Assembly: GCA_965221955.1 (NCBI GenBank)
Contig: CBDCTA010000029.1
Span: forward strand, 192,001-256,000
From: Gammaproteobacteria bacterium
GTDB lineage: Bacteria; Pseudomonadota; Gammaproteobacteria; UBA4575
Length of the DNA stretch: 64,000 nucleotides
Direction: 5' to 3'
Shown here: in pieces, positions 1 to 64,000 of the stretch
How the letters are laid out: each line of letters begins with the position of its first letter
Position numbering within the stretch: position 1 is the stretch's first letter
The notes under the pieces: model-generated
Seen by the model: only the letters and a program-made list of their open reading frames with translations
The model's database searches: none
What the model was told of the DNA's origin: nothing
Position numbers and translations under genes: made by a program

Positions 1-515
1 TATCGGGAGCATCGATTGGAGATCAAGCATTCTTAGCATTTCTAAAAGAAAAACTTCAGGATGCTGAGATGTTTGTGAATAAACTTAGTTTTGAAGTAAC
101 CGAAAATGCTGCCATTAAGAATATAACTAAAGCTCGCGATTTTATTACTACAATAAAGGATTTCGGTTGTAAATTTGCTTTGGATGATTTTGGTAGTGGC
201 CACTCTTCATTTGCTTATTTAAAGGACTTGCCAGTGGATATACTAAAAATTGATGGCATGTTTGTTAAAGGTATTCACTTAGAAGATGTTAATTATGCGA
301 TGGTTAAAGCGATTAATGATGTTGGGCAAGTGATGAAAATGAAAACCATTGCTGAATATGTTGAAAATGAAGAAATTTGTAATGAGCTAAAGAAAATTGG
401 GGTTGACTATGGCCAAGGGTATTACTTTGGCAAATCAGAAAAACTTGAAGAAGTAATCGTTGTGGATTCAATGATCGCTGAACCTGAAGAGCTTGGGTCA
501 ACATATTCATCTTAA
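1..515 (+). CDS. EAL-domain c-di-GMP phosphodiesterase, 5'-truncated by the window edge
   Basis: Frame is open from position 3 (SGASIGD...); FEVTE, ALDDFGSG, LKIDG, IAEYVE and QGYY EAL motifs. Confidence 0.92.
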   Translation, partial: SGASIGDQAFLAFLKEKLQDAEMFVNKLSFEVTENAAIKNITKARDFITTIKDFGCKFALDDFGSGHSSFAYLKDLPVDILKIDGMFVKGIHLEDVNYAMVKAINDVGQVMKMKTIAEYVENEEICNELKKIGVDYGQGYYFGKSEKLEEVIVVDSMIAEPEELGSTYSS

Positions 516-597
516 TGTTCTTGGATTACTCACATTCTTAATAATTTAATCTGATTCTGTTATGGTTTAAATCCATATCAGCTTACTTGGATTAATT

Positions 598-1167
598 TTG
601 AAATATTGCAGCAGCTGTGGTTCTTCCGAAATCACATTAAAAATTCCAGAAGGCGATAATCGACCGCGGTTTGTCTGCCCTAGCTGTGATGAAATTTTTT
701 ATCACAATCCAAAAATTGTTGCAGGTTGTATTGCTGAATGGCAAGACAAAATATTGATGTGTAAACGTGCAATTGAGCCACGTTACGGAAAGTGGACTCT
801 ACCTGCAGGGTTTATGGAGAATCAAGAAACGATGCACGATGCTGCTGCACGTGAAACTCAAGAAGAAGCTACAGCCGAAGTTTCTAATCTAAGTCTTTAC
901 ACTATGTACAACTTGCCTCATATCAATCAGGTATATGTGATGTTTCGTGCTGATTTAGTAGAAGGTAAGGCAAGTCCAGGGGAAGAGAGTTTGGAAGTTG
1001 CGTTAATGACTGAAGCTGAAATACCATGGGATGAAATTGCTTTTCCAGTCATAAAAGAAAGCCTTGAAATATATTTTGAAGATAAGCGTAATCAGTCTAA
1101 TTTCGAATTACGCTATGGGGATATGCTGCGGTTGGCAGGGAAAAAATTTGAAGTTAAAAGATACTAA
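598..1167 (+). CDS. NUDIX hydrolase with N-terminal zinc ribbon
   Basis: CxxC...CxxC N-terminus; Nudix box GFMENQETMHDAAARETQEEA. Confidence 0.9.
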   Translation: MKYCSSCGSSEITLKIPEGDNRPRFVCPSCDEIFYHNPKIVAGCIAEWQDKILMCKRAIEPRYGKWTLPAGFMENQETMHDAAARETQEEATAEVSNLSLYTMYNLPHINQVYVMFRADLVEGKASPGEESLEVALMTEAEIPWDEIAFPVIKESLEIYFEDKRNQSNFELRYGDMLRLAGKKFEVKRY

Positions 1168-1544
1168 TGCCTACGAATAAATCCCTGCTTTCGATTATTG
1201 AATTAGGTGGTTATCCAGATTTATCTCCAATCTATAGAAAGAATGGCTACGAGCCAATTGTTGTATACAGTATGCGTAAAGCGCTTAGTGCGTTGAAGAA
1301 AGTAAGTCCTAGTGTCGTCGTAGCAGAATTTAATTATCAGTCCGACTTTAGAGACCGTACCAGCACGCTCGAGTCATTAATTGCAATAGCACAGCGCAAT
1401 CGTGATATGAAACTTATCGTATTCTATGAAAAAGAATATGCGCACCAATTTGAAAAGTTAAAAGTTCGTTATGATTTTTATGCTTGTTTCTCTTACCCCA
1501 TTGAGGAAGAGAGTATTAATGATTTGTTTAAAGAATTAGGCTAG
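1167..1544 (+). CDS. Hypothetical protein, possibly degenerate receiver-like fold
   Basis: Start overlaps the NUDIX stop (TAATG); alternating beta/alpha pattern without clear phosphoacceptor motifs. Confidence 0.6.
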   Translation: MPTNKSLLSIIELGGYPDLSPIYRKNGYEPIVVYSMRKALSALKKVSPSVVVAEFNYQSDFRDRTSTLESLIAIAQRNRDMKLIVFYEKEYAHQFEKLKVRYDFYACFSYPIEEESINDLFKELG

Positions 1545-1862
1545 CTACTTTGCTTCAGAACCACCAAGACATGGAGGTGATTTTCTAATCTCACCATGTT
1601 TTTCTTGCCATTCCGCAGGTGTTAGAGTGTGTAAAGATAAAGCATGTACAGGTCCCGCTAATTCATCTTTTAAAAGTTGATTTAACATACGATGTCTAGC
1701 CACCAGCATCTTGCCAACAAATTCATTGCTGACTACAGTCACTTTAAAATGTGATTCAGAGCCAGGGGGTACATTATGCATGTGGCTTTCATTAGCTACT
1801 TTTAAATGTTCAGGCTGTAAAGCTTGAGTAATTTTTTTTTCAATGTTGGCTTGTATTTTCAT
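1545..1862 (-). CDS. bolA: BolA family protein
   Basis: NESHMH...SESHFKVTVVS...RHR...HALSL...SPPCLGG. Confidence 0.93.
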   Translation of the reverse strand: MKIQANIEKKITQALQPEHLKVANESHMHNVPPGSESHFKVTVVSNEFVGKMLVARHRMLNQLLKDELAGPVHALSLHTLTPAEWQEKHGEIRKSPPCLGGSEAK

Positions 1863-1906
1863 ATAAAACTTATGTGTTGCAGGGATTATTTAAAAATAAT
1901 AATACA

Positions 1907-2734
1907 CTAGTTAATAGAAAAAAATTTCTTAGCTGTTTGAGTCGTTTCTTCCGCAGTTTGTTCCAAACTTGTTCCACGACACTTTGCCACCGTAGCTAAA
2001 ATATGCGGTAAGTAGGCAGGTTCATTGCGTCTACCATCTGGATTGGGATATTCGTCTTTAGGTAAATCTCTGGGTAATAGATACGGAGCATCAGTTTCAA
2101 TCATTAAACGGTTAGCGGGAATGTTTTTTATTACCTTATGTAGATGCTGACCACGACGTTCATCACAAATCCAACCGGTGATGCCGATGTGGCAATCCAT
2201 GTCGATATAGGTCTCAAGTTCTTCGGCGGTACCTGTAAAGCAGTGTACGACAACTTTGTTAAGTTGCTGTCTAAAAGTTGATAATATTTTTGCAAACTCT
2301 TTATGCGCATCCCGTTCATGCAGAAAGATAGGCATATTAAGTTCTGCGGCTAGCTCTAGTTGTGCTTTAAATGCTATTTTTTGTTGCTCAGGTGTGGAAT
2401 AGTTGCGGTTAAAGTCGAGACCCGCTTCCCCTATAGCAACTACATTTTCATGTTCGGTTAGTTTTTTTAAATTTTCATAACTGTTTTTTTGCCAGTGTTT
2501 AGCTAAGTGTGGATGCACACCCGCAGTGGACACCATGCCTTGATATTGAGTTGTCAGTTGACTCGCAAACTCGCTTTCTTTTATATCCGAACCAGTAAGT
2601 ACAAAATTGTGAACCCCTGCATGGTTCGCGCGCTCTACGACTTCATCAGCATCTTTGCGGAAAGCGCTGCTGGTAAAGTTAAAACCTATATCTACGAGTT
2701 CCACGTTATTAAGTTTTATGCAAGATGTGTACAT
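1907..2734 (-). CDS. tatD: TatD family nuclease
   Basis: DIGFN, GVHPH, GEAGLD, HERDAH, HCFTG, ETDAPYL and RNEP motifs. Confidence 0.93.
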   Translation of the reverse strand: MYTSCIKLNNVELVDIGFNFTSSAFRKDADEVVERANHAGVHNFVLTGSDIKESEFASQLTTQYQGMVSTAGVHPHLAKHWQKNSYENLKKLTEHENVVAIGEAGLDFNRNYSTPEQQKIAFKAQLELAAELNMPIFLHERDAHKEFAKILSTFRQQLNKVVVHCFTGTAEELETYIDMDCHIGITGWICDERRGQHLHKVIKNIPANRLMIETDAPYLLPRDLPKDEYPNPDGRRNEPAYLPHILATVAKCRGTSLEQTAEETTQTAKKFFSIN

Positions 2735-3546
2735 TCATCACAAAACTCACCTTCTTCATTATCTAAGACGATTTGACAGTGTCTGCACAATCTTGTGAAA
2801 GTGGGTTCCAGGTTTTCGTCTAAGCAAACACGATCATCGAACACAAAGCATTCACCGTGCCAATGTTTGTTTTGATATTTCTCTAAGTATTTAATAATGC
2901 CGCCTTCAAGTTGATAGACTTGATCAAAACCGTAGTTAGCAAGAATGGGCGCACCTTTTTCGCAACGAATTCCACCTGTGCAAAAAGAAACGATTGGTTT
3001 ATCTTTAGGTAGTTGATTGATTTTATCTTGTAGACCAATAATGTCTCTGAAATTTCTCATTTCAAGATGGGTAGCGTTGTTAAAACTTCCGAGATCAATT
3101 TCAAATGTATTGCGCATATCTAGCAAAGTCATATCTTTGCCTTCATCCAGCCAGGTTTTAAATTCATCAATCGATAAATGTTTTGCTTGGTTCGAAGCAT
3201 TTTTATTCTCAGGATTTGTGATGCTATTTTCACCACTGCCAATTGGCTTGGTGGGCACAAGCTCTTTTCTAACCTTAATGAGTAATCTTTTAAAAGGAAT
3301 GTTTTCAGAATAGGTCGTGTTGAGTAATAAGTTATTTATCCCGCATAAACTGTCTAATTGAGTTAAAAAGTACTCAATGTCATTTTGAGTACTGGCAATG
3401 CCTAGATTGATGCCTTCTGTGCTGATAAAAATATTCCCCTTTATATGTGTTTGACTACAGATCACTTGTACATGCTCAAATACCTTATTGGTGTCATCAA
3501 TAGTGCTGAATTTATAACCTGCGATATTGGTAATTTTCTCAGACAT
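2716..3546 (-). CDS. trhO: Rhodanese-domain protein, TrhO/YceA-like (tRNA U34 hydroxylase family)
   Basis: YKF N-terminus, EGIN, DMRN.FE..G.F, FCTGGIRCEK, QLEGGIIKYLE, W.G.CFVFDDR. Confidence 0.8.
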   Translation of the reverse strand: MSEKITNIAGYKFSTIDDTNKVFEHVQVICSQTHIKGNIFISTEGINLGIASTQNDIEYFLTQLDSLCGINNLLLNTTYSENIPFKRLLIKVRKELVPTKPIGSGENSITNPENKNASNQAKHLSIDEFKTWLDEGKDMTLLDMRNTFEIDLGSFNNATHLEMRNFRDIIGLQDKINQLPKDKPIVSFCTGGIRCEKGAPILANYGFDQVYQLEGGIIKYLEKYQNKHWHGECFVFDDRVCLDENLEPTFTRLCRHCQIVLDNEEGEFCDECTHLA

Positions 3547-3607
3547 AATTTTTAAGAAATTAAACGGTACTTAACAAAGATAATAATAATGAGTTAGGGT
3601 AGGCATT

Positions 3608-6238
3608 ATGAAAGAAGGTCAACCACAAGTGGTATATCTAAAAGACTATACACCACCTAATTATCTTATCGATGAAGTGCGCTTAGATTTTGATTTAGGT
3701 GAGGAAGTTACAAAAGTGACCTCTCAGCTGCAACTACGACGTAACCCGGATTATGCTGGTGATAATACAAGCTTAGAATTGCATGGAGAGGAATTAGAAC
3801 TTAGATCGATTGAGCTAGACGGCTCACGATTGAGTGCTGGGCAATATATACAGTCAGATGAAATGTTGTTGGTCACAAATGTGCCAGAGAAGTTTTGTCT
3901 CACTGTCGAAACTCACATCACTCCGCAAAACAACACTTCGCTTGAAGGTTTGTATAAATCCAGCGGGAATTTTTGTACTCAATGTGAAGCGCAAGGGTTT
4001 CGTAAAATCACCTATTTTCTAGACCGTCCAGATGTGATGTCTAAATACACAGTTCGCATTCAGGCAGATAAGAAACGTTATCCCGTATTGCTTTCAAATG
4101 GCAATCTTAAAGAAGAAGGCCTTTGCGACGAAGATGAAGATACAGGTAAGCACTATGCGATTTGGGAAGATCCTTTCCCCAAGCCGAGTTATTTATTTGC
4201 ATTAGTGGCTGGTAGCTTGGTTTTTCTAGAAGGTATGCATCGTACTACTTCAGGCAAAGAAATCATTTTGCGTATTTACACTGAAAAACATAATGCCGAT
4301 AAATGTGAGCATGCTTTGCAATCTTTACAGAAAGCCATGCAATGGGATGAGCAACGCTTTGGTTTGGAATGTGATTTAGATATTTACATGATCGTTGCAG
4401 TAGATGATTTCAATATGGGCGCGATGGAAAACAAAGGACTAAATATTTTTAATTCCAGTTGTGTACTAGCGACTTCTGATACTTCTACAGATAATGAATT
4501 TATGCACATTGAAGCGGTGGTTGCACATGAATATTTTCATAATTGGACAGGCAATCGCGTTACCTGTCGTGACTGGTTCCAGCTCAGTTTAAAAGAAGGC
4601 CTAACGGTATTTCGTGATCAAGAGTTCACCTCCGATGTTACTTCACGTGCAGTGAAAAGAATCAGTGACGTACGTGCTCTACGTGCCTATCAGTTTGCAG
4701 AAGATGCTAGCCCGATGGCGCATCCTGTACGTCCTGCATCGTTTATGGAAATTAATAATTTCTACACACTGACGGTATATGAAAAAGGTGCTGAAATTGT
4801 GCGTATGTACCAAACCATGTTTGGTGTCGACGGTTTTCGCAAGGGCATGGACTTATATTTTCAACGTCATGATGGACAAGCAGTGACGACTGATGATTTT
4901 GCTGCTGCAATGGCCGATGCGAATCAAGTTGATCTAACTGATTTTAAACGTTGGTATGAACAAGCCGGTACACCTGTAGTGAAAGTGACAGACGATTGGG
5001 ATGAGAAAACTCATATGTATACGCTTAGCTGCACTCAAACTTGTCCACCGACACCTGAGAGTAAAGATAAAAAGCCATTTGTAATCCCATTAAAAACCTC
5101 ATTATTAAATGAGCAAGGTGATGTTGTAGAAGATGTACAAATTTTACAATTAGAGCAACGACAACAAACTTTTGAATTTAAAAATATCAGCAGTGAGCCG
5201 ATTCCAGATTTGTTGCAAGAATTTTCAGCCCCCGTGCAATTGCAATATGACTACAGTAATGATCAGTTAGCCTTTCTGTTAAAACACTCAAGAGATGCAT
5301 TTAATCGTTGGAATGCTGGTAACCAGCTAGCGTTGAAGGTATTGAAGCACTGTGTAGCGGAGCAAAAAGAATTAAATCAAGTTGATGCGCTTGGTGTGTT
5401 AAAGGAGGCTTTACGACATGCTCTGCAACCAAAAACAACAGAAGCTAGTCTGTTAGCAGAATTATTAATATTTCCCAACGAGAAAGATTTAGAAGAGCAT
5501 TTTGAAAAGATTGATATACGCGCATGTGTACAAGCAAGTGACGCTCTACAGCACAGCATCGCGTCACATTTAGAAACCGATCTGGTTCAAACCTATGAAT
5601 CTTGTAATAAGCAAGTTGCTTATCAATATAATGCTGCTGAGATGGCGCGTAGAAGATTACAAAATATTTGTTTACAACTATTAAATACTTTAGATAAAGA
5701 TAGATATAAACAACTTGCGCTAGAACAATTCAAGCAGTCTAGCAATATGACTGAACAAGTCGGTTCCATTAATGCTTTAATTCATTCTGAATGCGAGGAG
5801 CGTGAACAAGTTCTCGCTGAATTTGAGCGACAGTGGCGCTATGATAGTTTGGTAATGGATAAGTGGTTGGGTTTCCAGGCACGTTCAAAAGTATCCAATG
5901 CACTCCGTAACGTTAAAGAATTGTTACACCACGAGGTGTTTAATCTCAAGAATCCAAATAAAGTACGCGCGCTCATTGGTGTGTTTGCAGGGCAGAATGC
6001 TTATCACTTTCACAATCCAGACGGCAGTGGTTATGAATTTATTGCTCAACATGTCATCACATTAAATGATATGAATCCTCAAATAGCTTCGCGTTTGGTG
6101 AGAACGTTAATGCGTTGGAAGCTTTATAAAGAACCATGTGGTGAAAAAATGCGCGAGCAGCTAGAAGTCATTGCAGCGCATAAAAACTTATCTAAAGATG
6201 TGTACGAAATTGTTTCAAAGAGTTTGTCCCGCGATTAA
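3608..6238 (+). CDS. pepN: Aminopeptidase N (M1)
   Basis: GAMENKGLN and HEYFH-x18-E motifs; 876 aa. Confidence 0.97.
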   Translation: MKEGQPQVVYLKDYTPPNYLIDEVRLDFDLGEEVTKVTSQLQLRRNPDYAGDNTSLELHGEELELRSIELDGSRLSAGQYIQSDEMLLVTNVPEKFCLTVETHITPQNNTSLEGLYKSSGNFCTQCEAQGFRKITYFLDRPDVMSKYTVRIQADKKRYPVLLSNGNLKEEGLCDEDEDTGKHYAIWEDPFPKPSYLFALVAGSLVFLEGMHRTTSGKEIILRIYTEKHNADKCEHALQSLQKAMQWDEQRFGLECDLDIYMIVAVDDFNMGAMENKGLNIFNSSCVLATSDTSTDNEFMHIEAVVAHEYFHNWTGNRVTCRDWFQLSLKEGLTVFRDQEFTSDVTSRAVKRISDVRALRAYQFAEDASPMAHPVRPASFMEINNFYTLTVYEKGAEIVRMYQTMFGVDGFRKGMDLYFQRHDGQAVTTDDFAAAMADANQVDLTDFKRWYEQAGTPVVKVTDDWDEKTHMYTLSCTQTCPPTPESKDKKPFVIPLKTSLLNEQGDVVEDVQILQLEQRQQTFEFKNISSEPIPDLLQEFSAPVQLQYDYSNDQLAFLLKHSRDAFNRWNAGNQLALKVLKHCVAEQKELNQVDALGVLKEALRHALQPKTTEASLLAELLIFPNEKDLEEHFEKIDIRACVQASDALQHSIASHLETDLVQTYESCNKQVAYQYNAAEMARRRLQNICLQLLNTLDKDRYKQLALEQFKQSSNMTEQVGSINALIHSECEEREQVLAEFERQWRYDSLVMDKWLGFQARSKVSNALRNVKELLHHEVFNLKNPNKVRALIGVFAGQNAYHFHNPDGSGYEFIAQHVITLNDMNPQIASRLVRTLMRWKLYKEPCGEKMREQLEVIAAHKNLSKDVYEIVSKSLSRD

Positions 6239-6251
6239 TATTTAGAAACTA

Positions 6252-7769
6252 TTGAACCAAACTAGTCAAAAATCGTATCGAATTCTCGATGCCATGGAGC
6301 GTGTAGGCAATCGTTTGCCTGATCCAGTTGCGCTGTTTTTCTTAGGTTTAGTTGTTGTCATGCTGCTTTCGCATTTAGCACAAATGCAACAATGGTCTGT
6401 TAATAATGTAAGCGATGCATCCGTAATCACAGCAAAAAGTTTATTGAATACTGAAGGAATTTGGTGGTTGCTCAGTCATTTGGTTGAAAACTTTATTCAG
6501 TTTCCTCCTTTAGGGATTGTGTTAGTGGGGATGTTGGGTATAGGTGTTGCAGACCGCAGTGGTTTTTTGCCGATGGTTTTGCAGATGATGAGCATGCGCG
6601 TGAAAGGCGTATGGCTTACACCAATGATAATTTTTTTGGGCATTATGTCATCCATAGCCTTAGATGCAGGTTATGTAGTATTGCCTCCTATTGCAGCGGT
6701 GTTATTTATACTTGCAGGGCGTTCACCAATAGTAGGCATTGCAGCTGCATTTGCAGGAGTTTCAGCTGGATTTGGTGCTAATTTATTGATTACGAGTTTG
6801 GATCCATTGCTTGTAGGTTTTTCACTCGCAAGCGCACAATTTTTAAATCAAGACTATCAAATTGCAGTAACGAGTAATTGGTGGTTCATGATTGCGTCTA
6901 CTTTTTTACTCACTATTGTGGGATGGTTTATTACTGCAAGATATATAGAGGCAAGATTTACTGCATATGAATTAACTTCATCAGCAACGCAAATTGTTGA
7001 CATACAAAGTGTGTCAGCAAAAGAAAAAAGTGCGGTAATGCGTGCCTTGTTAAGTATATTTTTACTTCTGTGCATAATTGTTATGTTGACTGTTATTCCG
7101 AATGCGCCACTTTTTGGTGTGGGAGAGCACTTTCCGCGCTGGGTAGAAGCCACGGTTCCGCTTTTGTTTATCTTATTTTTAGTGCCGGGAATTGTGTATG
7201 GATATAAAGCGGGAACGATTACTAGTCATCGCGACATCGCACGAATCATGGGGGAAACGTTTGCGGCACTAGGTCCGTATATTGTGTTGGCTTTTTTTGC
7301 TGCACAATTTATTGAAGCATTTAAATATTCGCACCTAGGTGAAATGCTCGCGATCACTGGGGGCCAGTGGTTGGCATCTATGCAAATCAGTAATTATTTT
7401 CTCATCACAGTATTTATTTTTATTGTCATGTTAGGAAATTTATTGATTGGTTCCATGTCTGCTAAATATGCATTTTTTGCCCCTGTTTTTGTTCCTATGT
7501 TTATGCAAGTAGGAATTAGTCCTGAGCTTACACAAGTGGCATACCGAATTGGTGATTCTGTAACAAATGTAATTACCCCATTAAACCCATATCTGATTAT
7601 TGTATTAGCGTTGTTAAAAGACTATTTACCTAAGTCTGGCATAGGTACGTTAATTAGTATCATGCTACCGTATGCGATTGCATTTGCAATTGCATGGCTA
7701 TTATTATTGTTCTTTTGGATGATGTTGGGTGCTCCATTAGGGCCTAATGGACCATTATTTATTTCTTAA
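6252..7769 (+). CDS. AbgT family transporter
   Basis: GNRLPDP, FPPLG, AGVSAGFGAN, YRIGDSVTNVITP; many TM segments. Confidence 0.9.
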   Translation: MNQTSQKSYRILDAMERVGNRLPDPVALFFLGLVVVMLLSHLAQMQQWSVNNVSDASVITAKSLLNTEGIWWLLSHLVENFIQFPPLGIVLVGMLGIGVADRSGFLPMVLQMMSMRVKGVWLTPMIIFLGIMSSIALDAGYVVLPPIAAVLFILAGRSPIVGIAAAFAGVSAGFGANLLITSLDPLLVGFSLASAQFLNQDYQIAVTSNWWFMIASTFLLTIVGWFITARYIEARFTAYELTSSATQIVDIQSVSAKEKSAVMRALLSIFLLLCIIVMLTVIPNAPLFGVGEHFPRWVEATVPLLFILFLVPGIVYGYKAGTITSHRDIARIMGETFAALGPYIVLAFFAAQFIEAFKYSHLGEMLAITGGQWLASMQISNYFLITVFIFIVMLGNLLIGSMSAKYAFFAPVFVPMFMQVGISPELTQVAYRIGDSVTNVITPLNPYLIIVLALLKDYLPKSGIGTLISIMLPYAIAFAIAWLLLLFFWMMLGAPLGPNGPLFIS

Positions 7770-7789
7770 AAAGACTAACTCTGCAAGTT

Positions 7790-8209
7790 ATGACAAATAA
7801 AAATATTATTACAGTTTTTCATGATGGACCTTTACATATAACAGGGTCTTTAGAATTGAAAAACGCTGAAGGAGGAACCGTTGAAAAGGGAGAGGAGTTG
7901 TATTTATGTCGTTGTGGGCATTCTAACAATAAGCCTTTTTGTGACGGGCAACATAAAAAGGTGGGCTTTAAAGATCAAGGTGAATTTATTAAACCACCTG
8001 AATCCATAGAAGAGTTTGTTAATGAAGGCGATCTAGAAATTAAAGTACAAGAAAATGGACCACTTATTTTTCGAGGTAATGCTTGTGTAAAAGATTCAAG
8101 CGGGAAAGAAGTAAATAGAAAAGTGGGTGGTTTATGCAGGTGTGGAAGAACGAATAATGCTCCATTCTGTGATGGCACACATACCAAGGTAGATTTTATA
8201 GCAGAATGA
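7790..8209 (+). CDS. Tandem CDGSH iron-sulfur domain protein
   Basis: Two LCRCGxS/TxNxPFCDGxH motifs. Confidence 0.93.
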   Translation: MTNKNIITVFHDGPLHITGSLELKNAEGGTVEKGEELYLCRCGHSNNKPFCDGQHKKVGFKDQGEFIKPPESIEEFVNEGDLEIKVQENGPLIFRGNACVKDSSGKEVNRKVGGLCRCGRTNNAPFCDGTHTKVDFIAE

Positions 8210-8221
8210 ATGTAAAGATTT

Positions 8222-8737
8222 TTAAAACCCTTCGGTCGAGGTAAACAGCCCTACACGTAAATCTTTAGTTTTATAAATTTCTTTTCCATCTACGGACATC
8301 ACACCATCTGCAATTCCCATTGCCGTACCACGGCTGATTACTCTTTTAATATCAAGATGATATTGCACAGTTTTCGCAGTAGGTAAAACTTGGCCCGTAA
8401 AACGGACCTCATTAACACCAAGCGCACGACCCCTGCCTGGGTTGCCTTGCCAGGCAATGAAGAATCCCAAGAGCTGCCATAAGGCATCTAGTCCTAAGCA
8501 TCCTGGCATTACGGGATCACCTGGGAAATGGCAATCAAAAAACCATAAGTCAGGTTTGATATCGAGCTCGGCTTCTACTTCGCCGCGCCCATAATTACCG
8601 TTCTCACTCGAAATTTTCGTGATGCGATCCATCATTAACATATTGGGCATGGGTAGTTGTGCATTGCCTGGGCCAAACATTTCACCTCTGCCGCAGGCAA
8701 GCAGGTCTTCATAAGAAAAGGAATTTTTTTGCGTCAC
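8222..8737 (-). CDS. fabA: 3-hydroxydecanoyl-ACP dehydratase/isomerase
   Basis: [21 protein letters not shown]. Confidence 0.96.
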
Positions 8738-8866
8738 GATTTGTTATTTCTTGGTTAACTGCATCCATGCAGATTCATGTGATGACAATATGTAATTGTT
8801 TGAGTGTAGCAAATGTCGTCTATTATTACTTGTTCTGCTTCTAGTTTTTGCTTGTAAGTCGGTTGA

Positions 8867-9838
8867 TTAAGAAAGACGATCGTTTTGTTTCACGCGATCA
8901 AGCAATAAAAATAGCTCGCTAATGGTTTGAATGAAGTTAGCTTGAATTTCTTGCAATACATCAAAGTATGCAGCGGCACCACTCCCGGTTACCGCAATTT
9001 CAATATTATCATTCAACTCAGCACGTAGCCTACGCAACTGATTGGGCAATAAGGGATCATCAGCTGGGCGAGTAATGCCAATAGCGATGATCTGTGCATT
9101 ACTTTTTTGTTGAGTAAAGATAATTTCATCAACTGTTCCATACATGCCTAAAAATATTGCCTGCCAACCATTTGATTTGCTCGCTGCCGCAAGTCGTAAC
9201 GCAGCAATATCGCTTACTGATCCTGTAGGTGAGGCGCATATGAGTTTATATTTTGATTCAACAAAAGGTTCACTCATCACTAAGCTTGAAAGGAATCCAC
9301 GAATGGAATAAATGGCCACAGCATAATGTGCATCACGTAATGCACCACGCCGACATTCATCTTGAATATGAGAAACTAAGGGTCGTAAAAGATCTTCTAA
9401 CAAAAATATAATCCCTAATGATTTAGATGCATCACTTAATGAGTGAAAAATATCCTGGCTATTAAATCGTTGTACTGCATCTAAACAATCATCGAAGTAT
9501 TCCATGACAGAGCCAGTACTCGGGCGTTGTTCAATTTTTGCAATGGGTAAACGGGCTGCTGCAGATTCATCGGTATCTACAAGTTCGCGAAGTTTTTTAA
9601 CTGATAAATTTGCGACTTCTCCGATACGTCGTCCAGCTGAGGTTGCACGACGTAGTAGTATGAGTTTTTCTACATCGCCATCGCTGTATAAACGACGACT
9701 GTTACTAGCGCGTTGCGGGGATACGACACTATAACGACGTTCCCAAACACGAATCACATCAGCGCTAAGACCCGTTCGCCTTGCAACTACTTGGATGGGG
9801 TGTTGGTTATCCGAAACGTTTATCTGTTTGCTAGCCAC
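8867..9838 (-). CDS. MerR-family HTH regulator with CarH/LitR-like B12-binding-type domains (B12 ligands degenerate)
   Basis: IQVVARRTGLSADVIRVWERRY...P.R...RRLYS HTH, then four-helix bundle and Rossmann-like C-terminus. Confidence 0.85.
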   Translation of the reverse strand: MASKQINVSDNQHPIQVVARRTGLSADVIRVWERRYSVVSPQRASNSRRLYSDGDVEKLILLRRATSAGRRIGEVANLSVKKLRELVDTDESAAARLPIAKIEQRPSTGSVMEYFDDCLDAVQRFNSQDIFHSLSDASKSLGIIFLLEDLLRPLVSHIQDECRRGALRDAHYAVAIYSIRGFLSSLVMSEPFVESKYKLICASPTGSVSDIAALRLAAASKSNGWQAIFLGMYGTVDEIIFTQQKSNAQIIAIGITRPADDPLLPNQLRRLRAELNDNIEIAVTGSGAAAYFDVLQEIQANFIQTISELFLLLDRVKQNDRLS

Positions 9839-9845
9839 GCCGGTC

Positions 9846-9933
9846 TGTCATAGTTATGTCTAAGATATTGTAGCAAATATGTCTGTTTATTGTAACAATT
9901 CTAGGGCATCGTCATAGCTTTGTATTAGACAAA
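9846..9933. promoter_or_regulatory. Putative CarH-type operator (phased TGT/ACA repeats) in the divergent promoter region
   Basis: TGT at 9846, 9857, 9869, 9880, 9891 (11-12 bp spacing); palindromes ATTGTAACAAT (9889-9899) and TTTGT-N5-ACAAA (9919-9933). Confidence 0.5.
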
Positions 9934-10076
9934 TTTGGGTCAGAAAGGGGTGAAGCCTTGTGTATCCAAGTAGCTAAATGTATATTTAACACATAGAAAG
10001 ATTTAGTTTGAAGGCCTTGTTCTGATGGGCCAAGTAGGTATTTAGGCATTAGCCTGACATGTAAACGGAGGCAAAC

Positions 10077-11219
10077 ATGAAGAAATTTTTAATCAACGCG
10101 CGGTACTTTTTAGCACCGTTACTTATCTTAGCGTCCTTATTTGGCGTACTTGCGGGGGGTCCCTGGGTGTGGACCGGCGTACTTCTACTGGGTGCTGGGA
10201 TCATCATCGACACCCTAACGACAGCCCAAACCCCAGGAGCTGGTTTTGACGAAAATGGCGACACCAACGGCATCGTACCCCTATTAAATGGCACCATGTA
10301 CGGCATGCTCGCCGTGTTTGCCCTGATTCAAATCGCCCTAGCTTGGCGCATCTGGCAATACGTCAATGGCGTACCCATTGGCACCACCGAAATTCTAGGC
10401 CTCACCGTCCAAGACGGCATTACCGGCACCCAACTATGGGGCGCTGTCATGTCCTCCGGCATCTTCGCCGGTATTGGCATTATTTATGGTCACGAACTGG
10501 CCCACACCAAAGGCTTCAGCTTCGTCATTGCACGCTGGATGATGGCCCTAAGTGGCAAAGCCCACTTCTGCTATGCCCACGTCTACAACCACCACCTAGA
10601 ACTCGGTCACCAAGACGACCCTGCTACCGCCCCACGTGGACGCAGCATGTACACCCACTACCCTCTTTCTGGACTGGGTCAAAGCAAATTCCTCTTCATG
10701 ATGGAAAAACAACGTCTTGAACGCCTAGGCGTACCCTTTTTATCCTGGCAAAACCGCTGGATTCGAGGCTACTTCATGGCCCTGCCTACCGTCCTACTAT
10801 TCTGGTTCGTAGGCGGCTGGCTTGGCATGCTCTGCTTGGCAGGCGTATGGCTCATCTCCAACTTCGAGCTCGAAGTCCTCAACTACCTTGAGCACTACGG
10901 CCTCATTCGAGAAAAAGGTCAGCCGATAGACTACCGACATAGCTGGGACAACAGCACCGCATTTACCAGCTGGTTCTTTATTGAAATTGGTCGCCAAGCC
11001 GACCACCACGACCGAGGTGAGACCCACTTCTGGGAACTCGACGAAGTCGGCGCCCCCAACTGCGGACGCGGGTACTTCACCCTGTTTGCACTGGGCCTAC
11101 TGCCTCCGGTATTCCATGCCTACATGAAGGAACAATTGGCGAAATGGGATGACGAGATGGCCTCTGAGGGCGAATTAAAGATCGCCAATCAGATGAATAA
11201 ACAAGCTGGATACGTGTAA
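10077..11219 (+). CDS. Membrane non-heme diiron hydroxylase, AlkB/XylM-like
   Basis: His boxes HELAH, HVYNHH, NYLEHYG, RQADHH; DPATAPRG; TM helices; GGAGG SD. Confidence 0.9.
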   Translation: MKKFLINARYFLAPLLILASLFGVLAGGPWVWTGVLLLGAGIIIDTLTTAQTPGAGFDENGDTNGIVPLLNGTMYGMLAVFALIQIALAWRIWQYVNGVPIGTTEILGLTVQDGITGTQLWGAVMSSGIFAGIGIIYGHELAHTKGFSFVIARWMMALSGKAHFCYAHVYNHHLELGHQDDPATAPRGRSMYTHYPLSGLGQSKFLFMMEKQRLERLGVPFLSWQNRWIRGYFMALPTVLLFWFVGGWLGMLCLAGVWLISNFELEVLNYLEHYGLIREKGQPIDYRHSWDNSTAFTSWFFIEIGRQADHHDRGETHFWELDEVGAPNCGRGYFTLFALGLLPPVFHAYMKEQLAKWDDEMASEGELKIANQMNKQAGYV

Positions 11220-11252
11220 ACGAAAAGCTAGTTTATTAAACTACGTTTAAGC

Positions 11253-11286
11253 GCCCCGGTTCTATTTCTAGAACCGGGGCTTTTTT
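11253..11286 (+). terminator. Intrinsic terminator
   Basis: GCCCCGGTTCTA-TTTC-TAGAACCGGGGC followed by a T run. Confidence 0.92.
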
Positions 11287-11291
11287 ATTTA

Positions 11292-11390
11292 CATAGATGT
11301 TATGTATGCCGGCAACGCAGGATGCAGTTGTCGGTATTATTTACGATTACTTTAAAGGCAGAAGTGCAGAAAATGCAGGAGCAATTGCTG
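11292..11390. repeat. Degenerate palindromic (REP/MITE-like) element
   Basis: Hairpin ATGCCGGCAAC-GCAGGATGCA-GTTGTCGGTAT (11306-11337) and a second copy of the core, AATGCAGGAGCAATTGCTG (~11372-11390). Confidence 0.45.
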
Positions 11391-11472
11391 AGGACATCTG
11401 AGTCGAGAACGCAGTTTCTAGTATTGCATGTAATATTTTCTTTAAATTAAAAACAAGAATAGAAGTAACTAA

Positions 11473-12192
11473 ATGGTCGAAAAATTTAATCCACAACAAG
11501 CGAATAAGAGTTCCCTATCAGATTCAGTAAGTTCATTACAATCTGGAGATGAACGTGCATGGTTTGAAAATGAGTTAATTAAATTTCGACTACAACTTAA
11601 AGAATTACCACCACAAGCCAGTAACCTAGAACGCGCTAAGTTAGAGTTAGAAATCTCAGAAGTATTTATCGGCTTGAATCGTTTAGATGAAGCTTGGGAA
11701 AGTGCGCGACCTCTAGTGGAATTATTTATTGTTGAGAATGAATTTGAATTCGCAGTGCGTGCGTACCGTGTTTTGTATCAAGCAGATCATGAATTATCCA
11801 TTGCAGCGCTAGGGCAAGGATGTTGGTTAGCCGTGACCTATCCAATCAACCCAACATTAAGCGTTGAAATGCTGCATAACATTATTGACGAAACTCCAGA
11901 CAATTCTGATGGTGCTGCTGTAGCTGCGATGGCTGCACAATATATTGCAGATATGCGTGGTGAGGAACATCGTGAAAACTTAATGTTCTTAACCACACAA
12001 ATTGTGGCAAAAGTCGCAAAACGTCATCGTAATATCGAAGGCGAAGAAATGATAAAAACTTGGATTGAGATCTTAGAACTCAACGACACCGATCAATTAT
12101 TTATACGATTAGCCCAGATAATCGATACCATTACGGCCGATAACTGGTGGTTTGATCGGGATGAACTTCGCGCGCAATTACCTGTAAATTAA
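11473..12192 (+). CDS. Hypothetical all-alpha (TPR-like) protein
   Basis: 239-aa ORF with helical, amphipathic pattern; no recognised motif. Confidence 0.7.
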   Translation: MVEKFNPQQANKSSLSDSVSSLQSGDERAWFENELIKFRLQLKELPPQASNLERAKLELEISEVFIGLNRLDEAWESARPLVELFIVENEFEFAVRAYRVLYQADHELSIAALGQGCWLAVTYPINPTLSVEMLHNIIDETPDNSDGAAVAAMAAQYIADMRGEEHRENLMFLTTQIVAKVAKRHRNIEGEEMIKTWIEILELNDTDQLFIRLAQIIDTITADNWWFDRDELRAQLPVN

Positions 12193-12358
12193 GGAAAAAT
12201 TACCAACTTGAGACCTTGTTCACAAAGATCTCTTCCGCTAGTCAATTAATCCCCTCCACTTACACAAATTCGGCGGTTTTTACTCTGATTTTGTAGCTAT
12301 ATCTCATTACTGAGAGCGCGATTTCTGTACATTAATCGCACTGAGAGTTGGACTTTTT

Positions 12359-12910
12359 ATGGAGAGCGTGGTGACTGTTTCAGCACAACAAGCTGGCTTC
12401 ACCCTAATTGAGTTAATGATTGTCATCATATTAGTGGCGATTTTTATAACTGTGGGTGTGCCTAGTTTTCAAAATTTAGTCAGCGATAATCGCTTAGTGA
12501 CACAAGCGAATCGACTTGTGTCGTCTTTACAGTTTGCACGTTCTGAAGCTCTAAAGTTACGAACTCCTGTTTCTGTATGTCGAACCACTAATGGAACAGC
12601 TTGTGCGGGCGCTGGGAATTGGGAATCAGGTTGGTTGATTTTTGTGGACGCTGCAAATTTTGGAACAGTAGATGCTGGTGAAACGGTCCTACAGGTAAGC
12701 AGTGGGCTTAGTGCAGGAAATACACTACGTGGTTCTGCTGCACCTTTTAATAATTTAGTGACTTACCAGCCTTCTGGATTACAAAATGCAGGTGCAGGGA
12801 GTTTTAGTTTATGTGATGGTCATAACCCCGACATAAATAAAGCAAGACAGATTTCAATTTCTCCAACAGGCCGTGTGCAAACTACAACAGGTGTAGCAGC
12901 TTGTCCTTAA
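12359..12910 (+). CDS. fimT: Type IV minor pilin FimT/FimU (GspH-like)
   Basis: Prepilin site AG|FTLIELMIV; ARSEA motif. Confidence 0.88.
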   Translation: MESVVTVSAQQAGFTLIELMIVIILVAIFITVGVPSFQNLVSDNRLVTQANRLVSSLQFARSEALKLRTPVSVCRTTNGTACAGAGNWESGWLIFVDAANFGTVDAGETVLQVSSGLSAGNTLRGSAAPFNNLVTYQPSGLQNAGAGSFSLCDGHNPDINKARQISISPTGRVQTTTGVAACP

Positions 12911-12925
12911 GTTTGAAGTACTAAT

Positions 12926-13549
12926 ATGAAAATAGTTTTTACACAACACAAATATCAACACATGACCTTATGCAAAAGATCTATGTCAGGTTTATCGTTG
13001 ATTGAAATCTTAATCACAGTTGTAGTGTTATCTATTGGATTGTTGGGAATCGCAGGTATGCAAGCATTTGGAATGCGTTATAGCCATGATTCTTACGCGC
13101 GTAGTCAAGCGACTATGTTGGCAAATGAGCTCATTGAGCGTATGCATGCAAATCCAGATGCAGTGAGTAATGGTGATTATAAAGCAGCTGTTGATGCGCT
13201 AGATTGTACAAGCGTGAATAATGACCCTGCCCACCCAATGAATGCTGCGCCTTCATGTACAGGTTCTACTACAAGTGAGCTTTGCACTGTTTCTCAGCTT
13301 GCAGTACTCGATTCCTTTCGAATTGGTTGTGGACAATTTCTTGCGGTTCCAAACGCGCTAGTAGGTGGGGCTAATAATTTATTGTCCAATGGACAAGTTG
13401 CAATAACTTGTACTGATTCAAGCCCTGGTGTTGCACCTGAATGTGAAGGCGATAATAACCGAACGGTAACTATTACTTGGCAAGATCCAGATGATAAAGG
13501 TAACGCATTGTCAACGTTGCAAGTTGAAGTAAATGCAAGATTCTTATGA
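12926..13549 (+). CDS. pilV: Type IV minor pilin PilV
   Basis: G|LSLIEILITVVVLSIGLLGIAGMQ...RSQA..LA....ERM.AN. Confidence 0.9.
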   Translation: MKIVFTQHKYQHMTLCKRSMSGLSLIEILITVVVLSIGLLGIAGMQAFGMRYSHDSYARSQATMLANELIERMHANPDAVSNGDYKAAVDALDCTSVNNDPAHPMNAAPSCTGSTTSELCTVSQLAVLDSFRIGCGQFLAVPNALVGGANNLLSNGQVAITCTDSSPGVAPECEGDNNRTVTITWQDPDDKGNALSTLQVEVNARFL

Positions 13550-14307
13550 ACAATTTAAAATTCAATATACATAAGCAAAATGGGCTTTCAATTGTTGAAC
13601 TCATGATCGCATTAGTCCTTTCGCTTGTTGTGATGCTTGTTACAACGAGTATTTATGTGAGCAATAAACAAACTTACCGTTTTTTAGATCAATATAGTTT
13701 ATTACAGGAAAATGGGCGATTCGCCATTTTCTTTTTGCGAGAGCATTTGCTTCAAGCGGGATTCCCTCGTCAGTCGAATGTTAATCCTTTTCCAGTTGTC
13801 CCAGGAAATAACACAGGTACAAATGGAAGTGATACGTTAACCGTGCAATTTAGATCTGCTGTGGATTGTTTGAATGATGTTCCGGCAGGTGCATTGCCAT
13901 TAAAGCTTACACAAAACACATTTCAATTAAGTGCAAATAATGAATTGACGTGCAATGGTAATGGTCTTGTAGGTGGTGTTGATCAGCCCGCACAGCCATT
14001 GGTGGATGGAATTGTAAATATACAAGCAGAGTATGGAGTCGACACGGATGCAGATGGTATTGCAAATACCTATGCAAATTCAGCAGTTGTGAATGGCGGT
14101 GTAATTAGTGCAGGAACACCCGATTGGGATAATGTTGTTTCAGTTCGCATCGCAGTATTAGTTGAAGGTGAAGCTAATACTTTAGATCAAGCGCAAGCCA
14201 TTACCTATAACTTATTAGGCGTTCCAGACTCCTATAACGATCGGACTCCAAGACGTGTTTTCACTACAACTATTCCTTTGCGTAATCGCAACAAAACAAT
14301 TATTTAG
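13546..14307 (+). CDS. pilW: Type IV minor pilin PilW
   Basis: G|LSIVELMIAL, QENGRFA, YGVDTDADG, C-terminal F.TTI.LRNR. Confidence 0.9.
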   Translation: MNNLKFNIHKQNGLSIVELMIALVLSLVVMLVTTSIYVSNKQTYRFLDQYSLLQENGRFAIFFLREHLLQAGFPRQSNVNPFPVVPGNNTGTNGSDTLTVQFRSAVDCLNDVPAGALPLKLTQNTFQLSANNELTCNGNGLVGGVDQPAQPLVDGIVNIQAEYGVDTDADGIANTYANSAVVNGGVISAGTPDWDNVVSVRIAVLVEGEANTLDQAQAITYNLLGVPDSYNDRTPRRVFTTTIPLRNRNKTII

Positions 14308-14832
14308 GTGGCAGCCATGAAGATATCAATTCGAAAACAACAAGGTGTTGTATTAGTTGTTGGATTATTAATGCTACTTATTATCACCATTGTTGGTGTT
14401 ACAGCAATGAGTGATACCACTATGAATGAAAGAATGACAGCAAATCATCAATTTCAAACATTAAGTTTTCAAGCCGCCGAGTCTGCTATTCACGATAACT
14501 TTAATGTGCCATCTGTTGTACCTTCAGTAATGGCGGTAAATTGGTTTGTTGACCCTGCTCCAACAAATTATAACGTTGATATTAAAAGTGGTTCACCTAT
14601 TGCAGTTCAAGCAGACGCAAGTATTCAGTTCTGTGGTGAAGAGTTGCCTATGGGTTCAGGGTTTTGCAATGGTTTAGCTGGGGGCTGCGATATCGATCAG
14701 GTGTTCGATGTACGAGGGGAAGGGCAAGTAAGTGCTTTAGGTACTCAAGAACAGCACTTACGCAGAGGTTCGCGCGCAATGATGAGTGCGGGATTAGCAT
14801 TTGATACAACAAAATGTGACCAAGTGCCATAA
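14308..14832 (+). CDS. pilX: Type IV minor pilin PilX
   Basis: QQG|VVLVVGLLMLL lacking E5; SFQAAESA. Confidence 0.88.
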   Translation: MAAMKISIRKQQGVVLVVGLLMLLIITIVGVTAMSDTTMNERMTANHQFQTLSFQAAESAIHDNFNVPSVVPSVMAVNWFVDPAPTNYNVDIKSGSPIAVQADASIQFCGEELPMGSGFCNGLAGGCDIDQVFDVRGEGQVSALGTQEQHLRRGSRAMMSAGLAFDTTKCDQVP

Positions 14833-14870
14833 AACTTAAAAAGGATTTTTAGGTTATTTTTAAAAGAGAG

Positions 14871-17828
14871 TTGGATATTATGAAAACGTTAACGCGTAAG
14901 TTTAGTTTAAGCACATTAAGTTGTGTGATTGTATTTATAAGTAATATATCTTTTGTATATGCAGATGATATAGAGATTTATAACCGTACAACAAATATTC
15001 CTAATTTATTATTTATTATTGATACATCAGGCAGTATGGGTGATCCTGTAGATTCTTCTAATTCAAGTAGCCCGTCTCGATTAAGTGCCGTCCAAACGGC
15101 ATTTCAAAATATTTTAAGTCAACCTTATTCGTTGCTGAATGTTGGGGTTATGAATTTTAGTGGTGATACAGGCAGTGGTGTAGATTTACCAGTAGCTGAT
15201 GTAAATCAGTTAGCAAATAATGTTGAGTCAGGAGTGGTCAGCACAACAGAAACATACGCACAACTCTTAACCCGAAATGTAAATGCACTTTCAGATGGTG
15301 GTAATACTCCAACTGTACAAGCATTATATGAAGCAGCGCTATATTTTCGTGGAGATGATGTTCACAGCGGAGCAACAGGGACACTTCATACGGGGTGGGA
15401 TGACAACGTTAGTGTATCAATGTATACGGGAGGTGATTCCACATCTGCAGGTTTACGAACGTACATAACTGGAACGAGTGGACCTGAATATATTTCTCCT
15501 ATTCAGACCGCATGTACTGAAAACTTCATAGTATTACTTTCTGATGGAAAGCCCACGAGAGAAGATTCAACGATTCAAGCAAATATAAGAACACTTACTG
15601 GTAAAACTAGCTGCGACGATTTGGGGTCATTGGGTATTGCTGACACTGAAATAATAGACAAAGGTGAATGCGGTATAGATTTGCTTAGTTATTTGAACAC
15701 TGTAGATCAAAGCTCAAGTTCAGTTGGGACTAATCAACCTGGAGATCAATTTATTACTACTCATACTATTGGTTTCCAAATAGATGGTGACGGCAAAAAA
15801 TACTTGGAAGAGTTAGCCAATGCAGGGGGTGGAATTTTTTACGATGCAAGTGATCCTTCTTCATTGGTAACCACATTACAAAATATTGTTACTGCAATAA
15901 CGCAAAAATCGAGAACAATTACAGCCATAGGCAATACGTTAGACTTAAGCACATTGGGTTCAAGTCGTGATGAAATTTATGTACCTATGTTTGTTGCTAA
16001 TCCTAATAGACCTCGTTGGCAAGGTAACTTTAAGGGTTATTTATTGGATCCAGGTGGTTTTCTTACAGGTTTAGATGGAAATCCTGTATTTACATCAACA
16101 GGTGATTTTGAACCATCCGCAAGAAGTTTTTGGACATCGACTGCTGATGGTGGAGATATTAATGAAGGTGGGGTCGCGGCATTATTAAATCCAAGCACAC
16201 GTAATGTTATGACAGATGATGGGGCTGGAAACTTAATTAGTTTTGATGCTGCAAATTCTAGTTTGACGGGTAATCCATCTTTGTTTGGTTTGCCTGGGAC
16301 TACAACAACTTCCGAGCTACAGGATTTAATTAATTGGGCAAGAGGCGTTGATATAAATGATGAAGATTTAGATGGAAGCACATCTGATGCGAGAAATTTT
16401 GTAGGTGACCCACTACACACTAATCCAGTTGTTGCAAACTACACGGGTGGATCTATTGAACGAGTTGCTTTCTTTATGACTAATGAAGGTTATCTTCACG
16501 CAATTGATGTAACCGGCAATACATCCACTACAGGTGGAAATGAGTTGTTTTCATTTATGCCACGTGAATTGTTAGATAATTTAGACCCATTACGAAAAAA
16601 TGTTGGTGGAACAGCTAAAATTTATGGTTTGGATGGGCCGTTAGTACTTTTCCAAGTTGGGGGAGCCGCAAATGCAGCTGGCAATAAATATCTTTACTTC
16701 GGAATGCGTCGTGGAGGTCTAAATTACTACGCAGTTGACGTTACGAACCCTAGTTCTCCATCCTTGATGTGGAAAATCGAAGGTGGAATAGGAGATTTCC
16801 AAGAGATGGGACAATCGTGGTCTGAACCTATTGTTACAAACGTAACGCATGGTGGTTCAACCAAATTGGCTTTAGTGTTTGGTGGTGGCTATGACACTAC
16901 TCAAGATTCTGCGGTTACACATACTGTTGATAGTCGCGGTCGAGCGATCTATGTTGTTGATGCGGTTACCGGTACAAAGCTTTGGTCTGCAGGTCCAAGT
17001 GGAAGCCCAGATACGCATGATCTTACTCTTGGTTTAACTAACGGAATTGCTGGGGATGTATCTGTAATCGATCTTAATAGCGATACCATTGCAGATCGAC
17101 TTTATTTTGGTACTACAGGTGGTTCAATTTGGCGAGTTGATTTCCAGGGTGATTTGAATGGCAGTGCGGGTTTTAGCAATGATTTTTCAGGATATGAATT
17201 AGCACGATTCCATGGAAGCGCAATAAATGATAATCGTAGATTTTTTGCAAGACCAGTGGCTGCATTGACCTCCAATGGAAAACTTGCGGTCACAGTTGGT
17301 TCTGGTCATCGGTCTCACCCGCTTGATACTGCAGTACAAGATCGCCTTTATACGATTTATGATCCTAATATAAATAGCGTGCCGACTTCTGCACCTGTAG
17401 TAATTACTGATAGTGATCTTCAAGATTTAACAGGCTTTACTAGTGGTTTTGATTCTTCCGGTTCATTAGTATCAGGTTGGCGGGTTGATCTCGATATTGC
17501 AGGTGAAAAAGTTTTCAATGCTGCAAGTGTACTGCGTGGAGAAGTATTTATCAGCACATACTATCCTCCAACTACTATGTGTTCTAATGATCCAGATGGT
17601 TCGCGATTATTTGTGGTGGACCTTGAAGGCAATCCAACCCGAAATTTAGATGGTGATATAAATGGAATTAAAGATCCATACGTTACAATTTTGAACTTCG
17701 GTATTGTTCCAGAGCTTACTTTACACTACGGATCAACTGGTATGGTGCGAGGTGTGTTTTTACCAAACATTGGTGATATATATACATCCGGAACACTTGA
17801 AGACCGATTTTGGACAAATAATCCTTAA
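14871..17828 (+). CDS. pilY1: PilY1/PilC adhesin with N-terminal vWA domain
   Basis: Signal peptide ending YADDIEI; MIDAS DTSGS; GDPLHTNP, FGMRRGG, GQSWSEP, GGGYD; Ca-binding DLNSDTIAD. Confidence 0.92.
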   Translation: MDIMKTLTRKFSLSTLSCVIVFISNISFVYADDIEIYNRTTNIPNLLFIIDTSGSMGDPVDSSNSSSPSRLSAVQTAFQNILSQPYSLLNVGVMNFSGDTGSGVDLPVADVNQLANNVESGVVSTTETYAQLLTRNVNALSDGGNTPTVQALYEAALYFRGDDVHSGATGTLHTGWDDNVSVSMYTGGDSTSAGLRTYITGTSGPEYISPIQTACTENFIVLLSDGKPTREDSTIQANIRTLTGKTSCDDLGSLGIADTEIIDKGECGIDLLSYLNTVDQSSSSVGTNQPGDQFITTHTIGFQIDGDGKKYLEELANAGGGIFYDASDPSSLVTTLQNIVTAITQKSRTITAIGNTLDLSTLGSSRDEIYVPMFVANPNRPRWQGNFKGYLLDPGGFLTGLDGNPVFTSTGDFEPSARSFWTSTADGGDINEGGVAALLNPSTRNVMTDDGAGNLISFDAANSSLTGNPSLFGLPGTTTTSELQDLINWARGVDINDEDLDGSTSDARNFVGDPLHTNPVVANYTGGSIERVAFFMTNEGYLHAIDVTGNTSTTGGNELFSFMPRELLDNLDPLRKNVGGTAKIYGLDGPLVLFQVGGAANAAGNKYLYFGMRRGGLNYYAVDVTNPSSPSLMWKIEGGIGDFQEMGQSWSEPIVTNVTHGGSTKLALVFGGGYDTTQDSAVTHTVDSRGRAIYVVDAVTGTKLWSAGPSGSPDTHDLTLGLTNGIAGDVSVIDLNSDTIADRLYFGTTGGSIWRVDFQGDLNGSAGFSNDFSGYELARFHGSAINDNRRFFARPVAALTSNGKLAVTVGSGHRSHPLDTAVQDRLYTIYDPNINSVPTSAPVVITDSDLQDLTGFTSGFDSSGSLVSGWRVDLDIAGEKVFNAASVLRGEVFISTYYPPTTMCSNDPDGSRLFVVDLEGNPTRNLDGDINGIKDPYVTILNFGIVPELTLHYGSTGMVRGVFLPNIGDIYTSGTLEDRFWTNNP

Positions 17829-17845
17829 ATAAAAGTTTGAAATAT

Positions 17846-17875
17846 AAAAAAACGCCGCAACTGCGGCGTTTTTTT
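17846..17875. terminator. Bidirectional intrinsic terminator
   Basis: AAAAAAACGCCGCA-AC-TGCGGCGTTTTTTT between convergent genes. Confidence 0.9.
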
Positions 17876-17898
17876 ATTTTAGTTTTAATTAAAGAAAA

Positions 17899-18564
17899 CT
17901 AATTATATTTTTTTTCATACTCTTCATAAGAACCATGAAACCCAACGTGTTCTTTTTTATTAAACGGATCTGAGCTTTCTTTTTTCATAGGAGTTTGTGC
18001 ACCATTACTATACTTCGCTAAGTATTCGTCGATACCACCATGGTAAGCACTATTTTGTTCAGATGATTGGGTTTGAGTTTTTGCATGGTATTCATCCATA
18101 CTCATAGAAGTAGCTCCCGCAGTGTTAGTCGATGTGTTACTAGATGCTGCGTGCATTTTTTTAGTTGATTTACCGTGAAGATATTCGTCTATGCTGCCGG
18201 AAAAGCCTTGGTGTTGTGCTACATTGGCTTCTAGTTGTTGACTGCGCTCATTTGTAGATTGTGCAAGGTACTCATCTATACTCATTGAAGTTGCACCATG
18301 ACTACTCTTTTGAGTTGTTGAAGTTTTAGTGGGAGATTGATGTGCCACTTTGCCAGCGTGTTCGCTACTGGCTTGTTTAGATTCTGCAGTTTTCCCTGCA
18401 TGTTCGTTGTTTGATGAGGGCTTGCTCGCCTGTTGATTGCTAGCTGTTTCAGAAGAATTTTCTTGCTGCATTCTTCTGCGATCATCAATATAAAAACCAG
18501 CTAAAACGCCAAAGATAAAAATGCCAACAATAGGCCAGATAATTTTTTCAGATAATGCAGGCAT
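17899..18564 (-). CDS. Membrane-anchored low-complexity protein with repeated (I/M)DEY motifs
   Basis: N-terminal TM; EHAGK x2; SIDEYL, SIDEYL, SMDEYH, GIDEYL, SYEEYE; GAGG SD. Confidence 0.75.
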   Translation of the reverse strand: MPALSEKIIWPIVGIFIFGVLAGFYIDDRRRMQQENSSETASNQQASKPSSNNEHAGKTAESKQASSEHAGKVAHQSPTKTSTTQKSSHGATSMSIDEYLAQSTNERSQQLEANVAQHQGFSGSIDEYLHGKSTKKMHAASSNTSTNTAGATSMSMDEYHAKTQTQSSEQNSAYHGGIDEYLAKYSNGAQTPMKKESSDPFNKKEHVGFHGSYEEYEKKYN

Positions 18565-18734
18565 GGTGATAACCTCGTTATGGTGGTGACTAGATTTATT
18601 ATTGATCTAGTTCATATATGTTATTCAGAATAGTCTAGGTAAATTTTAAATCATATTCATAGTTTGTTGATAGTCCAATGATAATTAGAAACGATTTTTT
18701 GCATCATATACAAACTGTTTAACAAAAGTTACAT

Positions 18735-19799
18735 ATGCGAGACATCATTCATATTGATATGGACGCATTTTATGCTGCGGTGGAGCAAAGAGATTTCCCA
18801 CAATACCGTAATAAGCCTGTGGTTGTTGGTGGGGATCCAGATAAACGTGGAGTAGTGGCTACCTGTAGTTATGAAGCACGCAAATTTGGTATTCATTCTG
18901 CTATGGCTTGCGCACGAGCTATGCGCCTATGTCCGAATGCAATCTTCGTGCGTCCGCGGTTTGATGTTTATCGACAAATCTCGCAACAAATTCGAGACAT
19001 CATGTTTAGTTATACTGATTTGGTCGAACCTCTTTCACTAGATGAAGCCTATTTAGATGTCACGCATTGCAAACGTAGTTTTGGATCACCCACTTTGGTA
19101 GCGAAAGCGATTAAAAATGAAATACAACAAGTCACGGGTTTAACTGCTTCGGCAGGCGTTTCATATAATAAGTTCATTGCCAAAATCGCTTCAGATATGG
19201 ATAAACCAGATGGCTTAACCTTGATTACGCAAAAACAAGGGCCAAATTTTGTAAAGCAATTGGCTATTGGTAAATTTCATGGCATAGGGCCTGCGACTGA
19301 AACAAAAATGCAAGACTTAGGTATATACACGGGCGAAGATTTATTAGCTTGGAGTTTGGAGGAGCTAAAAGCAATTTTTGGTAAAGTAAGTGAGTACTAC
19401 TACCATGCGGCACGAGGAGTAGATCAGCGCCAAGTGGAAAGCCACCGGCAGCGTAAATCAATCGGTTCGGAAAAAACCTACAGTGAAGATGTGTCCGACG
19501 AATCTGAAATGCTATTGAGATTAGAAAAGCTTGCATCCGAAGTGTGGCAGGATATGCAAGCAAAAAATATCAGTGCTCGAACGATTACTGTAAAAGTTAA
19601 GTTCGATAACTTTGCTCAGGTGACTCGAGCTGTCACGTTGAACCAAAATATCGCTAAGCTTGAGGATATCACTTCTCAGCTGAACGAGCTGTTGCACAAG
19701 GCCGAGGTTCGCGGGCGACGTGTGCGATTATTGGGTGTTTCAGTGTCTAAATTAACCTTGTTAGAGCAGCTGGATGAAGAGCAGCTCAATCTCTTGTAA
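18735..19799 (+). CDS. dinB: DNA polymerase IV (Y family)
   Basis: HIDMDAFYA, SYEAR, SLDEAYLD; C-terminal clamp motif QLNLL. Confidence 0.96.
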   Translation: MRDIIHIDMDAFYAAVEQRDFPQYRNKPVVVGGDPDKRGVVATCSYEARKFGIHSAMACARAMRLCPNAIFVRPRFDVYRQISQQIRDIMFSYTDLVEPLSLDEAYLDVTHCKRSFGSPTLVAKAIKNEIQQVTGLTASAGVSYNKFIAKIASDMDKPDGLTLITQKQGPNFVKQLAIGKFHGIGPATETKMQDLGIYTGEDLLAWSLEELKAIFGKVSEYYYHAARGVDQRQVESHRQRKSIGSEKTYSEDVSDESEMLLRLEKLASEVWQDMQAKNISARTITVKVKFDNFAQVTRAVTLNQNIAKLEDITSQLNELLHKAEVRGRRVRLLGVSVSKLTLLEQLDEEQLNLL

Positions 19800-20050
19800 A
19801 AGACCTATTTTTGAGTGATTTTTATGCGCTAAAAGTACTCCGCTAAATACCCTATTTTTAGTGCACCTAATGCACTGAAAGCCAACACAAACAAGCTCCT
19901 CTTATATTGTGTACCCATATTGTAGACGGTGTGGCCTTGTAGTAATGTTTACTTAAAGGGAGTGATACTTATATATATCACATCATCAACCTGCTCATTT
20001 GTCGCCTATTAATTATCAGCGTATCAAAATGAGTAGCGGAGGAGATTCAA

Positions 20051-22345
20051 ATGCAGACCGATAAAATTAAAGCGCCCGAAGGGCATTCTATTCACCATGT
20101 AACTTGCCCACATGATTGTCCTGATTCATGTTCGATGTTGGTTACACGCGATGATTCCACTGGTAAAGCCGTACGTGTGCAAGGCGATCCAACTCATCCT
20201 ATTACGCGTGGATACTTATGTAACAAAGTAAATCATTACCTTGATTTGGTCTACAACGACAATCGTGTTTTATATCCTCACAAACGTGTTGGACCAAAAG
20301 GACCCGGTGCAAAGTTTGAACGTATTACCTGGGATGAGGCGCTCGATACCATTACTGACAATTTTAAGAGTGTGATCAGTGAGTATGGTAGTGCGGCCGT
20401 ACAACCCTATTCATATTCTGGAACCATGGGAATGGTGGGTTATTGGACCATGGATTATCGCTTCTGGAACAAGATGCAAGCGGCAGGATTGGTGCAGTCG
20501 ATTTGTATTTATGCTGCGATGTGGGCGGATTTGCACACTTATGGATTAGCCCACTCCAATATGTCAGTGCATGAAGCGGCACAAGAAGCAGATTTAATGA
20601 TTCTTTGGGGTGCTAATCTAGTAAGTACTGGTGTACATGCGATCCCATTTATACGTGAAGCCAAAGAACGTGGCATGAAGTTAATTGTAATCGACCCACG
20701 TGTTACACGTACTACGATGATGGCGGATTGGCACATCCAACCGAAGCCCGGAACAGATGCTGCATTGGCGTTAGGTATGATGAAAGTCATCGTCGATGCA
20801 GGTAAACATGATTTAGACTTCCTTAAAGAACAAACCAATGGTTGGGAAGCATTAATCGAAACCAAACTTCCAGATTATCCATTAGATAAAGTTGAAGAAA
20901 TAACAGGAGTTCCCGCAGCAGACATCGAAAAACTAGCGTTGGAATATGCCTCAACGAAGAAAACTTGTATCCGTGCTAATTACGGATTAAATCGTCACCA
21001 GAATGCTGGTCAAATGTGTCGAGCTATTTTAATACTTCCGTGTATTACCGGTGCATGGCGCGAAAAATGTGGCGGCGTAAGTTTTGGTACTTTGAATGAA
21101 ATGTGGTTCCGTTGTATGAGTGATGCATTGCATCGCCCTGATCTTGGAAAACGCAAGCGCGCTATTAATATGGTGCAGATAGGTCGGGCCTTGTCTGAAA
21201 ATATTGGAGCGGATGGTGAACAACTTGATCCGCCTATTAAAAGTATCTTTGTATACAACTCAGACCCTGCTAATTGTGCACCAAATACCAATGCAGTGCG
21301 TAAAGGTTTTATGCGCGATGATTTGTTTGTCGCAGTGCATGAAACTTTTTGGACCGATACCTGTAACTATGCAGACATAGTGATCCCAGCGGATACACAG
21401 CTAGAGCGTATGGATATGGTAGCCACTTATGGCAACTGGTATTTCACTATGAATAAGCCGGTGATCGAGCCGCTTGGCGAGAGTGTGCGTAATTCTGAGT
21501 TGTTTCGTATGTTAGCCAAGAAGATGGATTATGTTGAAGAAGGAGATAATGCCTTTACACAAACGGATGAAGAAATTATTCGTGATGTATTGTGTGATGA
21601 AGGTAAAAACAACTTGCTCATGGAAGGTATTAAGTATGAAGACTTTGAAAACAAAGGCTTTGTACGCGCGAATACCGCCACAGAAAGTCGAAATTTCATG
21701 AAAAATGGCTGGCCAACTCCTTCAGGTAAAATTGATATTTGGTGTGAAGCGTTAAAAGAAGAAGGTATAGATCCATTACCAACCTATGTGCCTGAAATTG
21801 AAGGACAAGAAGATCCCAAGCGTAAGAAGTATCCGTTACAAGTTTTAAGTAGCGCGTCACACTATTTTATTGGTGATTCATTCCAATCCGTACCACGCTT
21901 ACAAGCAATGATGTCTAGACCGACGGTCGAGCTAAACCCAAATGAAGCTAAAAAACGTGGTTTAGAAGATGGCGATTTGTGCCGAATTTACAATGATCGT
22001 GGAGAAACCTATGCTTATCTTGTCGTCATTGAAGGGCATGTGGATGGTATCTGTTCTACTCAAAAGCAGTTTAAAGGCAGTAACACTCCAGGTGGTGTTA
22101 ACGTTAATGCGCTTAATACTGAGATGCTTACAGACTTTGGTACCAGTCCAACGTTTTATTCTTGTTTGGCAGAAGTAGAAAAAGCTAGCGAAGATATGCG
22201 TATACAAGCGTTGCTGAAAGAATGGGGTGGTAAAAAAGGCTATATCAAGAAGTGGCGTGAAGATCCGCGTAATGAGGGTGTAGAAGCGAGTGATGATGAA
22301 ATTATTGCTTTTGCTGAAAAGCAGCATCCAGGAGTGTTTAGCTAA
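20051..22345 (+). CDS. Cytoplasmic bis-MGD molybdopterin oxidoreductase (uncharacterised subgroup)
   Basis: CPHDCPDSC...C 4Fe-4S motif, WGAN, IDP, PGTDAALALG, YADIVIPA, C-terminal molybdopterin dinucleotide domain; no Tat signal. Confidence 0.9.
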   Translation: MQTDKIKAPEGHSIHHVTCPHDCPDSCSMLVTRDDSTGKAVRVQGDPTHPITRGYLCNKVNHYLDLVYNDNRVLYPHKRVGPKGPGAKFERITWDEALDTITDNFKSVISEYGSAAVQPYSYSGTMGMVGYWTMDYRFWNKMQAAGLVQSICIYAAMWADLHTYGLAHSNMSVHEAAQEADLMILWGANLVSTGVHAIPFIREAKERGMKLIVIDPRVTRTTMMADWHIQPKPGTDAALALGMMKVIVDAGKHDLDFLKEQTNGWEALIETKLPDYPLDKVEEITGVPAADIEKLALEYASTKKTCIRANYGLNRHQNAGQMCRAILILPCITGAWREKCGGVSFGTLNEMWFRCMSDALHRPDLGKRKRAINMVQIGRALSENIGADGEQLDPPIKSIFVYNSDPANCAPNTNAVRKGFMRDDLFVAVHETFWTDTCNYADIVIPADTQLERMDMVATYGNWYFTMNKPVIEPLGESVRNSELFRMLAKKMDYVEEGDNAFTQTDEEIIRDVLCDEGKNNLLMEGIKYEDFENKGFVRANTATESRNFMKNGWPTPSGKIDIWCEALKEEGIDPLPTYVPEIEGQEDPKRKKYPLQVLSSASHYFIGDSFQSVPRLQAMMSRPTVELNPNEAKKRGLEDGDLCRIYNDRGETYAYLVVIEGHVDGICSTQKQFKGSNTPGGVNVNALNTEMLTDFGTSPTFYSCLAEVEKASEDMRIQALLKEWGGKKGYIKKWREDPRNEGVEASDDEIIAFAEKQHPGVFS

Positions 22346-22413
22346 ATACTTAAATTAATATTTAAGATAAATCTGCTAAAAATAAAAAAGGATAAAATAG
22401 GAGTACATTTAAA

Positions 22414-23547
22414 ATGGCGACGGCACAAAAAAACTTTCATGATCCTTTTGATCAATTTATAAGAAAGCTACCCGAACCTAATCGTGACATTCAAACCAAA
22501 CGCGTAACAGTCAACCAAGGCATTATTAAAAGTGTTGAAAACCTCACTTACGATACGTACAAAGTTGTAATTAAGTGTAACGATGATTCTAAACAAATTG
22601 TGTTTAAGGCAGGGCAATATGCAACGATCACGGTGCCTGGTTGTAGAAAACCGCGCTCATATTCCTTTGCGTTGGCACCTGAAAATGAAAATAAAAACGA
22701 ATATTCGTTTTTTATTCGTTTAGTGCATGGGGGTAAGTTGTCAAGTTGGATAGCTCAAGAAAATCGTGAAGGTGAGCATGTAAAAATTTCAGGCCCTCTA
22801 GGAAAATTTGGGCTTGATTCATCTAACAAGACGATGGTTTGTATTGCTGGTGGTAGTGGTATGAGTGCTATCAATGCGATCGTTGAACAAGCATGTCAAG
22901 ACCAAGTAGAAAGAGACTGCTATTTCTTTTATGGAGCGCGCACACAAGCGGATTTATATCTACAAGAAGAAATGCAAGAGATAGCACGCAAGTGGAATAA
23001 AAATCACACCTTCAAATTTATTCCAGTATTGTCTGAAGAAGCTGAAGATAGTGATTGGGATGGACCACGCGGCTTCGTAACCGATCACTTCAAGAATGAA
23101 TATCTAAGCAAAGGTGTTGTTTCAGTAAACGATATGAAAGCTTTTTTCTGTGGTCCGCCGGTCATGATTGATCTTGGCGTTGAGGCGCTACAAGAAGCGG
23201 GCTTAGCAGATGAAAATATATATTTCGATAAATTTGAGGATTCGCGTTCACCTGCACCTGTAGTGGATAACACGAAATGCGTGTTGTGTGATGAATGCTT
23301 GATGGTGAAACCCACTCCAAACTGTTTGGTTGAGGCGACAAATTTTATAACTAATGGTGGTGGCAAGGTATCAAGTTTTGAACGAGTGACACCGGCTAAA
23401 ACATCAGGTTTGTACTATAACTCTCTATTCATTGATGAAAATGAATGTATAAGATGTTTTGCGTGTGTTGAGGCGTGTCCACATGATGCGATATCAGTTG
23501 ATTATGATAAGGTTCCTAAGACCCTTAGGAGAATCTCAAAGAATTAA
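22414..23547 (+). CDS. FNR-family FAD/NAD(P)H oxidoreductase (XylA-like) with C-terminal 4Fe-4S ferredoxin domain
   Basis: GQY, RSYS, GG.LS, GPLG, AGGSG, YGAR, CGPP; C-terminal CVLCDEC....P.PNC and CIRCFACVEACP. Confidence 0.88.
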   Translation: MATAQKNFHDPFDQFIRKLPEPNRDIQTKRVTVNQGIIKSVENLTYDTYKVVIKCNDDSKQIVFKAGQYATITVPGCRKPRSYSFALAPENENKNEYSFFIRLVHGGKLSSWIAQENREGEHVKISGPLGKFGLDSSNKTMVCIAGGSGMSAINAIVEQACQDQVERDCYFFYGARTQADLYLQEEMQEIARKWNKNHTFKFIPVLSEEAEDSDWDGPRGFVTDHFKNEYLSKGVVSVNDMKAFFCGPPVMIDLGVEALQEAGLADENIYFDKFEDSRSPAPVVDNTKCVLCDECLMVKPTPNCLVEATNFITNGGGKVSSFERVTPAKTSGLYYNSLFIDENECIRCFACVEACPHDAISVDYDKVPKTLRRISKN

Positions 23548-23597
23548 ATTTGTATAGAAATTAACGTGAATCGAATTTTAAGTTTGTTTTAGTATCT

Positions 23598-23636
23598 AAA
23601 AAAGCTGCTATTGTTTACTCATTAGCGGCTTTTTTT
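23598..23636 (+). terminator. Intrinsic terminator
   Basis: AAAAAAGCTGCTA...TAGCGGCTTTTTTT. Confidence 0.75.
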
Positions 23637-23680
23637 ATGCGTGTAAAATTTAGGAATTATTTTTTTATTTATGCAGTCTA

Positions 23681-24781
23681 ATGAATTGCATATCTGCGTT
23701 AGATGGAGTTTTTATTATGTGTGAGACAAATAGACTGAAGGCAATTTTTGCTGTTTTTTTTGCGTCAATCATATTTTTTGCAACAGGAGTATTTATGGCT
23801 GCCATGTCATCTTCACAGAAAGTGCATACCCCTATGGTTGAGGAGATTGGTGAGCTTAATGATGAAGAATTGCTAAAAATGGAGAAGGAGCTTCAAAAGC
23901 CAATTAAAGAATCTGGGCGATTTACTAAAGGCGTTTTGTGGAAGATAGAAAAAGATAAAGAATTCATTGGTTATATATTTGGCACCATTCATATGAATGA
24001 CAAGCGTGTCAATGAAGTTCGCAAAAATATTATTGATAAGTTTGATGCCATGAATAGTTTTGCCATGGAGTCATTTCCTAGTGATCATTATTGGAATCCA
24101 TACCATGGTGGGCAAATGATTAAAGGCGATATGACTTTACCAAGAGGTCAAACTCTGGAAGGGCTGATAGGTAAAGATCTCTATGCACGGGTAGAAGAAA
24201 TCCTTTTAGACCTTGGTTTAGATAAGCAAACTATTTTGCATCTGAAGCCATGGGCAGCAATGCGTAGTTTTGCCGTAAAAGCGGAAAATACTGAGGATTT
24301 AATTCTTGATTATGAGCTTTTAGATCGGGCAGCGGCACAAAGGAAAGAGCTTTATCAAGTAGAAAGTATCGAAGAATTCCTAGTTACTTTTTATGCCATG
24401 CCTGAAGATGTACAAATTAAATTGCTTGAATTTACGCTGGAAAGTTATTCTCAAATGCGTGCGACGATTAATATGATGTTAGAAGCTTATTTAGAAGAAG
24501 ATTTAACCAAAATGTATAACATTAGTACAAATTTCATTCCTAATAAGCCAGAAAACAAAAGATATCGGGAAACTTATTTAAAGCACGTAGTTAAGGATAG
24601 AAATGTAGTAATGGAACACTATATGCGCAAACCTATGCGTGAGAAGAAGACTTTTATTGCGGTAGGCGCGTTACATCTTTATGGAGATCAAGGAATATTG
24701 GCATTGATGGAAAAAGATGGCTATCAAGTAACACGCGTACCTATTGATAAAAAAGCAGATATTGAAAAGACGAAGAGCTAA
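23681..24781 (+). CDS. TraB/GumN (TIKI-like) family protein
   Basis: LWKI...YIFGTIH, LKPW, RN..M, FIAVGALHL.G..G...L....GY.V; true start may be further downstream. Confidence 0.85.
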   Translation: MNCISALDGVFIMCETNRLKAIFAVFFASIIFFATGVFMAAMSSSQKVHTPMVEEIGELNDEELLKMEKELQKPIKESGRFTKGVLWKIEKDKEFIGYIFGTIHMNDKRVNEVRKNIIDKFDAMNSFAMESFPSDHYWNPYHGGQMIKGDMTLPRGQTLEGLIGKDLYARVEEILLDLGLDKQTILHLKPWAAMRSFAVKAENTEDLILDYELLDRAAAQRKELYQVESIEEFLVTFYAMPEDVQIKLLEFTLESYSQMRATINMMLEAYLEEDLTKMYNISTNFIPNKPENKRYRETYLKHVVKDRNVVMEHYMRKPMREKKTFIAVGALHLYGDQGILALMEKDGYQVTRVPIDKKADIEKTKS

Positions 24782-24807
24782 TCTCGTCTCACTAACAGCT
24801 CAATGTA

Positions 24808-25431
24808 ATGCTTAATAACAGAATTGCAGCAACACTAATTATCTTATTAGTTGCTAGTAATGTAAGTATGTCTGCTGAAGACATTCGCTATGTTACAGAT
24901 GAGCTTGAAATTACTATACATCGTAAAATGAGTATGAATAGTGAGATTGTGGCACAACTAAAAAGTGGCACTCCTGTGCGTGTATTAAAAACCAATCGTG
25001 ATGCAGGTTATGTGATGGTTGGCACTGAAGATAAAAAAGTTGGCTGGATGCTAGAAAGTTTTTTGTTGAATGAGCCTGCAGGTCGTCAGCAATATCAATC
25101 TTTGAAAAAAGATTACGATAAATTAAAGAATGAGTTTGATACTCAAGTGCAAGAACGTACAGCTAAGTTATCTGCAGAACTAAATAAAGTGAAAAGTATC
25201 TCTAAGCGACCGTTGGAGCTACAAAAAGAAAATCAACAATTAAAAGAATTGCTAGAAAAAGAGCGTGCTCAAACTGAAGAGATTAAACGAGAAAATCGTG
25301 CATTTAAGTCGATTCACAAAGATCGGCAATGGTTTATTACAGGCGCATTGATTGCAATTTGCAGTTTAGTATTGGGTTTGATTATAACTAAAATCCCTTG
25401 GCGTAGACGCAAAAGCTGGGGTGAGTTATAA
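24808..25431 (+). CDS. SH3-domain protein (YgiM/TIGR04211-like)
   Basis: Signal peptide, RYVTD...SG..V, coiled coil, WF..G TM, RRRKSW tail. Confidence 0.88.
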   Translation: MLNNRIAATLIILLVASNVSMSAEDIRYVTDELEITIHRKMSMNSEIVAQLKSGTPVRVLKTNRDAGYVMVGTEDKKVGWMLESFLLNEPAGRQQYQSLKKDYDKLKNEFDTQVQERTAKLSAELNKVKSISKRPLELQKENQQLKELLEKERAQTEEIKRENRAFKSIHKDRQWFITGALIAICSLVLGLIITKIPWRRRKSWGEL

Positions 25432-25496
25432 GTTTTAAATATGTTCAGCCCAAGCTAAGCGATGAGGTTTACCTGAAAACGTATATATAAAAGGAT

Positions 25497-26141
25497 CTAG
25501 AGACCTTGCATAAGCACAGGTAAATTTCTTGCTTGGCCAATCATCAGTTCTAAAGATCTTGGGTCGGGCACTTCTTTTACACGTTTTTGTTCATCATTGG
25601 AACTCAATAAATTATTATATAGAGTGTTTGTGTCTTGTTGACCTAAGTCTTGTACAGAATCAATACCTGCATATACCATTAATTCAGCAAACTGACCTTC
25701 AATTCCACTGACTCGCATCAAGTCACACATACTTGCCCATTTGCTCACTACGAAGTCTTCGATGCCAATGTGGTTGGCAACCTCTATACGGCCATCCATT
25801 TGACAACACTTCTGCAATAGTTGTTGGGTCGTGGCAATGCCTTTATCACGAAGCTTGTTACCGTAACTTTTTCCTATACCTTCTACTTCTTCTATTTCAT
25901 AGCTAGTCTGTTCAGCTTTAGAAATCAATCCTGCTGCGGTGCCCGCGGCGATAGGCTTGTTTACTTCAGCAAGCTTTGTGGAATATTCCTGATCTTGTTC
26001 ATCTAATTTCTTTTTCCAGCTTGCATCGAGATCATCAAGTTTTGTGCAGCATGAACTTTTTGCTAGCCACCATCCGAAAACCGCACCTAGCAAAGCTGCA
26101 AGTAATAAACATAGCCACATTTGTTGAATTAAATAGCTCAT
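25497..26141 (-). CDS. Membrane-anchored DUF4332-like (HhH) protein
   Basis: N-terminal TM; IEEVEGIG, DLMRVSGI..QFAELM..AGIDSV. Confidence 0.8.
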   Translation of the reverse strand: MSYLIQQMWLCLLLAALLGAVFGWWLAKSSCCTKLDDLDASWKKKLDEQDQEYSTKLAEVNKPIAAGTAAGLISKAEQTSYEIEEVEGIGKSYGNKLRDKGIATTQQLLQKCCQMDGRIEVANHIGIEDFVVSKWASMCDLMRVSGIEGQFAELMVYAGIDSVQDLGQQDTNTLYNNLLSSNDEQKRVKEVPDPRSLELMIGQARNLPVLMQGL

Positions 26142-26143
26142 TG

Positions 26144-26896
26144 TTAAAGCCCCTCTACATTAAATTCTATTCTTCTGTTTTTTGCTTTACCTGCATCGGT
26201 TTCATTATCCGCTATTGGCTTGGTTTCACCGTAACCTATAGCAGATAAGCGACTTGCTTCAACGCCGTTGTTGATCAAATGGTCCATTACGGCAGTAGCA
26301 CGTGCTTGACTTAATAGTAAGTTGTAGTCATCGTCGCCGCTAGCATCGGTATGCCCTCTAATCTCAATTTTTGCTTCAGAGCACTGATTGGCAATATCGG
26401 TTAAATCGTTTAATAAAGCATGACTTGACGGGTCAATATCAGCACTATTCGTTGCAAAATTAATTTTATTTAGATTTAGTAAAACATCAAAGTCTTGCTG
26501 ACAAGTATATTCAGGGAGAGGCTCTAGCTTAGGTTTTAGAATTTCTGCGTCTATTTCTTTTTTTGCAGTATCTGTATCAGAGACAGGTTCTAATTCTGTA
26601 ACAGGTTCTTCTATAGAGGCGATAGTAAGTTGATTGTCTACCGTGTGAACACCGTATACTTGTTTGGCGTGTTGTTCTGCCTTTTGTTTGATTTTATCGC
26701 TTGCGACTTCACCCGTGAGGACGATATCACGACCATCCGTTACGATGTCTATATCATCTATGCCTAGTTCAGCAAGGGATGCATGAAGGCGGGTATCGAT
26801 GTCAATTTGAATAATAGTGCTGCGCTCATAGATGCAAAAATAGCCAAGGATAGCGAGCAATAATAAACCTAGTAATACAATCAAGGCTTTATTCAT
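26144..26896 (-). CDS. BON + OmpA C-terminal domain protein
   Basis: GRDIVLTG...GVHTVDNQL (BON); GHTD...N..LS.ARA, GYGE..P, NRRIEF. Confidence 0.9.
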   Translation of the reverse strand: MNKALIVLLGLLLLAILGYFCIYERSTIIQIDIDTRLHASLAELGIDDIDIVTDGRDIVLTGEVASDKIKQKAEQHAKQVYGVHTVDNQLTIASIEEPVTELEPVSDTDTAKKEIDAEILKPKLEPLPEYTCQQDFDVLLNLNKINFATNSADIDPSSHALLNDLTDIANQCSEAKIEIRGHTDASGDDDYNLLLSQARATAVMDHLINNGVEASRLSAIGYGETKPIADNETDAGKAKNRRIEFNVEGL

Positions 26897-27002
26897 TAGA
26901 ACTCTCCATCACGTTATTTTTAGTCTTGTTTTGTAATGAAACACTGCTGAGGAATGCTAAAAAACTGGTATGTTTCGAAAAACTAAATCCAGGCTAACGC
27001 AT

Positions 27003-27269
27003 TCATAATTTGTTTGCAATCATAAAATATTGCTTAAGCTTAGAGGAAGTATTTGAGCAAAATTGTAAATGCACATGAGAACCTTCTCCAAAGCATACTG
27101 TTGCAAATATGTTTTGGGGAAGCCACTCTTTTTTCATTTTTACTTTTTCTAAACGCCGTTTAGATTTATTACTTTTACGATGTATACCACCTTTGCGGAG
27201 TAAAGGATGATTGTGTAAAAGATTTCTTTGCCGAGTCAATTTAGTCGGAAACTTGATTTTATTCGACAT
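27003..27269 (-). CDS. Small highly basic protein, candidate alternative ribosome-rescue factor
   Basis: GGAG SD before the ATG at 27269; RNLLHNHPLLRKGGIHRKSNKSKRRLEKVKMKKEW; internal hairpin at 27083-27122. Confidence 0.6.
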   Translation of the reverse strand: MSNKIKFPTKLTRQRNLLHNHPLLRKGGIHRKSNKSKRRLEKVKMKKEWLPQNIFATVCFGEGSHVHLQFCSNTSSKLKQYFMIANKL

Positions 27270-27329
27270 TATATTCTCCATAATTAGATTAATATTCCAT
27301 AAAGGAAGTACTGAGTTATCAATACTCCC

Positions 27330-27560
27330 TTATGCCGCTTCTTTCACGAGTGTTCCATCATGAATTGCTTGTTGAATGTGCTTCATGAAATACAGTGAAT
27401 TTTTCTCTGCAAATAACACCTCATCCTGCATTGTATTAACAGGTACTGGAAAGCTATATAACTTTTCACTGTATGGCACGGACACAGCGTAGTACGCAAT
27501 ACCTTTTCGGTAGCGTAAAAATTTTGCCTTACTGTTTAGTAATTTGTTTTGAATATTCAT
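27330..27560 (-). CDS. Small hypothetical protein (paralog of 27582-27797)
   Basis: F..YRKG..YY...FPVP...LFAE..LYFMKHI; ends -EAA; AGGTGG SD. Confidence 0.75.
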   Translation of the reverse strand: MNIQNKLLNSKAKFLRYRKGIAYYAVSVPYSEKLYSFPVPVNTMQDEVLFAEKNSLYFMKHIQQAIHDGTLVKEAA

Positions 27561-27581
27561 ATTCCACCTATGTAAAAAAGC

Positions 27582-27797
27582 TTACGCAGCTTTGGCTTTA
27601 TCCAATTTTTCTACATGCGCTTTGATGTAAGGGTAAAAACGATTCACACGATCTTCATTTAAGAAAACCGACTGACCTGAGCCTTTAATTGGCACAGGAA
27701 ACTTAAAACCACTTTCAGTGCGGTACCATAATTTCCCTGATAGGAAAAACATGAAGCGTACATTTTCATTATCTTGCAGAATTTGTTCTAGATTCAT
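27582..27797 (-). CDS. Small hypothetical protein
   Basis: VRF.FF.SG.LWYRTESGFKFPVPI...VFLNED...F..YI; ends -KAA; GGAGG SD. Confidence 0.78.
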   Translation of the reverse strand: MNLEQILQDNENVRFMFFLSGKLWYRTESGFKFPVPIKGSGQSVFLNEDRVNRFYPYIKAHVEKLDKAKAA

Positions 27798-27920
27798 TAC
27801 ATGCCTCCTAAGTTAAGTACGTTAATAAAATCCTCTAGTTGGATTATCAATATTGATTTCTAGGTCATTATTGATATTCATAGCCCACATAAATGGGCAA
27901 TAAATTCATGATGGGTCAAT

Positions 27921-28000
27921 AAAAAACCCCGGTGCTCACGCTGCCGGGGTTTTTAATGTTTCCGGAAGGTAAGCTGCACCTTCCGATTAATTTGGAAGGT
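27921..28000 (-). promoter_or_regulatory. Attenuator: alternative hairpins plus intrinsic terminator
   Basis: On the mRNA: ACCTTCC / CGGAAGGT / ACCTTCCG, then AAAAACCCCGG...CCGGGGTTTTTT. Confidence 0.75.
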
Positions 28001-28002
28001 TG

Positions 28003-28149
28003 CTATGCCATGAAAATCTTTTGCATTTTCACTGCTTCAATGCCTATTTCTGCACGATGCAGTGCACAGTGTGTATTTGTAAACGACATAGTCGTGCACC
28101 ATGTATACATGTCGGTATTTAGGGCAAGTTGTTGCATAAAATTTTTCAT
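28003..28149 (-). CDS. Putative 48-aa leader peptide (not in the ORF track)
   Basis: MKNFMQQLALNTDMYTWCTTMSFTNTHCALHRAEIGIEAVKMQKIFMA*; sits between promoter and attenuator. Confidence 0.6.
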   Translation of the reverse strand: MKNFMQQLALNTDMYTWCTTMSFTNTHCALHRAEIGIEAVKMQKIFMA

Positions 28150-28186
28150 CGGCGGCGAACTATACTCTTTTAAACTCGTATTGCAA
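28150..28186 (-). promoter_or_regulatory. Sigma70-like promoter with GC-rich discriminator
   Basis: TTGCAA-16 nt-TATAGT-TCGCCGCCG-ATG. Confidence 0.6.
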
Positions 28187-28243
28187 TATTAAGGTTTAAA
28201 ATTTTAGGTTCAAAAATATACCGTTCATCTGTTAAGTTACAAT

Positions 28244-28561
28244 TTAGCGATACTTTTTCTCACAAGCTCTACGAATGCGGATCACTGCATCCACACTTTC
28301 TACGCCCACCATGTGATCTAACAAACATTCATTATACCTACGTTCATCACTCATAATGGTGGTGGAAGGGCCTCTGCCATAGTTTTCCTCGCATGCTTCA
28401 GCAATGAATCGACTGGCGACATCCAGCTTGGCATGGTCCAGGTGTTCCAAAATGCAATCTTCATACTCATAACGATTTTTAGAAGCTGCAGAGGTCACAT
28501 TCAGACTGAAAGCAGTTATAAGTACTATGGTTAATAACTCATGCTTGGGCGGTCTCATCAA
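28244..28561 (-). CDS. Small secreted four-cysteine protein with internal duplication (VF_A0006-like)
   Basis: Signal peptide; YEDCILEHL...ACEENY and YNECLLDHM...ACEKKY. Confidence 0.75.
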   Translation of the reverse strand: MMRPPKHELLTIVLITAFSLNVTSAASKNRYEYEDCILEHLDHAKLDVASRFIAEACEENYGRGPSTTIMSDERRYNECLLDHMVGVESVDAVIRIRRACEKKYR

Positions 28562-28623
28562 TATTTGAGTACCAGATAATCACTTAGTTCCTTCGTCAGG
28601 GTGAGAATTTTAGAAAATATGAG

Positions 28624-29178
28624 TTATAAATCGCGAATTTTCAGGCGAATGTATTCCTGCAAAATATGATAACTATCACGTGCTTCATCAGCAGTGATGT
28701 GATTAGCAACAAGCGTCCAAGAAACACTCTCTGCGTCAGGTAGATTTTTATTCAGTGAGGCTAGAATACTTTTACTGCTATCAATGCGTATGGCATCACG
28801 GTGTAAATCGTTTTGATAACGGTGTTTGACGATGCTTTTAGGAAAACGGCTTTCGCTAATATAAAAAATCAATGCATAAGCATTAGCATCAGTACTATTA
28901 AACTCAAATTCATAAGTTTTATGATATGGAGTTCGGCTCGTGTACTGTTTTACTTTATCAAGTTTAGATTTTGAAATTTTATTTTCTATTTGTGTAAAAG
29001 CAGCTTGTTGCTGGTAATGAGCCCAATAACTGCAATTTGTGCATATCAACGAGATAAGTATTAGGAAAAAGTATTTTTGAAATAACGTATTCGTCATATC
29101 ATCAATGCCTAAATGAGAGAGGAGATTGCTAGATGATAAAACCTTCCTGGTTAAGGTTAAAATAGCCTCTACACTCAA
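28624..29178 (-). CDS. Hypothetical exported protein or lipoprotein
   Basis: Hydrophobic segment ending ICTNC; start probably at MTNTLF. Confidence 0.55.
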   Translation of the reverse strand: MSVEAILTLTRKVLSSSNLLSHLGIDDMTNTLFQKYFFLILISLICTNCSYWAHYQQQAAFTQIENKISKSKLDKVKQYTSRTPYHKTYEFEFNSTDANAYALIFYISESRFPKSIVKHRYQNDLHRDAIRIDSSKSILASLNKNLPDAESVSWTLVANHITADEARDSYHILQEYIRLKIRDL

Positions 29179-29293
29179 TTAATCAATCTATCTTAGTGTA
29201 GGCCAAGCTTTCAAACAGCCTATAGAACGGTGAGTAGGAGGAAGATATTTACCGATATACGGCTAAGAAATATTTGAGTGTATGTGTAAATAA

Positions 29294-30160
29294 TTATTCA
29301 TCAGTTTCAGTGCTGTGAGCGTATTCTCGTAAAAAATCTGGTAGTGGTTTTTTATTACCAGAATTTTCTTGCTCGTATTCGAGCAATGAATTTATACGAC
29401 CTTCAGTTGATGGGTGGGTACTCAAAAAACTAGGTATTTCCGTATTTTCTTCTTCGGCTATTTTTATATATTGAAAAAACTCAGCAGCACCAGAAGCATG
29501 TCCGTAATATTTTATTAATAAATCTACCGCAAACGCATCCGCATCCGATTCTTGTTGACGACTAAATGCCAGGTTCGTGAGCGAGGCAGTACTGCCAATA
29601 AAATTTTGTAAAAAACTTGAGCCATCCGCGCCTAATAATGCAAGCAAAAATACTGACACGACTAAACCTCTACCCGTACTGCGTAAAGGATGACGTTCAT
29701 AGTGATGAGCCATTTCATGTGCTAGGATCATGCTTAGACCGTTTTCTGATTCTACGGAACTAAATAAGCCACGCGTTACAACGATATGTCCTCCGGGTGC
29801 AGCAAAGGCGTTAGCCAGTAACTCATTTGCAATTTCAACCTTAAAACGATGTCCAGCAAAATCTTCGCCTGCCTTAGCATGTAATTCGTTCACTAATGCT
29901 TGTAGGTATTCTTTACTTTGTGTGGCTGCTTCGCTTTCATCGATTGCAAATGGCATGATGTAAAGACTGTCTTTGCTAAATAGCTCTTGCTCATATTCAA
30001 CCGGGATATACTTAACTAAATTGTCAGCAGCTAAGCCTAAAACGATAACAATGGCAATGATTACGCCTAGCGTTCCAGCAGTGAGAATGAAAAAAGATTT
30101 TAGTGGATGTTCATCAGTGACGTTGATGCCTTCTGGAGGCTGAACGGGAGTATATTTCAC
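29294..30160 (-). CDS. M48 family zinc metallopeptidase
   Basis: NAFAAPGG, HEMAH, SRQQESDAD, LSTHP...R. Confidence 0.92.
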   Translation of the reverse strand: MKYTPVQPPEGINVTDEHPLKSFFILTAGTLGVIIAIVIVLGLAADNLVKYIPVEYEQELFSKDSLYIMPFAIDESEAATQSKEYLQALVNELHAKAGEDFAGHRFKVEIANELLANAFAAPGGHIVVTRGLFSSVESENGLSMILAHEMAHHYERHPLRSTGRGLVVSVFLLALLGADGSSFLQNFIGSTASLTNLAFSRQQESDADAFAVDLLIKYYGHASGAAEFFQYIKIAEEENTEIPSFLSTHPSTEGRINSLLEYEQENSGNKKPLPDFLREYAHSTETDE

Positions 30161-30173
30161 TTATGCTTCAAGT

Positions 30174-30638
30174 TTATTGAATCTTATTCCCAATAGAAAT
30201 TGCGGTTCCATATGCAAGCACTTCAACGGCGCCAACGCTATTACGTTTTTTGCTATTTTTGCTTATCGAAGCAGTTTCAACACGGGTATTAATGACTACA
30301 AAAGCATTTTTCGAATTAGCTTGTTCTTTCATGCGTAATAACGCTTCTCTGCGTGCACGATCTAACAAAGATTCATACTGAGTTACTTTTCCACCAAATA
30401 ACATCTTTAATGAGGCAACAAATTTTTTAAAGAAATCTATCGAAATTACAGCATTACCTGCTACTAATTCAGATTGTAGTTCATGCTTGTTAATAGCGGG
30501 AGGTGTTCTCATAGTTATAACAGGTAGTTTTAATGAAGCCTTTTCTCGTTCAATAATTGATTTGAAATGTTTTTTCTCAGCACGTTGCCCAAAAAAATAG
30601 CCGAGCATCAGTAAAATTATAAGAACAATAATTTCCAT
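30174..30638 (-). CDS. YbjQ/UPF0145 family protein with N-terminal TM
   Basis: GG....YESLLDRARREA..RM, AYGTA. Confidence 0.88.
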   Translation of the reverse strand: MEIIVLIILLMLGYFFGQRAEKKHFKSIIEREKASLKLPVITMRTPPAINKHELQSELVAGNAVISIDFFKKFVASLKMLFGGKVTQYESLLDRARREALLRMKEQANSKNAFVVINTRVETASISKNSKKRNSVGAVEVLAYGTAISIGNKIQ

Positions 30639-30663
30639 TGTTTACTCCTCTATTGCTCGATAT

Positions 30664-31008
30664 TTATAATCCAATTTTTACTGCTGTACCATAAGCATAA
30701 AGTTCTGCTGCACCTTGTGCGACGGAAGAAGTGCTATAGCGAACATTAACAATTGCATTGGCACCCATAGATTGCGCCTGCTGTATCATTCGTTCAGTCG
30801 CTTCTTTTCTAGATTCAGCTAATAACTCGGTATAAGCACCGAGCTCTCCACCAAAGATATTTTTTAAACCGGCTAGAAAATCTTTACCAACATGTTTGGC
30901 GCGAATTGTATTGCCTTGAACTAAACCAAAATGTTGAACAATTTTTTTTCCAGGAACTTGTTCGAGATTCGTTAATAGCATGGATTTCCCCTTCGTAATG
31001 AATATCAA
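30664..31008 (-). CDS. YbjQ/UPF0145 family protein
   Basis: G.D.LAGLKNIFGGEL.AY..LL.ESR.EA, GANAIV.VR, AYGTAV. Confidence 0.92.
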   Translation of the reverse strand: MIFITKGKSMLLTNLEQVPGKKIVQHFGLVQGNTIRAKHVGKDFLAGLKNIFGGELGAYTELLAESRKEATERMIQQAQSMGANAIVNVRYSTSSVAQGAAELYAYGTAVKIGL

Positions 31009-31165
31009 AGTAGTGATGAATGTACTAATTTATTCAATAATAACAACTACTTCTGCTATGTGGTCTACCTTCGATCTATATATGAGAACCGGCAATCCTG
31101 TCATCAGTGGTTAGAATCGAGATTAATTTGCTAGCATAACTCCTTATATATTAGGAGAATCGCGA

Positions 31166-31408
31166 ATGAAGCAATGGTTTTTGATACTGTTTTTAGGGTT
31201 GTTGGTTGGCTACTTACAAGCTGCAGATCTTAGTGTAGAACAAGTTGAGCAGCAGATTCAGTTAAGCCATATGCTTGGCGAGATTAATCAAAAAGAACAA
31301 AACTTTCGAATTCAGAAAGTAAGAACTTTAGGTGTGGATGGTTATTACGAGTGGTTGAAAAACGATATACGCTCACAAGATAAAACAGTTGCTAACGATT
31401 CAAAATAG
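31166..31408 (+). CDS. Small exported hypothetical protein
   Basis: AGGAG SD; signal peptide. Confidence 0.6.
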   Translation: MKQWFLILFLGLLVGYLQAADLSVEQVEQQIQLSHMLGEINQKEQNFRIQKVRTLGVDGYYEWLKNDIRSQDKTVANDSK

Positions 31409-31801
31409 CTCAAGCTATAATTTCATTTCACAATACTCATCTGCAAAAATCTTTTAACTGCTGGCTAGACTAACGTGCCAGCACCTCATTCTATATCTTA
31501 CGCCTGATGCGTATTTCAGCGGTCTATTTGTAGAAAGTTTTTAGTTAATTATAGAAAAACGATCATAGATGTAAGAGACAAGCATACTAGGATACTTAGA
31601 GTACGGATGATGAAAGGTATGCAATAGTGGATGCGATCTGCATGTGGGTTAAGGCTGATCATATGTGAGATCCTTATTATAAGTGAATAGTACTCAAATA
31701 TGCTCATGATATATGCCAGAACGATAAACTAGATACGAGTATTGGCTTAAGTGTGCAAGAAAATTGACTAACGTAACATTTATTAAAACATTCCTATCAT
31801 A

Positions 31802-32770
31802 ATGATTAAAAATATTATGCTAATCCTGATTTGGGTAATGAATGTTTTAATGCTGCGGCATTTTTTTGACATTTCAGACAAGCTTGCCTTATTTATTTTT
31901 TTAGCAGGTTTTATGTTGTGGGCAAAATACAGAAAGCAAAAATTTATTAATACAACTCCATATTTGATGTTTGTCGTGATGTTGGTTTGGTTATTCACTA
32001 TACAGCCTAGTAACAACAGAGATTGGTTAGATGAAGTTGCTGAATTACCTCGAATTAATATTGACAACAATATGGTCACTATTGAGAATTTTCGTGACTT
32101 TACTTGGCAAAGTATCGATAACAGTGATCAAAATTGGGTAACTCGTGATTATGATTTGAATAAACTCCAAGGTCTGTCTCTTATTGTAGTGCCTTTCCAT
32201 GACTCTAAGTATATGGCACATACTATGCTTGTATTTGAATTTGAAAACATGAATAACATTATTGTTTCAGTTGAAACACGTAAAGAAAAAAACGAAAACT
32301 ATAGTTTAGTAGCAGGAGCTCTACGACAGCTAGAGCTAATTTACGTTTTCGGAAGCGAACAAGATTTACTTACCTTACGTGCAGTACATAGAGGTTCAAA
32401 GCTTCATTTTTATCCCATTAAAGCAGAGCCTGAATTCATCATCAGTTTATTTAAAGATCTAGCTCAGTCAGCAAATATTTTGCATACAAGTCCTCAGTTC
32501 TATCGCACATTGCGTGATAATTGTACAACTACTTTGGTTAGGCATATCGACCATCATTATCAAAATAAAATTGGTTGGCGTATGCAGACGGTATTTCCGG
32601 CTAAAGCCGGAGAGTTGTTATATGAGCTTAACCGTATGGATACGCATTTATCTTATCAGCAAGCCTATCAAGCGTCTCAAATAGGGCATCTAATAAAGCA
32701 ATTTGAGGAAGAAAAGAAATTTTCGGCTTTGTTGCATGCTGAAGTGGATCGGGCATATGAAAAGAAATAA
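31802..32770 (+). CDS. DUF4105 (Lnb-like) domain membrane protein
   Basis: PSNNRDW, AHTML.F, SVETRKE, YRTLRDNCTT. Confidence 0.85.
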   Translation: MIKNIMLILIWVMNVLMLRHFFDISDKLALFIFLAGFMLWAKYRKQKFINTTPYLMFVVMLVWLFTIQPSNNRDWLDEVAELPRINIDNNMVTIENFRDFTWQSIDNSDQNWVTRDYDLNKLQGLSLIVVPFHDSKYMAHTMLVFEFENMNNIIVSVETRKEKNENYSLVAGALRQLELIYVFGSEQDLLTLRAVHRGSKLHFYPIKAEPEFIISLFKDLAQSANILHTSPQFYRTLRDNCTTTLVRHIDHHYQNKIGWRMQTVFPAKAGELLYELNRMDTHLSYQQAYQASQIGHLIKQFEEEKKFSALLHAEVDRAYEKK

Positions 32771-32851
32771 CTACCGTATTACTTCTTGATAATATAGCTT
32801 CGATGGACGGCTCTTATATAATATGTAAAAAATTCAGAACAATAAAATACC

Positions 32852-34021
32852 ATGAAAAAAATAGTTATTGCTCCCGATTCATTTAAAGGCAACCTTACCT
32901 CTCTAGAAGTAGCAACCTGCTTGGAAAAAGGTATTAAACGAGTATTGCCAAAAGCAAAATGTATCAAAGTACCGATGGCAGATGGTGGGGAAGGTACCGT
33001 GCAGTCATTAGTTGATGCTGCAAAAGGTAAATTGGTTTCGAAACGTGTCAAAGGTCCAGCAGGAAAATTAGTGACAGCAAAATATGGCTGGTTAGCAAAG
33101 CAAAAAACTGCCGTAATTGAGATGGCAGAAGCCTCAGGCTTACCGTTGGTAAATGGGCGCGAAAAAAATCCTCTCAAAACCACAACATATGGTACTGGGC
33201 AATTAATTTTAGATGCCATTGATAAAGGTGCAAAAAAAATCATAATCGGTATTGGTGGCTCGGCAACCAATGATGGCGGTAGTGGAATGGCCCAAGCATT
33301 AGGAGTTAAGTTTTTAAATTCCAATGGTAGAGAAATTAAAGAGCTTGGATGTGGAGGTATGTTGGCAAAAATTGCGAAAATTGATATGCAAAGCCTAGAT
33401 CCACGTATCGCAAAAACAAAAATAGTCGTTGCATGTGACGTGGAAAATCCACTTTGTGGGAAAAAAGGTGCATCGCATGTTTTTGGTCCGCAAAAAGGTG
33501 CAACACCAAAAATGGTTAAGCAGTTAGATGAAAACTTGAGTCAATTCGGAAAATTATTAAAGCGTGATGTAAAAAAAGATGTAGCACGGAAACCAGGTGC
33601 AGGTGCTGCAGGGGGCTTAGGTGCTGGCTTATTGGCTTTTACCAATGCGAAGCTTGAAAGAGGGATTGATATTGTTTTAGATGCAACTAATCTTGCTAAG
33701 TATATTAAGGGTTCTGATTTAGTTATTACTGGCGAAGGCCGTGTCGATTTCCAAACTGCTTTTGGTAAAACACCGTCTGGTGTAGCGAAGGCTGCTAATA
33801 AATGTAAGGTACCAGTGATCGCAATAGGGGGCGCATTGTCTGATGATGCACGACAAGTATTTGCTCATGGTATTGATGCGATCGAGAGCGCAGCTGCAAA
33901 AGATATGAGTTTAGAAGAAGCTATAAAGAATTCTAAGCAAGATCTTGCCAATGCTGCTGAACGTGTAATTCGTATGATTCTTATTGGCAAAAAGATGGCA
34001 GCAAAAACAAGCCGCAGATAA
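32852..34021 (+). CDS. glxK: Glycerate kinase (GlxK/GarK class)
   Basis: IAPDSFKG, PMADGGEGT, GGSATNDGG, GAAGG, ITGEG. Confidence 0.95.
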   Translation: MKKIVIAPDSFKGNLTSLEVATCLEKGIKRVLPKAKCIKVPMADGGEGTVQSLVDAAKGKLVSKRVKGPAGKLVTAKYGWLAKQKTAVIEMAEASGLPLVNGREKNPLKTTTYGTGQLILDAIDKGAKKIIIGIGGSATNDGGSGMAQALGVKFLNSNGREIKELGCGGMLAKIAKIDMQSLDPRIAKTKIVVACDVENPLCGKKGASHVFGPQKGATPKMVKQLDENLSQFGKLLKRDVKKDVARKPGAGAAGGLGAGLLAFTNAKLERGIDIVLDATNLAKYIKGSDLVITGEGRVDFQTAFGKTPSGVAKAANKCKVPVIAIGGALSDDARQVFAHGIDAIESAAAKDMSLEEAIKNSKQDLANAAERVIRMILIGKKMAAKTSRR

Positions 34022-34057
34022 CTTCTAGTTTAGTTCTGGCTAATTTCTGAGAGTTTC

Positions 34058-34453
34058 TTATTCTGTAAAGCTTAATTTAAGCGCTTCAAACGTATTTTTT
34101 GGCAGTCCACGGTTCTTTATAAACTCATCTTTAAAGTCGTTTTTTGCCTGTTCTAAATGCTGACTGCATTTGGCCGATGGTTTCTGATTGTGAAGATCTT
34201 CACAGCCCACTAGCGGTGTGTATTGCTTAAGAAAAGCGATCTCAAAATCGTCAGATAGCTTTTGTTTTAGAGCAGCGTGATCTTGTTGCGCTGATATTTT
34301 GTCTACAACACTACTCTCAGAGGTAAGTGTGTGAATTTCAGCTGAATGATCACGTTGTGAGGATAAATAAAAACCAAATGTGAAAACTGCAATAATGATG
34401 ACCCAAAGAAAAGGTGTTTTTGCAGTCGTATGATTCATGCTTAGATGATGCAA
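34058..34453 (-). CDS. Hypothetical membrane-anchored protein
   Basis: N-terminal TM; two Cys. Confidence 0.6.
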   Translation of the reverse strand: MHHLSMNHTTAKTPFLWVIIIAVFTFGFYLSSQRDHSAEIHTLTSESSVVDKISAQQDHAALKQKLSDDFEIAFLKQYTPLVGCEDLHNQKPSAKCSQHLEQAKNDFKDEFIKNRGLPKNTFEALKLSFTE

Positions 34454-34570
34454 TATAAAACCATATTGAGATCATAACACCCGATAAATGGACACGCTAA
34501 ACCTCGGGGCTGTAAACCTGAGCCGAATTAAATAGTTTTGGTAATTATATAATTGTCGAACAAGTAGACC

Positions 34571-34741
34571 TTAGTCTTTAACTTCTCTGTCCGTCATTGC
34601 CATCCAAGTCTTGAATCTAGCACGTTCAATGAATTCTATGTCTGGACAGCTATTACCACGTCGATCGGACTTATTCCTGCGGTCTTCACCTTTAAACTGG
34701 CGCCGATCACTGCCGGAGCGTCTCTCTTGAAAATGGGCCAT
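34571..34741 (-). CDS. 56-aa (E/D)RR-repeat small protein (not in the ORF track)
   Basis: GAGGAG SD; MAHFQERRSGSDRRQFKGEDRRNKSDRRGNSCPDIEFIERARFKTWMAMTDREVKD*. Confidence 0.75.
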   Translation of the reverse strand: MAHFQERRSGSDRRQFKGEDRRNKSDRRGNSCPDIEFIERARFKTWMAMTDREVKD

Positions 34742-34902
34742 GCTCTCTCCTCTAGTTGAGCAGGCTTAGGGTTCACTATATGTATAGTGAGGTAAAGGAG
34801 AGGTAAAATAAGTGGTCGAAAAAAGCAGACGAATGGGTATTTCGTCAAAATATTTACATATTAAAACATAGCATTAAAAGCTGCAGAAATGGTTACTCTA
34901 AA

Positions 34903-35103
34903 ATGAATAAAACTATCATTTATATTGGTATTTTAATTATCGCTGTAGGTTTGTTGTGGCCTTGGATAATAAAATTACCGCTAGGAAGGTTGCCTGGTGA
35001 TGTTGTTATTAAGAAAGAAGGATTTCAGTTTTACTTCCCAGTCACTACCATGATTATTATTAGTATCATAATTTCGATACTAATTTGGTTGTTCAAAAAA
35101 TAG
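34903..35103 (+). CDS. DUF2905 family small membrane protein
   Basis: GRLPGD......FYFP.TT. Confidence 0.88.
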   Translation: MNKTIIYIGILIIAVGLLWPWIIKLPLGRLPGDVVIKKEGFQFYFPVTTMIIISIIISILIWLFKK

Positions 35104-35110
35104 ATACGTT

Positions 35111-37579
35111 TTAATTAATTGCTCGCAAAGGTTGTTTAAAATTTTTCTGGCTAAGAAAAATAGCTTCTATAGGCACTGGCTCACCTATCACATAACCTTG
35201 AATGTAATCAACTCCAATCTCTTTAACTGTAGCTAAAATTTCTTCGTTTTCGACATATTCAGCAATAGTTTTTATATTCATTAGTTTCGAGATTGTATTT
35301 AATGATTTAACCATTTCATAATCAATTTTATTTGAATCAATATCTCGAATAAATATTCCATCTATCTTTACATAGTCAACAGGTAGATGCTTAAGGTTTT
35401 CAAAAGAAGAAAATCCTGTTCCAAAGTCATCTAAAGCAAATCTACACCCTAGTTTTTGTAACTCAGTAATAAAATTATTTGCTTCTGTTAAGTTAGAGAC
35501 TGCTATAGTTTCAGTTATTTCAAAACATATTAATTCAGTTGGTATATTGTATTTGTTAAATATTTTAGTTACATAATTTAAAAATGTAGGATCACATAGG
35601 GATGCTCCAGAAATGTTAATTGAGAGTGTATCTAAATTATTATAAATAGAGTTATTTTCAGAGATGGTTTTGATACAGGCCTTGAAAACCCATTTATCTA
35701 TTTTGCTTATTAAATTATATCTTTCTGCTGTTGGTAAGAACCAGTTTGGAGTAATAATAGAGTTGTTATCATTAAGCATACGAATAAGAACTTCATAATG
35801 CTTATGTGTGTTATCTAAATTGTTTGTAGGGCATATGGGCTGTAAGAATAGTTTGAACTGACCATTTTCTAACGCATTGTTTATAGTGTTACAGGATTCA
35901 GCATCGTTTCGATTTAAATCAACTGCAGTATCATCAACACTATATACGCATATTTGATTTGTATTGGAAATTTTAACTGCCCGACAGGCATTATCAGCTG
36001 TTTGAAGAATTTTATCAGAGCTTTTTGTTTCAGCATTAATCGATACAATACCAATACTTGCGCCTACTCTAAAAACTCTATCATTCCAATTAAAAGAGTA
36101 TTTATCTATTGTTTTTTGTATATTTTTAGCAATATCTTTTGCTTTTTCTAGGGTAATATTCTCAAGTAATATTGCAAATTCATCACCACCTAGTCTCGCA
36201 ATAAAATCATTCTTACGAATATTTTGTTGCATTAGACTACCAATTTGTTTGAGTAGACTATCTCCTGCACTGTGTCCACAAGTGTCATTAATTAACTTGA
36301 AGCGGTCTAGGTCTATATAACATAAAGCGTGAGAAGTACGATTATCCCCACACGTCAATACTAATTTATCTAGATATATCTCAAATGCTCGTCTATTTGC
36401 TAAACCTGTTAAGGAGTCATGACTAGCATGATAAGAAAGTTTGTTTTCTGCCCATGATCTTTTAATTGCAGCCCCAATAATTGCAGCTGTAGTTTTTAGT
36501 ATATTAACTTCATCAACTTTCCAGGATTTTCCTGGTATACATTCGTCAAAGCATATAAACCCCCACCAGTTGTTACCTACAAATATTGGTACAGCAAATA
36601 ATGACTCAATGTCGATTGATTTTAAAAAGTGGCGTTCATTTTCTGGGAATGTATTTATATCACCAAGAATTGATCTTCTTGCTGACAATTCATTTTTCCA
36701 GCGCGTTAAACCTAATTGGCTATACGAGATTGTAATATTATGAAACTTATATTCTGGTGCATCTTTTCCAGACCAATGAAATCTACATTTCGTATAAGTT
36801 TCACTGTCAGTTTCTTCTAATGAATTCTCGAAAATCTGAATTCTGCTTATTGAAATATTATTTCCTAATTTCTCTAAGAATTCAGGAATTGCTTGTTCCC
36901 AAGTCTCTTCTAATAAACATTCAGACGCATCTGCTACAGCATTTAAAATATTTTTCTGCTTGTTAAGTTCTTCGTTTCTATCGACTTCTTCATTTATATT
37001 TTTAAGGTTTGCATCAATAATTTTATGTAATTTAAATGAACTAGAAAGCATATAAAAATACATGACGGTTATACCTGCAGCCATATATATATAAATTTCT
37101 AATTGCGGGGGAGTTATTAATAAGTAAACTAATATTGGTGCAACGACTGAAGTGGAAAATGATATAAAGGCCTTTTTTGTAAAAGAGTAAGAACTTATTG
37201 CACCTGCAATAATTGCACAGCACCACATTATTGTGATACCTAAATATAAGATATCTTCTTTAGATGGAATAAGTATAGATGCGCTCCATAATAATCCTGA
37301 AGCACATAGGCCAATATATAATAGACTTTTCCAAGTTGAAGAATTTAGAGCACGAGATGGTTCAGACTTATAGTAATAGTAATGAGTAAATCTCAAGCAG
37401 GCTAATACTAGAACACAAGCAAGCCAATTAATTACATTTTTAGTGTTAGAGGTATTCCATAAGACTAAACCTAAAACAAGGCTTGTAACGGCTGTGGCTA
37501 TAATTCCAAATGCATAATGTTCTGCTAACAATTGTAATTTAGCTTGTTGAATTCTTATTTTATATTTGTCGTAGGACAT
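35111..37579 (-). CDS. Membrane sensor-GAF-GGDEF-EAL protein
   Basis: N-terminal TMs; GAF (VPIFV..WWGFI.FD); RKND-x5-GGDEF; EVLIR, DDFGTG. Confidence 0.93.
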   Translation of the reverse strand: MSYDKYKIRIQQAKLQLLAEHYAFGIIATAVTSLVLGLVLWNTSNTKNVINWLACVLVLACLRFTHYYYYKSEPSRALNSSTWKSLLYIGLCASGLLWSASILIPSKEDILYLGITIMWCCAIIAGAISSYSFTKKAFISFSTSVVAPILVYLLITPPQLEIYIYMAAGITVMYFYMLSSSFKLHKIIDANLKNINEEVDRNEELNKQKNILNAVADASECLLEETWEQAIPEFLEKLGNNISISRIQIFENSLEETDSETYTKCRFHWSGKDAPEYKFHNITISYSQLGLTRWKNELSARRSILGDINTFPENERHFLKSIDIESLFAVPIFVGNNWWGFICFDECIPGKSWKVDEVNILKTTAAIIGAAIKRSWAENKLSYHASHDSLTGLANRRAFEIYLDKLVLTCGDNRTSHALCYIDLDRFKLINDTCGHSAGDSLLKQIGSLMQQNIRKNDFIARLGGDEFAILLENITLEKAKDIAKNIQKTIDKYSFNWNDRVFRVGASIGIVSINAETKSSDKILQTADNACRAVKISNTNQICVYSVDDTAVDLNRNDAESCNTINNALENGQFKLFLQPICPTNNLDNTHKHYEVLIRMLNDNNSIITPNWFLPTAERYNLISKIDKWVFKACIKTISENNSIYNNLDTLSINISGASLCDPTFLNYVTKIFNKYNIPTELICFEITETIAVSNLTEANNFITELQKLGCRFALDDFGTGFSSFENLKHLPVDYVKIDGIFIRDIDSNKIDYEMVKSLNTISKLMNIKTIAEYVENEEILATVKEIGVDYIQGYVIGEPVPIEAIFLSQKNFKQPLRAIN

Positions 37580-37819
37580 GCATTTACCTACTTCCAGTAA
37601 TATGAAAGGTAAAATTATTTTGTTTTCAAGAGCTTAAGGTATAACTATCTGATATTGTCAAATATCAGATAAATGTTTAAATAAGACAGATGGAGTGTCT
37701 CTAATAAGTAAAGAACGTATCTATGAAGCTGTTATCAAGGTATATAAAATACGGGTAACTTTGATTATTGTGTTTTGCGATAGTTATTTTTTAGGCGATT
37801 AAATTGAGCGTAGATCAAA

Positions 37820-38425
37820 TTAAGCAGCTTGGTGTAGATTATAATCACGTAAACTTCCAAGTACTGCAGCTTTAATCTCTTGAGCCGAATAAATTTTTCT
37901 AGCTCTAATGCGAATGAGTGCGAAATTAGCGCTTTCACAGGCTGAATTTAAGAATTGGTCACGCGCTCTTCGATTTGTGAGTTGGTGGCTACGATCATCG
38001 AGTTCAATTGCAGCGATAATCTCGTAGCTCGTAGGGCTACAGAGTAAAAAATCAAAATGTTTACAGCTAATTTTACTAAAGGCACTCTGCCATTCACTTT
38101 TGCTGATGCCAGTTTGTGGTTTTAATACATCCGCTACTCTCACTTTCATTAAGATTAAATATTGATCACTTAAACCCATATGCAATGCTTGATAAAAAGC
38201 TTGTTCAGCTTTCGATAGTAAGGTTGGTTTTGTCTGATAGCGAGCTGTGGGAGCGCTGATTTCGGGTAATTTTGCACTGGGTTCTAAACGTAGCTTGTTT
38301 GCTTCGTTTTTACGCGCAGCTTTAGTTTCTAGTTTTTGGGCACGATGCTTTACAAGCCAGTTTATTAATAGCAAACCTAGAATAATGGGTACCCCTATGG
38401 CTAACCATTCCATACATAACTCCAA
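37820..38425 (-). CDS. DUF2726 domain protein
   Basis: LLS.AE..F, KVRVAD, KHFDF, IELDD.SH...RD. Confidence 0.88.
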   Translation of the reverse strand: MELCMEWLAIGVPIILGLLLINWLVKHRAQKLETKAARKNEANKLRLEPSAKLPEISAPTARYQTKPTLLSKAEQAFYQALHMGLSDQYLILMKVRVADVLKPQTGISKSEWQSAFSKISCKHFDFLLCSPTSYEIIAAIELDDRSHQLTNRRARDQFLNSACESANFALIRIRARKIYSAQEIKAAVLGSLRDYNLHQAA

Positions 38426-38533
38426 ATTTTCCTGGAAGTCGTATGATCAGTTAGTTAGGTAATAGAATAAATAGTGAACAGATATTCGTTCGAACAAAAT
38501 CGCTAAATGGTAAAAGCAATTTTTGCGTTTGGG

Positions 38534-40018
38534 CTACTGGCCACGGCTAGAAGGTAAAACGGGTGCAGGGAGTTGGCTTTCACCCATTAAATAAGTGTCT
38601 ATAGCTTGTGCCGCAGAACGACCTTCGGCGATAGCCCACACAATTAAACTTTGACCGCGTTGCATGTCACCCGCAGTGAATACGCCTTCTACATTGGTCA
38701 TCCAGTTTTGGTCACAAACAACATTGCCACGCTCATCTAACTCAACATCAAGCTGTTCTAACATGCCTGGTTTTTCCGGACCTAAGAAGCCCATTGCGAG
38801 TAACGCAAGGTCACAAGGTAATGTTTCATGACTCTCAGGTACTTCTTCAAAAGTTAAACGACCTCCGTTGACGTTAGCACGTCCATCAGCATTCACCATC
38901 TTCACTCGTGCCAGCTCTAGGCCTTTAACATTTCCATTTTCATCACCGACAAAACGCTTCGTTGAAATGGAATACAAACGTTCTACACCTTCTTCATGTG
39001 CAGAAGCAGTACGGAAAACACGCGGCCATTCTGGCCAAGGATTATTTTCGGCTCTAGCTTTAGGAGGTTTAGGCATAATTTCGAGTTGATGAACAGATAG
39101 CGCACCTTGGCGGTTAGCAGTGCCTAAACAGTCGGCGCCTGTATCACCACCACCTATGATAATTACATGTTTACCCTCTGCGCTGATAAAGTTTTCAGGC
39201 TTGGCATCACCCTCACATAATTTATTTTGCATGGGTAGATATTCCATTGCTTGGTGAATGCCATTTAATTCTCGACCTTCAACCGGTAAGTCGCGGGCGG
39301 CACATGCTCCTCCAGTGAGTAGCAATGCATCAAATTCTTTTTTTAAGTCATCGACAGAAATATTTTCACCAACATGCATATTGGTTTTAAAAATGACGCC
39401 TTCAGCAATCATTTGCTCCATGCGACGGTCAATGACACGTTTTTCCATTTTAAATTCAGGAATTCCATAACGTAATAAACCACCAATACGGTCTGCACGT
39501 TCAAATACAGTTACTTCATGTCCAGCGCGTGCAAGTTGTTGAGCAGCCGCTAAGCCTGCAGGACCAGAACCTACAATAGCGATTTGTTTACCGGTTTTCT
39601 TTTTAGCCATTTGAGGAGAAATCCAGCCGTTCTCCCATGCTTTATCAATAATAGTGAGCTCGACGCCTTTAATCGTTACAGGGTCATCATTAATGCCGAG
39701 TACGCATGAACCCTCACAAGGAGCTGGACACAGGGTGCCGGTAAATTCCGGAAAATTATTGGTTGCATGTAAACGTTTAATCGCATCTTGCCATTGATCG
39801 CGATAGACTAAATCATTCCAATCAGGAATTAAATTTCCAAGTGGGCAACCTTGATGGCAGAAAGGTATGCCGCAATCCATACAACGTGCAGCTTGCTCTT
39901 TGAGTGGATCCAGTTGCCATGGTGCCATGACTTGGTTCCAGTCTTGAATACGTTCTTCAACTGGTCGATAAGGTTGTTTTGCGCGGGAATATTCCATAAA
40001 CCCTGTTACTTTAGCCAT
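38534..40018 (-). CDS. gltD: Glutamate synthase small subunit
   Basis: RCMDCGIPFC..GCP, GSGPAG, GGGDTG.DC, GQSLIVWAI.EGR. Confidence 0.97.
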   Translation of the reverse strand: MAKVTGFMEYSRAKQPYRPVEERIQDWNQVMAPWQLDPLKEQAARCMDCGIPFCHQGCPLGNLIPDWNDLVYRDQWQDAIKRLHATNNFPEFTGTLCPAPCEGSCVLGINDDPVTIKGVELTIIDKAWENGWISPQMAKKKTGKQIAIVGSGPAGLAAAQQLARAGHEVTVFERADRIGGLLRYGIPEFKMEKRVIDRRMEQMIAEGVIFKTNMHVGENISVDDLKKEFDALLLTGGACAARDLPVEGRELNGIHQAMEYLPMQNKLCEGDAKPENFISAEGKHVIIIGGGDTGADCLGTANRQGALSVHQLEIMPKPPKARAENNPWPEWPRVFRTASAHEEGVERLYSISTKRFVGDENGNVKGLELARVKMVNADGRANVNGGRLTFEEVPESHETLPCDLALLAMGFLGPEKPGMLEQLDVELDERGNVVCDQNWMTNVEGVFTAGDMQRGQSLIVWAIAEGRSAAQAIDTYLMGESQLPAPVLPSSRGQ

Positions 40019-40059
40019 GCGCCGTTACCACCTTAGTTTGATGTTCCTTGTAGTCATAC

Positions 40060-43000
40060 CTATCCATGAGCCGCTTCCATTACTGCTTCGTCAACCGATG
40101 TTCCTTCTGCTTTCGCACGCTTCATCGCCGTGAGTACGCGCTTATAATCTTTCGGCATCACCTTAATAAACTTAGTTTGATACTCAGACCAATTGCTTAA
40201 AATATTTTCTGCGACAGTACTATTTGTATAGCTAACATGCTTGTTGAGCATGTCTTTGACAATTTGTTTGTCTTCATCATCAAGTTCATCCAAATCAACC
40301 ATGTCTTGATTGCATAAAATTTCGAATTCATTTCTATTAGCTAATACATACGCTTCACCACCAGACATGCCTGCAGCAAAGTTTCTACCTGTAGGGCCAA
40401 TCACCACGACACGACCACCAGTCATATATTCACAACAGTGATCTCCTACACCTTCAACAACTGTGTGTACCCCACTATTGCGTACACAAAAACGTTCGCC
40501 AGCTATGCCACGAATATAGGTTTCACCAGACGTGGCACCATATAAAAGCACATTACCGACAATAATATTTTCTTCTGGGATAAAAGTTGCAGCCTGGTCA
40601 GGATAGACAATAATTTTACCTCCCGATAAACCTTTGCCTAAATAATCGTTTGCATCCCCTTCAAGTGTAAGCGTGACACCTTTGGGTACAAAAGCACCAA
40701 AGCTCATGCCAGCTGAACCTTTAAAGTGAGCACGGATCGTGTCTTCCGGTAAGCCTTCAGCACCGTGCTTTTTAGTAATATGGTGACCTAAAATCGTACC
40801 AACTGTACGATTAATATTTTTAACTTCTAGCGAAACTTCAACTGGAGATTTGTTATCAATGGCATCTCTGCATGCAGGAACTAATTGTGTGACATCTAAA
40901 GATTGATCTAAACCATGATCTTGATCATTGGTGCAATAGAAATCATTGTTCATGGGGTTTTCAGGTTCACGCAGAATATTACTGAAATCCAAGCCGCGTG
41001 CTTTCCAATGATCAACAGCAGCATTTACATCTAGTCGATCCACATGGCCAATCATTTCATCAAGGGTTCTAAAACCAAGTTGTGCCATATATTCACGTAC
41101 TTCTTCCGCTACAAACTTAAAGAAGTTTTCAACAAATTCAGGTTGTCCAGAGAACTTTTTGGTGAGTTCTGGGTTTTGTGTAGCGACACCCACTGGGCAT
41201 GTATTTAAGTGGCACACACGCATCATGATGCAGCCCATAACAACGAGTGGTGCAGTAGAAAAACCAAATTCTTCAGCGCCTAGTAAGGCAGCTACCACGA
41301 CATCACGACCGGTTTTTAATTGTCCATCAGTTTGCACAACGATGCGATCACGTAAACCATTCATCATGAGTACTTGCTGAGTTTCCGCTAGACCAAGTTC
41401 CCAAGGTAAACCCGCATGTTTGAGTGAACTCATTGGCGACGCACCGGTACCGCCGTCGTATCCTGAGATCAGCACAACATCAGAGTGTGCTTTGGCAACA
41501 CCTGCTGCCACTGTGCCCACGCCCACTTCTGCAACCAGTTTTACATGGATGCGTGCATCCGGATTAGAATTCTTTAAATCATGAATTAGCTGGGCTAAAT
41601 CTTCGATGGAATAAATATCATGGTGTGGGGGAGGTGAGATTAATCCCACACCTGGAGTAGAGCCACGCACTTTGGCAATCCATGGATATACTTTAGTTCC
41701 AGGTAGTTGACCACCTTCGCCTGGCTTAGCACCTTGTGCCATTTTAATTTGAATATCATCCGAGTTAACCAAGTACTCACTAGTGACTCCGAAGCGACCT
41801 GATGCAACCTGTTTGATTGAACTGCGGCGTAGATCGCCATTTTCATCAGGTGTGTAACGATCAGGATCTTCTCCGCCTTCACCTGTATTAGATTTGCCAC
41901 CAATACGGTTCATTGCAATGGCTAAAGTTTCGTGTGCTTGCTTGCTAATCGAGCCATACGACATTGCACCAGTAGAAAAACGTTTCATGATGTTTTCAAT
42001 CGGCTCGACTTCTTCTAAAGGAATAGGATTATTTGCATATTTAAAATTAAACAAGCCACGCAAGGTCGCAAGATGTTCGCTCTGATTGTTAACTTTGTCA
42101 GTGTATTCTTTAAAGATATTAAACTGACCAGAACGAGTGGAATGCTGTAACTTATAAACCGTTTCCGGATTGAATAGGTGATATTCACCGTCACGACGCC
42201 ATTGATATTCGCCACCCCAATCCAAGTCAGGCCGTTTTGCTGGACGATCAGGAAAGGCATTGTGGTGACGAATGCTCATTTCTTTCGCAACTTCTTCTAA
42301 TCCGATGCCACCAATTCGCGAAGCCGTCCAAGTAAAGTATTGGTCAACGAATTCTTTGTTTAAACCGATCGCTTCGAACACTTGTGCGCCACGATAAGAC
42401 TGTACCGTTGAGATACCCATTTTCGCCATGGTTTTAATCAATCCTTTGTTCACCGCCTTAGTGAAATTCTGCACGGCTTTCTCGTGAGGCATTTCAGGTA
42501 AATGTCCTTTACCGATCATGTCTTTTAAAGATTCAAAGGCTAGATATGGGTTAATTGCACTTGCGCCATAGCCAATCAATACAGCGAAATGGTGAACTTC
42601 GCGTGGTTCACCAGACTCGAGGATTAAACCTACTTGTGTGCGGGTTCCAGTACGAATTAAATGATGGTGTACACCTGCAGTCGCCAGCAATGCAGGCATG
42701 GCTGCTTTCTCTTGTGATATTCCACGATCAGAAAGAATAATATTTGTAAAACCATCTGCAATCGCTGCGTCCACTTCCGTGCAAACATTTTTTAAAGCTT
42801 GATCTAAACCTGTGCCGCCTTCTGCAACCGGGTATAAGATATCAACCGTTTTAGTTTTTAGGGCGGGTTGATTAATTTCACGAATACGTGCCAACTCTTC
42901 ATCACTCAATACCGGAGAAGGTATTTTAATTTGTCGGCAACTTTGTGCTGTAGGTTCTAATAAATTTTGTTCTGGTCCAACCGTGGTTGCAACTTGGGTG

Positions 43001-44622
43001 ACGAGTTCTTCACGAATTCCATCTAGAGGAGGATTGGTTACTTGCGCAAACAACTGTTTAAAATAATCGTATAACAAACGCGAACGATTGGATAATACAG
43101 CTAAGGCGGTATCAGTACCCATGGAGCCGGTTGGTTCTAAACCATTTGCAGCCATCGGAGCCATCAGCACACGTAAATCTTCATGTGTGTAACCAAAAGC
43201 CTGTTGTCGTTGTAATAAAGATTCACTATCACCTACATTGACTTGCTTTGCCGCTGGTAATTCATTTATGTCGACTAAGTTTTCCTTTAACCAGTCAGCA
43301 TAGGGATGTTGTTCTACAAATTCTTTTTTGATTTCTTCGTCATCGATAATGCGTCCCTGTTTTGTATCGACCATAAAAATTCGTCCAGGGTGCAAACGAT
43401 CTTTGATCAATACATTTTCAGGTGGGATATCTAATACACCGACTTCTGATGCCATGATGACCATGTCGTCTTTCGTCACATAATAACGGGAAGGACGCAA
43501 ACCGTTACGGTCTAATACGGCGCCCATTACTTCGCCATCGGTAAAGGCGATAGATGCGGGACCATCCCAGGGTTCCATCAAACAAGCGTGGTATTCATAA
43601 AATGCTTTACGTGCTGCATCCATGGTTTCATGACCACTCCACGCTTCTGGAATCATCATGAGTACAGCATGAGCAAGTGGACGGCCACTCATATGTAAAA
43701 ATTCCATAACATTATCGAACGTGGCCGAGTCGCTACCACCATCTTGAACAATCGGGAAAAGTTTTGCTAAGTCGTCACCAAATAATTCTGATTTGCATAA
43801 TGATTCTCTTGCATGCATCCAATTAGCATTTCCACGTACGGTGTTGATTTCACCGTTGTGTGCAACATAACGAAATGGATGAGCAAGTTCCCAAGCAGGG
43901 AAGGTATTGGTTGAAAAACGTTGGTGCACTAATGCCATTGCAGATTCAAAATCTTCCGCAGACACATCCGGAAACATAGGTTCAAATTGTGAACCAGTGA
44001 GCATGCCTTTATACACACAAGTGCGATAGGAAAGAGACGGAATATAAAAATGTTCTCTTTCGGTTAAATGGTAATCATTAAATATTTGATGTTCAATACG
44101 TTTACGAATGACATAAAGTTTACGCTCAAATGCTGCTTCATCTTTTAAGTTAGCGCTGCGTGCAATAAAAATTTGTTTAAAGGTAGGCTCACCTTCTTTA
44201 GCCATAGAGCCTAAAGAGGAAGAATCAATCGGCACATCGCGCCAACCTAAAATTTGTTGTCCTTCTTCGCTGACAATTCTATTTAGTTCATCAATACAGT
44301 GTTTTTGTTGAGTTGCGTCATTCGGTAGGAAAATCATACCTGCACCGTAATACCCATACTCAGGTAACTCGATACCAATTTCCTTGCACACGCGTAAAAA
44401 GAATTTGTGTGGTAATTGCGTAAGCATCCCCACGCCATCACCAGTATTTTCGTCACAGCCACAAGCTCCCCTGTGGATGAGATTTTTAAGAATGGTGAGT
44501 GCATTCTCAACAGTCTTATGGGATTTACGGCCTTTTATATCCACCACAAAACCGACACCACAGGCATCATGTTCATAGGCAGGGTCATATAGCCCTCTAT
44601 TGGGCTGATTGGTGATTCTCAT
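40060..44622 (-). CDS. gltB: Glutamate synthase large subunit
   Basis: [54 protein letters not shown]. Confidence 0.98.
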
Positions 44623-45002
44623 CTCGACTCAAAAAATTGGTATGTTTTATTCTTATATATGGTAGTTGTTTTGCGCGTAAATCTATCTACTACAAAAGAG
44701 TAATTTTCAAACGAAATTATGTGCAATTCTTGTGCTATAGCCTTTAATAATCAGCTCCTTAGCTCGTCTTCTATATATAAACGGCCGCGAATTATAGAGG
44801 AGTCTTTGCGATTCCTCTAATAACCTTATTTTTAATAATGTTTAAGAAGTCCCCTACTCTTACAGGCAGGAGGATATTTGAAGCTGCAGGCTTATAAGTA
44901 GACAAAAAGCTTCTTAAAGCAGGTCAAGGCTTAGTTTTATCCCGCCTAATTTCTGCGTTGTTTAATGAGATAGGAATACACCTAGCTCAAAAAATGTATT
45001 GA

Positions 45003-45191
45003 TTAAGGATTTGAGATAATCAGTGCAGTAACAATCAAAGCAACTGCGGCAGCTTGTAATCCTATGCGTGCCCACATAAAGCGTTCGCTAAAAGATTTAT
45101 CCGTTTCACCACCTAGCCCCATCGATAGTAAACCTAAGCCCAAGGTTGCTAAGGTCGCGAGTAATGCCAATATTATTATTATGTTAAGCAT
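45003..45191 (-). CDS. HIG1-like twin-transmembrane small protein
   Basis: L..GL.SM..G...S..FM.AR+.LQ. Confidence 0.75.
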   Translation of the reverse strand: MLNIIIILALLATLATLGLGLLSMGLGGETDKSFSERFMWARIGLQAAAVALIVTALIISNP

Positions 45192-45247
45192 TCCGTTCCT
45201 CCATATGACGGTATTTGTACTCGAATTATGCCATGACTTTTGTATAG

Positions 45248-45709
45248 CTAGTAAATGAAAGGAATAAACTGCTTGGTATTGTGTTGATAACTCGAATAGT
45301 TAGGAAACCTAATAAGTAAAAGCCTTTCTTCTACATTAGCTTTATTTATTACTGCACCAACAACCATCAAACTACCAACACTATTCATCCAATGGTAATT
45401 ATAAAGTGCGATGCCTATCATCATGATGATAAGGGCGACGTACATGGGGTGTCGAATATATTGGTACGGTCCTGTCGTGACCAGTTTCGCGTGTTGTTTG
45501 ATTTCTGGATAGACGCTGAAATTACCAATCTTGTTATAGCAAAGTGTCACAATACCCAATGTCGCACCTATCGCGCATAACAATAAAGAATATTTGCTAC
45601 CTAAGTTTTGTAAGCCAACAGGATAGCAACTTAGTGTAATCCCACTAAATTGCAAAATTACGAGCAAGTGGTTTGTAAAAGTGTGTTGACGTAAAAAACG
45701 AGTCAACAT
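45248..45709 (-). CDS. ICMT/PEMT-family membrane methyltransferase
   Basis: LVTTGPY.YIRHPMY, EE..L...F..Y..Y...T..FIP. Confidence 0.88.
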   Translation of the reverse strand: MLTRFLRQHTFTNHLLVILQFSGITLSCYPVGLQNLGSKYSLLLCAIGATLGIVTLCYNKIGNFSVYPEIKQHAKLVTTGPYQYIRHPMYVALIIMMIGIALYNYHWMNSVGSLMVVGAVINKANVEERLLLIRFPNYSSYQHNTKQFIPFIY

Positions 45710-45723
45710 TTACTTAATTTAAA

Positions 45724-46554
45724 TTACTGAGTTTGAGAGTTTGTTATGGGAATGTTTTCAAAACTATCTGTAAATGTATTTTCTTGCATAGTTTCGAAAT
45801 CAAATAAACTGGTATCGAGTAAATGACTGCTTGTGATGTTTTGCATAGAACGGAAAATATTGCTCACACGGTCAGGAGATTGTTCATCCCATTCTGCTAG
45901 CATTTTTTTAATACGTTGGCGTTCTAAATTAGGCTGAGAACCACATAAATTACATGGAATGATGGGAAATTCCTTGCGTTTGGCATAGCGTTCAATCTCT
46001 CTTTCGCGACAATATACTAAAGGTCGAATGACTATATTGCGTTTATCGTCACTTACTAATTTAGGTGGCATGGTTTTCATACGTGAGCCATGAAACATAT
46101 TCATGAACATGGTTTCGACTAAATCATCCATGTGATGGCCTAAAGCAATTTTGTTTGCACTTATTGATTGTGCAGTGTTGTATAAAATTCCGCGTCGAAG
46201 TCGTGAGCAAAGTGAACAAGTGGTTTTTCCAGGTTCTATTTTTTCTTTTACAATATTATAAGTGTCTTTTTCAATGATTCGATACTCGACATTTAGCCCA
46301 TCAAGGTAATTAGGTAATACATGTTCAGGAAACCCAGGTTGTTTTTGGTCTAAATTTACTACAACTAATTCAAATTGAATCGGGGCAACAGTTTGTAAAC
46401 CCATTAACATGTCTAATAAGGTGTAAGAGTCTTTACCACCAGACAGGCAGACCATTAAGCGATCCCCATCTTCGATCATATGGTAATCGCTAATCGCTTT
46501 ACCTGTTTGTCTTCTAAGAAGCTTTTGTAGTTTGATGAATCTTTGTGATGACAT
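45724..46554 (-). CDS. ttcA: tRNA 2-thiocytidine(32) synthetase
   Basis: [33 protein letters not shown]; start set at MSSQR to avoid overlap with the upstream gene. Confidence 0.95.
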
Positions 46555-46582
46555 GGGTCGTATTGTAGCGGAATAGGGTAGA

Positions 46583-47269
46583 TTATTTACTGTCCGTATC
46601 AGAATGATCGTTGTTCCAAAAATCATCCTGTGAAGAATCATCATTTTCTTCGTTTTCCCATGAATAGCGCTTTATCGTTGGTGCAGGATCACGGTTACGA
46701 AATACTACCGCGCAGACTATCCCAAAGCCGGCACCCCATAAATGTGTTTCATAGGACACGCCAGGCTGGTGCGGAAATACTCCCCAAATCATCGTGCCAT
46801 ATAAGAAAAATACTAATAGTGAGAGCGTGATGGCTAAGCGATCACGGCGTAAAATTCCGATTACGAAGATAAAAGCCATGGCACCATAGGTAAGTCCACT
46901 GGCGCCAAAATGATAAACGGGGCGTGCAGAAAACCATACTCCAAGTTCTGCAAGTACCCACACAACACCAAGTACTATCCAGCAAGAGCGCGGATAGCCG
47001 TAAAGCAGTGCCGTGCCTAGAATGAGAATTGCAGGTGTATTGGAAACCAAATGTACAAACGAACCATGTATTAAAGGAGCAGTTAAAACACCAATTAATC
47101 CGGATAGTTCTTGAGGGTGAACACCTAGCTTGAAAAGATTTAGATTAAATAAGAACTTTGTTAATTCGATGCCCCATAGTAACAATGTAAAGTAGAAAAC
47201 AATTAAAAACGCTTTTTTTAGCTTTATTACATCTTGCGGAGATGATTGCGTAGAAGGGATGCTAAGCAT
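46583..47269 (-). CDS. Rhomboid-family intramembrane serine protease
   Basis: H.S..HL..N, GASG, S...HL.G. Confidence 0.9.
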
Positions 47270-47619
47270 AGTACTTATACGCTTAAAGTAATTCTAGATT
47301 TGATGACTTCGCGTTGTAGTGGATATTGATTTTTTATTGAGTCCTCCGTGTATTCGCCGCATATGTGAATGAATGTTCTACAATGCTTAAATTTATCGGT
47401 CCAGGTTAGATTTTTGCACACAAGTGATGTGCAAAGTTCTTGTTTAGCATGGTTTTCGGCTCTCTCTGTCTGCGTTGAGTAAGAGCAAATGACAAAGATG
47501 ATAAAAAATGGGGTAATGAACCAATTTAAATGACTAGTTTTGCTCGACGACATGCTAGGAAATCCCTATAGTACGCATCTTTTGAAAATGAATATCCATA
47601 ATAGTTCAGGACGAGTACA

Positions 47620-49230
47620 TTGATTTCAACCGCAAACATTACAATGCAGTTTGGCGCAAAGCCATTATTCGAGAATATATCTGCCAAATTCGGTGACGGT
47701 AATCGTTATGGCTTAATTGGTGCAAATGGTTGTGGAAAGTCTACCTTCATGAAGATTTTAGATGGTAGTCAAATTCCTAGCTCGGGTAATGTATCGATCA
47801 CTCCAAATGAACGATTGGGAAAATTAAACCAAGATCAGTTTGCGTTCGAAGAGTTTAGTGTAATAGATACTGTGATCATGGGGCACGCGCAATTATGGGA
47901 AATTAAACAAGAACGTGAGCGTATATATTCAATGCCAGAAATGTCTGAAGAAGATGGCATGAAAGTAGCTGAGTTGGAAATTCAGTTTGCCGAGTTAGAT
48001 GGTTATAGCGCAGAAAGTCGTGCCGGTGAGTTGTTGCTGAGTGTAGGGATAGAAGAGAAATTTCATAATGGTCCTATGAGCGAGGTGGCGCCGGGTTGGA
48101 AGTTGCGTGTTTTATTAGTGCAAGCTCTATTTTCAGATCCGGATATTTTATTACTCGATGAACCTACTAATAACTTAGATATTAATACGATCCGTTGGTT
48201 GGAAACGGTTTTAAATGAACGTAAAAGTACGATGATTATCGTCTCCCATGATCGACATTTTCTAAATGCTGTCTGCACACATATGGCAGATATGGATTAC
48301 GGTGAATTACGTATCTATCCAGGCAACTATGATGATTTCATGATCGCTTCGACTCAGGCACGAGAGCGGTTACAAGCAGAAAATGCCAAAAAGAAAGCAC
48401 AAATTGCAGATTTGCAACAGTTTGTGAGTCGCTTTTCAGCAAATGCTTCGAAAGCACGACAGGCGACTTCACGTGCTAAGCAAATAGAAAAAATTAAACT
48501 TGAAGATATAAAACCTTCAAGTCGACGTAGTCCTTTCATTCGCTTTAATCAAGAAAAGAAACTTCATCGCCAAGCGCTCACTATAGAAGGATTAAGTCAT
48601 GGTTTTGATGGTGAAACACTTTTCAGTAATGGTGAAATGATTATTGAAGCGGGTACGCGTTTAGCAGTAATTGGAGAAAACGGTGTAGGGAAAAGTACTT
48701 TTCTACGTTGTTTGATGAATGAGTTAGAGCCGAATGCAGGCATGGTTAAATGGTCAGAGAATGCAAGTTTGGGTTACTGTCCTCAGGATACGAGTACAGA
48801 GTTTAACAGTGATCTTAATTTATTTGACTGGATGGCTCAGTGGCGTAAACCCACTCACGATGATGAAGCAGTACGTGCAACGCTGGGGAGGTTGCTATTT
48901 TCATCCGATGATTTTAAGAAGCAAGTGAAAGTATGTTCTGGTGGCGAAAAAAATCGTCTGCTGTTTGGCAAGCTGATGTTGTCTGAAACTAATATTTTAT
49001 TAATGGATGAGCCGACCAATCATCTAGATATGGAAAGCATTGAATCTTTAAACTTAGCGCTTGAGCATTATGAAGGCACGCTGATATTTGTAAGCCACGA
49101 CCGTGAGTTTGTTTCTTCTTTAGCGAATTGCATCGTTGAGATTCAAGATCAGCAGATGCATTTGTTTCGTGGTAATTACGAAGAACACCTGGCGAATCAA
49201 ATGCAAGAAGAACAAGTAGTAAATAGTTAA
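47620..49230 (+). CDS. ybiT: ABC-F family ATPase (YbiT-like)
   Basis: Two ABC domains ([23 protein letters not shown]) and linker [15 protein letters not shown]. Confidence 0.9.
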
Positions 49231-51114
49231 TTACTGATTTACGTGAAACTCTTTATGCAGTCTTCGTGCTTGCATTGGCCACTTGTCGCGTTTTACTCGG
49301 CCTCTATAGGTTTTAAGTTTACTGTCCACTAGTTCAATATCTTCAGCAGTAAATTCAGCAATCTGCTCATAATGATAGATGCCTAAACGATGAAGTTTTC
49401 GCTCAAGTTTAGGTCCAACACCATTTATCAGTTGTAAATCATCCAATTCACCAGACGGACGTTTCATACCTAAAGGTTTCATGCGTCTCTTGCGAGGAGC
49501 ACTTTTGCGTGCAGGTTTCTTGCGTGTGTAGATTCCACCACGTATTAAAATTTTTGCCTGTTTAATCCATTCATCTCGGTCGATTCTACCTTTGAAGTTA
49601 AGCATACTATCTACAGCGGAGACATCTTTGCGTGTAAACCCTGCAATTTGTTCGAAGTAATAAATGCCACATTTATGTAAAGTCTTCTCAAGTGTAACAC
49701 CTATTCCAGAAATCAATTTTAAGTCATCAGGTTTACGTGTAGGTTTTTTAAGCCCATAAGATTTAATTTTTCGCTTGTTTGAACTTTTCGATTTGCCATT
49801 TAAGTCACTCGATTTAGCAATAAGCTTTGGTTTTGTAGCTCCATTTGTTTTAGCACTGCCATTATTACCGTTACCATTAAATTTCCCATTGCCATTGATG
49901 TGTACAATATTATTCGTCGCACGCTTATTATGGTCGTTGCCATTGGAAGTTCCGTTTCCATTGCTATTTAACCCTGCAGAGCGATTCGCAGGTTTCAAGA
50001 TCGCTTGTTGGGCCTCTTTAATAAAGTTTTCTAGCTCACGAATATGAGCATCACGCGCCGAGATAGTATTTCTTAGAGCAGGAATTTTTTGCTGTAAAGT
50101 ATTTATTTCTTGTGTTAGCTGGCTGATTTTTCCATCGCGTTTATCGAGATTGTCACGTAGCGGAGGAATTTCCTTAGACAATTTAGTTATTTCGGTTTCT
50201 AAAGCAGCAATACTCGCGTCACGTTTTTTGAGTGAGTTTTCTAATGTGGGGATTCGTAGTAAAGTTTGTTCTAACTTTTGTTGTAGGTTAGATACTTCCT
50301 CACTTTTAGCTTCAAATTTCTTACGTAAGCTATCTTGCTCTGCAAGATTGAGCTGAAGATCAGCAATTTTTTCATCTCGTTGAAGAATTTCCTTGTGATT
50401 AACTGTTTCGCTATTGCCCGCACCTAAGCTTGTTTGCGCAGCAAGTAATGCCTCGTTCTTTTCATTTAATTCGTTTTGCAAATTGGAAAGAGCAATGATT
50501 TGGTTTTCGAAATCATTATCTCGTTCGAGTAATTTTGCACGTACAAGATCTAACTCTTTGTTAAGAGAATCAATGCGTTTCTTAGTTACTTCATATTTAT
50601 TTTCTAAAGTAACGAGTACTTCTTGCTTGTTTTTCAGTTCTAAACCGTTTTGGTTATACCGCTTAGTTGCTTTGCCTAGTAATGATTTTAGTTGCTCAAC
50701 CTCGTCAGGTGTATCATGTAAGGTTTTTAATTCCTTATTACGTTCCTCAAGTTCTTTGCTGGTAATATGGAAACGAGCCGTTGTTTGACCTAATTGATTT
50801 TTTAGTTGTTCAACTTCTTTGCTGGTCTCTTGTGTTAAAGTTTTACAAGCATTGAGTTTGCTTAGTAAGTCATTTTTTGTGTTATTGAGTTCACTAATTC
50901 GTGTTGACTTATTATTTAATTCTACTTCAAGCGTATTAAAGTCTTGAGTTACCGATTGGAAATCATCGTTTAATTCTGAGTAGCGTCGTTGCCAATCAAT
51001 TTCTAATGCTTGAACTTTATTTTTCATACGTCCCCAAAAAAACCAACCTATCAACAGGCCAAACAAAAAAGTAGCAGTAAGGGAAAATACGAGGTTGGAA
51101 ATTAAATAAGACAT
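49231..51114 (-). CDS. Membrane-anchored long coiled-coil protein with two C-terminal HhH-like domains
   Basis: N-terminal TM, long heptad region, N/G-rich linker, DDLKLISGIG...GRIDRDEW and DDLQLINGVG...GRVKRDKW. Confidence 0.85.
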   Translation of the reverse strand: MSYLISNLVFSLTATFLFGLLIGWFFWGRMKNKVQALEIDWQRRYSELNDDFQSVTQDFNTLEVELNNKSTRISELNNTKNDLLSKLNACKTLTQETSKEVEQLKNQLGQTTARFHITSKELEERNKELKTLHDTPDEVEQLKSLLGKATKRYNQNGLELKNKQEVLVTLENKYEVTKKRIDSLNKELDLVRAKLLERDNDFENQIIALSNLQNELNEKNEALLAAQTSLGAGNSETVNHKEILQRDEKIADLQLNLAEQDSLRKKFEAKSEEVSNLQQKLEQTLLRIPTLENSLKKRDASIAALETEITKLSKEIPPLRDNLDKRDGKISQLTQEINTLQQKIPALRNTISARDAHIRELENFIKEAQQAILKPANRSAGLNSNGNGTSNGNDHNKRATNNIVHINGNGKFNGNGNNGSAKTNGATKPKLIAKSSDLNGKSKSSNKRKIKSYGLKKPTRKPDDLKLISGIGVTLEKTLHKCGIYYFEQIAGFTRKDVSAVDSMLNFKGRIDRDEWIKQAKILIRGGIYTRKKPARKSAPRKRRMKPLGMKRPSGELDDLQLINGVGPKLERKLHRLGIYHYEQIAEFTAEDIELVDSKLKTYRGRVKRDKWPMQARRLHKEFHVNQ

Positions 51115-51617
51115 TTTTATTAGGTACTCCAGCTAATATTTATTATTAGGTTTGGCGATTTGTTGTTCTGTTTGGGTTTGCCAATACAGCAACCAGGTAT
51201 GTGAGTATCATAACTATTGATTACGACAACTCTTAAAATAATTTTATTACATTCAACAAAATAGGGGTACTATTTTTTGACGCTGATACTATATGTTGTG
51301 CTTTTTAAAGGTTGAACGATTATTAGCTGATAGTGAGAAGTTGAAAAATGTCTTAAGAACACTATATAGAATATAGATAAAACTTAAAGTAAAAGATTAA
51401 TAAATGCTTGTAAGTCGTTTTATTTGATGTCACCCGCACACAAAGATTTATTTTGTAGGCACAAAAATCAGCCTTGTTGTTTACAATTTAAACAATATAA
51501 ATTCATATGTCGTCTTGTTGCTATATGACGTAATCACAGTCTATTGTAATTAAATACTCACGATTCCTGTCTTTAACAAGTCATACTCACGCTCTTTTCA
51601 TTCAAAATTAAAGCTAC

Positions 51618-52982
51618 ATGATGGAATATGCTCTCATTGCCGTAACCGGCGTAATCGCAATGTTATCTATTGTTTTGGCCCCCACTGCTAAAACCGTTAA
51701 TGCGTTTTTCTCTGGTGCATCGTCACAGGGTAAAGCGCCTAGTTTATTAACGTTAACGCTTTCACAAGTCACTACTTGGATATTTGCGCGTTCATTAATG
51801 AATGCTGCAATTTTGGGTTATTTCTATGGACTTTGGGGTACTTTGGCTTATGCGGTGTATTACCTATCTTTTTTAACCGGTGGAACTATCATCGACAAGC
51901 TACGTTTTGAACAAGGCTTTAATAGCATCCAAGAATTTTTACATGCTCGCTTTGGTAGTGCAGGTGTGACTTGTTACAACATCGTGATCATCATTCGTTT
52001 AATTAGTGAGGTGTTTGCCAACTTATTAGTTATAGGATTGTTGTTTGGTATAGCAGGATCAAACGCCTATGTACTATCTATTATCGTTTTTTCAGCAGTG
52101 ACGTTATTGTATTCCATGTTAGGCGGCTTACACGCCTCGTTAAAAACGGATGTAATGCAAATGAGCATATTTGTATTCGTGTTAGTGCTGTTGATGATGA
52201 GCATATTTAGTGGAGAACATTTTGCTTTAGCCGATTTAACTTTTAAGGAATTTCAATTTGATCAGCCTGGGCCGATTTTAATGTTAGTGGCTTTATTACA
52301 GATCTGGAGTTATCCCATGCACGACCCTGTGATGATGGACCGGGGTTTTTTAGCGGATCGCGAAACTACACGTAAAAGTTTTTACCATGCAGCGTGGATA
52401 AGTATTATTTGTATCGTTACTTTCGGTTGTATTGGGGTATGGGCAGGTGCACATGCGAATCAGGGAGATACGATGAATACGGTGTTGATGCGTTTATTAG
52501 GTGAATGGCCAATGCTGTTATTTAGCACCACATTAGTGATTTCTGCGATGTCAACATTAGATAGCACTTTATCGAGCTCTTCAAAGCTAATCGCTGTGGA
52601 TATGAAATTAGTTAGCGCCAAAGTTAACAACGGTCGTTTAATTATGTTGATGTTTATGCTGTTAGGACTATTGTGTGTGTTTTTTGGTAACCAAGATCTA
52701 TTCAGCGCTGTAGCAGTCAGTGGTACTGCATCTTTGTTTTTGGCCCCAGTAGTGTTCTTTTCGATTTTTGCTAAACAAAAGTATATTCCAACTTGGAGTT
52801 TTTTATTGACTTTTATAGTAGCTGTAGTGGGTGCCAGCGTTTACTTCCTAGAATCTTCAGGGTACACGCAGTTATTAGGAGAAATGCATAAATACACTAA
52901 ACTGTTGATCATTTCTCTTTCTATACTAATTGTTGGTTGTAGCGCTTTCTTTATAGGTAAAGTACTGCAGCAAAATAATTAA
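51618..52982 (+). CDS. Sodium:solute symporter family protein
   Basis: About 12-13 TMs; YS..GG..AS..TD..Q; SAMSTLDS.L.S. Confidence 0.85.
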   Translation: MMEYALIAVTGVIAMLSIVLAPTAKTVNAFFSGASSQGKAPSLLTLTLSQVTTWIFARSLMNAAILGYFYGLWGTLAYAVYYLSFLTGGTIIDKLRFEQGFNSIQEFLHARFGSAGVTCYNIVIIIRLISEVFANLLVIGLLFGIAGSNAYVLSIIVFSAVTLLYSMLGGLHASLKTDVMQMSIFVFVLVLLMMSIFSGEHFALADLTFKEFQFDQPGPILMLVALLQIWSYPMHDPVMMDRGFLADRETTRKSFYHAAWISIICIVTFGCIGVWAGAHANQGDTMNTVLMRLLGEWPMLLFSTTLVISAMSTLDSTLSSSSKLIAVDMKLVSAKVNNGRLIMLMFMLLGLLCVFFGNQDLFSAVAVSGTASLFLAPVVFFSIFAKQKYIPTWSFLLTFIVAVVGASVYFLESSGYTQLLGEMHKYTKLLIISLSILIVGCSAFFIGKVLQQNN

Positions 52983-53002
52983 GCAAGCATTTAGCTAGCG
53001 CA

Positions 53003-53497
53003 ATGTCTGTGAAACCAAGCTTTCTTCTTCTATTTGTTTTTGTTTTCCTCCTAGGTCTAGTTTCATGTGAGGACTTCAGTTTTTCAGAATCTCACGAAGG
53101 CAAAGTGATAAAAGTACTCGATGGAGATTCATTCAATATTCTTCAACAAGGAAAGGAAGTGCGTATTCGATTAGCCGAAATTGATGCACCAGAGAACGGA
53201 CAAGCCATGTGGAAAAAATCTAAACAAGCGCTAGAGAAGCACGTTGCAGACAAGAAAGTTGTTGTCGAAGAATTTGACCGTGATCAATATGGACGAATCG
53301 TTGGACATGTTTACATTGACGATACTTGGGTAAATGGTGAACTTGTGCAACAAGGCTATGCTTATGTGTATACGCGATACGCAGTATCAAAAAAACTTTA
53401 TGAATATGAGTCGGAAGCAGAAAAAAATAGGCGTGGTGTATGGAAGTTACCCAAGCATGAACAAATCAAACCCTGGGAATGGCGGAAAAGAAATTAA
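53003..53497 (+). CDS. Thermonuclease (SNase) lipoprotein
   Basis: LVSC lipobox; DGDS, RLAEIDAPE, DQYGR. Confidence 0.92.
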   Translation: MSVKPSFLLLFVFVFLLGLVSCEDFSFSESHEGKVIKVLDGDSFNILQQGKEVRIRLAEIDAPENGQAMWKKSKQALEKHVADKKVVVEEFDRDQYGRIVGHVYIDDTWVNGELVQQGYAYVYTRYAVSKKLYEYESEAEKNRRGVWKLPKHEQIKPWEWRKRN

Positions 53498-53534
53498 CTC
53501 GTGTTAGCTGCTCACTTCTATATTTTTAAATTTT

Positions 53535-53783
53535 TTAAAAAACTAACATGAATAAAAAAAATAAAAAGGCCACTGCATAAATACCCATAAAAACCCAATA
53601 ATCGGTTTCTTCAGTATTACGATGTTTTTTAACTGCCCAGTTTTGCATCTCGGTTACACTCGCTAGCAAGCCCTTCTCATAACCTTTAATCCACACTGCT
53701 TGTGTGAGCCAACCTTCAATGAGAAGAAACCCAGTGAATAAAAGCCCAAGAAAAAATATTAGAGTTTGTAGAAGAATTAACAT
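53535..53783 (-). CDS. Small two-TM hypothetical protein
   Basis: Two hydrophobic segments. Confidence 0.55.
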   Translation of the reverse strand: MLILLQTLIFFLGLLFTGFLLIEGWLTQAVWIKGYEKGLLASVTEMQNWAVKKHRNTEETDYWVFMGIYAVAFLFFLFMLVF

Positions 53784-53910
53784 GAACTACTGTCACCGCC
53801 CGAAGCCAGGTAAAAACCCTTAATTAACGCTTCCCAGTTTAGAGCTTAGGGTAGTTGATCTATACCATTAGCATGCATCAGTAGTCGTGTTTACGCGATG
53901 GAATGGTAGA

Positions 53911-54264
53911 TTATTTTTCAGACCAAACCGCATATTCATTGCCATTTGGATCAGCGAAATGAAAGCGTTTACCACCGGGGAATGAAAATATTTCTTTAAT
54001 AATCGTGCCACCCGCTTTTTTAATTTTTTCTTGAGTTTGCTCTAATGCATGACTATAAAAAACGATGAGTGCACTGCCATTTTTTGTAACGCAGCTTAGA
54101 TCAGAGGTAAAAAAGCCACCCTCCAGACCCTGATTTTCAAAAGCCGTATAGTCGGGACCGTAATCTGTAAATTGCCATGCAAAGACTTCAGTAAAAAAAT
54201 TTTTAGCTATCTGAATATCTTTGGCAGGAAACTCTACATAATTAATTTTTTCATGATTCTTCAT
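53911..54264 (-). CDS. VOC/glyoxalase family protein
   Basis: INYVEF, FPGG.RFHF.DP.GNE. Confidence 0.9.
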   Translation of the reverse strand: MKNHEKINYVEFPAKDIQIAKNFFTEVFAWQFTDYGPDYTAFENQGLEGGFFTSDLSCVTKNGSALIVFYSHALEQTQEKIKKAGGTIIKEIFSFPGGKRFHFADPNGNEYAVWSEK

Positions 54265-54402
54265 AAAGCCACTCTATATTAGCGCTTGCAACAAAATCGG
54301 TATGCGATTCTAGTTAATTGCCGCATTTATTTGTAATAAACTCAGGCAAACACCTGTCATTTATTAGTCAACCATACACCTAGATTAAAACAAGGGGCAA
54401 CC

Positions 54403-55155
54403 ATGACGAATTCATACGATATTAAAGGCAAAACCGCACTCGTAACGGGTGCTAATCGTGGCATTGGTAAAGTTATTGTAGAAACTTTTTTAGATAAAGG
54501 TAGTGTAAAAAAAGTTTATGCTGCGGTGAGAAATTTAGAATCTGCTGAGGAATTAGCGGACAGATATAATGAGCGTATTGAAGTGATTCAAATTGATTTA
54601 GAAAAGCCGGATACCATTCAACAGGCAGCCGAAAAAGCCACTGATGTGGACATTGTGGTTAACAATGCAGGTGTACTCAAAACATCTACACCCCTTGATG
54701 TAAATGCATTGGATACTATGTCATATGAAATGGATATGAATGTGTCTGGTTTGGTTCGTATGGCGCAAGCGTTTGCGCCAATATTAAAAGCCAATGGTGG
54801 CGGTGTATTAATTCAACTTAACTCTCTTGCATCAATGAAAAGTTTTCCACCCTTTGCAACTTATTGTGCGTCTAAAGCAGCTGCGTATTCAATTACTCAA
54901 GCTTTGCGTGATTTGTTAAAAGAACAAGGTACAACTGTAGTGAGTGTACATCCTGGACCAATTGCAACAGATATGGCTAATGATGCAGGTATCGGCGAAA
55001 TTGCTGAGCCTCCAAGTGTGGTCGCTGATAGTATTCTCGTTGCACTTGAGAAAGGCGAATTTCATGCTTTCCCTGATTCCATGGCCAAACAATTCGAAGG
55101 TGCTTACCAAGGTTTTGCAGAAAATATTGTGAATGCGAATCTGTTAGAAAGTTGA
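54403..55155 (+). CDS. Short-chain dehydrogenase/reductase
   Basis: [26 protein letters not shown]. Confidence 0.93.
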
Positions 55156-55234
55156 ATTAGCAGGCTTAGTATTCAGATTTAGTGCTGTAATATATTTTAC
55201 GACGAGTAAAGTAAACGGGAATATTATTTTCCCA

Positions 55235-55996
55235 ATGCCAAAAACGATAGTTCTTCAATCTCATCGTCAGCCATTGCTTGAAGAGTGGTTGAAAGTTTGC
55301 ATTGATTCAGTAAAACACTGGGCCGAGTTGAATACGTATGATTATGAATGTATTGGAGATGAATTATTTGAGTATCTTTCTACAGAGGTTATAGAAAAAA
55401 CAAAATCTCAAAAGGTGATTGCAACCGATTTAGCTCGTCTTAAAGTACTCAAAGAATATTTTCTCAAAGGCTACGATACAGTGGTGTGGTGCGATGCTGA
55501 CTTTATAATATTTTCGCCTGAAAAATTTAATTTATTGAACGAGACTTTTGCTGTAGGTCGTGAAGTGTGGATACAGGAGAATGATAAAAACTCAAAAAAC
55601 CTAACCGCCTATATCAAAGTCCATAATGCTTTCATGATGTTTAAAAAAGGCAATTCTTTTTTGGACTTTTATCATGATGCAGCTGAGCGTTTGCTGATAA
55701 AAAATAAAGGCCAGATGTCACCACAATTCATTGGTCCAAAGTTACTTACGGCTATTCACAATATTGTTCAATGTCCGGTGCAAGAAACTGCGGGCATGTT
55801 AAGTCCTTTAGTCATTAAAGATATTGCAAAAGGAGGTGGGCAAGCACTGGATTTATTCAAGAAAAAATCACCAAGTAATATTTTTGCAGCAAATTTATGT
55901 AGCTCACTCTTTGAGCGAGGGGAATTTAATGCAGAAATAATTGAAAAATGCTTAGGGGTGTTAAGCAGTCAGCCAGAAGTATTGGCTACTAATTGA
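55235..55996 (+). CDS. Hypothetical protein, glycosyltransferase-like (DxD)
   Basis: DLARL..L...G...WCDAD, HNAF, GP.LLT pattern resembling GT-A/GT32-type proteins. Confidence 0.55.
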   Translation: MPKTIVLQSHRQPLLEEWLKVCIDSVKHWAELNTYDYECIGDELFEYLSTEVIEKTKSQKVIATDLARLKVLKEYFLKGYDTVVWCDADFIIFSPEKFNLLNETFAVGREVWIQENDKNSKNLTAYIKVHNAFMMFKKGNSFLDFYHDAAERLLIKNKGQMSPQFIGPKLLTAIHNIVQCPVQETAGMLSPLVIKDIAKGGGQALDLFKKKSPSNIFAANLCSSLFERGEFNAEIIEKCLGVLSSQPEVLATN

Positions 55997-56007
55997 GTAA
56001 AATCAGC

Positions 56008-57321
56008 TTATTGATTATCTTCCTTAGAGGAAATCGGGATGATTTTTTTGGCTTCCTGAAATAATTCTTCCAATTCGCGAATACGCGCCTCTTGGGCAGT
56101 GAGTTCAGAGCGCAATGGTGAAACTTGTTGTTTGGCTTGGAATAACACTTTTTCAAGTGAAGCAATTTTACTGTCACGCAGATTAACTGCAGTTTCAAGA
56201 GACTCGATGCGTTTGCGACGACTTAACACTTCTTCGCTTAGTATAGAAATCTTTTCGTCGCGCAGTTTAAGGCTATTTTCTAAAGCAGGAATTTTCTCAT
56301 TTGCATGTTCAACCTTGTTTTGTAAGCTTCTTACGACTGTTCGAGCATCATTGGTTTCAGTTTCAAGTAGTTGAATGCGTTCGCGTTCAGTATCTAGAGT
56401 TTGTTTGAGAGTAGTAATTTCTTCACTGCGTTCATCGAGAGTTTCTCGCAGTACCCCCATTTCTGCCAGTTGCGCTGCACTTGCCTCGATTTTAGCTTCA
56501 TAAGTCTCGATGGATTGTTTGTCTTTTTCGATTTGCTGTATTAGTCCAGCTTCTCTATGGACACGTTGTTCAACTTCACCTTGGAGCTGATAGATTTTAT
56601 TATCCATCTCATCCAGCTCTTCTTGTAAATTATTAATTTGTTTGCCGCGGTTATTGAATTCTTGCTTTAAAGGCCCAAAAGACGCAATTTGGCTATCCAA
56701 TTCTTCTATGCGTGTAGTTAAATGGATACGTTGATCTTCAAGCTCTTTGCTTAATACTTGATTGTCGCTGTCAGCTTGTTTGAGTTGTTCTCTAAGTTCT
56801 TGTGCATCAATAATTTTTGTACGAGCTGAGTCAAGTTCTTTATTGAGACTTTCAATTTCGGTAGCGTTTGATTTTAGTTTAGTAGAGAGAATTTGGTTAT
56901 CCTCATCAGCTTGACCTAATTGAGTTTTTAATGGCTGTAACTCATTAATACTTTCGCGCAAGAAAGTAATTTCTTCGTTAAGCACGTTAACTTCTTGGTC
57001 GCGTTCTTGAATTCGACTATTGAGCAAATTATTTTTCTCAGTGGCTTTGCCCAGTAATATCTTTAACTCTTCAAGCTCAGTAGGAATGATTTTAAACTCT
57101 TCAATGACTTTGGCCTGTTCATTAGAAAATTCAACCGCAACTTTTAATTTTTCCTGTAATTCATCTCGTATAGCAGTAGCAGCTTCATAAGCAGAACGTA
57201 AAGACTCCAACTCGTTGCTTGAATGTTCGGATACTTCAAGGACTGGAATTTCTAAATCCATTTCCAGTTCTAGCGTTTCTGCGTCTTGCTTGCTTTTAGA
57301 TGGTGTGTCGAGCGTAGTCAT
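56008..57321 (-). CDS. Soluble long coiled-coil protein (paralog of the 49231-51114 coil)
   Basis: Heptad repeats; shared blocks LK.LLGKAT, IP.LENSLK.RD, IRELE. Confidence 0.8.
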   Translation of the reverse strand: MTTLDTPSKSKQDAETLELEMDLEIPVLEVSEHSSNELESLRSAYEAATAIRDELQEKLKVAVEFSNEQAKVIEEFKIIPTELEELKILLGKATEKNNLLNSRIQERDQEVNVLNEEITFLRESINELQPLKTQLGQADEDNQILSTKLKSNATEIESLNKELDSARTKIIDAQELREQLKQADSDNQVLSKELEDQRIHLTTRIEELDSQIASFGPLKQEFNNRGKQINNLQEELDEMDNKIYQLQGEVEQRVHREAGLIQQIEKDKQSIETYEAKIEASAAQLAEMGVLRETLDERSEEITTLKQTLDTERERIQLLETETNDARTVVRSLQNKVEHANEKIPALENSLKLRDEKISILSEEVLSRRKRIESLETAVNLRDSKIASLEKVLFQAKQQVSPLRSELTAQEARIRELEELFQEAKKIIPISSKEDNQ

Positions 57322-57686
57322 TAAGTAGTTCTTCCCCTAAACATACAATGAGTAAGAATTCAGCGTATAAATAATCCTGTAAGTACATGAATTGTAATAC
57401 ATCTTGTACAAATTTTTAATCAATAGCAGTAATTATGGGTAGAAATAGAAAAGATTAAAATACAAACAAAATACCTTTACTGTAATTAGGGTATCCAAGA
57501 TGAAGCACTAATCCGAAGGGCATGAAAACGTAGGTTTACTTAAAAGTTCAAAATTTTATACATGTAAATCAACCACTTATCAGAGTTTAAAAAATTATTT
57601 CAGAATATTTATTAATAGCGTCAACGAGTTGTTAGTCCTCTGCGTTGTAGTAAATATCGACAGCTATTAAAGGATGGAGGAGAAGG

Positions 57687-58190
57687 ATGAAAATTAAAAA
57701 ACAGCTTTTGTTGTTTCCTGCAGGGATGCTTTTGTTTGCGATGTCTACAATTTCGCATGCGGAAGGATCAGTGTATGGGAATGTTGGTTATCACGAATAT
57801 CCATGGAGTATTTTGATCGGCTATAACGATTATTATCGAGGATATCGCGATCACTATCGTGGTCATCACCACCATAAGCATCGTCACCATCATTATAAAC
57901 ACAAAAAACATCACTATCGTAAACATCATGATTATGGTCATCATTACGGCCATCGCAAACGACATTATTATGGGCATGATCGGCGCTATTACAAAGATCA
58001 TCACTATCGTAAGCACCATGATTATGGTCATCATGATCGACATCGTTATAAAGATCGCCATCATTACCGACATGATCGCCGGCATCATGTTTCTCGTGAT
58101 CGTCATAGAGATCGTCATGAACATCGCCGAGATCGCAGACATCGAGATGGAGATCGAAGACACCGTGATCGAGATCGTGGGCGAAGATAA
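57687..58190 (+). CDS. Secreted His/Arg/Tyr/Asp-rich low-complexity protein
   Basis: Signal peptide (SHA|E); HHYRKHHDYGHH x2; RDRR tail. Confidence 0.8.
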   Translation: MKIKKQLLLFPAGMLLFAMSTISHAEGSVYGNVGYHEYPWSILIGYNDYYRGYRDHYRGHHHHKHRHHHYKHKKHHYRKHHDYGHHYGHRKRHYYGHDRRYYKDHHYRKHHDYGHHDRHRYKDRHHYRHDRRHHVSRDRHRDRHEHRRDRRHRDGDRRHRDRDRGRR

Positions 58191-58214
58191 TGTGTATCTA
58201 GAATAGACTGTTTT

Positions 58215-58242
58215 AAAAGCCTCGCTCTGCGAGGCTTTTTTT
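58215..58242 (+). terminator. Intrinsic terminator
   Basis: AAAAGCCTCGC-TCT-GCGAGGCTTTTTTT. Confidence 0.88.
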
Positions 58243-58287
58243 ATTGGAAAATAAATAATCAAATTAAAAAATCTGTAAGATCAGCGC

Positions 58288-59670
58288 GTGTTACATGCAA
58301 TTAAAAAACGCTGGTCAGAAAAAAGCGGGTATCGTGAAGTATTGGTTATTTCAATTCCGCTTATATTAAGTACAGGTGCATGGAGCATTTTATTATTTTT
58401 TGATCGAATGTTTCTGTCTTGGTATTCAGAAAATTCCATTGCTGCTGCAATGCCATCTGGGATGACAAGTTTCGCAATGCTGAGTGTGTTTATTGGTACT
58501 GCAGCATATGTAAATACTTTTGTAGCACAATATTATGGTGCAGAAGAAGAAGATAAAATAGGTGCTATTGTATGGCAGGGTATTTATTTTAGCTTATTTT
58601 CTTTTTTGCTAATTATTCCAGCATATTTTATAGCAGAAAGTTTCTTTGCGCTCATTGGTCATTCTAAAGAAGTACAAATACAGGAAACACTATATTTTAA
58701 AATATTAATGTATTCTGCCATGTTCATGGTTTTGAATAATGCCTTATCTAGCTTTTTCTCAGGGTTAGGTAAAACACTGGTTGTAATGTGGGTCAGTGTT
58801 CTTATTGCAGTTATAAACATTGTATTAGATTACATTTTTATTTTTGGAAAATTGGGAATTCCATCTATGGGAATTCGAGGGGCTGCTATTGCAAGTAATA
58901 TTGCTGTGATAGCGGGTTCAATCACTTACTTATTGCTAATTTTTCAAAGTAAATATCGCAAGCGTTTTGAACTTGTTTCTTCATGGCGACTAGATTTTTC
59001 TCTTCTTCATAGATTGATTTATTACGGCTTTCCAAATGGCTTGAGGTTGTTTATTGATATGTCAGCATTCACAGCATTTTTAATGTTTACGGGTACTGTG
59101 GGCACACGTGAACAAGTTGCTACTAATATTGCGTTTAATATTGAAGCGTTGGCTTTCTTGCCTATGGTTGGAATGATGATTGGTGTAGCAGTGCTAGTAG
59201 GCCAACGATTAGGTGAGAATAGACCAGAACTTGCAGAGAAAGCTGCATGGTCTGCTATTCATCTTACCTTTATATTTTTCAGTGTTCTTGCGGTGTTATA
59301 TATAACGATACCGCATGTGTTTATTTATCCTTTTACTCTCAACGGGGGGTTAGAGAACATTGAAAATAGTATCGAGTTAATCGCAGTACTTTTGCGATTT
59401 GTAGCATTTTTCTGTCTGTTTGATGCAATTTTCTTGGTATTTATTGGTGCATTAGAAGGTGCTGGAGATACTCGCTTTATTATGAAAATGAGTTTTTTGA
59501 TCTCAATAATTTTATTAGTCTTGCCGTGCTATCTATATATAAAATATTTTGAAGCCAAGTTATTTTTCCTTTGGTGGATTATCACCATAAATGTCGTGAT
59601 TTACTGCGCAGTGTTTTTTTGGCGCTTTCAAAAAGGGCCTTGGAGAAGTATGCGAGTAATTGAAGGGTAA
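58288..59670 (+). CDS. MATE family efflux transporter
   Basis: 12 TMs; AQYYGA, G..GAAIA, GQRLG, GAGDT. Confidence 0.92.
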   Translation: MLHAIKKRWSEKSGYREVLVISIPLILSTGAWSILLFFDRMFLSWYSENSIAAAMPSGMTSFAMLSVFIGTAAYVNTFVAQYYGAEEEDKIGAIVWQGIYFSLFSFLLIIPAYFIAESFFALIGHSKEVQIQETLYFKILMYSAMFMVLNNALSSFFSGLGKTLVVMWVSVLIAVINIVLDYIFIFGKLGIPSMGIRGAAIASNIAVIAGSITYLLLIFQSKYRKRFELVSSWRLDFSLLHRLIYYGFPNGLRLFIDMSAFTAFLMFTGTVGTREQVATNIAFNIEALAFLPMVGMMIGVAVLVGQRLGENRPELAEKAAWSAIHLTFIFFSVLAVLYITIPHVFIYPFTLNGGLENIENSIELIAVLLRFVAFFCLFDAIFLVFIGALEGAGDTRFIMKMSFLISIILLVLPCYLYIKYFEAKLFFLWWIITINVVIYCAVFFWRFQKGPWRSMRVIEG

Positions 59671-59690
59671 TAATCCTTAATTACAAAAGC

Positions 59691-61412
59691 TTAATTCACC
59701 AGGAACACATTTTTAGGTAACTCTTTGCCAATTCGGGTATTACGACGAATAATTTTTGCAAGCGTAGTGTTCTCTATATATTTCTTGCTGCGACCCTGAA
59801 ATTGTCGTTCGTACCAAAAGCGATCTCCATCACGTAAGCGTTCAAATTGGTCTTTAATGATTGCGTAGAAAGTCTCTCCAACTAATGCATTGGTGACCTT
59901 ATCTTCAGTTAAACCGCCCACCCACAAATCAATTTCATCCACTGAAGCGTAAATACTAGCTAGTTTTGCTTGTTTAGCAGGGTCTGAGGTAATTTCCGCA
60001 AAGCTTGTTACAGCTGCTAGACCATATGCAACTCTAGTGCTGTTATAGCTCGATAAACCATGGTCACGCCCACGTTGAATATTAAGAGAAGCTAAATCAA
60101 ATCCGCCATTACCAGGTTGTCCAAAAAGGAAGTTACGCACGTCATCGATGATGAGTTCATCTAAGTCTTGGCAGCTTTGATTCGCTAAGCCACGAAGTAA
60201 TGGTTCTATGCCGCCTTCATCAATAATTCGGTGTGGTGAGAAAAATGCATCGCGAAGTGCTACGTGTCCATATTTTGTTTCTTTACCTTTTCTATTCAAA
60301 CGTAGAATCTGAGGAGAAAGTAAGCTATGGCCTAATCTAAACGCAGCCGTTGAAAATTCATTTGCAATACTTGCATCGACTTCAGGTTGATAACCTTTAT
60401 AAGGTGATAACGCATTCTCTCCTAGTAAAACAGGTAAGAATTCATTGTAAGTAATAACTTGTAGCTGGGCGCCAACCATTCTGCGTGCGAGTTGATAGAT
60501 TTCGTCTCCACTTAAATATGGATTGGCACGTCCAATTTTTTTCGCTAATCGATTATGCTCACGTACAAATAGGGTATGCATTGCGGTTAAACCAATTTGT
60601 TCGTTAGCACGCACATCACCCGCTAGAAATAAAGTATCTGAGGTGCCACCCGCATTACTCAAACCTTCTGTGTTAAAAGGCAATAATTTTTTCTTACTGG
60701 TTTTCAATTTGCCTGTTTCATCCATGGTACGTAATGCCGTAGCGCGTTCTTCGTCAGAACCATATACATTTGAGGCATCAATCCAGCCTGTAAGCTCATT
60801 AAGTTGTTGTCGAGGTGAATCTATACCTGTGTCTACATCAAAGATAGAGCGGTTAAATGGCATTTGAGCTGTGCCAGTATTGGCAGGATCAAAAAACTCA
60901 TCACCAGCAGGGATCGCAATGGGTGCAGGCTCAGGGGGTTCTACACCATCGGTTAAATCAATATCATGATCAAGGAATTGCCCCCATTGCCATAGCATAT
61001 CGCTGGCTAATTTATAGGTTTGCGTGGCTTGCTGTTGGGCTAATACGGCATTACTAATTGCACGTGGGTTAGGACGGTTTACGCCTGCCATTGCAGAAAC
61101 ACCATCACTATAATCAGAGTTTGCTTTACGAGTTAATGGTGTACCTTCTGCATTCATATTTGGCTGTAGAAGATTATTAAAATGTCCATCGATAGTTCGA
61201 AAATAATAATTCTTTTTTGAATGTATTTTGTATTTATTATGCTTGCGTTTAATTCTACGAATAGGTGAAGTCTTTTTTGCATCATTATCAAAGTCTGCGT
61301 GTTTAAGCAGTTCTTCTCCGGAAAAAACACTATTACTTGCTTGAGAAACAATTGAAAAACTTAGAATGATTACAACCGCAGTTAAAATTGCGGTAGAAAA
61401 CTTAGGCCCCAT
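59691..61412 (-). CDS. Secreted animal-type (peroxidase-cyclooxygenase superfamily) heme peroxidase
   Basis: RTIDG..NN, WGQFLDHD, GDVRANE, REHN, AAFRLGHS, IQRGRDHG, RDGDRFWYE. Confidence 0.93.
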   Translation of the reverse strand: MGPKFSTAILTAVVIILSFSIVSQASNSVFSGEELLKHADFDNDAKKTSPIRRIKRKHNKYKIHSKKNYYFRTIDGHFNNLLQPNMNAEGTPLTRKANSDYSDGVSAMAGVNRPNPRAISNAVLAQQQATQTYKLASDMLWQWGQFLDHDIDLTDGVEPPEPAPIAIPAGDEFFDPANTGTAQMPFNRSIFDVDTGIDSPRQQLNELTGWIDASNVYGSDEERATALRTMDETGKLKTSKKKLLPFNTEGLSNAGGTSDTLFLAGDVRANEQIGLTAMHTLFVREHNRLAKKIGRANPYLSGDEIYQLARRMVGAQLQVITYNEFLPVLLGENALSPYKGYQPEVDASIANEFSTAAFRLGHSLLSPQILRLNRKGKETKYGHVALRDAFFSPHRIIDEGGIEPLLRGLANQSCQDLDELIIDDVRNFLFGQPGNGGFDLASLNIQRGRDHGLSSYNSTRVAYGLAAVTSFAEITSDPAKQAKLASIYASVDEIDLWVGGLTEDKVTNALVGETFYAIIKDQFERLRDGDRFWYERQFQGRSKKYIENTTLAKIIRRNTRIGKELPKNVFLVN

Positions 61413-61707
61413 GAGCAGCTCCCTTCTGAAATGTTCTGAGAATATCCGTTCCCAAAGATAGAAAATCTGTTTAGATTAGATAGTAATTATTATTATCACT
61501 GTAATATAGTTAAATATTCTATATTAAATTGTGAGCCACTTTATAGAACAATGACTGCAGAATGAATGTGTATCATTAACTCACTAATTATTAAAACTAA
61601 TTTAATTTTAATAATTGACAATATAAGAATGTTTCATTACCTTGATGGAGATAACTATAAGAATATCGAGCTTTATTATGCTCAACTCTAGTGAACTATA
61701 ACTAGTC

Positions 61708-62730
61708 ATGACTGGACGTATACCAGGTCCAGCACTTCTTTGGTACTCCATTATTATTTTTGGAGCAGCTAGTTCTATTGTTCATATCATTGCAGATATT
61801 GGTAGTCAGCATACGGTTGACGGACGAAATGTCATTTCATTTTGTAATTTATTATTTGCAGGGAATGCTTGTGCAGTCATCGTATTGTTTGCAGTGCATC
61901 GAAAAAAATGGACGCGTGAAACTTTATCTAAGATTACAAAACTAGAGTGGCTGTTTTTATTTATTTTAGCGCTGCTCGCAAACTGTTTAGCACCTTGGTT
62001 ATTTTTTGTAGCGATAGAAACAACGATGGTGACTAACGTTGTATTGGTGAGTCAAATTGAACCTCCTCTGTTACTTTTTTTGGCCTGGTTAGTTTTTAAA
62101 GACAGTATCAGCAAATGGTCATTTATAGGTTCCGTGTTAAGTTTAATCGGTGTGGCCTTAATTGCATTCTTACAGCCCCACACTGAAGGCTTGTTGATTG
62201 GCAAAGGTGAAATCTCTGCGGCTTTTGCAGCAATTACTTATGCGGTTTCTACTGTGTTTGCCAAGATGTATCTCAAGAAGATTCCTATCGGTATTTTTAG
62301 TGTATTTCGAAGTGCTGTCGGTACCATCGCTTTTTTTATTATCGCGGCCTATTTATATGGCTTAGAGCATTTCATCGACATCGGTTCCCCATTTCTATGG
62401 AAATGGATGTTGGTGTATGGCGGCTTAATTATTGTAACCGGGCAGCTTGCTTGGGATTCCGGTGTGCGAAAATCAACATCTGCGGATGTATCACTCGCAA
62501 CTTCTTTTGCCCCAATCGCGGGTGTCTTAGCAGCATTTTTAATTCTTGGTGAGCAACCTACTCAAGCGCACTATGTGGGTGGAGGAGTATTATTACTAGG
62601 TATTGCAATTTGTTTATATGCAACCTTAAAAAAATTACGTGAAGAAAAACTGCAAGAAATAAAGATAGCAGAAAAAGATGCAGTACCTTCTTTAGAAGCA
62701 GAATGTAGAACTGGTTTTAAGGGTGTGTAG
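61708..62730 (+). CDS. DMT/EamA family transporter
   Basis: 10 TMs in two EamA halves. Confidence 0.85.
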   Translation: MTGRIPGPALLWYSIIIFGAASSIVHIIADIGSQHTVDGRNVISFCNLLFAGNACAVIVLFAVHRKKWTRETLSKITKLEWLFLFILALLANCLAPWLFFVAIETTMVTNVVLVSQIEPPLLLFLAWLVFKDSISKWSFIGSVLSLIGVALIAFLQPHTEGLLIGKGEISAAFAAITYAVSTVFAKMYLKKIPIGIFSVFRSAVGTIAFFIIAAYLYGLEHFIDIGSPFLWKWMLVYGGLIIVTGQLAWDSGVRKSTSADVSLATSFAPIAGVLAAFLILGEQPTQAHYVGGGVLLLGIAICLYATLKKLREEKLQEIKIAEKDAVPSLEAECRTGFKGV

Positions 62731-62776
62731 AGGTTGGTGTTAATTTAATAATAAAAATAAAATGTAGGAGGTATAT

Positions 62777-63253
62777 ATGTTCTCGCATTTAATGAAAATT
62801 ATTTTAACGGGTGAGCGTAATTGGGAATGGTTGCCGATTTTAGTTGCACGTGTCTCACTTGGTTTATTTTTTGCAGTTTCAGGATATAACAAGCTCTTTG
62901 TGCCTGAAAAACATGCTGATTTAATACAGCTGATGGTAGATATCGGCATGCCTTTTCCTGAATTCACTGCATTGTTTTTAGCATGTGTGGAATTTTTTGG
63001 TGGTTTAATGCTGATGGTAGGATTTTTGTCCTCTATCATTTGCATCGCACTAAGCATTGCCATGATAGTAGCGATCGCAACAGTAGAAATTGAACACGTG
63101 ATACCAAAAGGTATTGGTCCACTAGATTGGATGAGCTGGTTTCTTTATCTGCCACAAGTGATGTACATCATCCTATTTGTTTGGCTGATCACAACGGGGC
63201 CAGGAAGGCTAAGTTTAGATCACTGGCTTGCAAATAAACTAAGTATGCAATGA
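62777..63253 (+). CDS. DoxX family membrane protein
   Basis: R..LG.FF..SG..K, E..GG..L..G, GPG.LSLD. Confidence 0.88.
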   Translation: MFSHLMKIILTGERNWEWLPILVARVSLGLFFAVSGYNKLFVPEKHADLIQLMVDIGMPFPEFTALFLACVEFFGGLMLMVGFLSSIICIALSIAMIVAIATVEIEHVIPKGIGPLDWMSWFLYLPQVMYIILFVWLITTGPGRLSLDHWLANKLSMQ

Positions 63254-63264
63254 GAAAAATTAAA

Positions 63265-63654
63265 TTAGTGAGTCAGTTTTTGGGTTATAGGGTCTAAAGA
63301 CATACCAGGATCAGGCTTTAAACACGTGGCGCATTCTTGCATTTTATTCGTTACTGTTTTAATAATCTGATGTCCTTTTTCACTTAAATGTAAATGTTTG
63401 ATGCGAAAGTCCTCATCGCTATTAGTTTCAATCAGTAATGTATGCTCGGTGAGCAATTCATTTATGTATCGTTTTATTGAAGAAGGTTTGGCTTGTGGAA
63501 TGCGCTTAATAATTTCGTTTCGGCTAATGCCATCATGTAAGAATATATAAAATAAAAGCTCATAGTGGTTCATGCTTAAGTGAGAAGCAGAAGCTGCTCT
63601 CAATGCTTGAATAGCTGCAACACAGCCGGTTATTACATCTTCTTCTGGTGTCAT
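63265..63654 (-). CDS. MarR-like winged-helix protein
   Basis: GIS..EI...SSI.R....L......D.R.K.L.LS.KG. Confidence 0.7.
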   Translation of the reverse strand: MTPEEDVITGCVAAIQALRAASASHLSMNHYELLFYIFLHDGISRNEIIKRIPQAKPSSIKRYINELLTEHTLLIETNSDEDFRIKHLHLSEKGHQIIKTVTNKMQECATCLKPDPGMSLDPITQKLTH

Positions 63655-63842
63655 AACTAAGAGCCCCTGTAGAAGGTTCTATTTTAATTAGATTTTATAA
63701 CTATTAAACAATAGGACCACTTTTGAACCTATTTGTTCTTAGCCATAGTTTGTTCAATATTTATAGTAAGTAAAATCAACCATCTATATATGTGGTTACT
63801 TTATAGCTAATAAATATGTTTTTATTCAGTGGGTTATAAGTT

Positions 63843-64000
63843 ATGGGGTATTTTTGGTTAATTATCATCATTCTGAGTGTGATTGGTTTTATTCTTTATA
63901 AAAAGGAAGGCTTAGAACTCAATAAAATATTTAAACAAATAGCCAAAGACTTCAATGGGCGTGTCATACCTGCTGTTATTACCTACCCATCACTTATTTT
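63843..64000 (+). CDS. Hypothetical membrane-anchored protein, 3'-truncated by the window edge
   Basis: MGYFWLIIIILSVIGFILYKKEG... open to the window end. Confidence 0.5.
   Translation, partial: MGYFWLIIIILSVIGFILYKKEGLELNKIFKQIAKDFNGRVIPAVITYPSLI

What the first reader, a model, noticed from the sequence alone, without database searches (positions are those of the whole stretch)
27003..28186. Candidate undescribed translation-stress / ribosome-rescue operon under leader-peptide attenuation
Seen on the minus strand, in order: promoter TTGCAA-16-TATAGT; a 48-codon ORF starting 9 nt after the -10 box; alternative hairpins and a strong terminator at its stop; two paralogous ~70-aa proteins both ending in -AA; an 88-aa Lys/Arg-rich protein with a long hairpin inside its 3' coding region. 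Established: ribosome-coupled attenuators control translation-stress genes; arfA and brfA are made from truncated (non-stop) mRNA; C-terminal -AA is a ClpXP degron. Inference: every layer responds to ribosome status, so this looks like one module induced when termination, recycling or rescue is impaired. From memory only, similar small genes occur near rtcB in other proteobacteria; rtcB is absent here.
Basis: partly seen in the sequence, partly recalled or inferred. Interest (0 to 1): 0.85.

Follow-up and report, generated by a model that had tools for sequence, protein, structure and literature searches.

The report
ArfA-like ribosome-rescue gene with upstream leader
A small, very basic protein gene here carries the same built-in RNA hairpin trick as the bacterial back-up ribosome-rescue gene arfA but belongs to an unnamed, fairly widespread family, so it is probably a new kind of rescue factor, while the genes and leader in front of it are real but of unknown role.

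Summary
The core is the 88-aa gene (27003-27269, minus). It belongs to an unannotated family of small basic proteins with no Pfam or NCBIfam model, found in 22 of 201 sampled gammaproteobacterial families. In 34 of 37 members a 19-31 bp hairpin starts at the conserved Trp codon, exactly where protein conservation ends. Compensatory base changes support it, with 0 of 500 shuffles reaching the observed values. The stop codon lies after the hairpin in 22 members and inside it in 12. More distant members carry an intrinsic terminator inside the ORF. E. coli arfA has the same layout. The genome has tmRNA, RNase III and RF2, but no ArfA, ArfB, PrfH or RtcB was found. I read the gene as an ArfA-like rescue factor made from non-stop mRNA (about 0.5). 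Homology to ArfA is not shown (hhalign E 0.13-0.27; no KGKGS motif). In 10 other loci the gene follows rtcB. The two -AA proteins are paralogues of jumbo-phage family PHROG 20427 and occur in one bacterial family only. The leader ORF is leaderless and open in 17 of 17 loci. Its alternative hairpins do not overlap the terminator, so attenuation is unproven.

The parts
28159..28186 (-). Promoter-like TTGCAA-16-TATAGT with an A/T-rich upstream stretch and a GC-rich 9-nt gap (TCGCCGCCG) before the ATG. This implies a leaderless or nearly leaderless transcript.
   Evidence: scan; both hexamers, the gap and the ATG are invariant or nearly so in 15 aligned loci; same spacing in 16 loci.
28003..28149 (-). 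Leader ORF of 48 codons with no Shine-Dalgarno. It is Met-rich and ends in TAG 3 nt before segment A.
   Evidence: The ORF is open in 17 of 17 loci at 36-56 codons despite many indels. Stop codons are TAG in 15, TAA in 1 and TGA in 1. Met is 10.9% of residues. Differences by codon position are 2296/2241/2728, so selection on the peptide sequence is weak.
27962..28000 (-). Three segments: A (ACCUUCC), B (GGAAGGU) and C (ACCUUCCGG). They can form hairpin A:B or hairpin B:C.
   Evidence: Energies are A:B -9.9 and B:C -13.4 kcal/mol. The minimum-energy fold picks either one, depending on the locus. The sequence is almost invariant, so there is no covariation to test.
27921..27954 (-). Intrinsic terminator: GC-rich stem, GUGA tetraloop and a run of 6 U.
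   Evidence: -18.8 kcal/mol; nearly invariant. In L012 and L014 the closing C:G pair is replaced by U:A (read from the alignment and the folds).
27833..27842 (-). Conserved motif CCAACTAGAG, 35 nt before the start of the 71-aa gene. Function unknown.
   Evidence: exact in 13 of 18 loci, with one-base variants in 2 more. One search lists no sigma-70-like promoter between the terminator and the 71-aa gene.
27582..27797 (-). A71: 71-aa protein ending KAKAA. Member of PHROG 20427 (unknown function).
   Evidence: E 5.7e-15, full length; 21 jumbo-phage records at 32-40% identity; 35 relatives, all at least 74% identical; 15 of 17 intact copies end in -AA. AlphaFold2 mean pLDDT 71, helix, three strands, long helix; no fold match at E<=0.001.
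27330..27560 (-). B76: 76-aa paralogue of A71, ending KEAA.
   Evidence: (PHROG 20427, E 1.4e-3). Present in 10 of the 17 related loci that have A71, of which one copy is partial and one truncated; the window's copy and 5 of the 9 related-locus ORFs listed end in -EAA or -KAA.
27003..27269 (-). C88: 88-aa basic protein. Residues 1-49 are conserved (RNxLHxHPLLxKGGxHxKSxK...KKEW) and the tail is not conserved. Candidate ArfA-like rescue factor.
   Evidence: family alignments. GGAG-type Shine-Dalgarno before the start in most loci; no Pfam or NCBIfam family; 22 of 201 sampled genomes.
27077..27128 (-). RNA hairpin of 19 pairs inside C88, codons 48-65. Its 5' arm starts at the Glu-Trp codons.
   Evidence: Covariation in the close group: 7 of 20 pairs changed on both sides, 95.3% of cells paired, 0 of 500 shuffles as high. 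Same position in 34 of 37 family members.

Best explanation
The 88-aa gene encodes a member of an unnamed family of small basic proteins that most likely work like ArfA.

Inferred steps:
- The mRNA is cut at, or in some relatives terminated at, a conserved hairpin that begins at the Trp-49 codon.
- Ribosomes therefore run to the end of a stop-less message and make a peptide of about 50-55 residues.
- While tmRNA is active, that peptide is tagged (tag ANDDNYALAA in this genome) and degraded.
- When trans-translation fails, the untagged peptide accumulates. [quoted passage not shown]

Shown here: the family, the hairpin and its covariation, the variable stop position, the internal terminators in distant members, and the presence of tmRNA, RNase III and RF2.

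Not shown: cleavage, tagging, ribosome binding and release-factor recruitment.

The leader plus the two -AA proteins are a lineage-specific addition in front of this gene, and their link to it is unproven.
For: (1) Family. 45 relatives are conserved only over about the first 55 residues, and 39 loci were found in genome contigs.

(2) Hairpin.
- 34 of 37 members have 19-31 pairs starting at the (K/R)(K/E)xW codons, with z -2.2 to -9.2.
- In the rtcB-linked subgroup, 10 of 21 pairs changed on both sides and 93.9% of cells are paired. 0 of 500 shuffles reach this, and slid controls give 41-59%.
- In the close subgroup, 7 of 20 pairs changed on both sides and 95.3% are paired, again with 0 of 500 shuffles as high.

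(3) Stop position. By my reading, the stop codon lies after the hairpin in 22 members and inside it in 12. The sequence past the 5' arm is therefore not kept as protein.

(4) Distant members. By my reading, about 10 of 16 have an internal hairpin before or over the stop. Five of these (L059, L061, L064, L068, L070) have a U-run before the stop codon, that is, a terminator inside the ORF.

(5) Controls. E. coli arfA, fetched as L051, has its hairpin starting at its own Trp codon. The ArfA of G111 has an in-ORF terminator. The review PMC8012679 (passages read) states that this stem-loop gives non-stop arfA mRNA by termination or RNase III cleavage.

(6) Own genome (96.6% complete).
- tmRNA is present, as are RNase III and RF1 plus RF2.
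- There is no third RF-1-domain gene, so no ArfB or PrfH was found.
- No PF03889 ArfA match passes the cut-off.

(7) Positional resemblance. hhalign places LLHNHPLLR on ArfA LLHD-PLFR and Trp on Trp, although without statistical significance. ArfA residues 15-31 are its RF2-binding part, with F25 in a hydrophobic pocket (bioRxiv 10.1101/465609, passages read). The aligned residue L24 is invariant in A3.
Against: - There is no significant sequence link to ArfA: hhalign E 0.45, 0.27 and 0.13, and no PDB sequence hit.
- The family lacks the KGKGS motif that is invariant in my ArfA alignment.
- Presence is not complementary to ArfB. 8 of 22 holders also have ArfB, against 84 of the 179 other genomes.
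- Three members (L018, L032, L040) lack a convincing hairpin.
- The window's own hairpin is among the weakest (-17.5 kcal/mol; z -2.2 to -3.0) and has no U-run, so truncation would depend on an untested RNase cut.
- Many distant members have acidic tails after the Trp. ArfA does not.
- The rtcB linkage could point to a role in RNA repair instead.
- No expression or biochemical data exist.
Confidence: 0.5

Rival explanations
1. C88 is a true but very divergent ArfA homologue, that is, a member of the ArfA family rather than a separate family. It would have a shortened linker and KGG in place of KGKGS.
For: - The motif LLH(D/N)HPLL(R/K) resembles ArfA LLHDPLFR.
- The distance from the Pro to the Trp is similar (27 against 29 residues).
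- The Trp codon opens the hairpin in both genes.
- Both families are gammaproteobacterial (PMC11633108, passages read).
Against: - The PF03889 model does not match any of the 29 plus 10 members scanned at E<=1.
- hhalign probability is below 1%.
- The wider family consensus is RNPVARSPLLRKGG, which is less ArfA-like.
- My ArfA profile was shallow, with 11-12 sequences, mostly enterobacterial.
Confidence: 0.3
2. C88 is a small basic RNA- or ribosome-binding protein with another role, for example an accessory of RtcB-type RNA repair or ribosome silencing. The hairpin would then be an mRNA-stability, processing or termination element at the gene's 3' end.
For: - In 10 of 39 loci the gene directly follows rtcB, in the order Band-7, unknown 315-aa gene, RtcB, C88 homologue.
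- There is no anticorrelation with ArfB.
- Hairpins at the 3' ends of genes are common.
Against: - The hairpin starts at the same codon across very different sequences.
- It lies inside the ORF with the stop in variable places, or with a terminator before the stop. A plain 3' stabiliser would sit after the stop.
- The window's genome has no rtcB.
Confidence: 0.2
3. Leader, attenuator, the two -AA proteins and C88 form one operon whose every layer senses ribosome status and which is induced when termination, recycling or rescue is impaired.
For: - The order leader, A71, (B76), C88 is kept in 17 loci.
- The leader ORF is open in 17 of 17 loci, with its stop 1-5 nt before segment A.
- No sigma-70-like promoter is listed between the terminator and A71, so downstream genes may depend on read-through.
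- The -AA ends are conserved: 15 of 17 A71 copies. They match the end of the genome's tmRNA tag...ALAA.
Against: - All 17 loci come from one lineage in which the whole neighbourhood is syntenic, so the conserved order is weak evidence of function.
- A71/B76 were found in 2 of 201 genomes, both in the window's family.
- A:B and B:C do not overlap the terminator. The only candidate antiterminator (6+4 bp) is not kept in L007, L012 or L014 (my reading).
- Phage homologues of A71 do not end in -AA and give no functional clue.
- No RNA data exist.
Confidence: 0.2
4. The promoter, leaderless ORF and terminator form an independent small gene (a 36-56-aa peptide or a roughly 230-nt RNA). A71/B76 would be phage-derived passenger genes that happen to lie next to the rescue-factor gene.
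For: - There is a strong terminator with a GNRA loop, and no antiterminator.
- The promoter has a GC-rich discriminator and an A/T-rich upstream region.
- A71 has jumbo-phage relatives.
- The unit is single-copy in the genome.
Against: - The peptide sequence is poorly conserved.
- No Rfam family matches.
- No recognisable promoter for A71 lies downstream of the terminator.
- The leader always accompanies A71 in the loci seen.
Confidence: 0.3

Closest known systems
ArfA (alternative ribosome-rescue factor A, Pfam PF03889), E. coli yhdL
   Same: - A small gene whose conserved, basic 50-55-residue product ends where a long hairpin begins.
- The hairpin opens at a Trp codon in both.
- The ORF continues into a non-conserved, partly hydrophobic tail.
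- Some members have a terminator inside the ORF.
- tmRNA, RNase III and RF2 are present in the host.
- There is an LLHDxPLx(R) segment near residue 20.
   Different: - No significant sequence or profile match.
- No KGKGS motif; the family has KGGxHxKS instead.
- Distant members have acidic stretches after the Trp.
- Some members are linked to rtcB.
- Some full-length forms end in -AAA or -LAA.
ArfT of Francisella and the wider KGG-type family (bioRxiv 10.1101/465609; PMC6514570)
   Same: - A short basic protein with a K-K-G-G motif. ArfT has KKGGSTNKK (passage read).
- The host lineage is gammaproteobacterial, and relatives of the window are labelled Thiotrichales.
   Different: - ArfT is 40 aa and, per the paper's passage, is not controlled through transcription termination or RNase III like ArfA.
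- No Pfam family of any kind, KGG repeat included, matched the members scanned.
- I could not obtain an ArfT sequence to compare directly.
BrfA of Bacillus subtilis (PMC6881298, listing and abstract only)
   Same: An RF-dependent rescue factor. From recall, it is made from a non-stop mRNA.
   Different: It comes from a different phylum, and no sequence similarity was detected by any library scan here.
PrfH-RtcB2 ribosome repair pair (PMC9223846, PMC6514570)
   Same: In 10 loci the C88 homologue is the gene next to an RtcB ligase. It sits where a rescue or release function is coupled to RNA repair.
   Different: PrfH is a release-factor homologue with a catalytic domain, whereas C88 is a peptide of about 50 residues with no RF domain. 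The window's genome has neither rtcB nor prfH.
Classical leader-peptide attenuators (trp, his, thr)
   Same: A short translated leader ORF, a stop codon next to the first hairpin segment, mutually exclusive hairpins, and a strong terminator before the structural genes.
   Different: The leader is leaderless. The alternative hairpins do not compete with the terminator stem. The enriched residue is Met (10.9%), and the downstream genes are not biosynthetic.

Membership tests
ArfA (PF03889) | Match to the Pfam ArfA model above its cut-off (25.5 bits) | tested here: not met
   No hit at E<=1 for the window protein, 29 family members or 10 distant members. The own-genome search gives only a 16.4-bit hit elsewhere, with stops inside it.
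ArfA (PF03889) | Conserved KGKGS motif in the mRNA-channel tail | tested here: not met
   KGKGS is invariant in my ArfA alignments. The family has KGGxHxKS instead.
ArfA (PF03889) | N-terminal RF2-binding segment (ArfA residues 15-31, with a hydrophobic residue at F25) | tested here: inconclusive
   hhalign places LLHNHPLLR on LLHD-PLFR, and L24 is invariant. However, E is 0.27-0.45. The complex prediction with RF2 was not available.
ArfA (PF03889) | Stem-loop inside the 3' coding region that yields non-stop mRNA | tested here: met
   The hairpin is present in 34 of 37 members and supported by covariation. Distant members have in-ORF terminators. The cleavage or termination event itself is not testable here.
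ArfA (PF03889) | Synthetic lethality with ssrA, and RF2-dependent peptidyl-tRNA hydrolysis on non-stop ribosomes | not testable with these tools
   This needs genetics and biochemistry.
ArfT / KGG-type proteins | Sequence match to ArfT or to a KGG-repeat family model | tested here: inconclusive
   No Pfam family matched at E<=1. The ArfT sequence itself was not obtainable. Only the short KKGG resemblance, from a paper passage, is known.
PHROG 20427 (phage protein, unknown function) | Full-length match to the family profile | tested here: met
   A71 matches at E 5.7e-15 over residues 5-68 of a 75-position profile, and B76 at E 1.4e-3. tblastn finds 21 jumbo-phage records.
Leader-peptide transcription attenuator | Short translated ORF ahead of the terminator | tested here: met
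   The ORF is open in 17 of 17 loci despite indels. Translation itself is not shown.
Leader-peptide transcription attenuator | Antiterminator hairpin that shares a strand with the terminator | tested here: not met
   A:B and B:C both leave the terminator free. The 6+4 bp pairing of C with the terminator loop is not kept in L007, L012 or L014.
Leader-peptide transcription attenuator | Run of regulatory codons matched to the function of the operon | tested here: inconclusive
   Met is 10.9%, Ile 9.6%, Thr 9.1% and Lys 9.0% of residues. There are no clustered runs and no link to the downstream genes.

The most novel reading that the evidence does not exclude
The 88-aa gene represents a previously unrecognised family of rescue factors encoded on non-stop mRNA. 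The family is found in roughly one in ten sampled gammaproteobacterial families, which is more than canonical ArfA in the same sample (22 against 2 of 201). It recognises stalled ribosomes without a KGKGS motif. In sulfur-oxidising symbiont lineages it is paired with RtcB, giving a peptide-based counterpart of the PrfH-RtcB2 ribosome-repair pair. In the window's lineage it has also recruited two phage-derived proteins with ssrA-like -AA ends and a leaderless sensor ORF. All three proteins would then accumulate only when trans-translation or ClpXP capacity is exhausted.
Probability: 0.2. Interest if true: 0.85.

Novelty: new variant of a known kind. Interest (0 to 1): 0.66.

Why it matters
Back-up ribosome rescue is essential in Proteobacteria when trans-translation fails. 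Only ArfA, ArfB, ArfT and BrfA are known, and ArfA is described as restricted to a subset of beta- and gammaproteobacteria (PMC8012679 and PMC11633108, passages read).

This genome has tmRNA but none of the known back-ups were found in it. A family with the arfA gene architecture but unrecognisable sequence would have several consequences:
- It would fill that gap for many uncultured marine and symbiotic Gammaproteobacteria.
- It would show that the self-limiting 'make it from a stop-less mRNA' circuit either arose repeatedly or outlasted all sequence similarity.
- Through the rtcB linkage, it would offer a testable connection between RNA repair and release-factor recruitment.

It also gives a simple search signature for finding further rescue factors: a basic N-terminus, then a hairpin or terminator before the stop codon.

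Tried and rejected
Library, fold and literature searches that gave nothing:
- Rfam scan of 26500-28700 at E<=10. It returned only weak hits caused by the terminator, none near a gathering score.
- Pfam, NCBIfam and PADLOC scans gave no family for A71, B76, C88 or the leader peptide, and PHROGs gave none for C88 or the leader peptide.
- Profile of the C88 family against PDB sequences: 0 hits at E<=10.
- Foldseek of the A71 model against PDB and BFVD: no match at E<=0.001.
- ESM Atlas with homologue P0054: top scores 0.76 and 0.75, below the level the tool calls a lead.
- Cluster look-up of 10 distant family members. The two named clusters are called 'hypothetical protein', 7 carry no name, and one sequence is not in the collection.
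- Papers: searches found no description of this family or of a small basic gene downstream of rtcB.

Attempts that fell short:
- Covariance model R1, built from the close group, found only that group plus L017, L020 and L022, together with antisense matches. I did not use its alignment A6 for counts.
- Enlarging the ArfA profile: the 'order of G061' held 1 genome and the 'order of G111' held 6. The profile stayed shallow.
- Complementary distribution with ArfB was tested and not found.
- The script, a general hairpin finder, crashed after 24 of 53 sequences and picked wrong hairpins in some. Its output is not used for any count.

Sequencing runs: no RNA holder was listed. Read laying was therefore not run, because contigs cannot show RNA ends.

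Considered and rejected:
- A sigma-32 or ECF promoter at the CCAACTAGAG motif. Matches were poor and spacing inconsistent across the loci.
- A closing stem between the 5' end and the 3' end of the leader ORF. It appears in the window's fold but is not kept in other loci.
- The antisense ORFs 27932-28192 (+) and its relatives (clusters c12 and c13). These are by-products of nucleotide conservation.

Unpublished genomes: G039 and G141 are flagged as unpublished. They are two of the 201 genomes in the class tallies, and G039 is also. Both counted as ArfB holders. Neither held ArfA, the C88 family or A71. I left G039's RF2 (L092) out of alignment A8.
Full report
OBSERVATION

- The promoter-like site is TTGCAA (28186-28181), 16 nt, TATAGT (28164-28159).
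- The 48-codon ORF lies at 28003-28149, and its ATG is 9 nt after the -10 box.
- Downstream of its TAG stop are three short segments: A at 27994-28000, B at 27978-27984 and C at 27962-27970.
- These can pair as A:B (-9.9 kcal/mol) or B:C (-13.4 kcal/mol).
- A terminator follows at 27921-27954 (-18.8 kcal/mol).
- The 246-nt leader folds far better than shuffles, with z -4.3 and 0 of 200 shuffles as good.
- Then come a 71-aa gene (A71, 27582-27797), a 76-aa gene (B76, 27330-27560) and an 88-aa gene (C88, 27003-27269).
- C88 holds a 19-pair hairpin at 27077-27128.
- The promoter scan alone is no better than chance (8 sites against 8.4 expected). The case for the promoter rests on conservation, described below.

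THE 88-AA GENE IS THE CORE

The family and its annotation:
- A word-indexed search found 45 relatives of 51-94 aa. All are conserved over roughly the first 55 residues and divergent after that.
- The consensus is RNLLHDHPLLxKGGxHRKSNKSKRRxxKVKMKKEW.
- Neither Pfam nor NCBIfam has a model for it. There was no hit for the window protein, for 29 members or for 10 distant members.
- The few source names seen are 'hypothetical protein'.
- A scan of genome contigs returned 39 loci from uncultured Thiotrichales, other gammaproteobacterial MAGs, Candidatus Thiodiazotropha, Sedimenticolaceae, Chromatiales and Competibacteraceae.
- Most copies have a GGAG-type ribosome-binding site.
- In a sample of one genome per family of the class, the family profile matched 22 of 201 genomes at E<=0.001. 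Two of these matches are weak or broken. The ArfA model PF03889 matched 2 of the same 201.

The hairpin across the family:
- I anchored each of 37 family genes on the conserved Trp codon and folded 96 nt around it.
- In 34 of 37 a hairpin of 19-31 pairs has its 5' arm starting at the (K/R)(K/E)xW codons. The z-scores run from -2.2 to -9.2 against mononucleotide shuffles.
- L018, L032 and L040 are the exceptions.
- The arm sequences differ widely between subgroups, yet pairing is kept.
- For 11 sequences of the rtcB-linked subgroup, RNAalifold predicts 21 pairs, 10 of them with changes on both sides.
- On that structure 93.9% of cells are paired, against 85.4% in shuffles and 41-59% when the partner is slid. 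0 of 500 shuffles reach the observed covariation.
- For 15 sequences of the window's own subgroup the figures are 7 of 20 pairs, 95.3% paired and 0 of 500 shuffles.
- These alignments hold related sequences, so the shuffle counts are not probabilities. The slid controls, which keep relatedness, point the same way.

Stop codon position:
- The position of the stop codon relative to the hairpin is not conserved.
- By my reading it lies after the hairpin in 22 members and inside the loop or an arm in 12.
- Among 16 more distant members taken from the class sample, about 10 have a stable hairpin before or over the stop.
- In five of these (L059, L061, L064, L068, L070) a run of U follows the hairpin while the ORF is still open. 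This is an intrinsic terminator inside the coding region.
- What is conserved is therefore a basic peptide of about 50 residues followed by an RNA structure. A longer protein is not conserved.

COMPARISON WITH arfA

- I fetched E. coli K-12 arfA from its annotated record.
- Its hairpin also begins at its Trp codon (NWE). A canonical ArfA from genome G111 has a terminator inside its ORF.
- The review PMC8012679 (passages read) states that this stem-loop causes premature termination or RNase III cleavage, and that most ArfA is made from non-stop mRNA and removed by trans-translation.
- The window's genome (96.6% complete) has the components such a circuit needs. These are a tmRNA with tag ANDDNYALAA, RNase III, and RF1 and RF2.
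- It has no third RF-1-domain gene and no match to the ArfB model NF006718, so ArfB and PrfH were not found. No ArfA hit passes the cut-off.
- Per PMC11633108 (passages read), all Proteobacteria studied need trans-translation or an Arf. A genome with tmRNA and no known back-up is therefore a natural place for an unrecognised one.

IS IT ArfA ITSELF?

- hhalign puts LLHNHPLLR on ArfA's LLHD-PLFR and the two Trp residues on each other. The scores are not significant: E 0.45 against the single sequence, then 0.27 and 0.13 between profiles, with probability under 1%.
- The KGKGS motif is invariant in my ArfA alignments but absent from this family, which has KGGxHxKS.
- The wider family consensus, RNPVARSPLLRKGG, looks less like ArfA.
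- My ArfA profile was shallow, and attempts to deepen it found few genomes. Distant homology is therefore open but not shown.
- ArfT of Francisella has KKGGSTNKK near its C-terminus and, according to its authors, is not regulated like ArfA (bioRxiv 10.1101/465609, passages read).
- Burroughs and Aravind place ArfT in a wide family of repeat proteins (PMC6514570, passages read). No such family matched here, and I could not obtain an ArfT sequence.
- I therefore file the gene as working like ArfA without membership in the ArfA family.
- Presence of the family is not complementary to ArfB: 8 of 22 holders also have ArfB, against 84 of 179 other genomes. This neither helps nor refutes, since E. 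coli also has both ArfA and ArfB.

THE rtcB LINK

- Clustering the ORFs of all loci shows a shared gene order in 10 of 39 loci. These are L021, L023-L027, L029, L031, L035 and L038, from Thiodiazotropha, Sedimenticolaceae and Chromatiales.
- The order is a Band-7 protein, an unknown 315-aa protein, a 399-401-aa protein and then the C88 homologue, all on one strand.
- The 401-aa protein of L021 is RtcB (PF01139, E 2.4e-130). The other nine are in the same BLAST cluster.
It also recalls the PrfH-RtcB pairing discussed in PMC6514570.
- The window's genome has no rtcB.

THE TWO -AA PROTEINS

- A71 and B76 are paralogues.
- A71 is unusually conserved. All 35 relatives found are at least 74% identical.
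- 15 of 17 intact A71 copies end in -AA. The window's B76 and 5 of the 9 related-locus B76 ORFs listed end in -EAA or -KAA.
- A71 matches PHROG 20427, a phage family of unknown function, at E 5.7e-15. B76 matches it at E 1.4e-3.
- tblastn finds full-length relatives at 32-40% identity in 21 jumbo-phage records of 344-462 kb, including GAP32, CBB, BF, XacN1 and RsoM2USA.
- In GAP32 the gene sits in the tRNA gene cluster, directly after tRNA-Arg. In the other two records viewed, the neighbours are hypothetical or uninformative.
- The two phage copies I aligned do not end in -AA.
- An AlphaFold2 model (mean pLDDT 71) shows a helix, three strands and a long helix. It has no significant fold match.
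- In the class sample the A71/B76 profile matched only the window's genome and its congener, that is, 2 of 201 genomes and one family.
- The pair is therefore a lineage-specific, probably phage-derived, insertion upstream of C88.
- That the -AA ends act as ClpXP degrons is inference from established knowledge of ssrA-like C-termini.

THE LEADER

Conservation of promoter and ORF:
- In 15 aligned loci the -35 and -10 hexamers, the GC-rich 9-nt gap, the ATG, the B, C and terminator segments and the U-run are invariant or nearly so. The middle of the ORF is full of indels.
- Even so, the frame from the conserved ATG is open in 17 of 17 loci, at 36-56 codons. It ends 1-5 nt before segment A, with TAG in 15 loci, TAA in 1 and TGA in 1.
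- Differences are spread almost evenly over codon positions (2296/2241/2728). The act of translation, rather than the peptide sequence, seems to be what is kept.
- Met makes up 10.9% of residues.
- There is no Shine-Dalgarno, and the ATG is 9 nt from the -10 box, so the transcript should be leaderless or nearly so (inference).

Structure and regulatory logic:
- The terminator has a GUGA tetraloop, and its closing pair changes from C:G to U:A in L012 and L014.
- Against a classical attenuator, either A:B or B:C can form with the terminator intact.
- The only pairing I found between segment C and the terminator is 6+4 bp. It is not maintained in L007, L012 or L014.
- No sigma-70-like promoter is listed between the terminator and A71.
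- A 10-nt motif, CCAACTAGAG (27833-27842), is conserved in 13 of 18 loci, with two further one-base variants. It lies 30-45 nt before A71.
- Downstream expression may depend on read-through, or on an unrecognised promoter at that motif.
- The unit is single-copy in the genome and matches no Rfam family.
- I rate regulated read-through as possible but unproven.

VERDICT

The best-supported reading is that C88 belongs to a new, unannotated family with the arfA gene architecture. It probably serves as a tmRNA-controlled, release-factor-dependent rescue factor (confidence about 0.5). Whether it is a very distant ArfA homologue is open (about 0.3). The idea of a single, multi-layer ribosome-status operon is only weakly supported, because the upstream parts are confined to one lineage and their logic is unresolved.

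- No RNA data were available.
- The exhaustive HMM search, the complex prediction and the earlier-findings tool were closed.
- Supplementary files of papers could not be read.
- The class tallies include two genomes flagged as unpublished (G039, G141).

Noticed in passing
window 28244-28561 (-): A 105-aa protein with four cysteines matches NCBIfam NF041602 (VF_A0006 family) at E 2.2e-16, below its cut-off. It is conserved upstream of the leader in 15 related loci.
   Followed up: partly
window 26144-26896 (-) and 25497-26141 (-): A BON plus OmpA-domain protein and a DUF4332 protein lie directly downstream of C88. They are syntenic in most close relatives, which shows that the whole neighbourhood, not only the module, is conserved in this lineage.
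   Followed up: partly
L021:776-1723 and its cluster in L023-L038: A conserved 315-aa protein sits between a Band-7/SPFH gene and rtcB in the rtcB-linked loci. It has no Pfam, PHROG or PADLOC match. It may be an unknown partner of RtcB.
   Followed up: partly
window 27833-27842 (-): The motif CCAACTAGAG is conserved 30-45 nt upstream of the A71 start in 13 of 18 loci, with two near variants. It is lost in the three loci whose spacer is replaced. It could be an operator, a processing site or an unusual promoter.
   Followed up: partly
L003 (contig CAXMUG010000002.1): The record title says 'uncultured Mycobacterium sp.', but the locus is syntenic and 77-89% identical at the protein level with the gammaproteobacterial loci. 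The bin label looks wrong.
   Followed up: no
L019, L021, L028, L034, L036, L039, L057: The full-length forms of several C88 homologues end in -AAA, -LAA or -SAAA, right at or inside the hairpin. This resembles the end of the tmRNA tag. It could be a degron for the read-through product, or a by-product of GC-rich loop sequence.
   Followed up: partly
L051:5432-5485 (E. coli K-12): The RefSeq record annotates an 'arfA-derived small regulatory RNA' (yrdG) over the 3' end of arfA. Whether the 3' fragment of the C88 mRNA has a similar second life was not examined.
   Followed up: no
window 27932-28192 (+) and antisense of A71: ORFs on the opposite strand of the leader and of A71 form BLAST clusters across loci (c12 and c13). 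This is explained by nucleotide conservation of the sense features and is not evidence of genes.
   Followed up: yes
L104 (phage GAP32) 4974-5195: The phage homologue of A71 lies inside the phage's tRNA gene cluster. Its record note points to a similar hypothetical protein in Acidithiobacillus ferrooxidans, so the family occurs in at least one other bacterial group that my class sample did not catch.
   Followed up: no

Follow-up and report, generated by a model that had tools for sequence, protein, structure and literature searches.

The small gene on the minus strand at positions 27003..27269 raises the question of what is made from a reading frame that encodes a short basic protein and then runs straight into an RNA hairpin. 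Ribosome rescue is essential, and in gamma- and beta-proteobacteria ArfA (YhdL, Pfam PF03889) is known to provide an alternative rescue route that depends on RF2. A sequence-only reading of the locus had taken the gene for an analogous rescue factor. All coordinates given here refer to the window, that is, to the whole stretch of 64,000 nucleotides of gammaproteobacterial DNA that was analysed.

The small gene and its relatives

Counted to its distal stop codon, the open reading frame has 88 codons and encodes a small basic protein of 88 aa (MSNKIKF...ANKL). The start at position 27269 is considered correct, because a Shine-Dalgarno sequence GGAG (27276..27279, minus strand) is located 6 nt ahead of this ATG and because the homologues, when aligned with it, begin there behind an AGGAG at matching spacing. 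These two observations render the alternative start at 27281, which would give a protein of 92 aa, unlikely, and both the 88-codon frame and the start that had been assigned in the sequence-only reading are thus retained. Residues 1-49 (..RNLLHNHPLLRKGGIHRKSNKSKRRLEKVKMKKEW; 27123..27269, minus strand) form a basic domain with 17 K/R versus 2 D/E, in line with the strongly basic N-terminus described before, and are proposed to be the active protein. The codons past the hairpin (27003..27076, minus strand) form a tail that varies in length and sequence among the homologues and overlaps the promoter of the next gene. A functional product is probably made from this tail rarely, if at all.

In the following, the 88-aa window protein together with its homologues is referred to as the new family. 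At E<=5e-12 it was detected in each of the 14 remaining genomes of the genus as well as in five further genera of the taxonomic family. Of the 41 genomes sampled from the taxonomic family, 17 gave a match in a profile search, representing 7 of 11 genera. In an even sample of the class it was found in 28 of 301 genomes, and Pfam ArfA in 3 of 300; the 300-genome samples include G319, G165 and G063 as non-holders only. The scan of species-representative genomes delivered 41 loci of the new family, among them loci from MAGs labelled Thiotrichales, Chromatiales, Candidatus Thiodiazotropha and Competibacteraceae, and likewise Thiohalomonas, Methylococcales, Nevskiales and Acidihalobacter. In a representative library, 1174 clusters matched with a threshold of E<=1e-3 and 222 with one of E<=1e-10, and nearly all cluster representatives have a length of 45-118 aa with the domain in N-terminal position. 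The family follows the consensus RNxLHxHPLLxKGGxHxKSxKxxRRxxKxxLxKEW, after which the protein conservation between clades ends; distant members show the form RNPVARSPLLRKGGxH and carry acidic tails.

Among 207 database homologues, every source name seen was 'hypothetical protein' and no precomputed Pfam domain was assigned. Neither Pfam nor NCBIfam gave a match for the window protein or for the distant members, the family profile detected no PDB chain at E<=10, and the look-up of the small protein in a protein atlas led to 'hypothetical' clusters only. Judged by these sequence comparisons, the new family is uncatalogued and not a known one. In the article texts searched, no description of the family or of an rtcB-linked ArfA-like gene was found; some members may be listed in the supplements of the ArfT papers, namely the ArfT-family lists of PMC6514570 and, in PMC6299226, Table S2 and Fig. 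S4, which would affect the novelty. Some members have full-length ends that read ..RAAA, ..SAAA, ..TLAA or ..ALAA. The dipeptide -AA is the commonest C-terminal one in the family (11/262, with about 0.6% expected from composition); such ssrA-like ends are a minority trait.

The in-frame hairpin and selection by region

The hairpin core consists of two arms at 27108-27122 and 27083-27097, enclosing a loop at 27098-27107 (minus strand), with 13 of 15 positions paired. These arms were found exactly as they had been drawn before (27083-27122), and the stem can be extended to 19 pairs between 27077 and 27128 (minus strand). Folded alone, the window hairpin reaches -19 kcal/mol (z = -2.55), a stability attained by 4 of 200 shuffled sequences, so that by folding energy alone it is only modestly beyond chance; it also ranks among the weakest of its relatives. 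It is the comparative sequence data that make this predicted element solid.

After dropping identical loci, 69 unique loci of the new family were kept, 47 of which carry the core motif H/N-x-H/N-PLL (L010 was missed by the pattern). For 46 of the 47 core relatives, the onset of the best local hairpin lies 25-29 codons past the H of HxHPLL. All 47 core hairpins have at least 17 pairs, 45 of them reach -15 kcal/mol or lower, and the medians are 25 pairs and -33.2 kcal/mol (n=47). The stem sequences are unrelated between clades and the pairing is retained. For the hairpin alignment 45 of the 47 loci were used; L021, which is divergent after the W, and L061, in which the frame ends earlier, were left out. 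RNAalifold predicted 21 pairs for these 45 hairpins, 20 of which are accompanied by compensatory changes on both sides. Paired cells amount to 90.2% versus 70.2% in shuffles and double-changed cells to 215 versus 63.5, each unequalled in 500 shuffles, a figure which is not to be read as a probability because the hairpin sequences are related. In a control that keeps this relatedness, namely slid registers, 41-55% of the cells were paired.

The position of the stop codon differs among the 47 core loci. It is located past the hairpin in 29 cases, in the 3' arm in ten, in the loop in six, in the 5' arm in one and before the hairpin in one; in 17 loci it thus falls within the hairpin itself. At two loci with the stop codon in the loop (L008 and L018), the 3' arm behind the stop is still conserved and must therefore be under selection as RNA only.

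An intrinsic terminator as the truncating device was considered for the core clade and rejected, since none of the 47 core hairpins is followed by a terminator T-run (at least 6 T within the 8 nt past the outermost stem). There is no T-run after the window's stem either, and a terminator scan of the window found none. T-runs within or after an inner stem were observed for L052, L043 and L081, where a terminator role may apply. Some of the distant members with acidic tails (L084, L088, L097 and L098) show GC stems with T-runs in frame, which, inspected without a control, are only suggestive of stems or terminators in this group.

To compare the selection acting on the different regions, we analysed 16 sequences from the family clade to which the window belongs, leaving out L008 and L018 with their stop codons in the loop and L010, which had escaped the pattern. 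For the N-domain we obtained a pS of 0.67 and a pN/pS of 0.26, meaning that synonymous sites are saturated and residues 1-49 are under purifying selection. In the hairpin codons the synonymous sites are constrained, too: pS is 0.30 for the whole hairpin (pN/pS 0.57) and drops to 0.17 in the 5' arm (pN/pS 0.86). For the seven codons past the hairpin, pN/pS rises to 0.90. From these regional values we conclude that the N-domain is constrained as protein and the hairpin as RNA, and that the tail is free. A chance open reading frame is rejected by the pN/pS values and by the breadth of the homologues.

The check proposed along with the sequence-only reading, namely that conservation should end at the hairpin and that the hairpin should covary, was run by means of the alignments, RNAalifold and pN/pS and had a positive outcome. 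The opposite pattern, a conserved tail in homologues devoid of the hairpin, was not observed. The tail had been called random-looking, and this description fits its unconserved sequence and length and its pN/pS.

Gene neighbourhood and rescue equipment of the host

Two unannotated small genes are located upstream of the window gene on the same strand. S71 (27582..27797, minus strand) encodes a highly conserved protein of 71 aa ending in -KAA, and S76 (27330..27560, minus strand) encodes its 76-aa paralogue ending in -EAA; both share an FPVP motif. S71 precedes the new-family gene in 21 of 69 loci, the window clade included, and S76 is present in 14 of those. The identity of S71 across the clade is 75-89%. 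Its AF2 model is poor (pLDDT 61), and the protein-atlas look-up gave no usable match for it. An end in -AA, similar to the end of the ssrA tag, was observed for 18 of 21 S71 and 10 of 14 S76 homologues (..KAKAA, ..KEAA). Judging from these ends, S71 and S76 may be ClpXP-labile, which would fit their appearance under saturation of the tagging system.

A different neighbourhood is found in other lineages. In 16 of the 69 unique loci, belonging to several GTDB families, rtcB is located directly upstream on the same strand, and the eight upstream genes tested matched Pfam RtcB with E values of about 1e-125 to 1e-130. An orphan gene for a protein of about 315 aa, X315, stands in the same row in 14 of 69 loci (e.g. 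L041:276-1220 and L092:511-1464). The order is X315-rtcB-gene in nine loci, rtcB-X315-gene in one, and X315-gene in four with short flanks. X315 has no match in Pfam or NCBIfam and shows the motifs QTSRPGxNLVLRLNF, RETLAWxRxD and EExQSDWxR. Its AF2 model is confident (pLDDT 86.6); Foldseek found no match at E<=1e-3, and a wide structural search returned almost only GNAT acyltransferases (Z 7.5-9.3, residues about 84-315), so that a GNAT fold is a lead of moderate strength at the level of the predicted fold. At one distant locus (L097:1793-2482, minus strand) a RES-domain gene and an rtcB remnant are located upstream of the small gene. The host genome, 96.6% complete, contains neither rtcB nor X315, and the link to rtcB is therefore inapplicable to the window locus.

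Downstream of the hairpin and overlapping the tail codons, most clade members share a conserved sigma-70-like promoter (TTGCAA-17 nt-TAGCCT, 26991-27019, minus strand). It is located about 100 nt ahead of an OmpA/BON-domain gene (26144-26896, minus strand). Behind this gene follows that of a DUF4332 / helix-hairpin-helix protein (25497-26141, minus strand), which has a membrane segment at its N-terminus. A leader peptide or attenuator for the OmpA/BON gene was considered and rejected, because this gene has its own conserved promoter past the hairpin and because the downstream gene varies between clades.

The host genome (2.69 Mb) encodes tmRNA, SmpB and RNase III. Only two genes with an RF-1 domain were detected, those of RF1 and RF2; there is no ArfA and no third RF-1-domain gene, hence no ArfB. 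The same holds for the taxonomic family, in which ArfA and a third RF-1-domain gene were each found in 0 of 41 genomes; an ArfA harvest in another order yielded 3 of 41 genomes. Within the taxonomic family, 4 of 11 genera have none of ArfA, ArfB and the new-family gene. In the class and family samples no complementary distribution with ArfB or ArfA was found, where ArfA, at 3/300, is too rare for a distribution test. A third RF-1-domain gene (ArfB- or PrfH-like) is also present in 12 of the 28 class-sample holders, which, like the four genera with none of the three, speaks against a simple replacement. Two genomes of one genus were observed to differ in their factor: G135 (L075) has Pfam ArfA only and G314 (L091) the new family only. 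Here, one factor may have replaced the other.

Proposed function and comparison with known rescue factors

We consider it rather probable, at roughly 60%, that the new-family gene encodes a sequence-unrelated analogue of ArfA, which would act in dependence on a release factor and be produced from truncated, stop-less mRNA only when trans-translation is overloaded. Gene design and comparative genomics support the proposal of an analogous rescue factor made in the sequence-only reading, and the function is inferred from them. In this mechanism, the mRNA folds in silico into its long stem directly past codon 49 (19 bp here, a median of 25 bp in the relatives, with covariation). The stem is proposed as an RNase III site, as suggested by its length, the lack of a T-run and the analogy with E. 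coli arfA, and cleavage would leave most messages stop-less. Ribosomes would then stall at the end of the message. As long as tmRNA-SmpB is working, the product of about 50-60 aa would be tagged and degraded; once trans-translation is saturated, the untagged truncated protein would accumulate. Its basic tail (KGGxHxKSxKxxRR..K.KKEW) might enter the mRNA channel left vacant in non-stop ribosomes, and RF2 or RF1 might be recruited for peptide release by the conserved segment RNxLHxHPLL at the N-terminus.

The strongest competitor keeps the gating by the hairpin unchanged and assigns another activity to the protein. Instead of recruiting a release factor, the protein could bind ribosomes or RNA under stress, gated by tmRNA, for example as a factor of the hibernation type or as a helper by which damaged ribosomes or tRNAs are marked or retained for repair by RtcB. 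The conserved neighbours rtcB (16/69 loci) and the orphan GNAT-fold protein (14/69) would suit such a role, as would the lack of similarity to the RF2-binding part of ArfA and the co-occurrence of ArfB-like genes in 12/28 genomes. However, the window genome and its family keep the gene without rtcB, and they do so without any other known back-up rescue factor. Moreover, among the systems known to us, non-stop gating has been reported only for rescue factors. The regulation of ArfA and BrfA as described in PMC11633108 agrees with gating limited to this group. We regard a stress protein of this kind as unlikely.

Still less probable is true homology with ArfA after strong divergence. The family would then belong to an ArfA superfamily instead of having arisen independently, and it would work by the mechanism set out above. 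By eye, ..LVAQPLFR.. of ArfA resembles ..NPVARSPLLRK.. and ..LLHNHPLLRK.. of the family, ArfA and the family each have a W at the hairpin or directly ahead of it (..NWEAS.. in ArfA, ..KKEW.. in the family), and both occur in Gammaproteobacteria with the same gene design. The profile tests speak against such a descent. PF03889 did not match the window protein at E<=1, found 0/20 and 0/67 members at E<=10 and gave no match at the 27003-27269 locus in a scan of the whole host genome. An hhalign comparison of 67 N-domains with 17 ArfA sequences yielded a probability of 0.3% and an E value of 0.18, for an ArfA set that is mostly of the Pseudomonas type, so that this comparison is not exhaustive. 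As a control, the ArfA profile recovered E. coli ArfA in the PDB at 3.5e-11, whereas the family profile found no chain there at E<=10. The motif KGKGSY, invariant in the 17 aligned ArfA sequences, is absent from all aligned members of the new family, which agrees with the missing KGKGS motif pointed out for the window protein before. We regard it as very improbable, finally, that an ordinary full-length basic protein is made, with the hairpin serving as an element of mRNA stabilisation or decay control or as a leaky terminator, and with no stop-less translation involved. Hairpins at gene ends are common, and in 20 of the 29 core loci with the stop past the hairpin it follows within 1-24 nt; with a stop so soon after the hairpin, read-through products could be short and harmless. 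Against this stand the fixed distance of the in-frame hairpin from the motif across clades with unrelated stems, the stops inside loop or arms in 17/47 loci, the neutral evolution of a tail of 0 to more than 50 codons, and the lack of a terminator T-run after the stem in all 47 loci.

The rtcB context in other lineages suggests that ribosome rescue could be coupled to RNA repair after RNA-cleaving damage. Extending the ArfA-analogue reading, one may speculate, with considerable doubt, that the new family represents an independent and widespread third kind of RF-dependent rescue factor within larger stress modules gated by tmRNA-ClpXP, as in the S71/S76 operon and in the operon with RtcB and the GNAT-fold protein. 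For the lineage of the window, this would mean that S71, S76 and the rescue factor do not build up unless tagging and ClpXP degradation are saturated. Elsewhere, the gene would form the rescue arm of a PrfH-independent operon with RtcB and the GNAT-fold protein, answering RNA-cleaving toxins.

According to PMC11633108, ArfA is the least widespread back-up factor and ArfB is present in 58% of the surveyed genomes. From this reported distribution it follows that many Gammaproteobacteria are without a known RF-dependent back-up, a gap which the new family would fill in part if the ArfA-analogue reading is true. The non-stop-mRNA switch would then have been invented or kept repeatedly, and a fresh protein would be at hand for studying how release factors can be activated in the absence of a stop codon. 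In the relatives, the linkage to rtcB would connect RNA repair with the rescue of stop-less ribosomes independently of PrfH.

Since no homology to any proven rescue factor is detectable, the function proposed for the new family rests on analogy, and ArfA is among the nearest models. Both are small basic proteins of the same bacterial class with a conserved part of about 50 aa and an unconserved tail, and in both a hairpin or terminator is located in the reading frame behind the conserved part, as was also seen in ArfA loci fetched here with the Pfam model (a 13-bp in-frame hairpin in L073 and L104, an in-frame terminator in L075). The mature form of ArfA is described as 52-55 aa with its basic tail in the mRNA channel, and the size and charge of the new family match this description (PMC6299226). 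ssrA-like ends occur on both sides, ..LLAA in ArfA and ..RAAA or ..TLAA in some members of the new family. ArfA of the Pseudomonas type (L073:1483-1638, L104, P0123-P0240) was observed to end in ..WEAS(V/L)LLAA, encoded in the gene itself, with a 13-bp hairpin that spans the REAS..WEAS codons. The differences concern the motifs, KGKGSY in ArfA and RNxLHxHPLL-KGGxH-K[ST] in the new family, and the stems, which have a median of 25 pairs in the new family and 13-17 in the ArfA loci examined. A further difference is the frequent linkage of the new family to rtcB.

In a different phylum, Bacillus subtilis has BrfA (YqkK), which is likewise RF2-dependent and made from non-stop mRNA. Its logic and the one proposed here are alike in that the message of a small protein loses its stop codon and trans-translation represses the product (PMC11633108, PMC6881298). 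ArfT of Francisella tularensis has 40 aa, works with RF1 or RF2, is small and basic like the new family, and was also missed in homology searches with ArfA. ArfT has been assigned to a broadly distributed family with repeated charged helices (PMC6514570). We take this family to be the KGG repeat family; Pfam KGG (PF10685) matched 0/67 members of the new family at E<=10, whose sequences may be compared with the ..ASKGGKAAHQKG.. of true KGG proteins. The ArfT motif KKGGSTNKK loosely resembles KGGxHxK[ST]NK of the new family, this motif being the only basis of the comparison, and the regulation of ArfT is described as unlike that of ArfA (PMC6299226). The likenesses to ArfA and ArfT motifs seen by eye may thus serve as leads, unsupported by the profile tests.

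A further comparison is offered by PrfH. It is homologous to release factors and has a hydrolase domain; the new-family protein is without an RF-1 domain. In the PrfH-RtcB2 module a rescue gene is located beside rtcB, as is the new-family gene in 16 of 69 loci, and this module provides a precedent for the pairing of RtcB with a rescue factor (PMC9304027, PMC6514570).

Follow-up and report, generated by a model that had tools for sequence, protein, structure and literature searches.

The locus examined here raises the question of what a short, apparently leaderless open reading frame (ORF), followed by competing hairpins and an intrinsic terminator, reports to the genes behind it. The element lies on the minus strand at positions 28186-27921 of the window, the 64,000-nt stretch of contig CBDCTA010000029.1 that was analysed. 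An earlier note had described it as a leader peptide with a hairpin switch at its stop codon, and the sequence statements of that note all hold when read on the minus strand. Here it is proposed, with a probability of about 55%, that this ORF forms the basis of a ribosome-mediated transcription attenuator, which would control read-through into an operon of genes A, B (optional) and C. Homologous elements were found in 23 genomes, the window's own and those of loci L003-L024, including 14/14 genomes of the genus and seven other genera of the same family; the carriers are uncultured marine Thiotrichales-like Gammaproteobacteria. Gene A lies immediately downstream in 22/22 of the other loci and is confined to 23 of the 61 genomes searched, which are exactly the 23 leader carriers. 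Neither a profile search nor a three-segment pattern search found a second copy in the window's own genome. In an Rfam 15 scan (E up to 10) no family reached its gathering threshold; over the terminator region STnc430 came highest, on the opposite (plus) strand (27 bits versus a threshold of 47), and on the minus strand, to which the element belongs, His_leader scored highest (19.2 bits versus a gathering score of 49).

The element begins with a sigma-70-type promoter (28159..28186, minus strand, as are all features below), recognized by a promoter scan and by the alignment of homologues, with TTGCAA at 28186-28181, a 16-nt spacer and TATAGT at 28164-28159; the same scan is passed by 18/23 homologous leader promoters. 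Upstream of the -35 box there is an AT-rich conserved block (28187..28233), inside a conserved DNA block (query positions 28-133), which may be an UP element or a factor site and in which ..AGACAAACGGTAT.. is common to the homologous sequences. The 9-nt discriminator TCGCCGCCG (28150..28158) is GC-rich, as had been noticed before, and so are those of 20/23 homologues, L018, L022 and L024 being the exceptions. The distance from the -10 box to the ATG is 9 nt in 21/23 homologues, with no purine-rich stretch between them in the alignment, and so short a distance leaves no possibility of a Shine-Dalgarno sequence. The promoter geometry fits the claim that the ATG lies near the predicted start without such a sequence, and this rRNA-like promoter apparently places the transcription start at the AUG or 1 nt 5' of it. 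A check for RNA sequencing runs containing this DNA found none listed.

The leader ORF itself (28003..28149; ATG at 28149, TAG at 28005-28003) has 48 codons plus the TAG and reads MKNFMQQ...KIFMA. Across the 23 homologues its frame has no stop in 1055 codons, versus 105 and 74 stops in the other two frames; the length ranges from 36 to 56 codons, and the ORF is also open in five further metagenome members that were inspected. The peptide residues retained are MxxF[MI]QQ, F[MT][RC]A and QVK, and many homologues have a V-K-x-x-x-stop pattern just before the stop codon. Judged from this comparison of reading frames, the ORF really appears to be under selection for being translated.

Directly past the stop codon, segment 1 (ACCTTCC, 27994..28000) is followed by segment 2 (CGGAAGGT, 27985-27978, or with the next base CGGAAGGTG, 27985..27977) and segment 3 (ACCTTCCGG, 27970-27962). 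Segment 2 had been said to pair with either segment 1 or segment 3, and each hairpin is predicted in 23/23 homologues (mean -9.6 kcal/mol for 1:2 and -12.4 kcal/mol for 2:3); flanking the former, the bases 5' of segment 1 and 3' of segment 2 covary, a G at the first being accompanied by a C at the second in 6/6 cases. Behind them is the intrinsic terminator (27921..27954), composed of a 5' arm AAAAACCCCGG (27954-27944), a loop capped by GC-GUGA-GC (27943-27933) and the 3' arm CCGGGGTTTTTT, or CCGGGGTTTTT(T) (27932-27921). It is present in 23/23 homologues (mean -20.1 kcal/mol), with an 11+2 pair stem, then at least six U, flanked by A and U tracts. Its stem is paired in 98% of cells, the loop-proximal pair C-G being replaced by U-A in three sequences, and its loop is nearly invariant. 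The 96-nt tail as a whole has a folding z of -3.95, equalled by 0/200 shuffles. As a crude genome-wide background, 27 of 533 terminator-like hairpins have an upstream competitor of like size and energy.

The route by which the terminator would be opened differs from the one first suggested. The earlier note had freed segment 3 invading the terminator 3' arm, but aligned by hand that pairing amounts to no more than CCGG:CCGG and two G.U pairs, and folding never selects it. The folding check thus upheld the 1:2 and 2:3 alternatives, while the antiterminator pairing had been mis-assigned. In the predicted antiterminator, GCUCACCUUCCGG (segment 3 and the 2:3 loop) pairs with CCGG..GCGUGAGC (the end of the 5' arm and the terminator loop), that is, GCUUACCU.UCCGG (27974-27962) with CCGG.AG.GUGAGC (27947-27934). 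Its 5' strand joins segment 3 to the 3' portion of the 2:3 loop (GCTTACCTTCCGG, 27962..27974) and doubles as the 3' strand of the 2:3 hairpin; its 3' strand is segment 4 (CCGGCAGCGTGAGC, 27934..27947), made up of the terminator loop and the 4 nt of the 5' arm that precede it. This helix is the MFE structure of its own sub-sequence in 23/23 homologues (mean -16.6 kcal/mol), with a dG of -15.5 and z = -3.89 in the window, and its 12 pairs are paired in 94.2% of cells versus 32-51% with a slid partner. Pairing with segment 3 would also explain why the terminator loop is conserved. Covariation among the homologous leaders, which had been named as a check, is seen at the pair flanking 1:2, but for the antiterminator it is not significant: there is one compensatory change (GUUCAC/GUGAAC in L021), a level reached by 65/500 shuffles, and 6/12 pairs never vary. 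The weakness of this signal follows from the near invariance of the sequences; mismatches occur in L011, L012, L013, L014 and L020. In transcripts ending before the terminator 3' arm, 1:2 together with the antiterminator (3:4) is the MFE structure. According to these folding models, four mutually exclusive helices can form: 1:2, 2:3, 3:4 and the terminator.

Because the stop codon abuts segment 1 in 23/23 homologues (a gap of 0-5 nt, the 2 nt 'ca' in the window), a terminating ribosome, with the stop codon in its A site, must mask this segment. In the proposed switch, a ribosome trailing RNA polymerase as far as the stop codon would cover segment 1, segment 2 would capture the emerging segment 3, and segment 4 would stay free; the terminator would then fold, transcription would stop and the operon would be off. 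If the leaderless AUG was initiated too late, or the ribosome stalled further upstream, segment 1 would be ribosome-free, and 1:2 would form or win segment 2 back. With segment 2 held in this way, segment 3 would pair with segment 4 and lock the loop-proximal half of the terminator, and with the terminator locked away the polymerase would read on and the operon would be on. The earlier note left the direction of the switch open; most likely, translation to the stop leads to termination, and absent or slow translation to read-through. What the switch reports would be how quickly a short ORF is initiated and finished by ribosomes, a measure of translation capacity, and it would act on an operon including a candidate ribosome-rescue factor.

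The choice between the helices must be kinetic, since the full-length RNA at equilibrium is in the off state: both the equilibrium and the consensus fold are 2:3 plus the terminator, whatever the ribosome position, as expected from the strong terminator and from 2:3 being more stable than 1:2 in 20/23 homologues. When a ribosome footprint was imposed at the stop codon in constrained folding, the 2:3 fraction rose from 0.05 to 0.56. Counting against the switch, the thermodynamic model gives the terminator 5' arm a pairing probability of 0.60 under this constraint and of 0.76 in the free RNA. As a rough estimate, leaving 2:3 for the antiterminated state along a direct path means crossing a barrier that averages 8.2 kcal/mol when segment 1 is available and 11.0 kcal/mol when it is not, a difference of 2.8 kcal/mol; having segment 1 available lowers this barrier in 21/23 homologues.

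The region between the terminator and gene A bears on whether the ORF belongs to the operon at all. A conserved motif, CCAACTAGAGG (27832..27842), lies 35-45 nt before gene A, is read in 20/23 intergenic regions and has two further copies in the same genome; it could be an operator, a non-sigma-70 promoter or an RNA site. A conserved upstream mini-ORF at this motif was considered and rejected, a start codon being absent at that place from most homologues. The ORF could instead stand alone, as a gene for a small protein or a dual-function small RNA with a constitutive terminator, A-B-C being transcribed from their own promoter, possibly via CCAACTAGAGG, and the hairpins serving RNA stability or a trans-acting seed CACCUUCCGG. 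Trans-acting attenuator RNAs and leader peptides have been described, according to the parts of two reports drawn on here (PMC6614838, PMC7298713), and the very strong terminator with its A and U tracts, a 3' end of hairpin plus terminator that resembles a small RNA, conserved N- and C-terminal peptide residues, which might let the peptide act in trans, and the conserved motif itself would all suit such a gene. It is nevertheless regarded as quite improbable, given the strict adjacency to and co-occurrence with gene A and the lack of a conserved sigma-70-like promoter between the terminator and gene A, where matches were found in 8/23 regions at scattered positions. An independent gene would also leave aside the conserved complementarity of the terminator loop to segment 3, the stop codon kept against segment 1 and the recurrence of the five-segment design, with other sequences, before tRNA genes.

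The genes of the operon are all small, and among the downstream genes no known family and no amino-acid biosynthesis gene was found. Gene A (27582..27797, 71 aa), the first past the attenuator, is highly conserved and clade-restricted; its family comprises 35 clusters, all at least 74% identical and none named, and it has no Pfam or NCBIfam match. Its AlphaFold model is too poor for a fold search (mean pLDDT 58). A weak PDB sequence match of gene A to a PC4-like protein (E = 1.2) was also seen. Gene B (27330..27560, 76 aa) is a gene A paralogue, present in 13/22 of the other loci, and shows as second, weaker matches in the genome search with gene A. Nothing usable came out of a protein atlas for genes A and C.

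Gene C (27003..27281) encodes a small basic protein (..RNLLHNHPLLRKGGIHRKSNKSKRR..KKEW..) of a family with 505 representative clusters, and it is a candidate release-factor-dependent ribosome-rescue factor by analogy with arfA and brfA. We know of no arfA gene behind a leader-peptide attenuator. Within the gene C ORF a long hairpin (27077..27128) begins at the KKEW codons, an arfA/brfA-like architecture that is found in 19/21 homologues with 20-25 bp and -15 to -45 kcal/mol and has compensatory changes, e.g., in L015, L019 and L023. In arfA (through RNase III cleavage or termination) and in brfA, a stem-loop inside the ORF leads to rescue factors being made from non-stop mRNA, as described in the part of the source drawn on here (PMC8012679); gene C likewise is small and basic, with a long stem-loop in its ORF just past the conserved part. 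Its K-G-G..S-N-K-S-K stretch also recalls KGKGS of ArfA and KKGGSTNKK of ArfT (PMC6299226). Gene C has no detectable sequence homology to ArfA, no PDB sequence match and no match in Pfam (54 relatives) or NCBIfam (17 relatives). Searches for kinship with ArfA gave no support, 0/14 members matching PF03889 in hmmscan, hhalign against E. coli ArfA giving a probability of 0.1-0.2% and BLASTP against the same protein likewise lending none. Canonical ArfA (PF03889) was itself found in 0/61 genomes searched, with a positive E. coli control.

The same architecture was found in two sequence-unrelated paralogues, each upstream of a tRNA operon. That of L071/L072 precedes an 11-tRNA cluster and that of L057/L069 precedes tRNA-Phe and tRNA-Asp; in both, the ORF starts 10 nt after the -10 box and ends in TAG, and the same five-segment design is built from unrelated helix sequences. 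The tRNA-operon paralogue was seen in only 2/61 relatives. Together with the arfA-like gene in the operon, the paralogues before tRNA operons fit a signal of translation status. The proposal that a ribosome at the UAG masks segment 1 and so reports general translation health gains from these two findings and from the stop codon abutting segment 1; the part of it that excluded a specific metabolite is weakened, as a specific amino-acid signal is possible.

Regarding such a signal, the leader has no run of one amino acid, as claimed before, and the conclusion that it is not a classic amino-acid attenuator stands in so far as it rests on this and on downstream genes outside amino-acid biosynthesis; it overlooked an enrichment in methionine and cysteine. 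Of the 1032 leader residues in the 23 homologues, 8.8% (91) are Met and 3.1% Cys, versus 2.1% and 1.0% in long open frames of the same genome, and ATG occurs 114 times in the leader frame versus 11 and 14 times in the other frames, although the p-values of this enrichment ignore relatedness. Because these codons are enriched, a sulfur-amino-acid signal has to be weighed, in which a shortage of charged tRNA-Met/Cys or of sulfur would stall ribosomes at Met/Cys codons and leave segment 1 free for read-through, so that the same attenuator would be a methionine or sulfur-amino-acid one without a codon run. This reading is judged unlikely. Charged initiator tRNA is also required for initiation at a leaderless AUG, which counts for methionine, but the Met residues are spread along the leader without a conserved distance to segment 1, nothing ties the downstream genes to methionine or sulfur metabolism, and the leader of a tRNA-operon paralogue (about 50 residues) has one internal Met, counted by eye. 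A leader on a metagenome contig (L055), with similar hairpin and terminator sequences and four Met among its last 10 codons, lies upstream of a methionyl-tRNA synthetase gene and would suit a methionine signal; however, it was matched partly through the construction of the search pattern, and the antiterminator is not its predicted fold. No comparable leader was found upstream of metG in the window's own genome.

The identity of the stop codon allows another reading of the same switch, in which it would time how long the ribosome dwells on UAG during RF1 release and recycling, slow release masking segment 1 and causing termination, and fast release permitting read-through. RF1 is the only reader of UAG, and the leaders end in TAG in 18/23 homologues, as do both tRNA-operon paralogues, versus a TAG share of 21% of stops genome-wide; the V-K-x-x-x-stop pattern kept in many homologues would agree with it. 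This timing is nonetheless considered very improbable: the remaining 5/23 leaders end in TAA (three) or TGA (two), and lower operon expression upon slow release poorly suits a rescue operon.

Compared with the trp, his, thr, leu, pheA and pheST attenuators, the element shares a short translated-type ORF, overlapping alternative hairpins and an intrinsic terminator, and in it too the ribosome position is proposed to decide. Unlike them, it has no regulatory codon run and no biosynthetic or synthetase gene downstream, its ORF is apparently leaderless and long, and it has an extra helix layer with a default that would be inverted. An untranslated trp leader gives termination, whereas the extra layer would make an untranslated leader of this element give read-through; the his leader also has more than four segments. 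In mycobacteria, leaderless polycysteine short ORFs are cysteine-responsive attenuators, according to the part of that report drawn on here (bioRxiv 10.1101/834739). These share with the element a leaderless short ORF at the operon 5' end, whose translation controls downstream expression, as is proposed here. As far as that part of the report goes, they differ in belonging to Actinobacteria, where leaderless mRNAs are common, and in having Cys runs and a cysteine response, whereas the element is from Gammaproteobacteria and has no run but an explicit terminator/antiterminator pair. The msrD and mef/mel leaders are ribosome-stalling attenuators that sense translation inhibitors, as the portions of the two sources used here describe (PMC10314930, PMC4335068). 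In these, as proposed for the element, a stalled or absent ribosome turns on a translation-aiding gene through transcription attenuation. They depend, in the same portions, on particular drugs and particular nascent peptides and serve resistance genes, whereas the element has no resistance gene, uncultured marine hosts and paralogues at tRNA operons.

Leader-peptide attenuation, a textbook mechanism, nearly always couples a single amino acid to the corresponding pathway. The element contrasts with this in its lack of a codon run, its apparently 5'-terminal AUG, its proposed inverted default logic and its association with translation-apparatus genes rather than metabolism, and its compact design (about 230 nt) could be moved into a reporter. 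As a tentative and rather doubtful extension, leaderless 'test ORFs' coupled to a five-segment switch may constitute an undescribed regulatory class in some Gammaproteobacteria, which would measure the free working ribosome pool co-transcriptionally and feed back on tRNA operons (the paralogues) and on a new rescue module (genes A, B and C), with gene C as a release-factor-recruiting rescue factor of independent origin, the fourth of its kind, translated from non-stop mRNA. If the attenuator reading itself is right, the element would be a simple gauge, found in nature, of the cell's overall capacity for translation, and it would open an experimental way into the function of three protein families without annotation, including that of gene C.

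The element was found on the minus strand of the window, where all the sequence features quoted in the earlier note are present. Its promoter is TTGCAA-16-TATAGT (28186-28159, promoter scan), followed after the -10 box by a GC-rich discriminator of 9 nt, TCGCCGCCG, and a leader ORF of 48 codons (ATG at 28149, TAG at 28005-28003). Two bases past the TAG lies segment 1, ACCTTCC (28000-27994), then segment 2, CGGAAGGT(G) (27985-27977), segment 3, ACCTTCCGG (27970-27962), and the terminator AAAAACCCCGG / CAGCGTGAGCA / CCGGGGTTTTTT (27954-27921), all on the minus strand. The 96-nt tail has a folding z-score of -3.95 against shuffles, none of which folded equally well (0/200), and no Rfam family was matched, the best own-strand hit being His_leader with 19.2 bits against a threshold of 49. 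A conserved AT-rich block, ..ACAGAYRAACGGTAT.. (28233-28187, minus), is common to the genus 5' of the -35 box and is a candidate UP element or binding site for a factor. The discriminator is GC-rich in 20 of 23 homologues, and together with the 16-nt spacer and the AT-rich upstream block it gives the promoter what we take to be the appearance of stable-RNA promoters.

The element is genuine, and its conservation is strong. When 61 related genomes were searched at the DNA level, 27 gave matches, four of them without the element (L025-L028). The element is complete in 23, namely the genome of the window and those of loci L003-L024, which come from uncultured marine Thiotrichales or Gammaproteobacteria assembled from metagenomes; these include 14/14 genomes of the window's genus and representatives of seven other genera in its family. 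Two blocks, the promoter with the first ~30 nt and the hairpins with the terminator, keep 78-88% identity across genera; the ORF body separating them has drifted. Scanning metagenome contigs with a pattern gave 18 loci, comprising 10 members of the family, three related designs (L055, L057 and L069) and five unrelated terminators.

The leader frame is open in all homologues, with no stops in 1055 codons of the ATG frame, compared with 105 and 74 stops in the other two frames (1032 codons each); its length ranges from 36 to 56 codons, and it is also open in five more metagenome members that were inspected. The distance from the -10 hexamer to the ATG is exactly 9 nt in 21 of 23 cases, 10 nt in L018 and ambiguous in L024. 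There is no purine-rich stretch before the ATG, so a Shine-Dalgarno sequence is impossible. Judged from this sequence arrangement, the predicted transcription start must lie at or adjacent to the A of the AUG, and the leader ORF is apparently translated without a 5' leader. The stop codon is 0-5 nt before segment 1 in 23/23, and it is TAG in 18 homologues, TAA in three and TGA in two. TAG ends 21% of the genome's long open frames, and a binomial test on 17/23, which ignores relatedness, gives 9e-8 for the excess. The ORF of the window and of its two nearest relatives, L003 and L004, carries an additional ..QKIFMA at its C terminus. The codons for it, AAAGAUUUUCAU (28003-28025), show complementarity to AUGAAAAAUUUU at the 5' end of the RNA (28135-28150, minus strand), so that, as in the minimum-energy fold, the completed RNA could mask the start codon.

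Folding predicts hairpins 1:2 and 2:3 for 23/23 homologues (means of -9.6 and -12.4 kcal/mol, respectively), and the terminator has a mean of -20.1 kcal/mol. Segment 1 varies (ACCTTCC, ACCTTCT, GACTTTCC, GGCTTTCC and others) with the pairing retained, and a C after segment 2 is answered by a G before segment 1 in six of six cases. The antiterminator proposed in the earlier note, segment 3 invading the terminator 3' arm, is weak and was never chosen by folding. A different one was found by folding transcripts cut just 5' of the terminator 3' arm: its 5' strand, GCUCACCU.UCCGG, consists of the 3' part of the 2:3 loop and segment 3, and its 3' strand, CCGG.AG.GUGAGC, of the final four bases of the 5' arm of the terminator and the terminator loop. 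For all 23 homologues, this antiterminator comes out as the lowest-energy fold of its sub-sequence (mean -16.6, range -10.9 to -18.8 kcal/mol; z = -3.89 in the window), and on the alignment its 12 pairs are formed in 94.2% of cells, against 32-51% with the partner slid. Across genera the terminator loop hardly varies, an unusual feature in a terminator that the modelled antiterminator pairing would explain. Covariation was sparse: there is a single compensatory change (GUUCAC/GUGAAC in L021) plus a wobble, and the score was also reached by 65 of 500 shuffles. Mismatches occur in L011, L012, L013, L014 and L020, and a U-to-A change in segment 4, the 3' strand of the antiterminator, lengthens the helix in L018, L022 and L024. 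In a crude control within the same genome, 27 of 533 terminator-like hairpins had an upstream competitor of similar size and energy; therefore, the antiterminator would be unremarkable in one genome alone, and what gives the sequence evidence its weight is that the helix recurs across 23 genomes and the paralogues.

The full-length RNA is predicted to fold at equilibrium into 2:3 (or 1:2) with the terminator, so any regulation would be kinetic. As long as the 3' arm has yet to be transcribed, free RNA is predicted to favor 1:2 with the antiterminator, at a mean of -26.8 kcal/mol compared with -12.5 kcal/mol for 2:3 alone. When a ribosome footprint at the stop codon is imposed as a folding constraint, the fraction of segment 3 paired with segment 2 increases from 0.05 to 0.56, and the terminator 5' arm, paired with a probability of 0.76 in the free RNA, still reaches 0.60. 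The direct-path barrier from 2:3 to the antiterminated state averages 8.2 kcal/mol if segment 1 is available and 11.0 kcal/mol if it is masked, the former being the lower in 21 of 23 homologues. From this gap we infer rates that differ roughly a hundred-fold and could lie on either side of the sub-second time that the polymerase takes to complete the terminator. The ribosome-timing rule proposed here follows from these results: a ribosome arriving at the stop codon in time would lead to termination, and the absence of a ribosome, or its stalling upstream, would lead to read-through. The interpretation given in the earlier note holds in outline but errs in how the antiterminator pairs.

The main rival within the same attenuator model is that the signal is specific to methionine or cysteine. 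Met and Cys are enriched in the leader peptides, making up 8.8% and 3.1% of 1032 residues, compared with 2.1% and 1.0% for long open frames of the genome, and ATG occurs 114 times in the leader frame against 11 and 14 in the other frames; however, their positions in the leaders are scattered.

Independent versions of the design were also found. G014 and G028, only two of the 61 relatives, have a second element directly 5' of a cluster of 11 tRNA genes (L071, about 1985-2330, minus; L072), with a -10 box, 10 nt, ATG, an apparently leaderless ORF of 51 codons, TAG and then a 1:2, 2:3, antiterminator and terminator set of its own. The loop and segments of this paralogue differ in sequence (GCGAGCCUUCCGG with CCGG..AGGUUCGC), and it is predicted to fold into 1:2 with the antiterminator when free and into 2:3 when the stop codon is occupied. 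The same behavior is predicted for a GC-rich pair of metagenome contigs (L057 and L069), which carry TTGACT-17-TAGATT, 10 nt, ATG, 55 codons, TAG and a five-segment design, with tRNA-Phe and tRNA-Asp about 170 nt downstream. A fourth case, contig L055 (534-599 and 3-434, minus), has a Met-rich leader, MTRADDCNNNAMEMPMVSTMG, 5' of a methionyl-tRNA synthetase gene, with four Met in the last 10 codons, a TGA stop overlapping segment 1, here a CCTT segment, and a 5' untranslated region. Its hairpin and terminator sequences are similar to those of the window, a likeness partly imposed by the search pattern, and the antiterminator is not its predicted fold; L055 could represent a metG attenuator responsive to methionine.

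The same genes lie downstream of the element in 22/22 other loci. Gene A (27797-27582, minus; 71 aa) is present in exactly the 23 leader-bearing genomes and gene C in 22 of these. All 35 clusters found for gene A share at least 74% identity and none is named; Pfam and NCBIfam gave no match, and its fold model has low confidence (pLDDT 58). Gene B (27560-27330, minus) is an optional paralogue of gene A, and most homologues end in ..AKAA (A) or ..KEAA (B), which recalls the alanine-rich degradation tags found at protein C termini. Between the terminator and gene A there is no conserved sigma-70-like promoter, with matches in 8 of 23 regions at scattered places, compared with 18 of 23 leader promoters passing the same scan. 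The motif CCAACTAGAGG was read by eye as conserved in 20 of 23 of these intergenic regions, 35-45 nt before gene A; in the window it lies at 27832-27842 (minus). It occurs twice more in the genome, at about 34750-34760 (minus) of the window and on contig C4, 8-25 nt before other ATGs, one of which starts a small ORF at about 34740.

Gene C (27281-27003, minus) encodes a small basic protein, RN.LH.HPLL.KGG.H.K.NKSKRR...KKEW, with a hairpin of 20-25 bp inside the ORF (27077-27128, minus) that begins at the KKEW codons. The hairpin is present in 19 of 21 homologues, with compensatory changes in L015, L019 and L023, and the 'conserved' residues VYFGE are simply its descending arm. The same architecture is known from arfA and brfA, in which, according to PMC8012679, a stem-loop within the ORF produces a non-stop mRNA, and the factor accumulates only if trans-translation fails. 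Canonical ArfA was found in none of the 61 genomes (the E. coli control was positive), tmRNA is present in the genome of the window, and gene C as an ArfA homologue was unsupported by sequence and profile comparisons. Its large, unannotated family (P0036-P0185; 45-110 aa, RN.LH.HPLL.KGG.H.K..K..R) comprises 505 representative clusters at E up to 0.001, with no Pfam match in 54 sampled members and no NCBIfam match in 17. The KGG..SNKSK stretch recalls, as a resemblance only, the KKGGSTNKK of ArfT (PMC6299226).

The element would work like the classical leader-peptide attenuators; however, those families are defined by a codon run and a cognate pathway, and it has neither. Leaderless attenuating ORFs with Cys runs are described for mycobacteria (10.1101/834739), and attenuators sensing stalling are known 5' of drug-resistance genes (PMC10314930 and PMC4335068). 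Literature searches of open-access text on leader peptides with tRNA operons or leaderless starts yielded no description of the design. The link of the element to ribosome rescue and tRNA supply is interesting, if unproven, and the element is best called a new form of ribosome-mediated attenuation.
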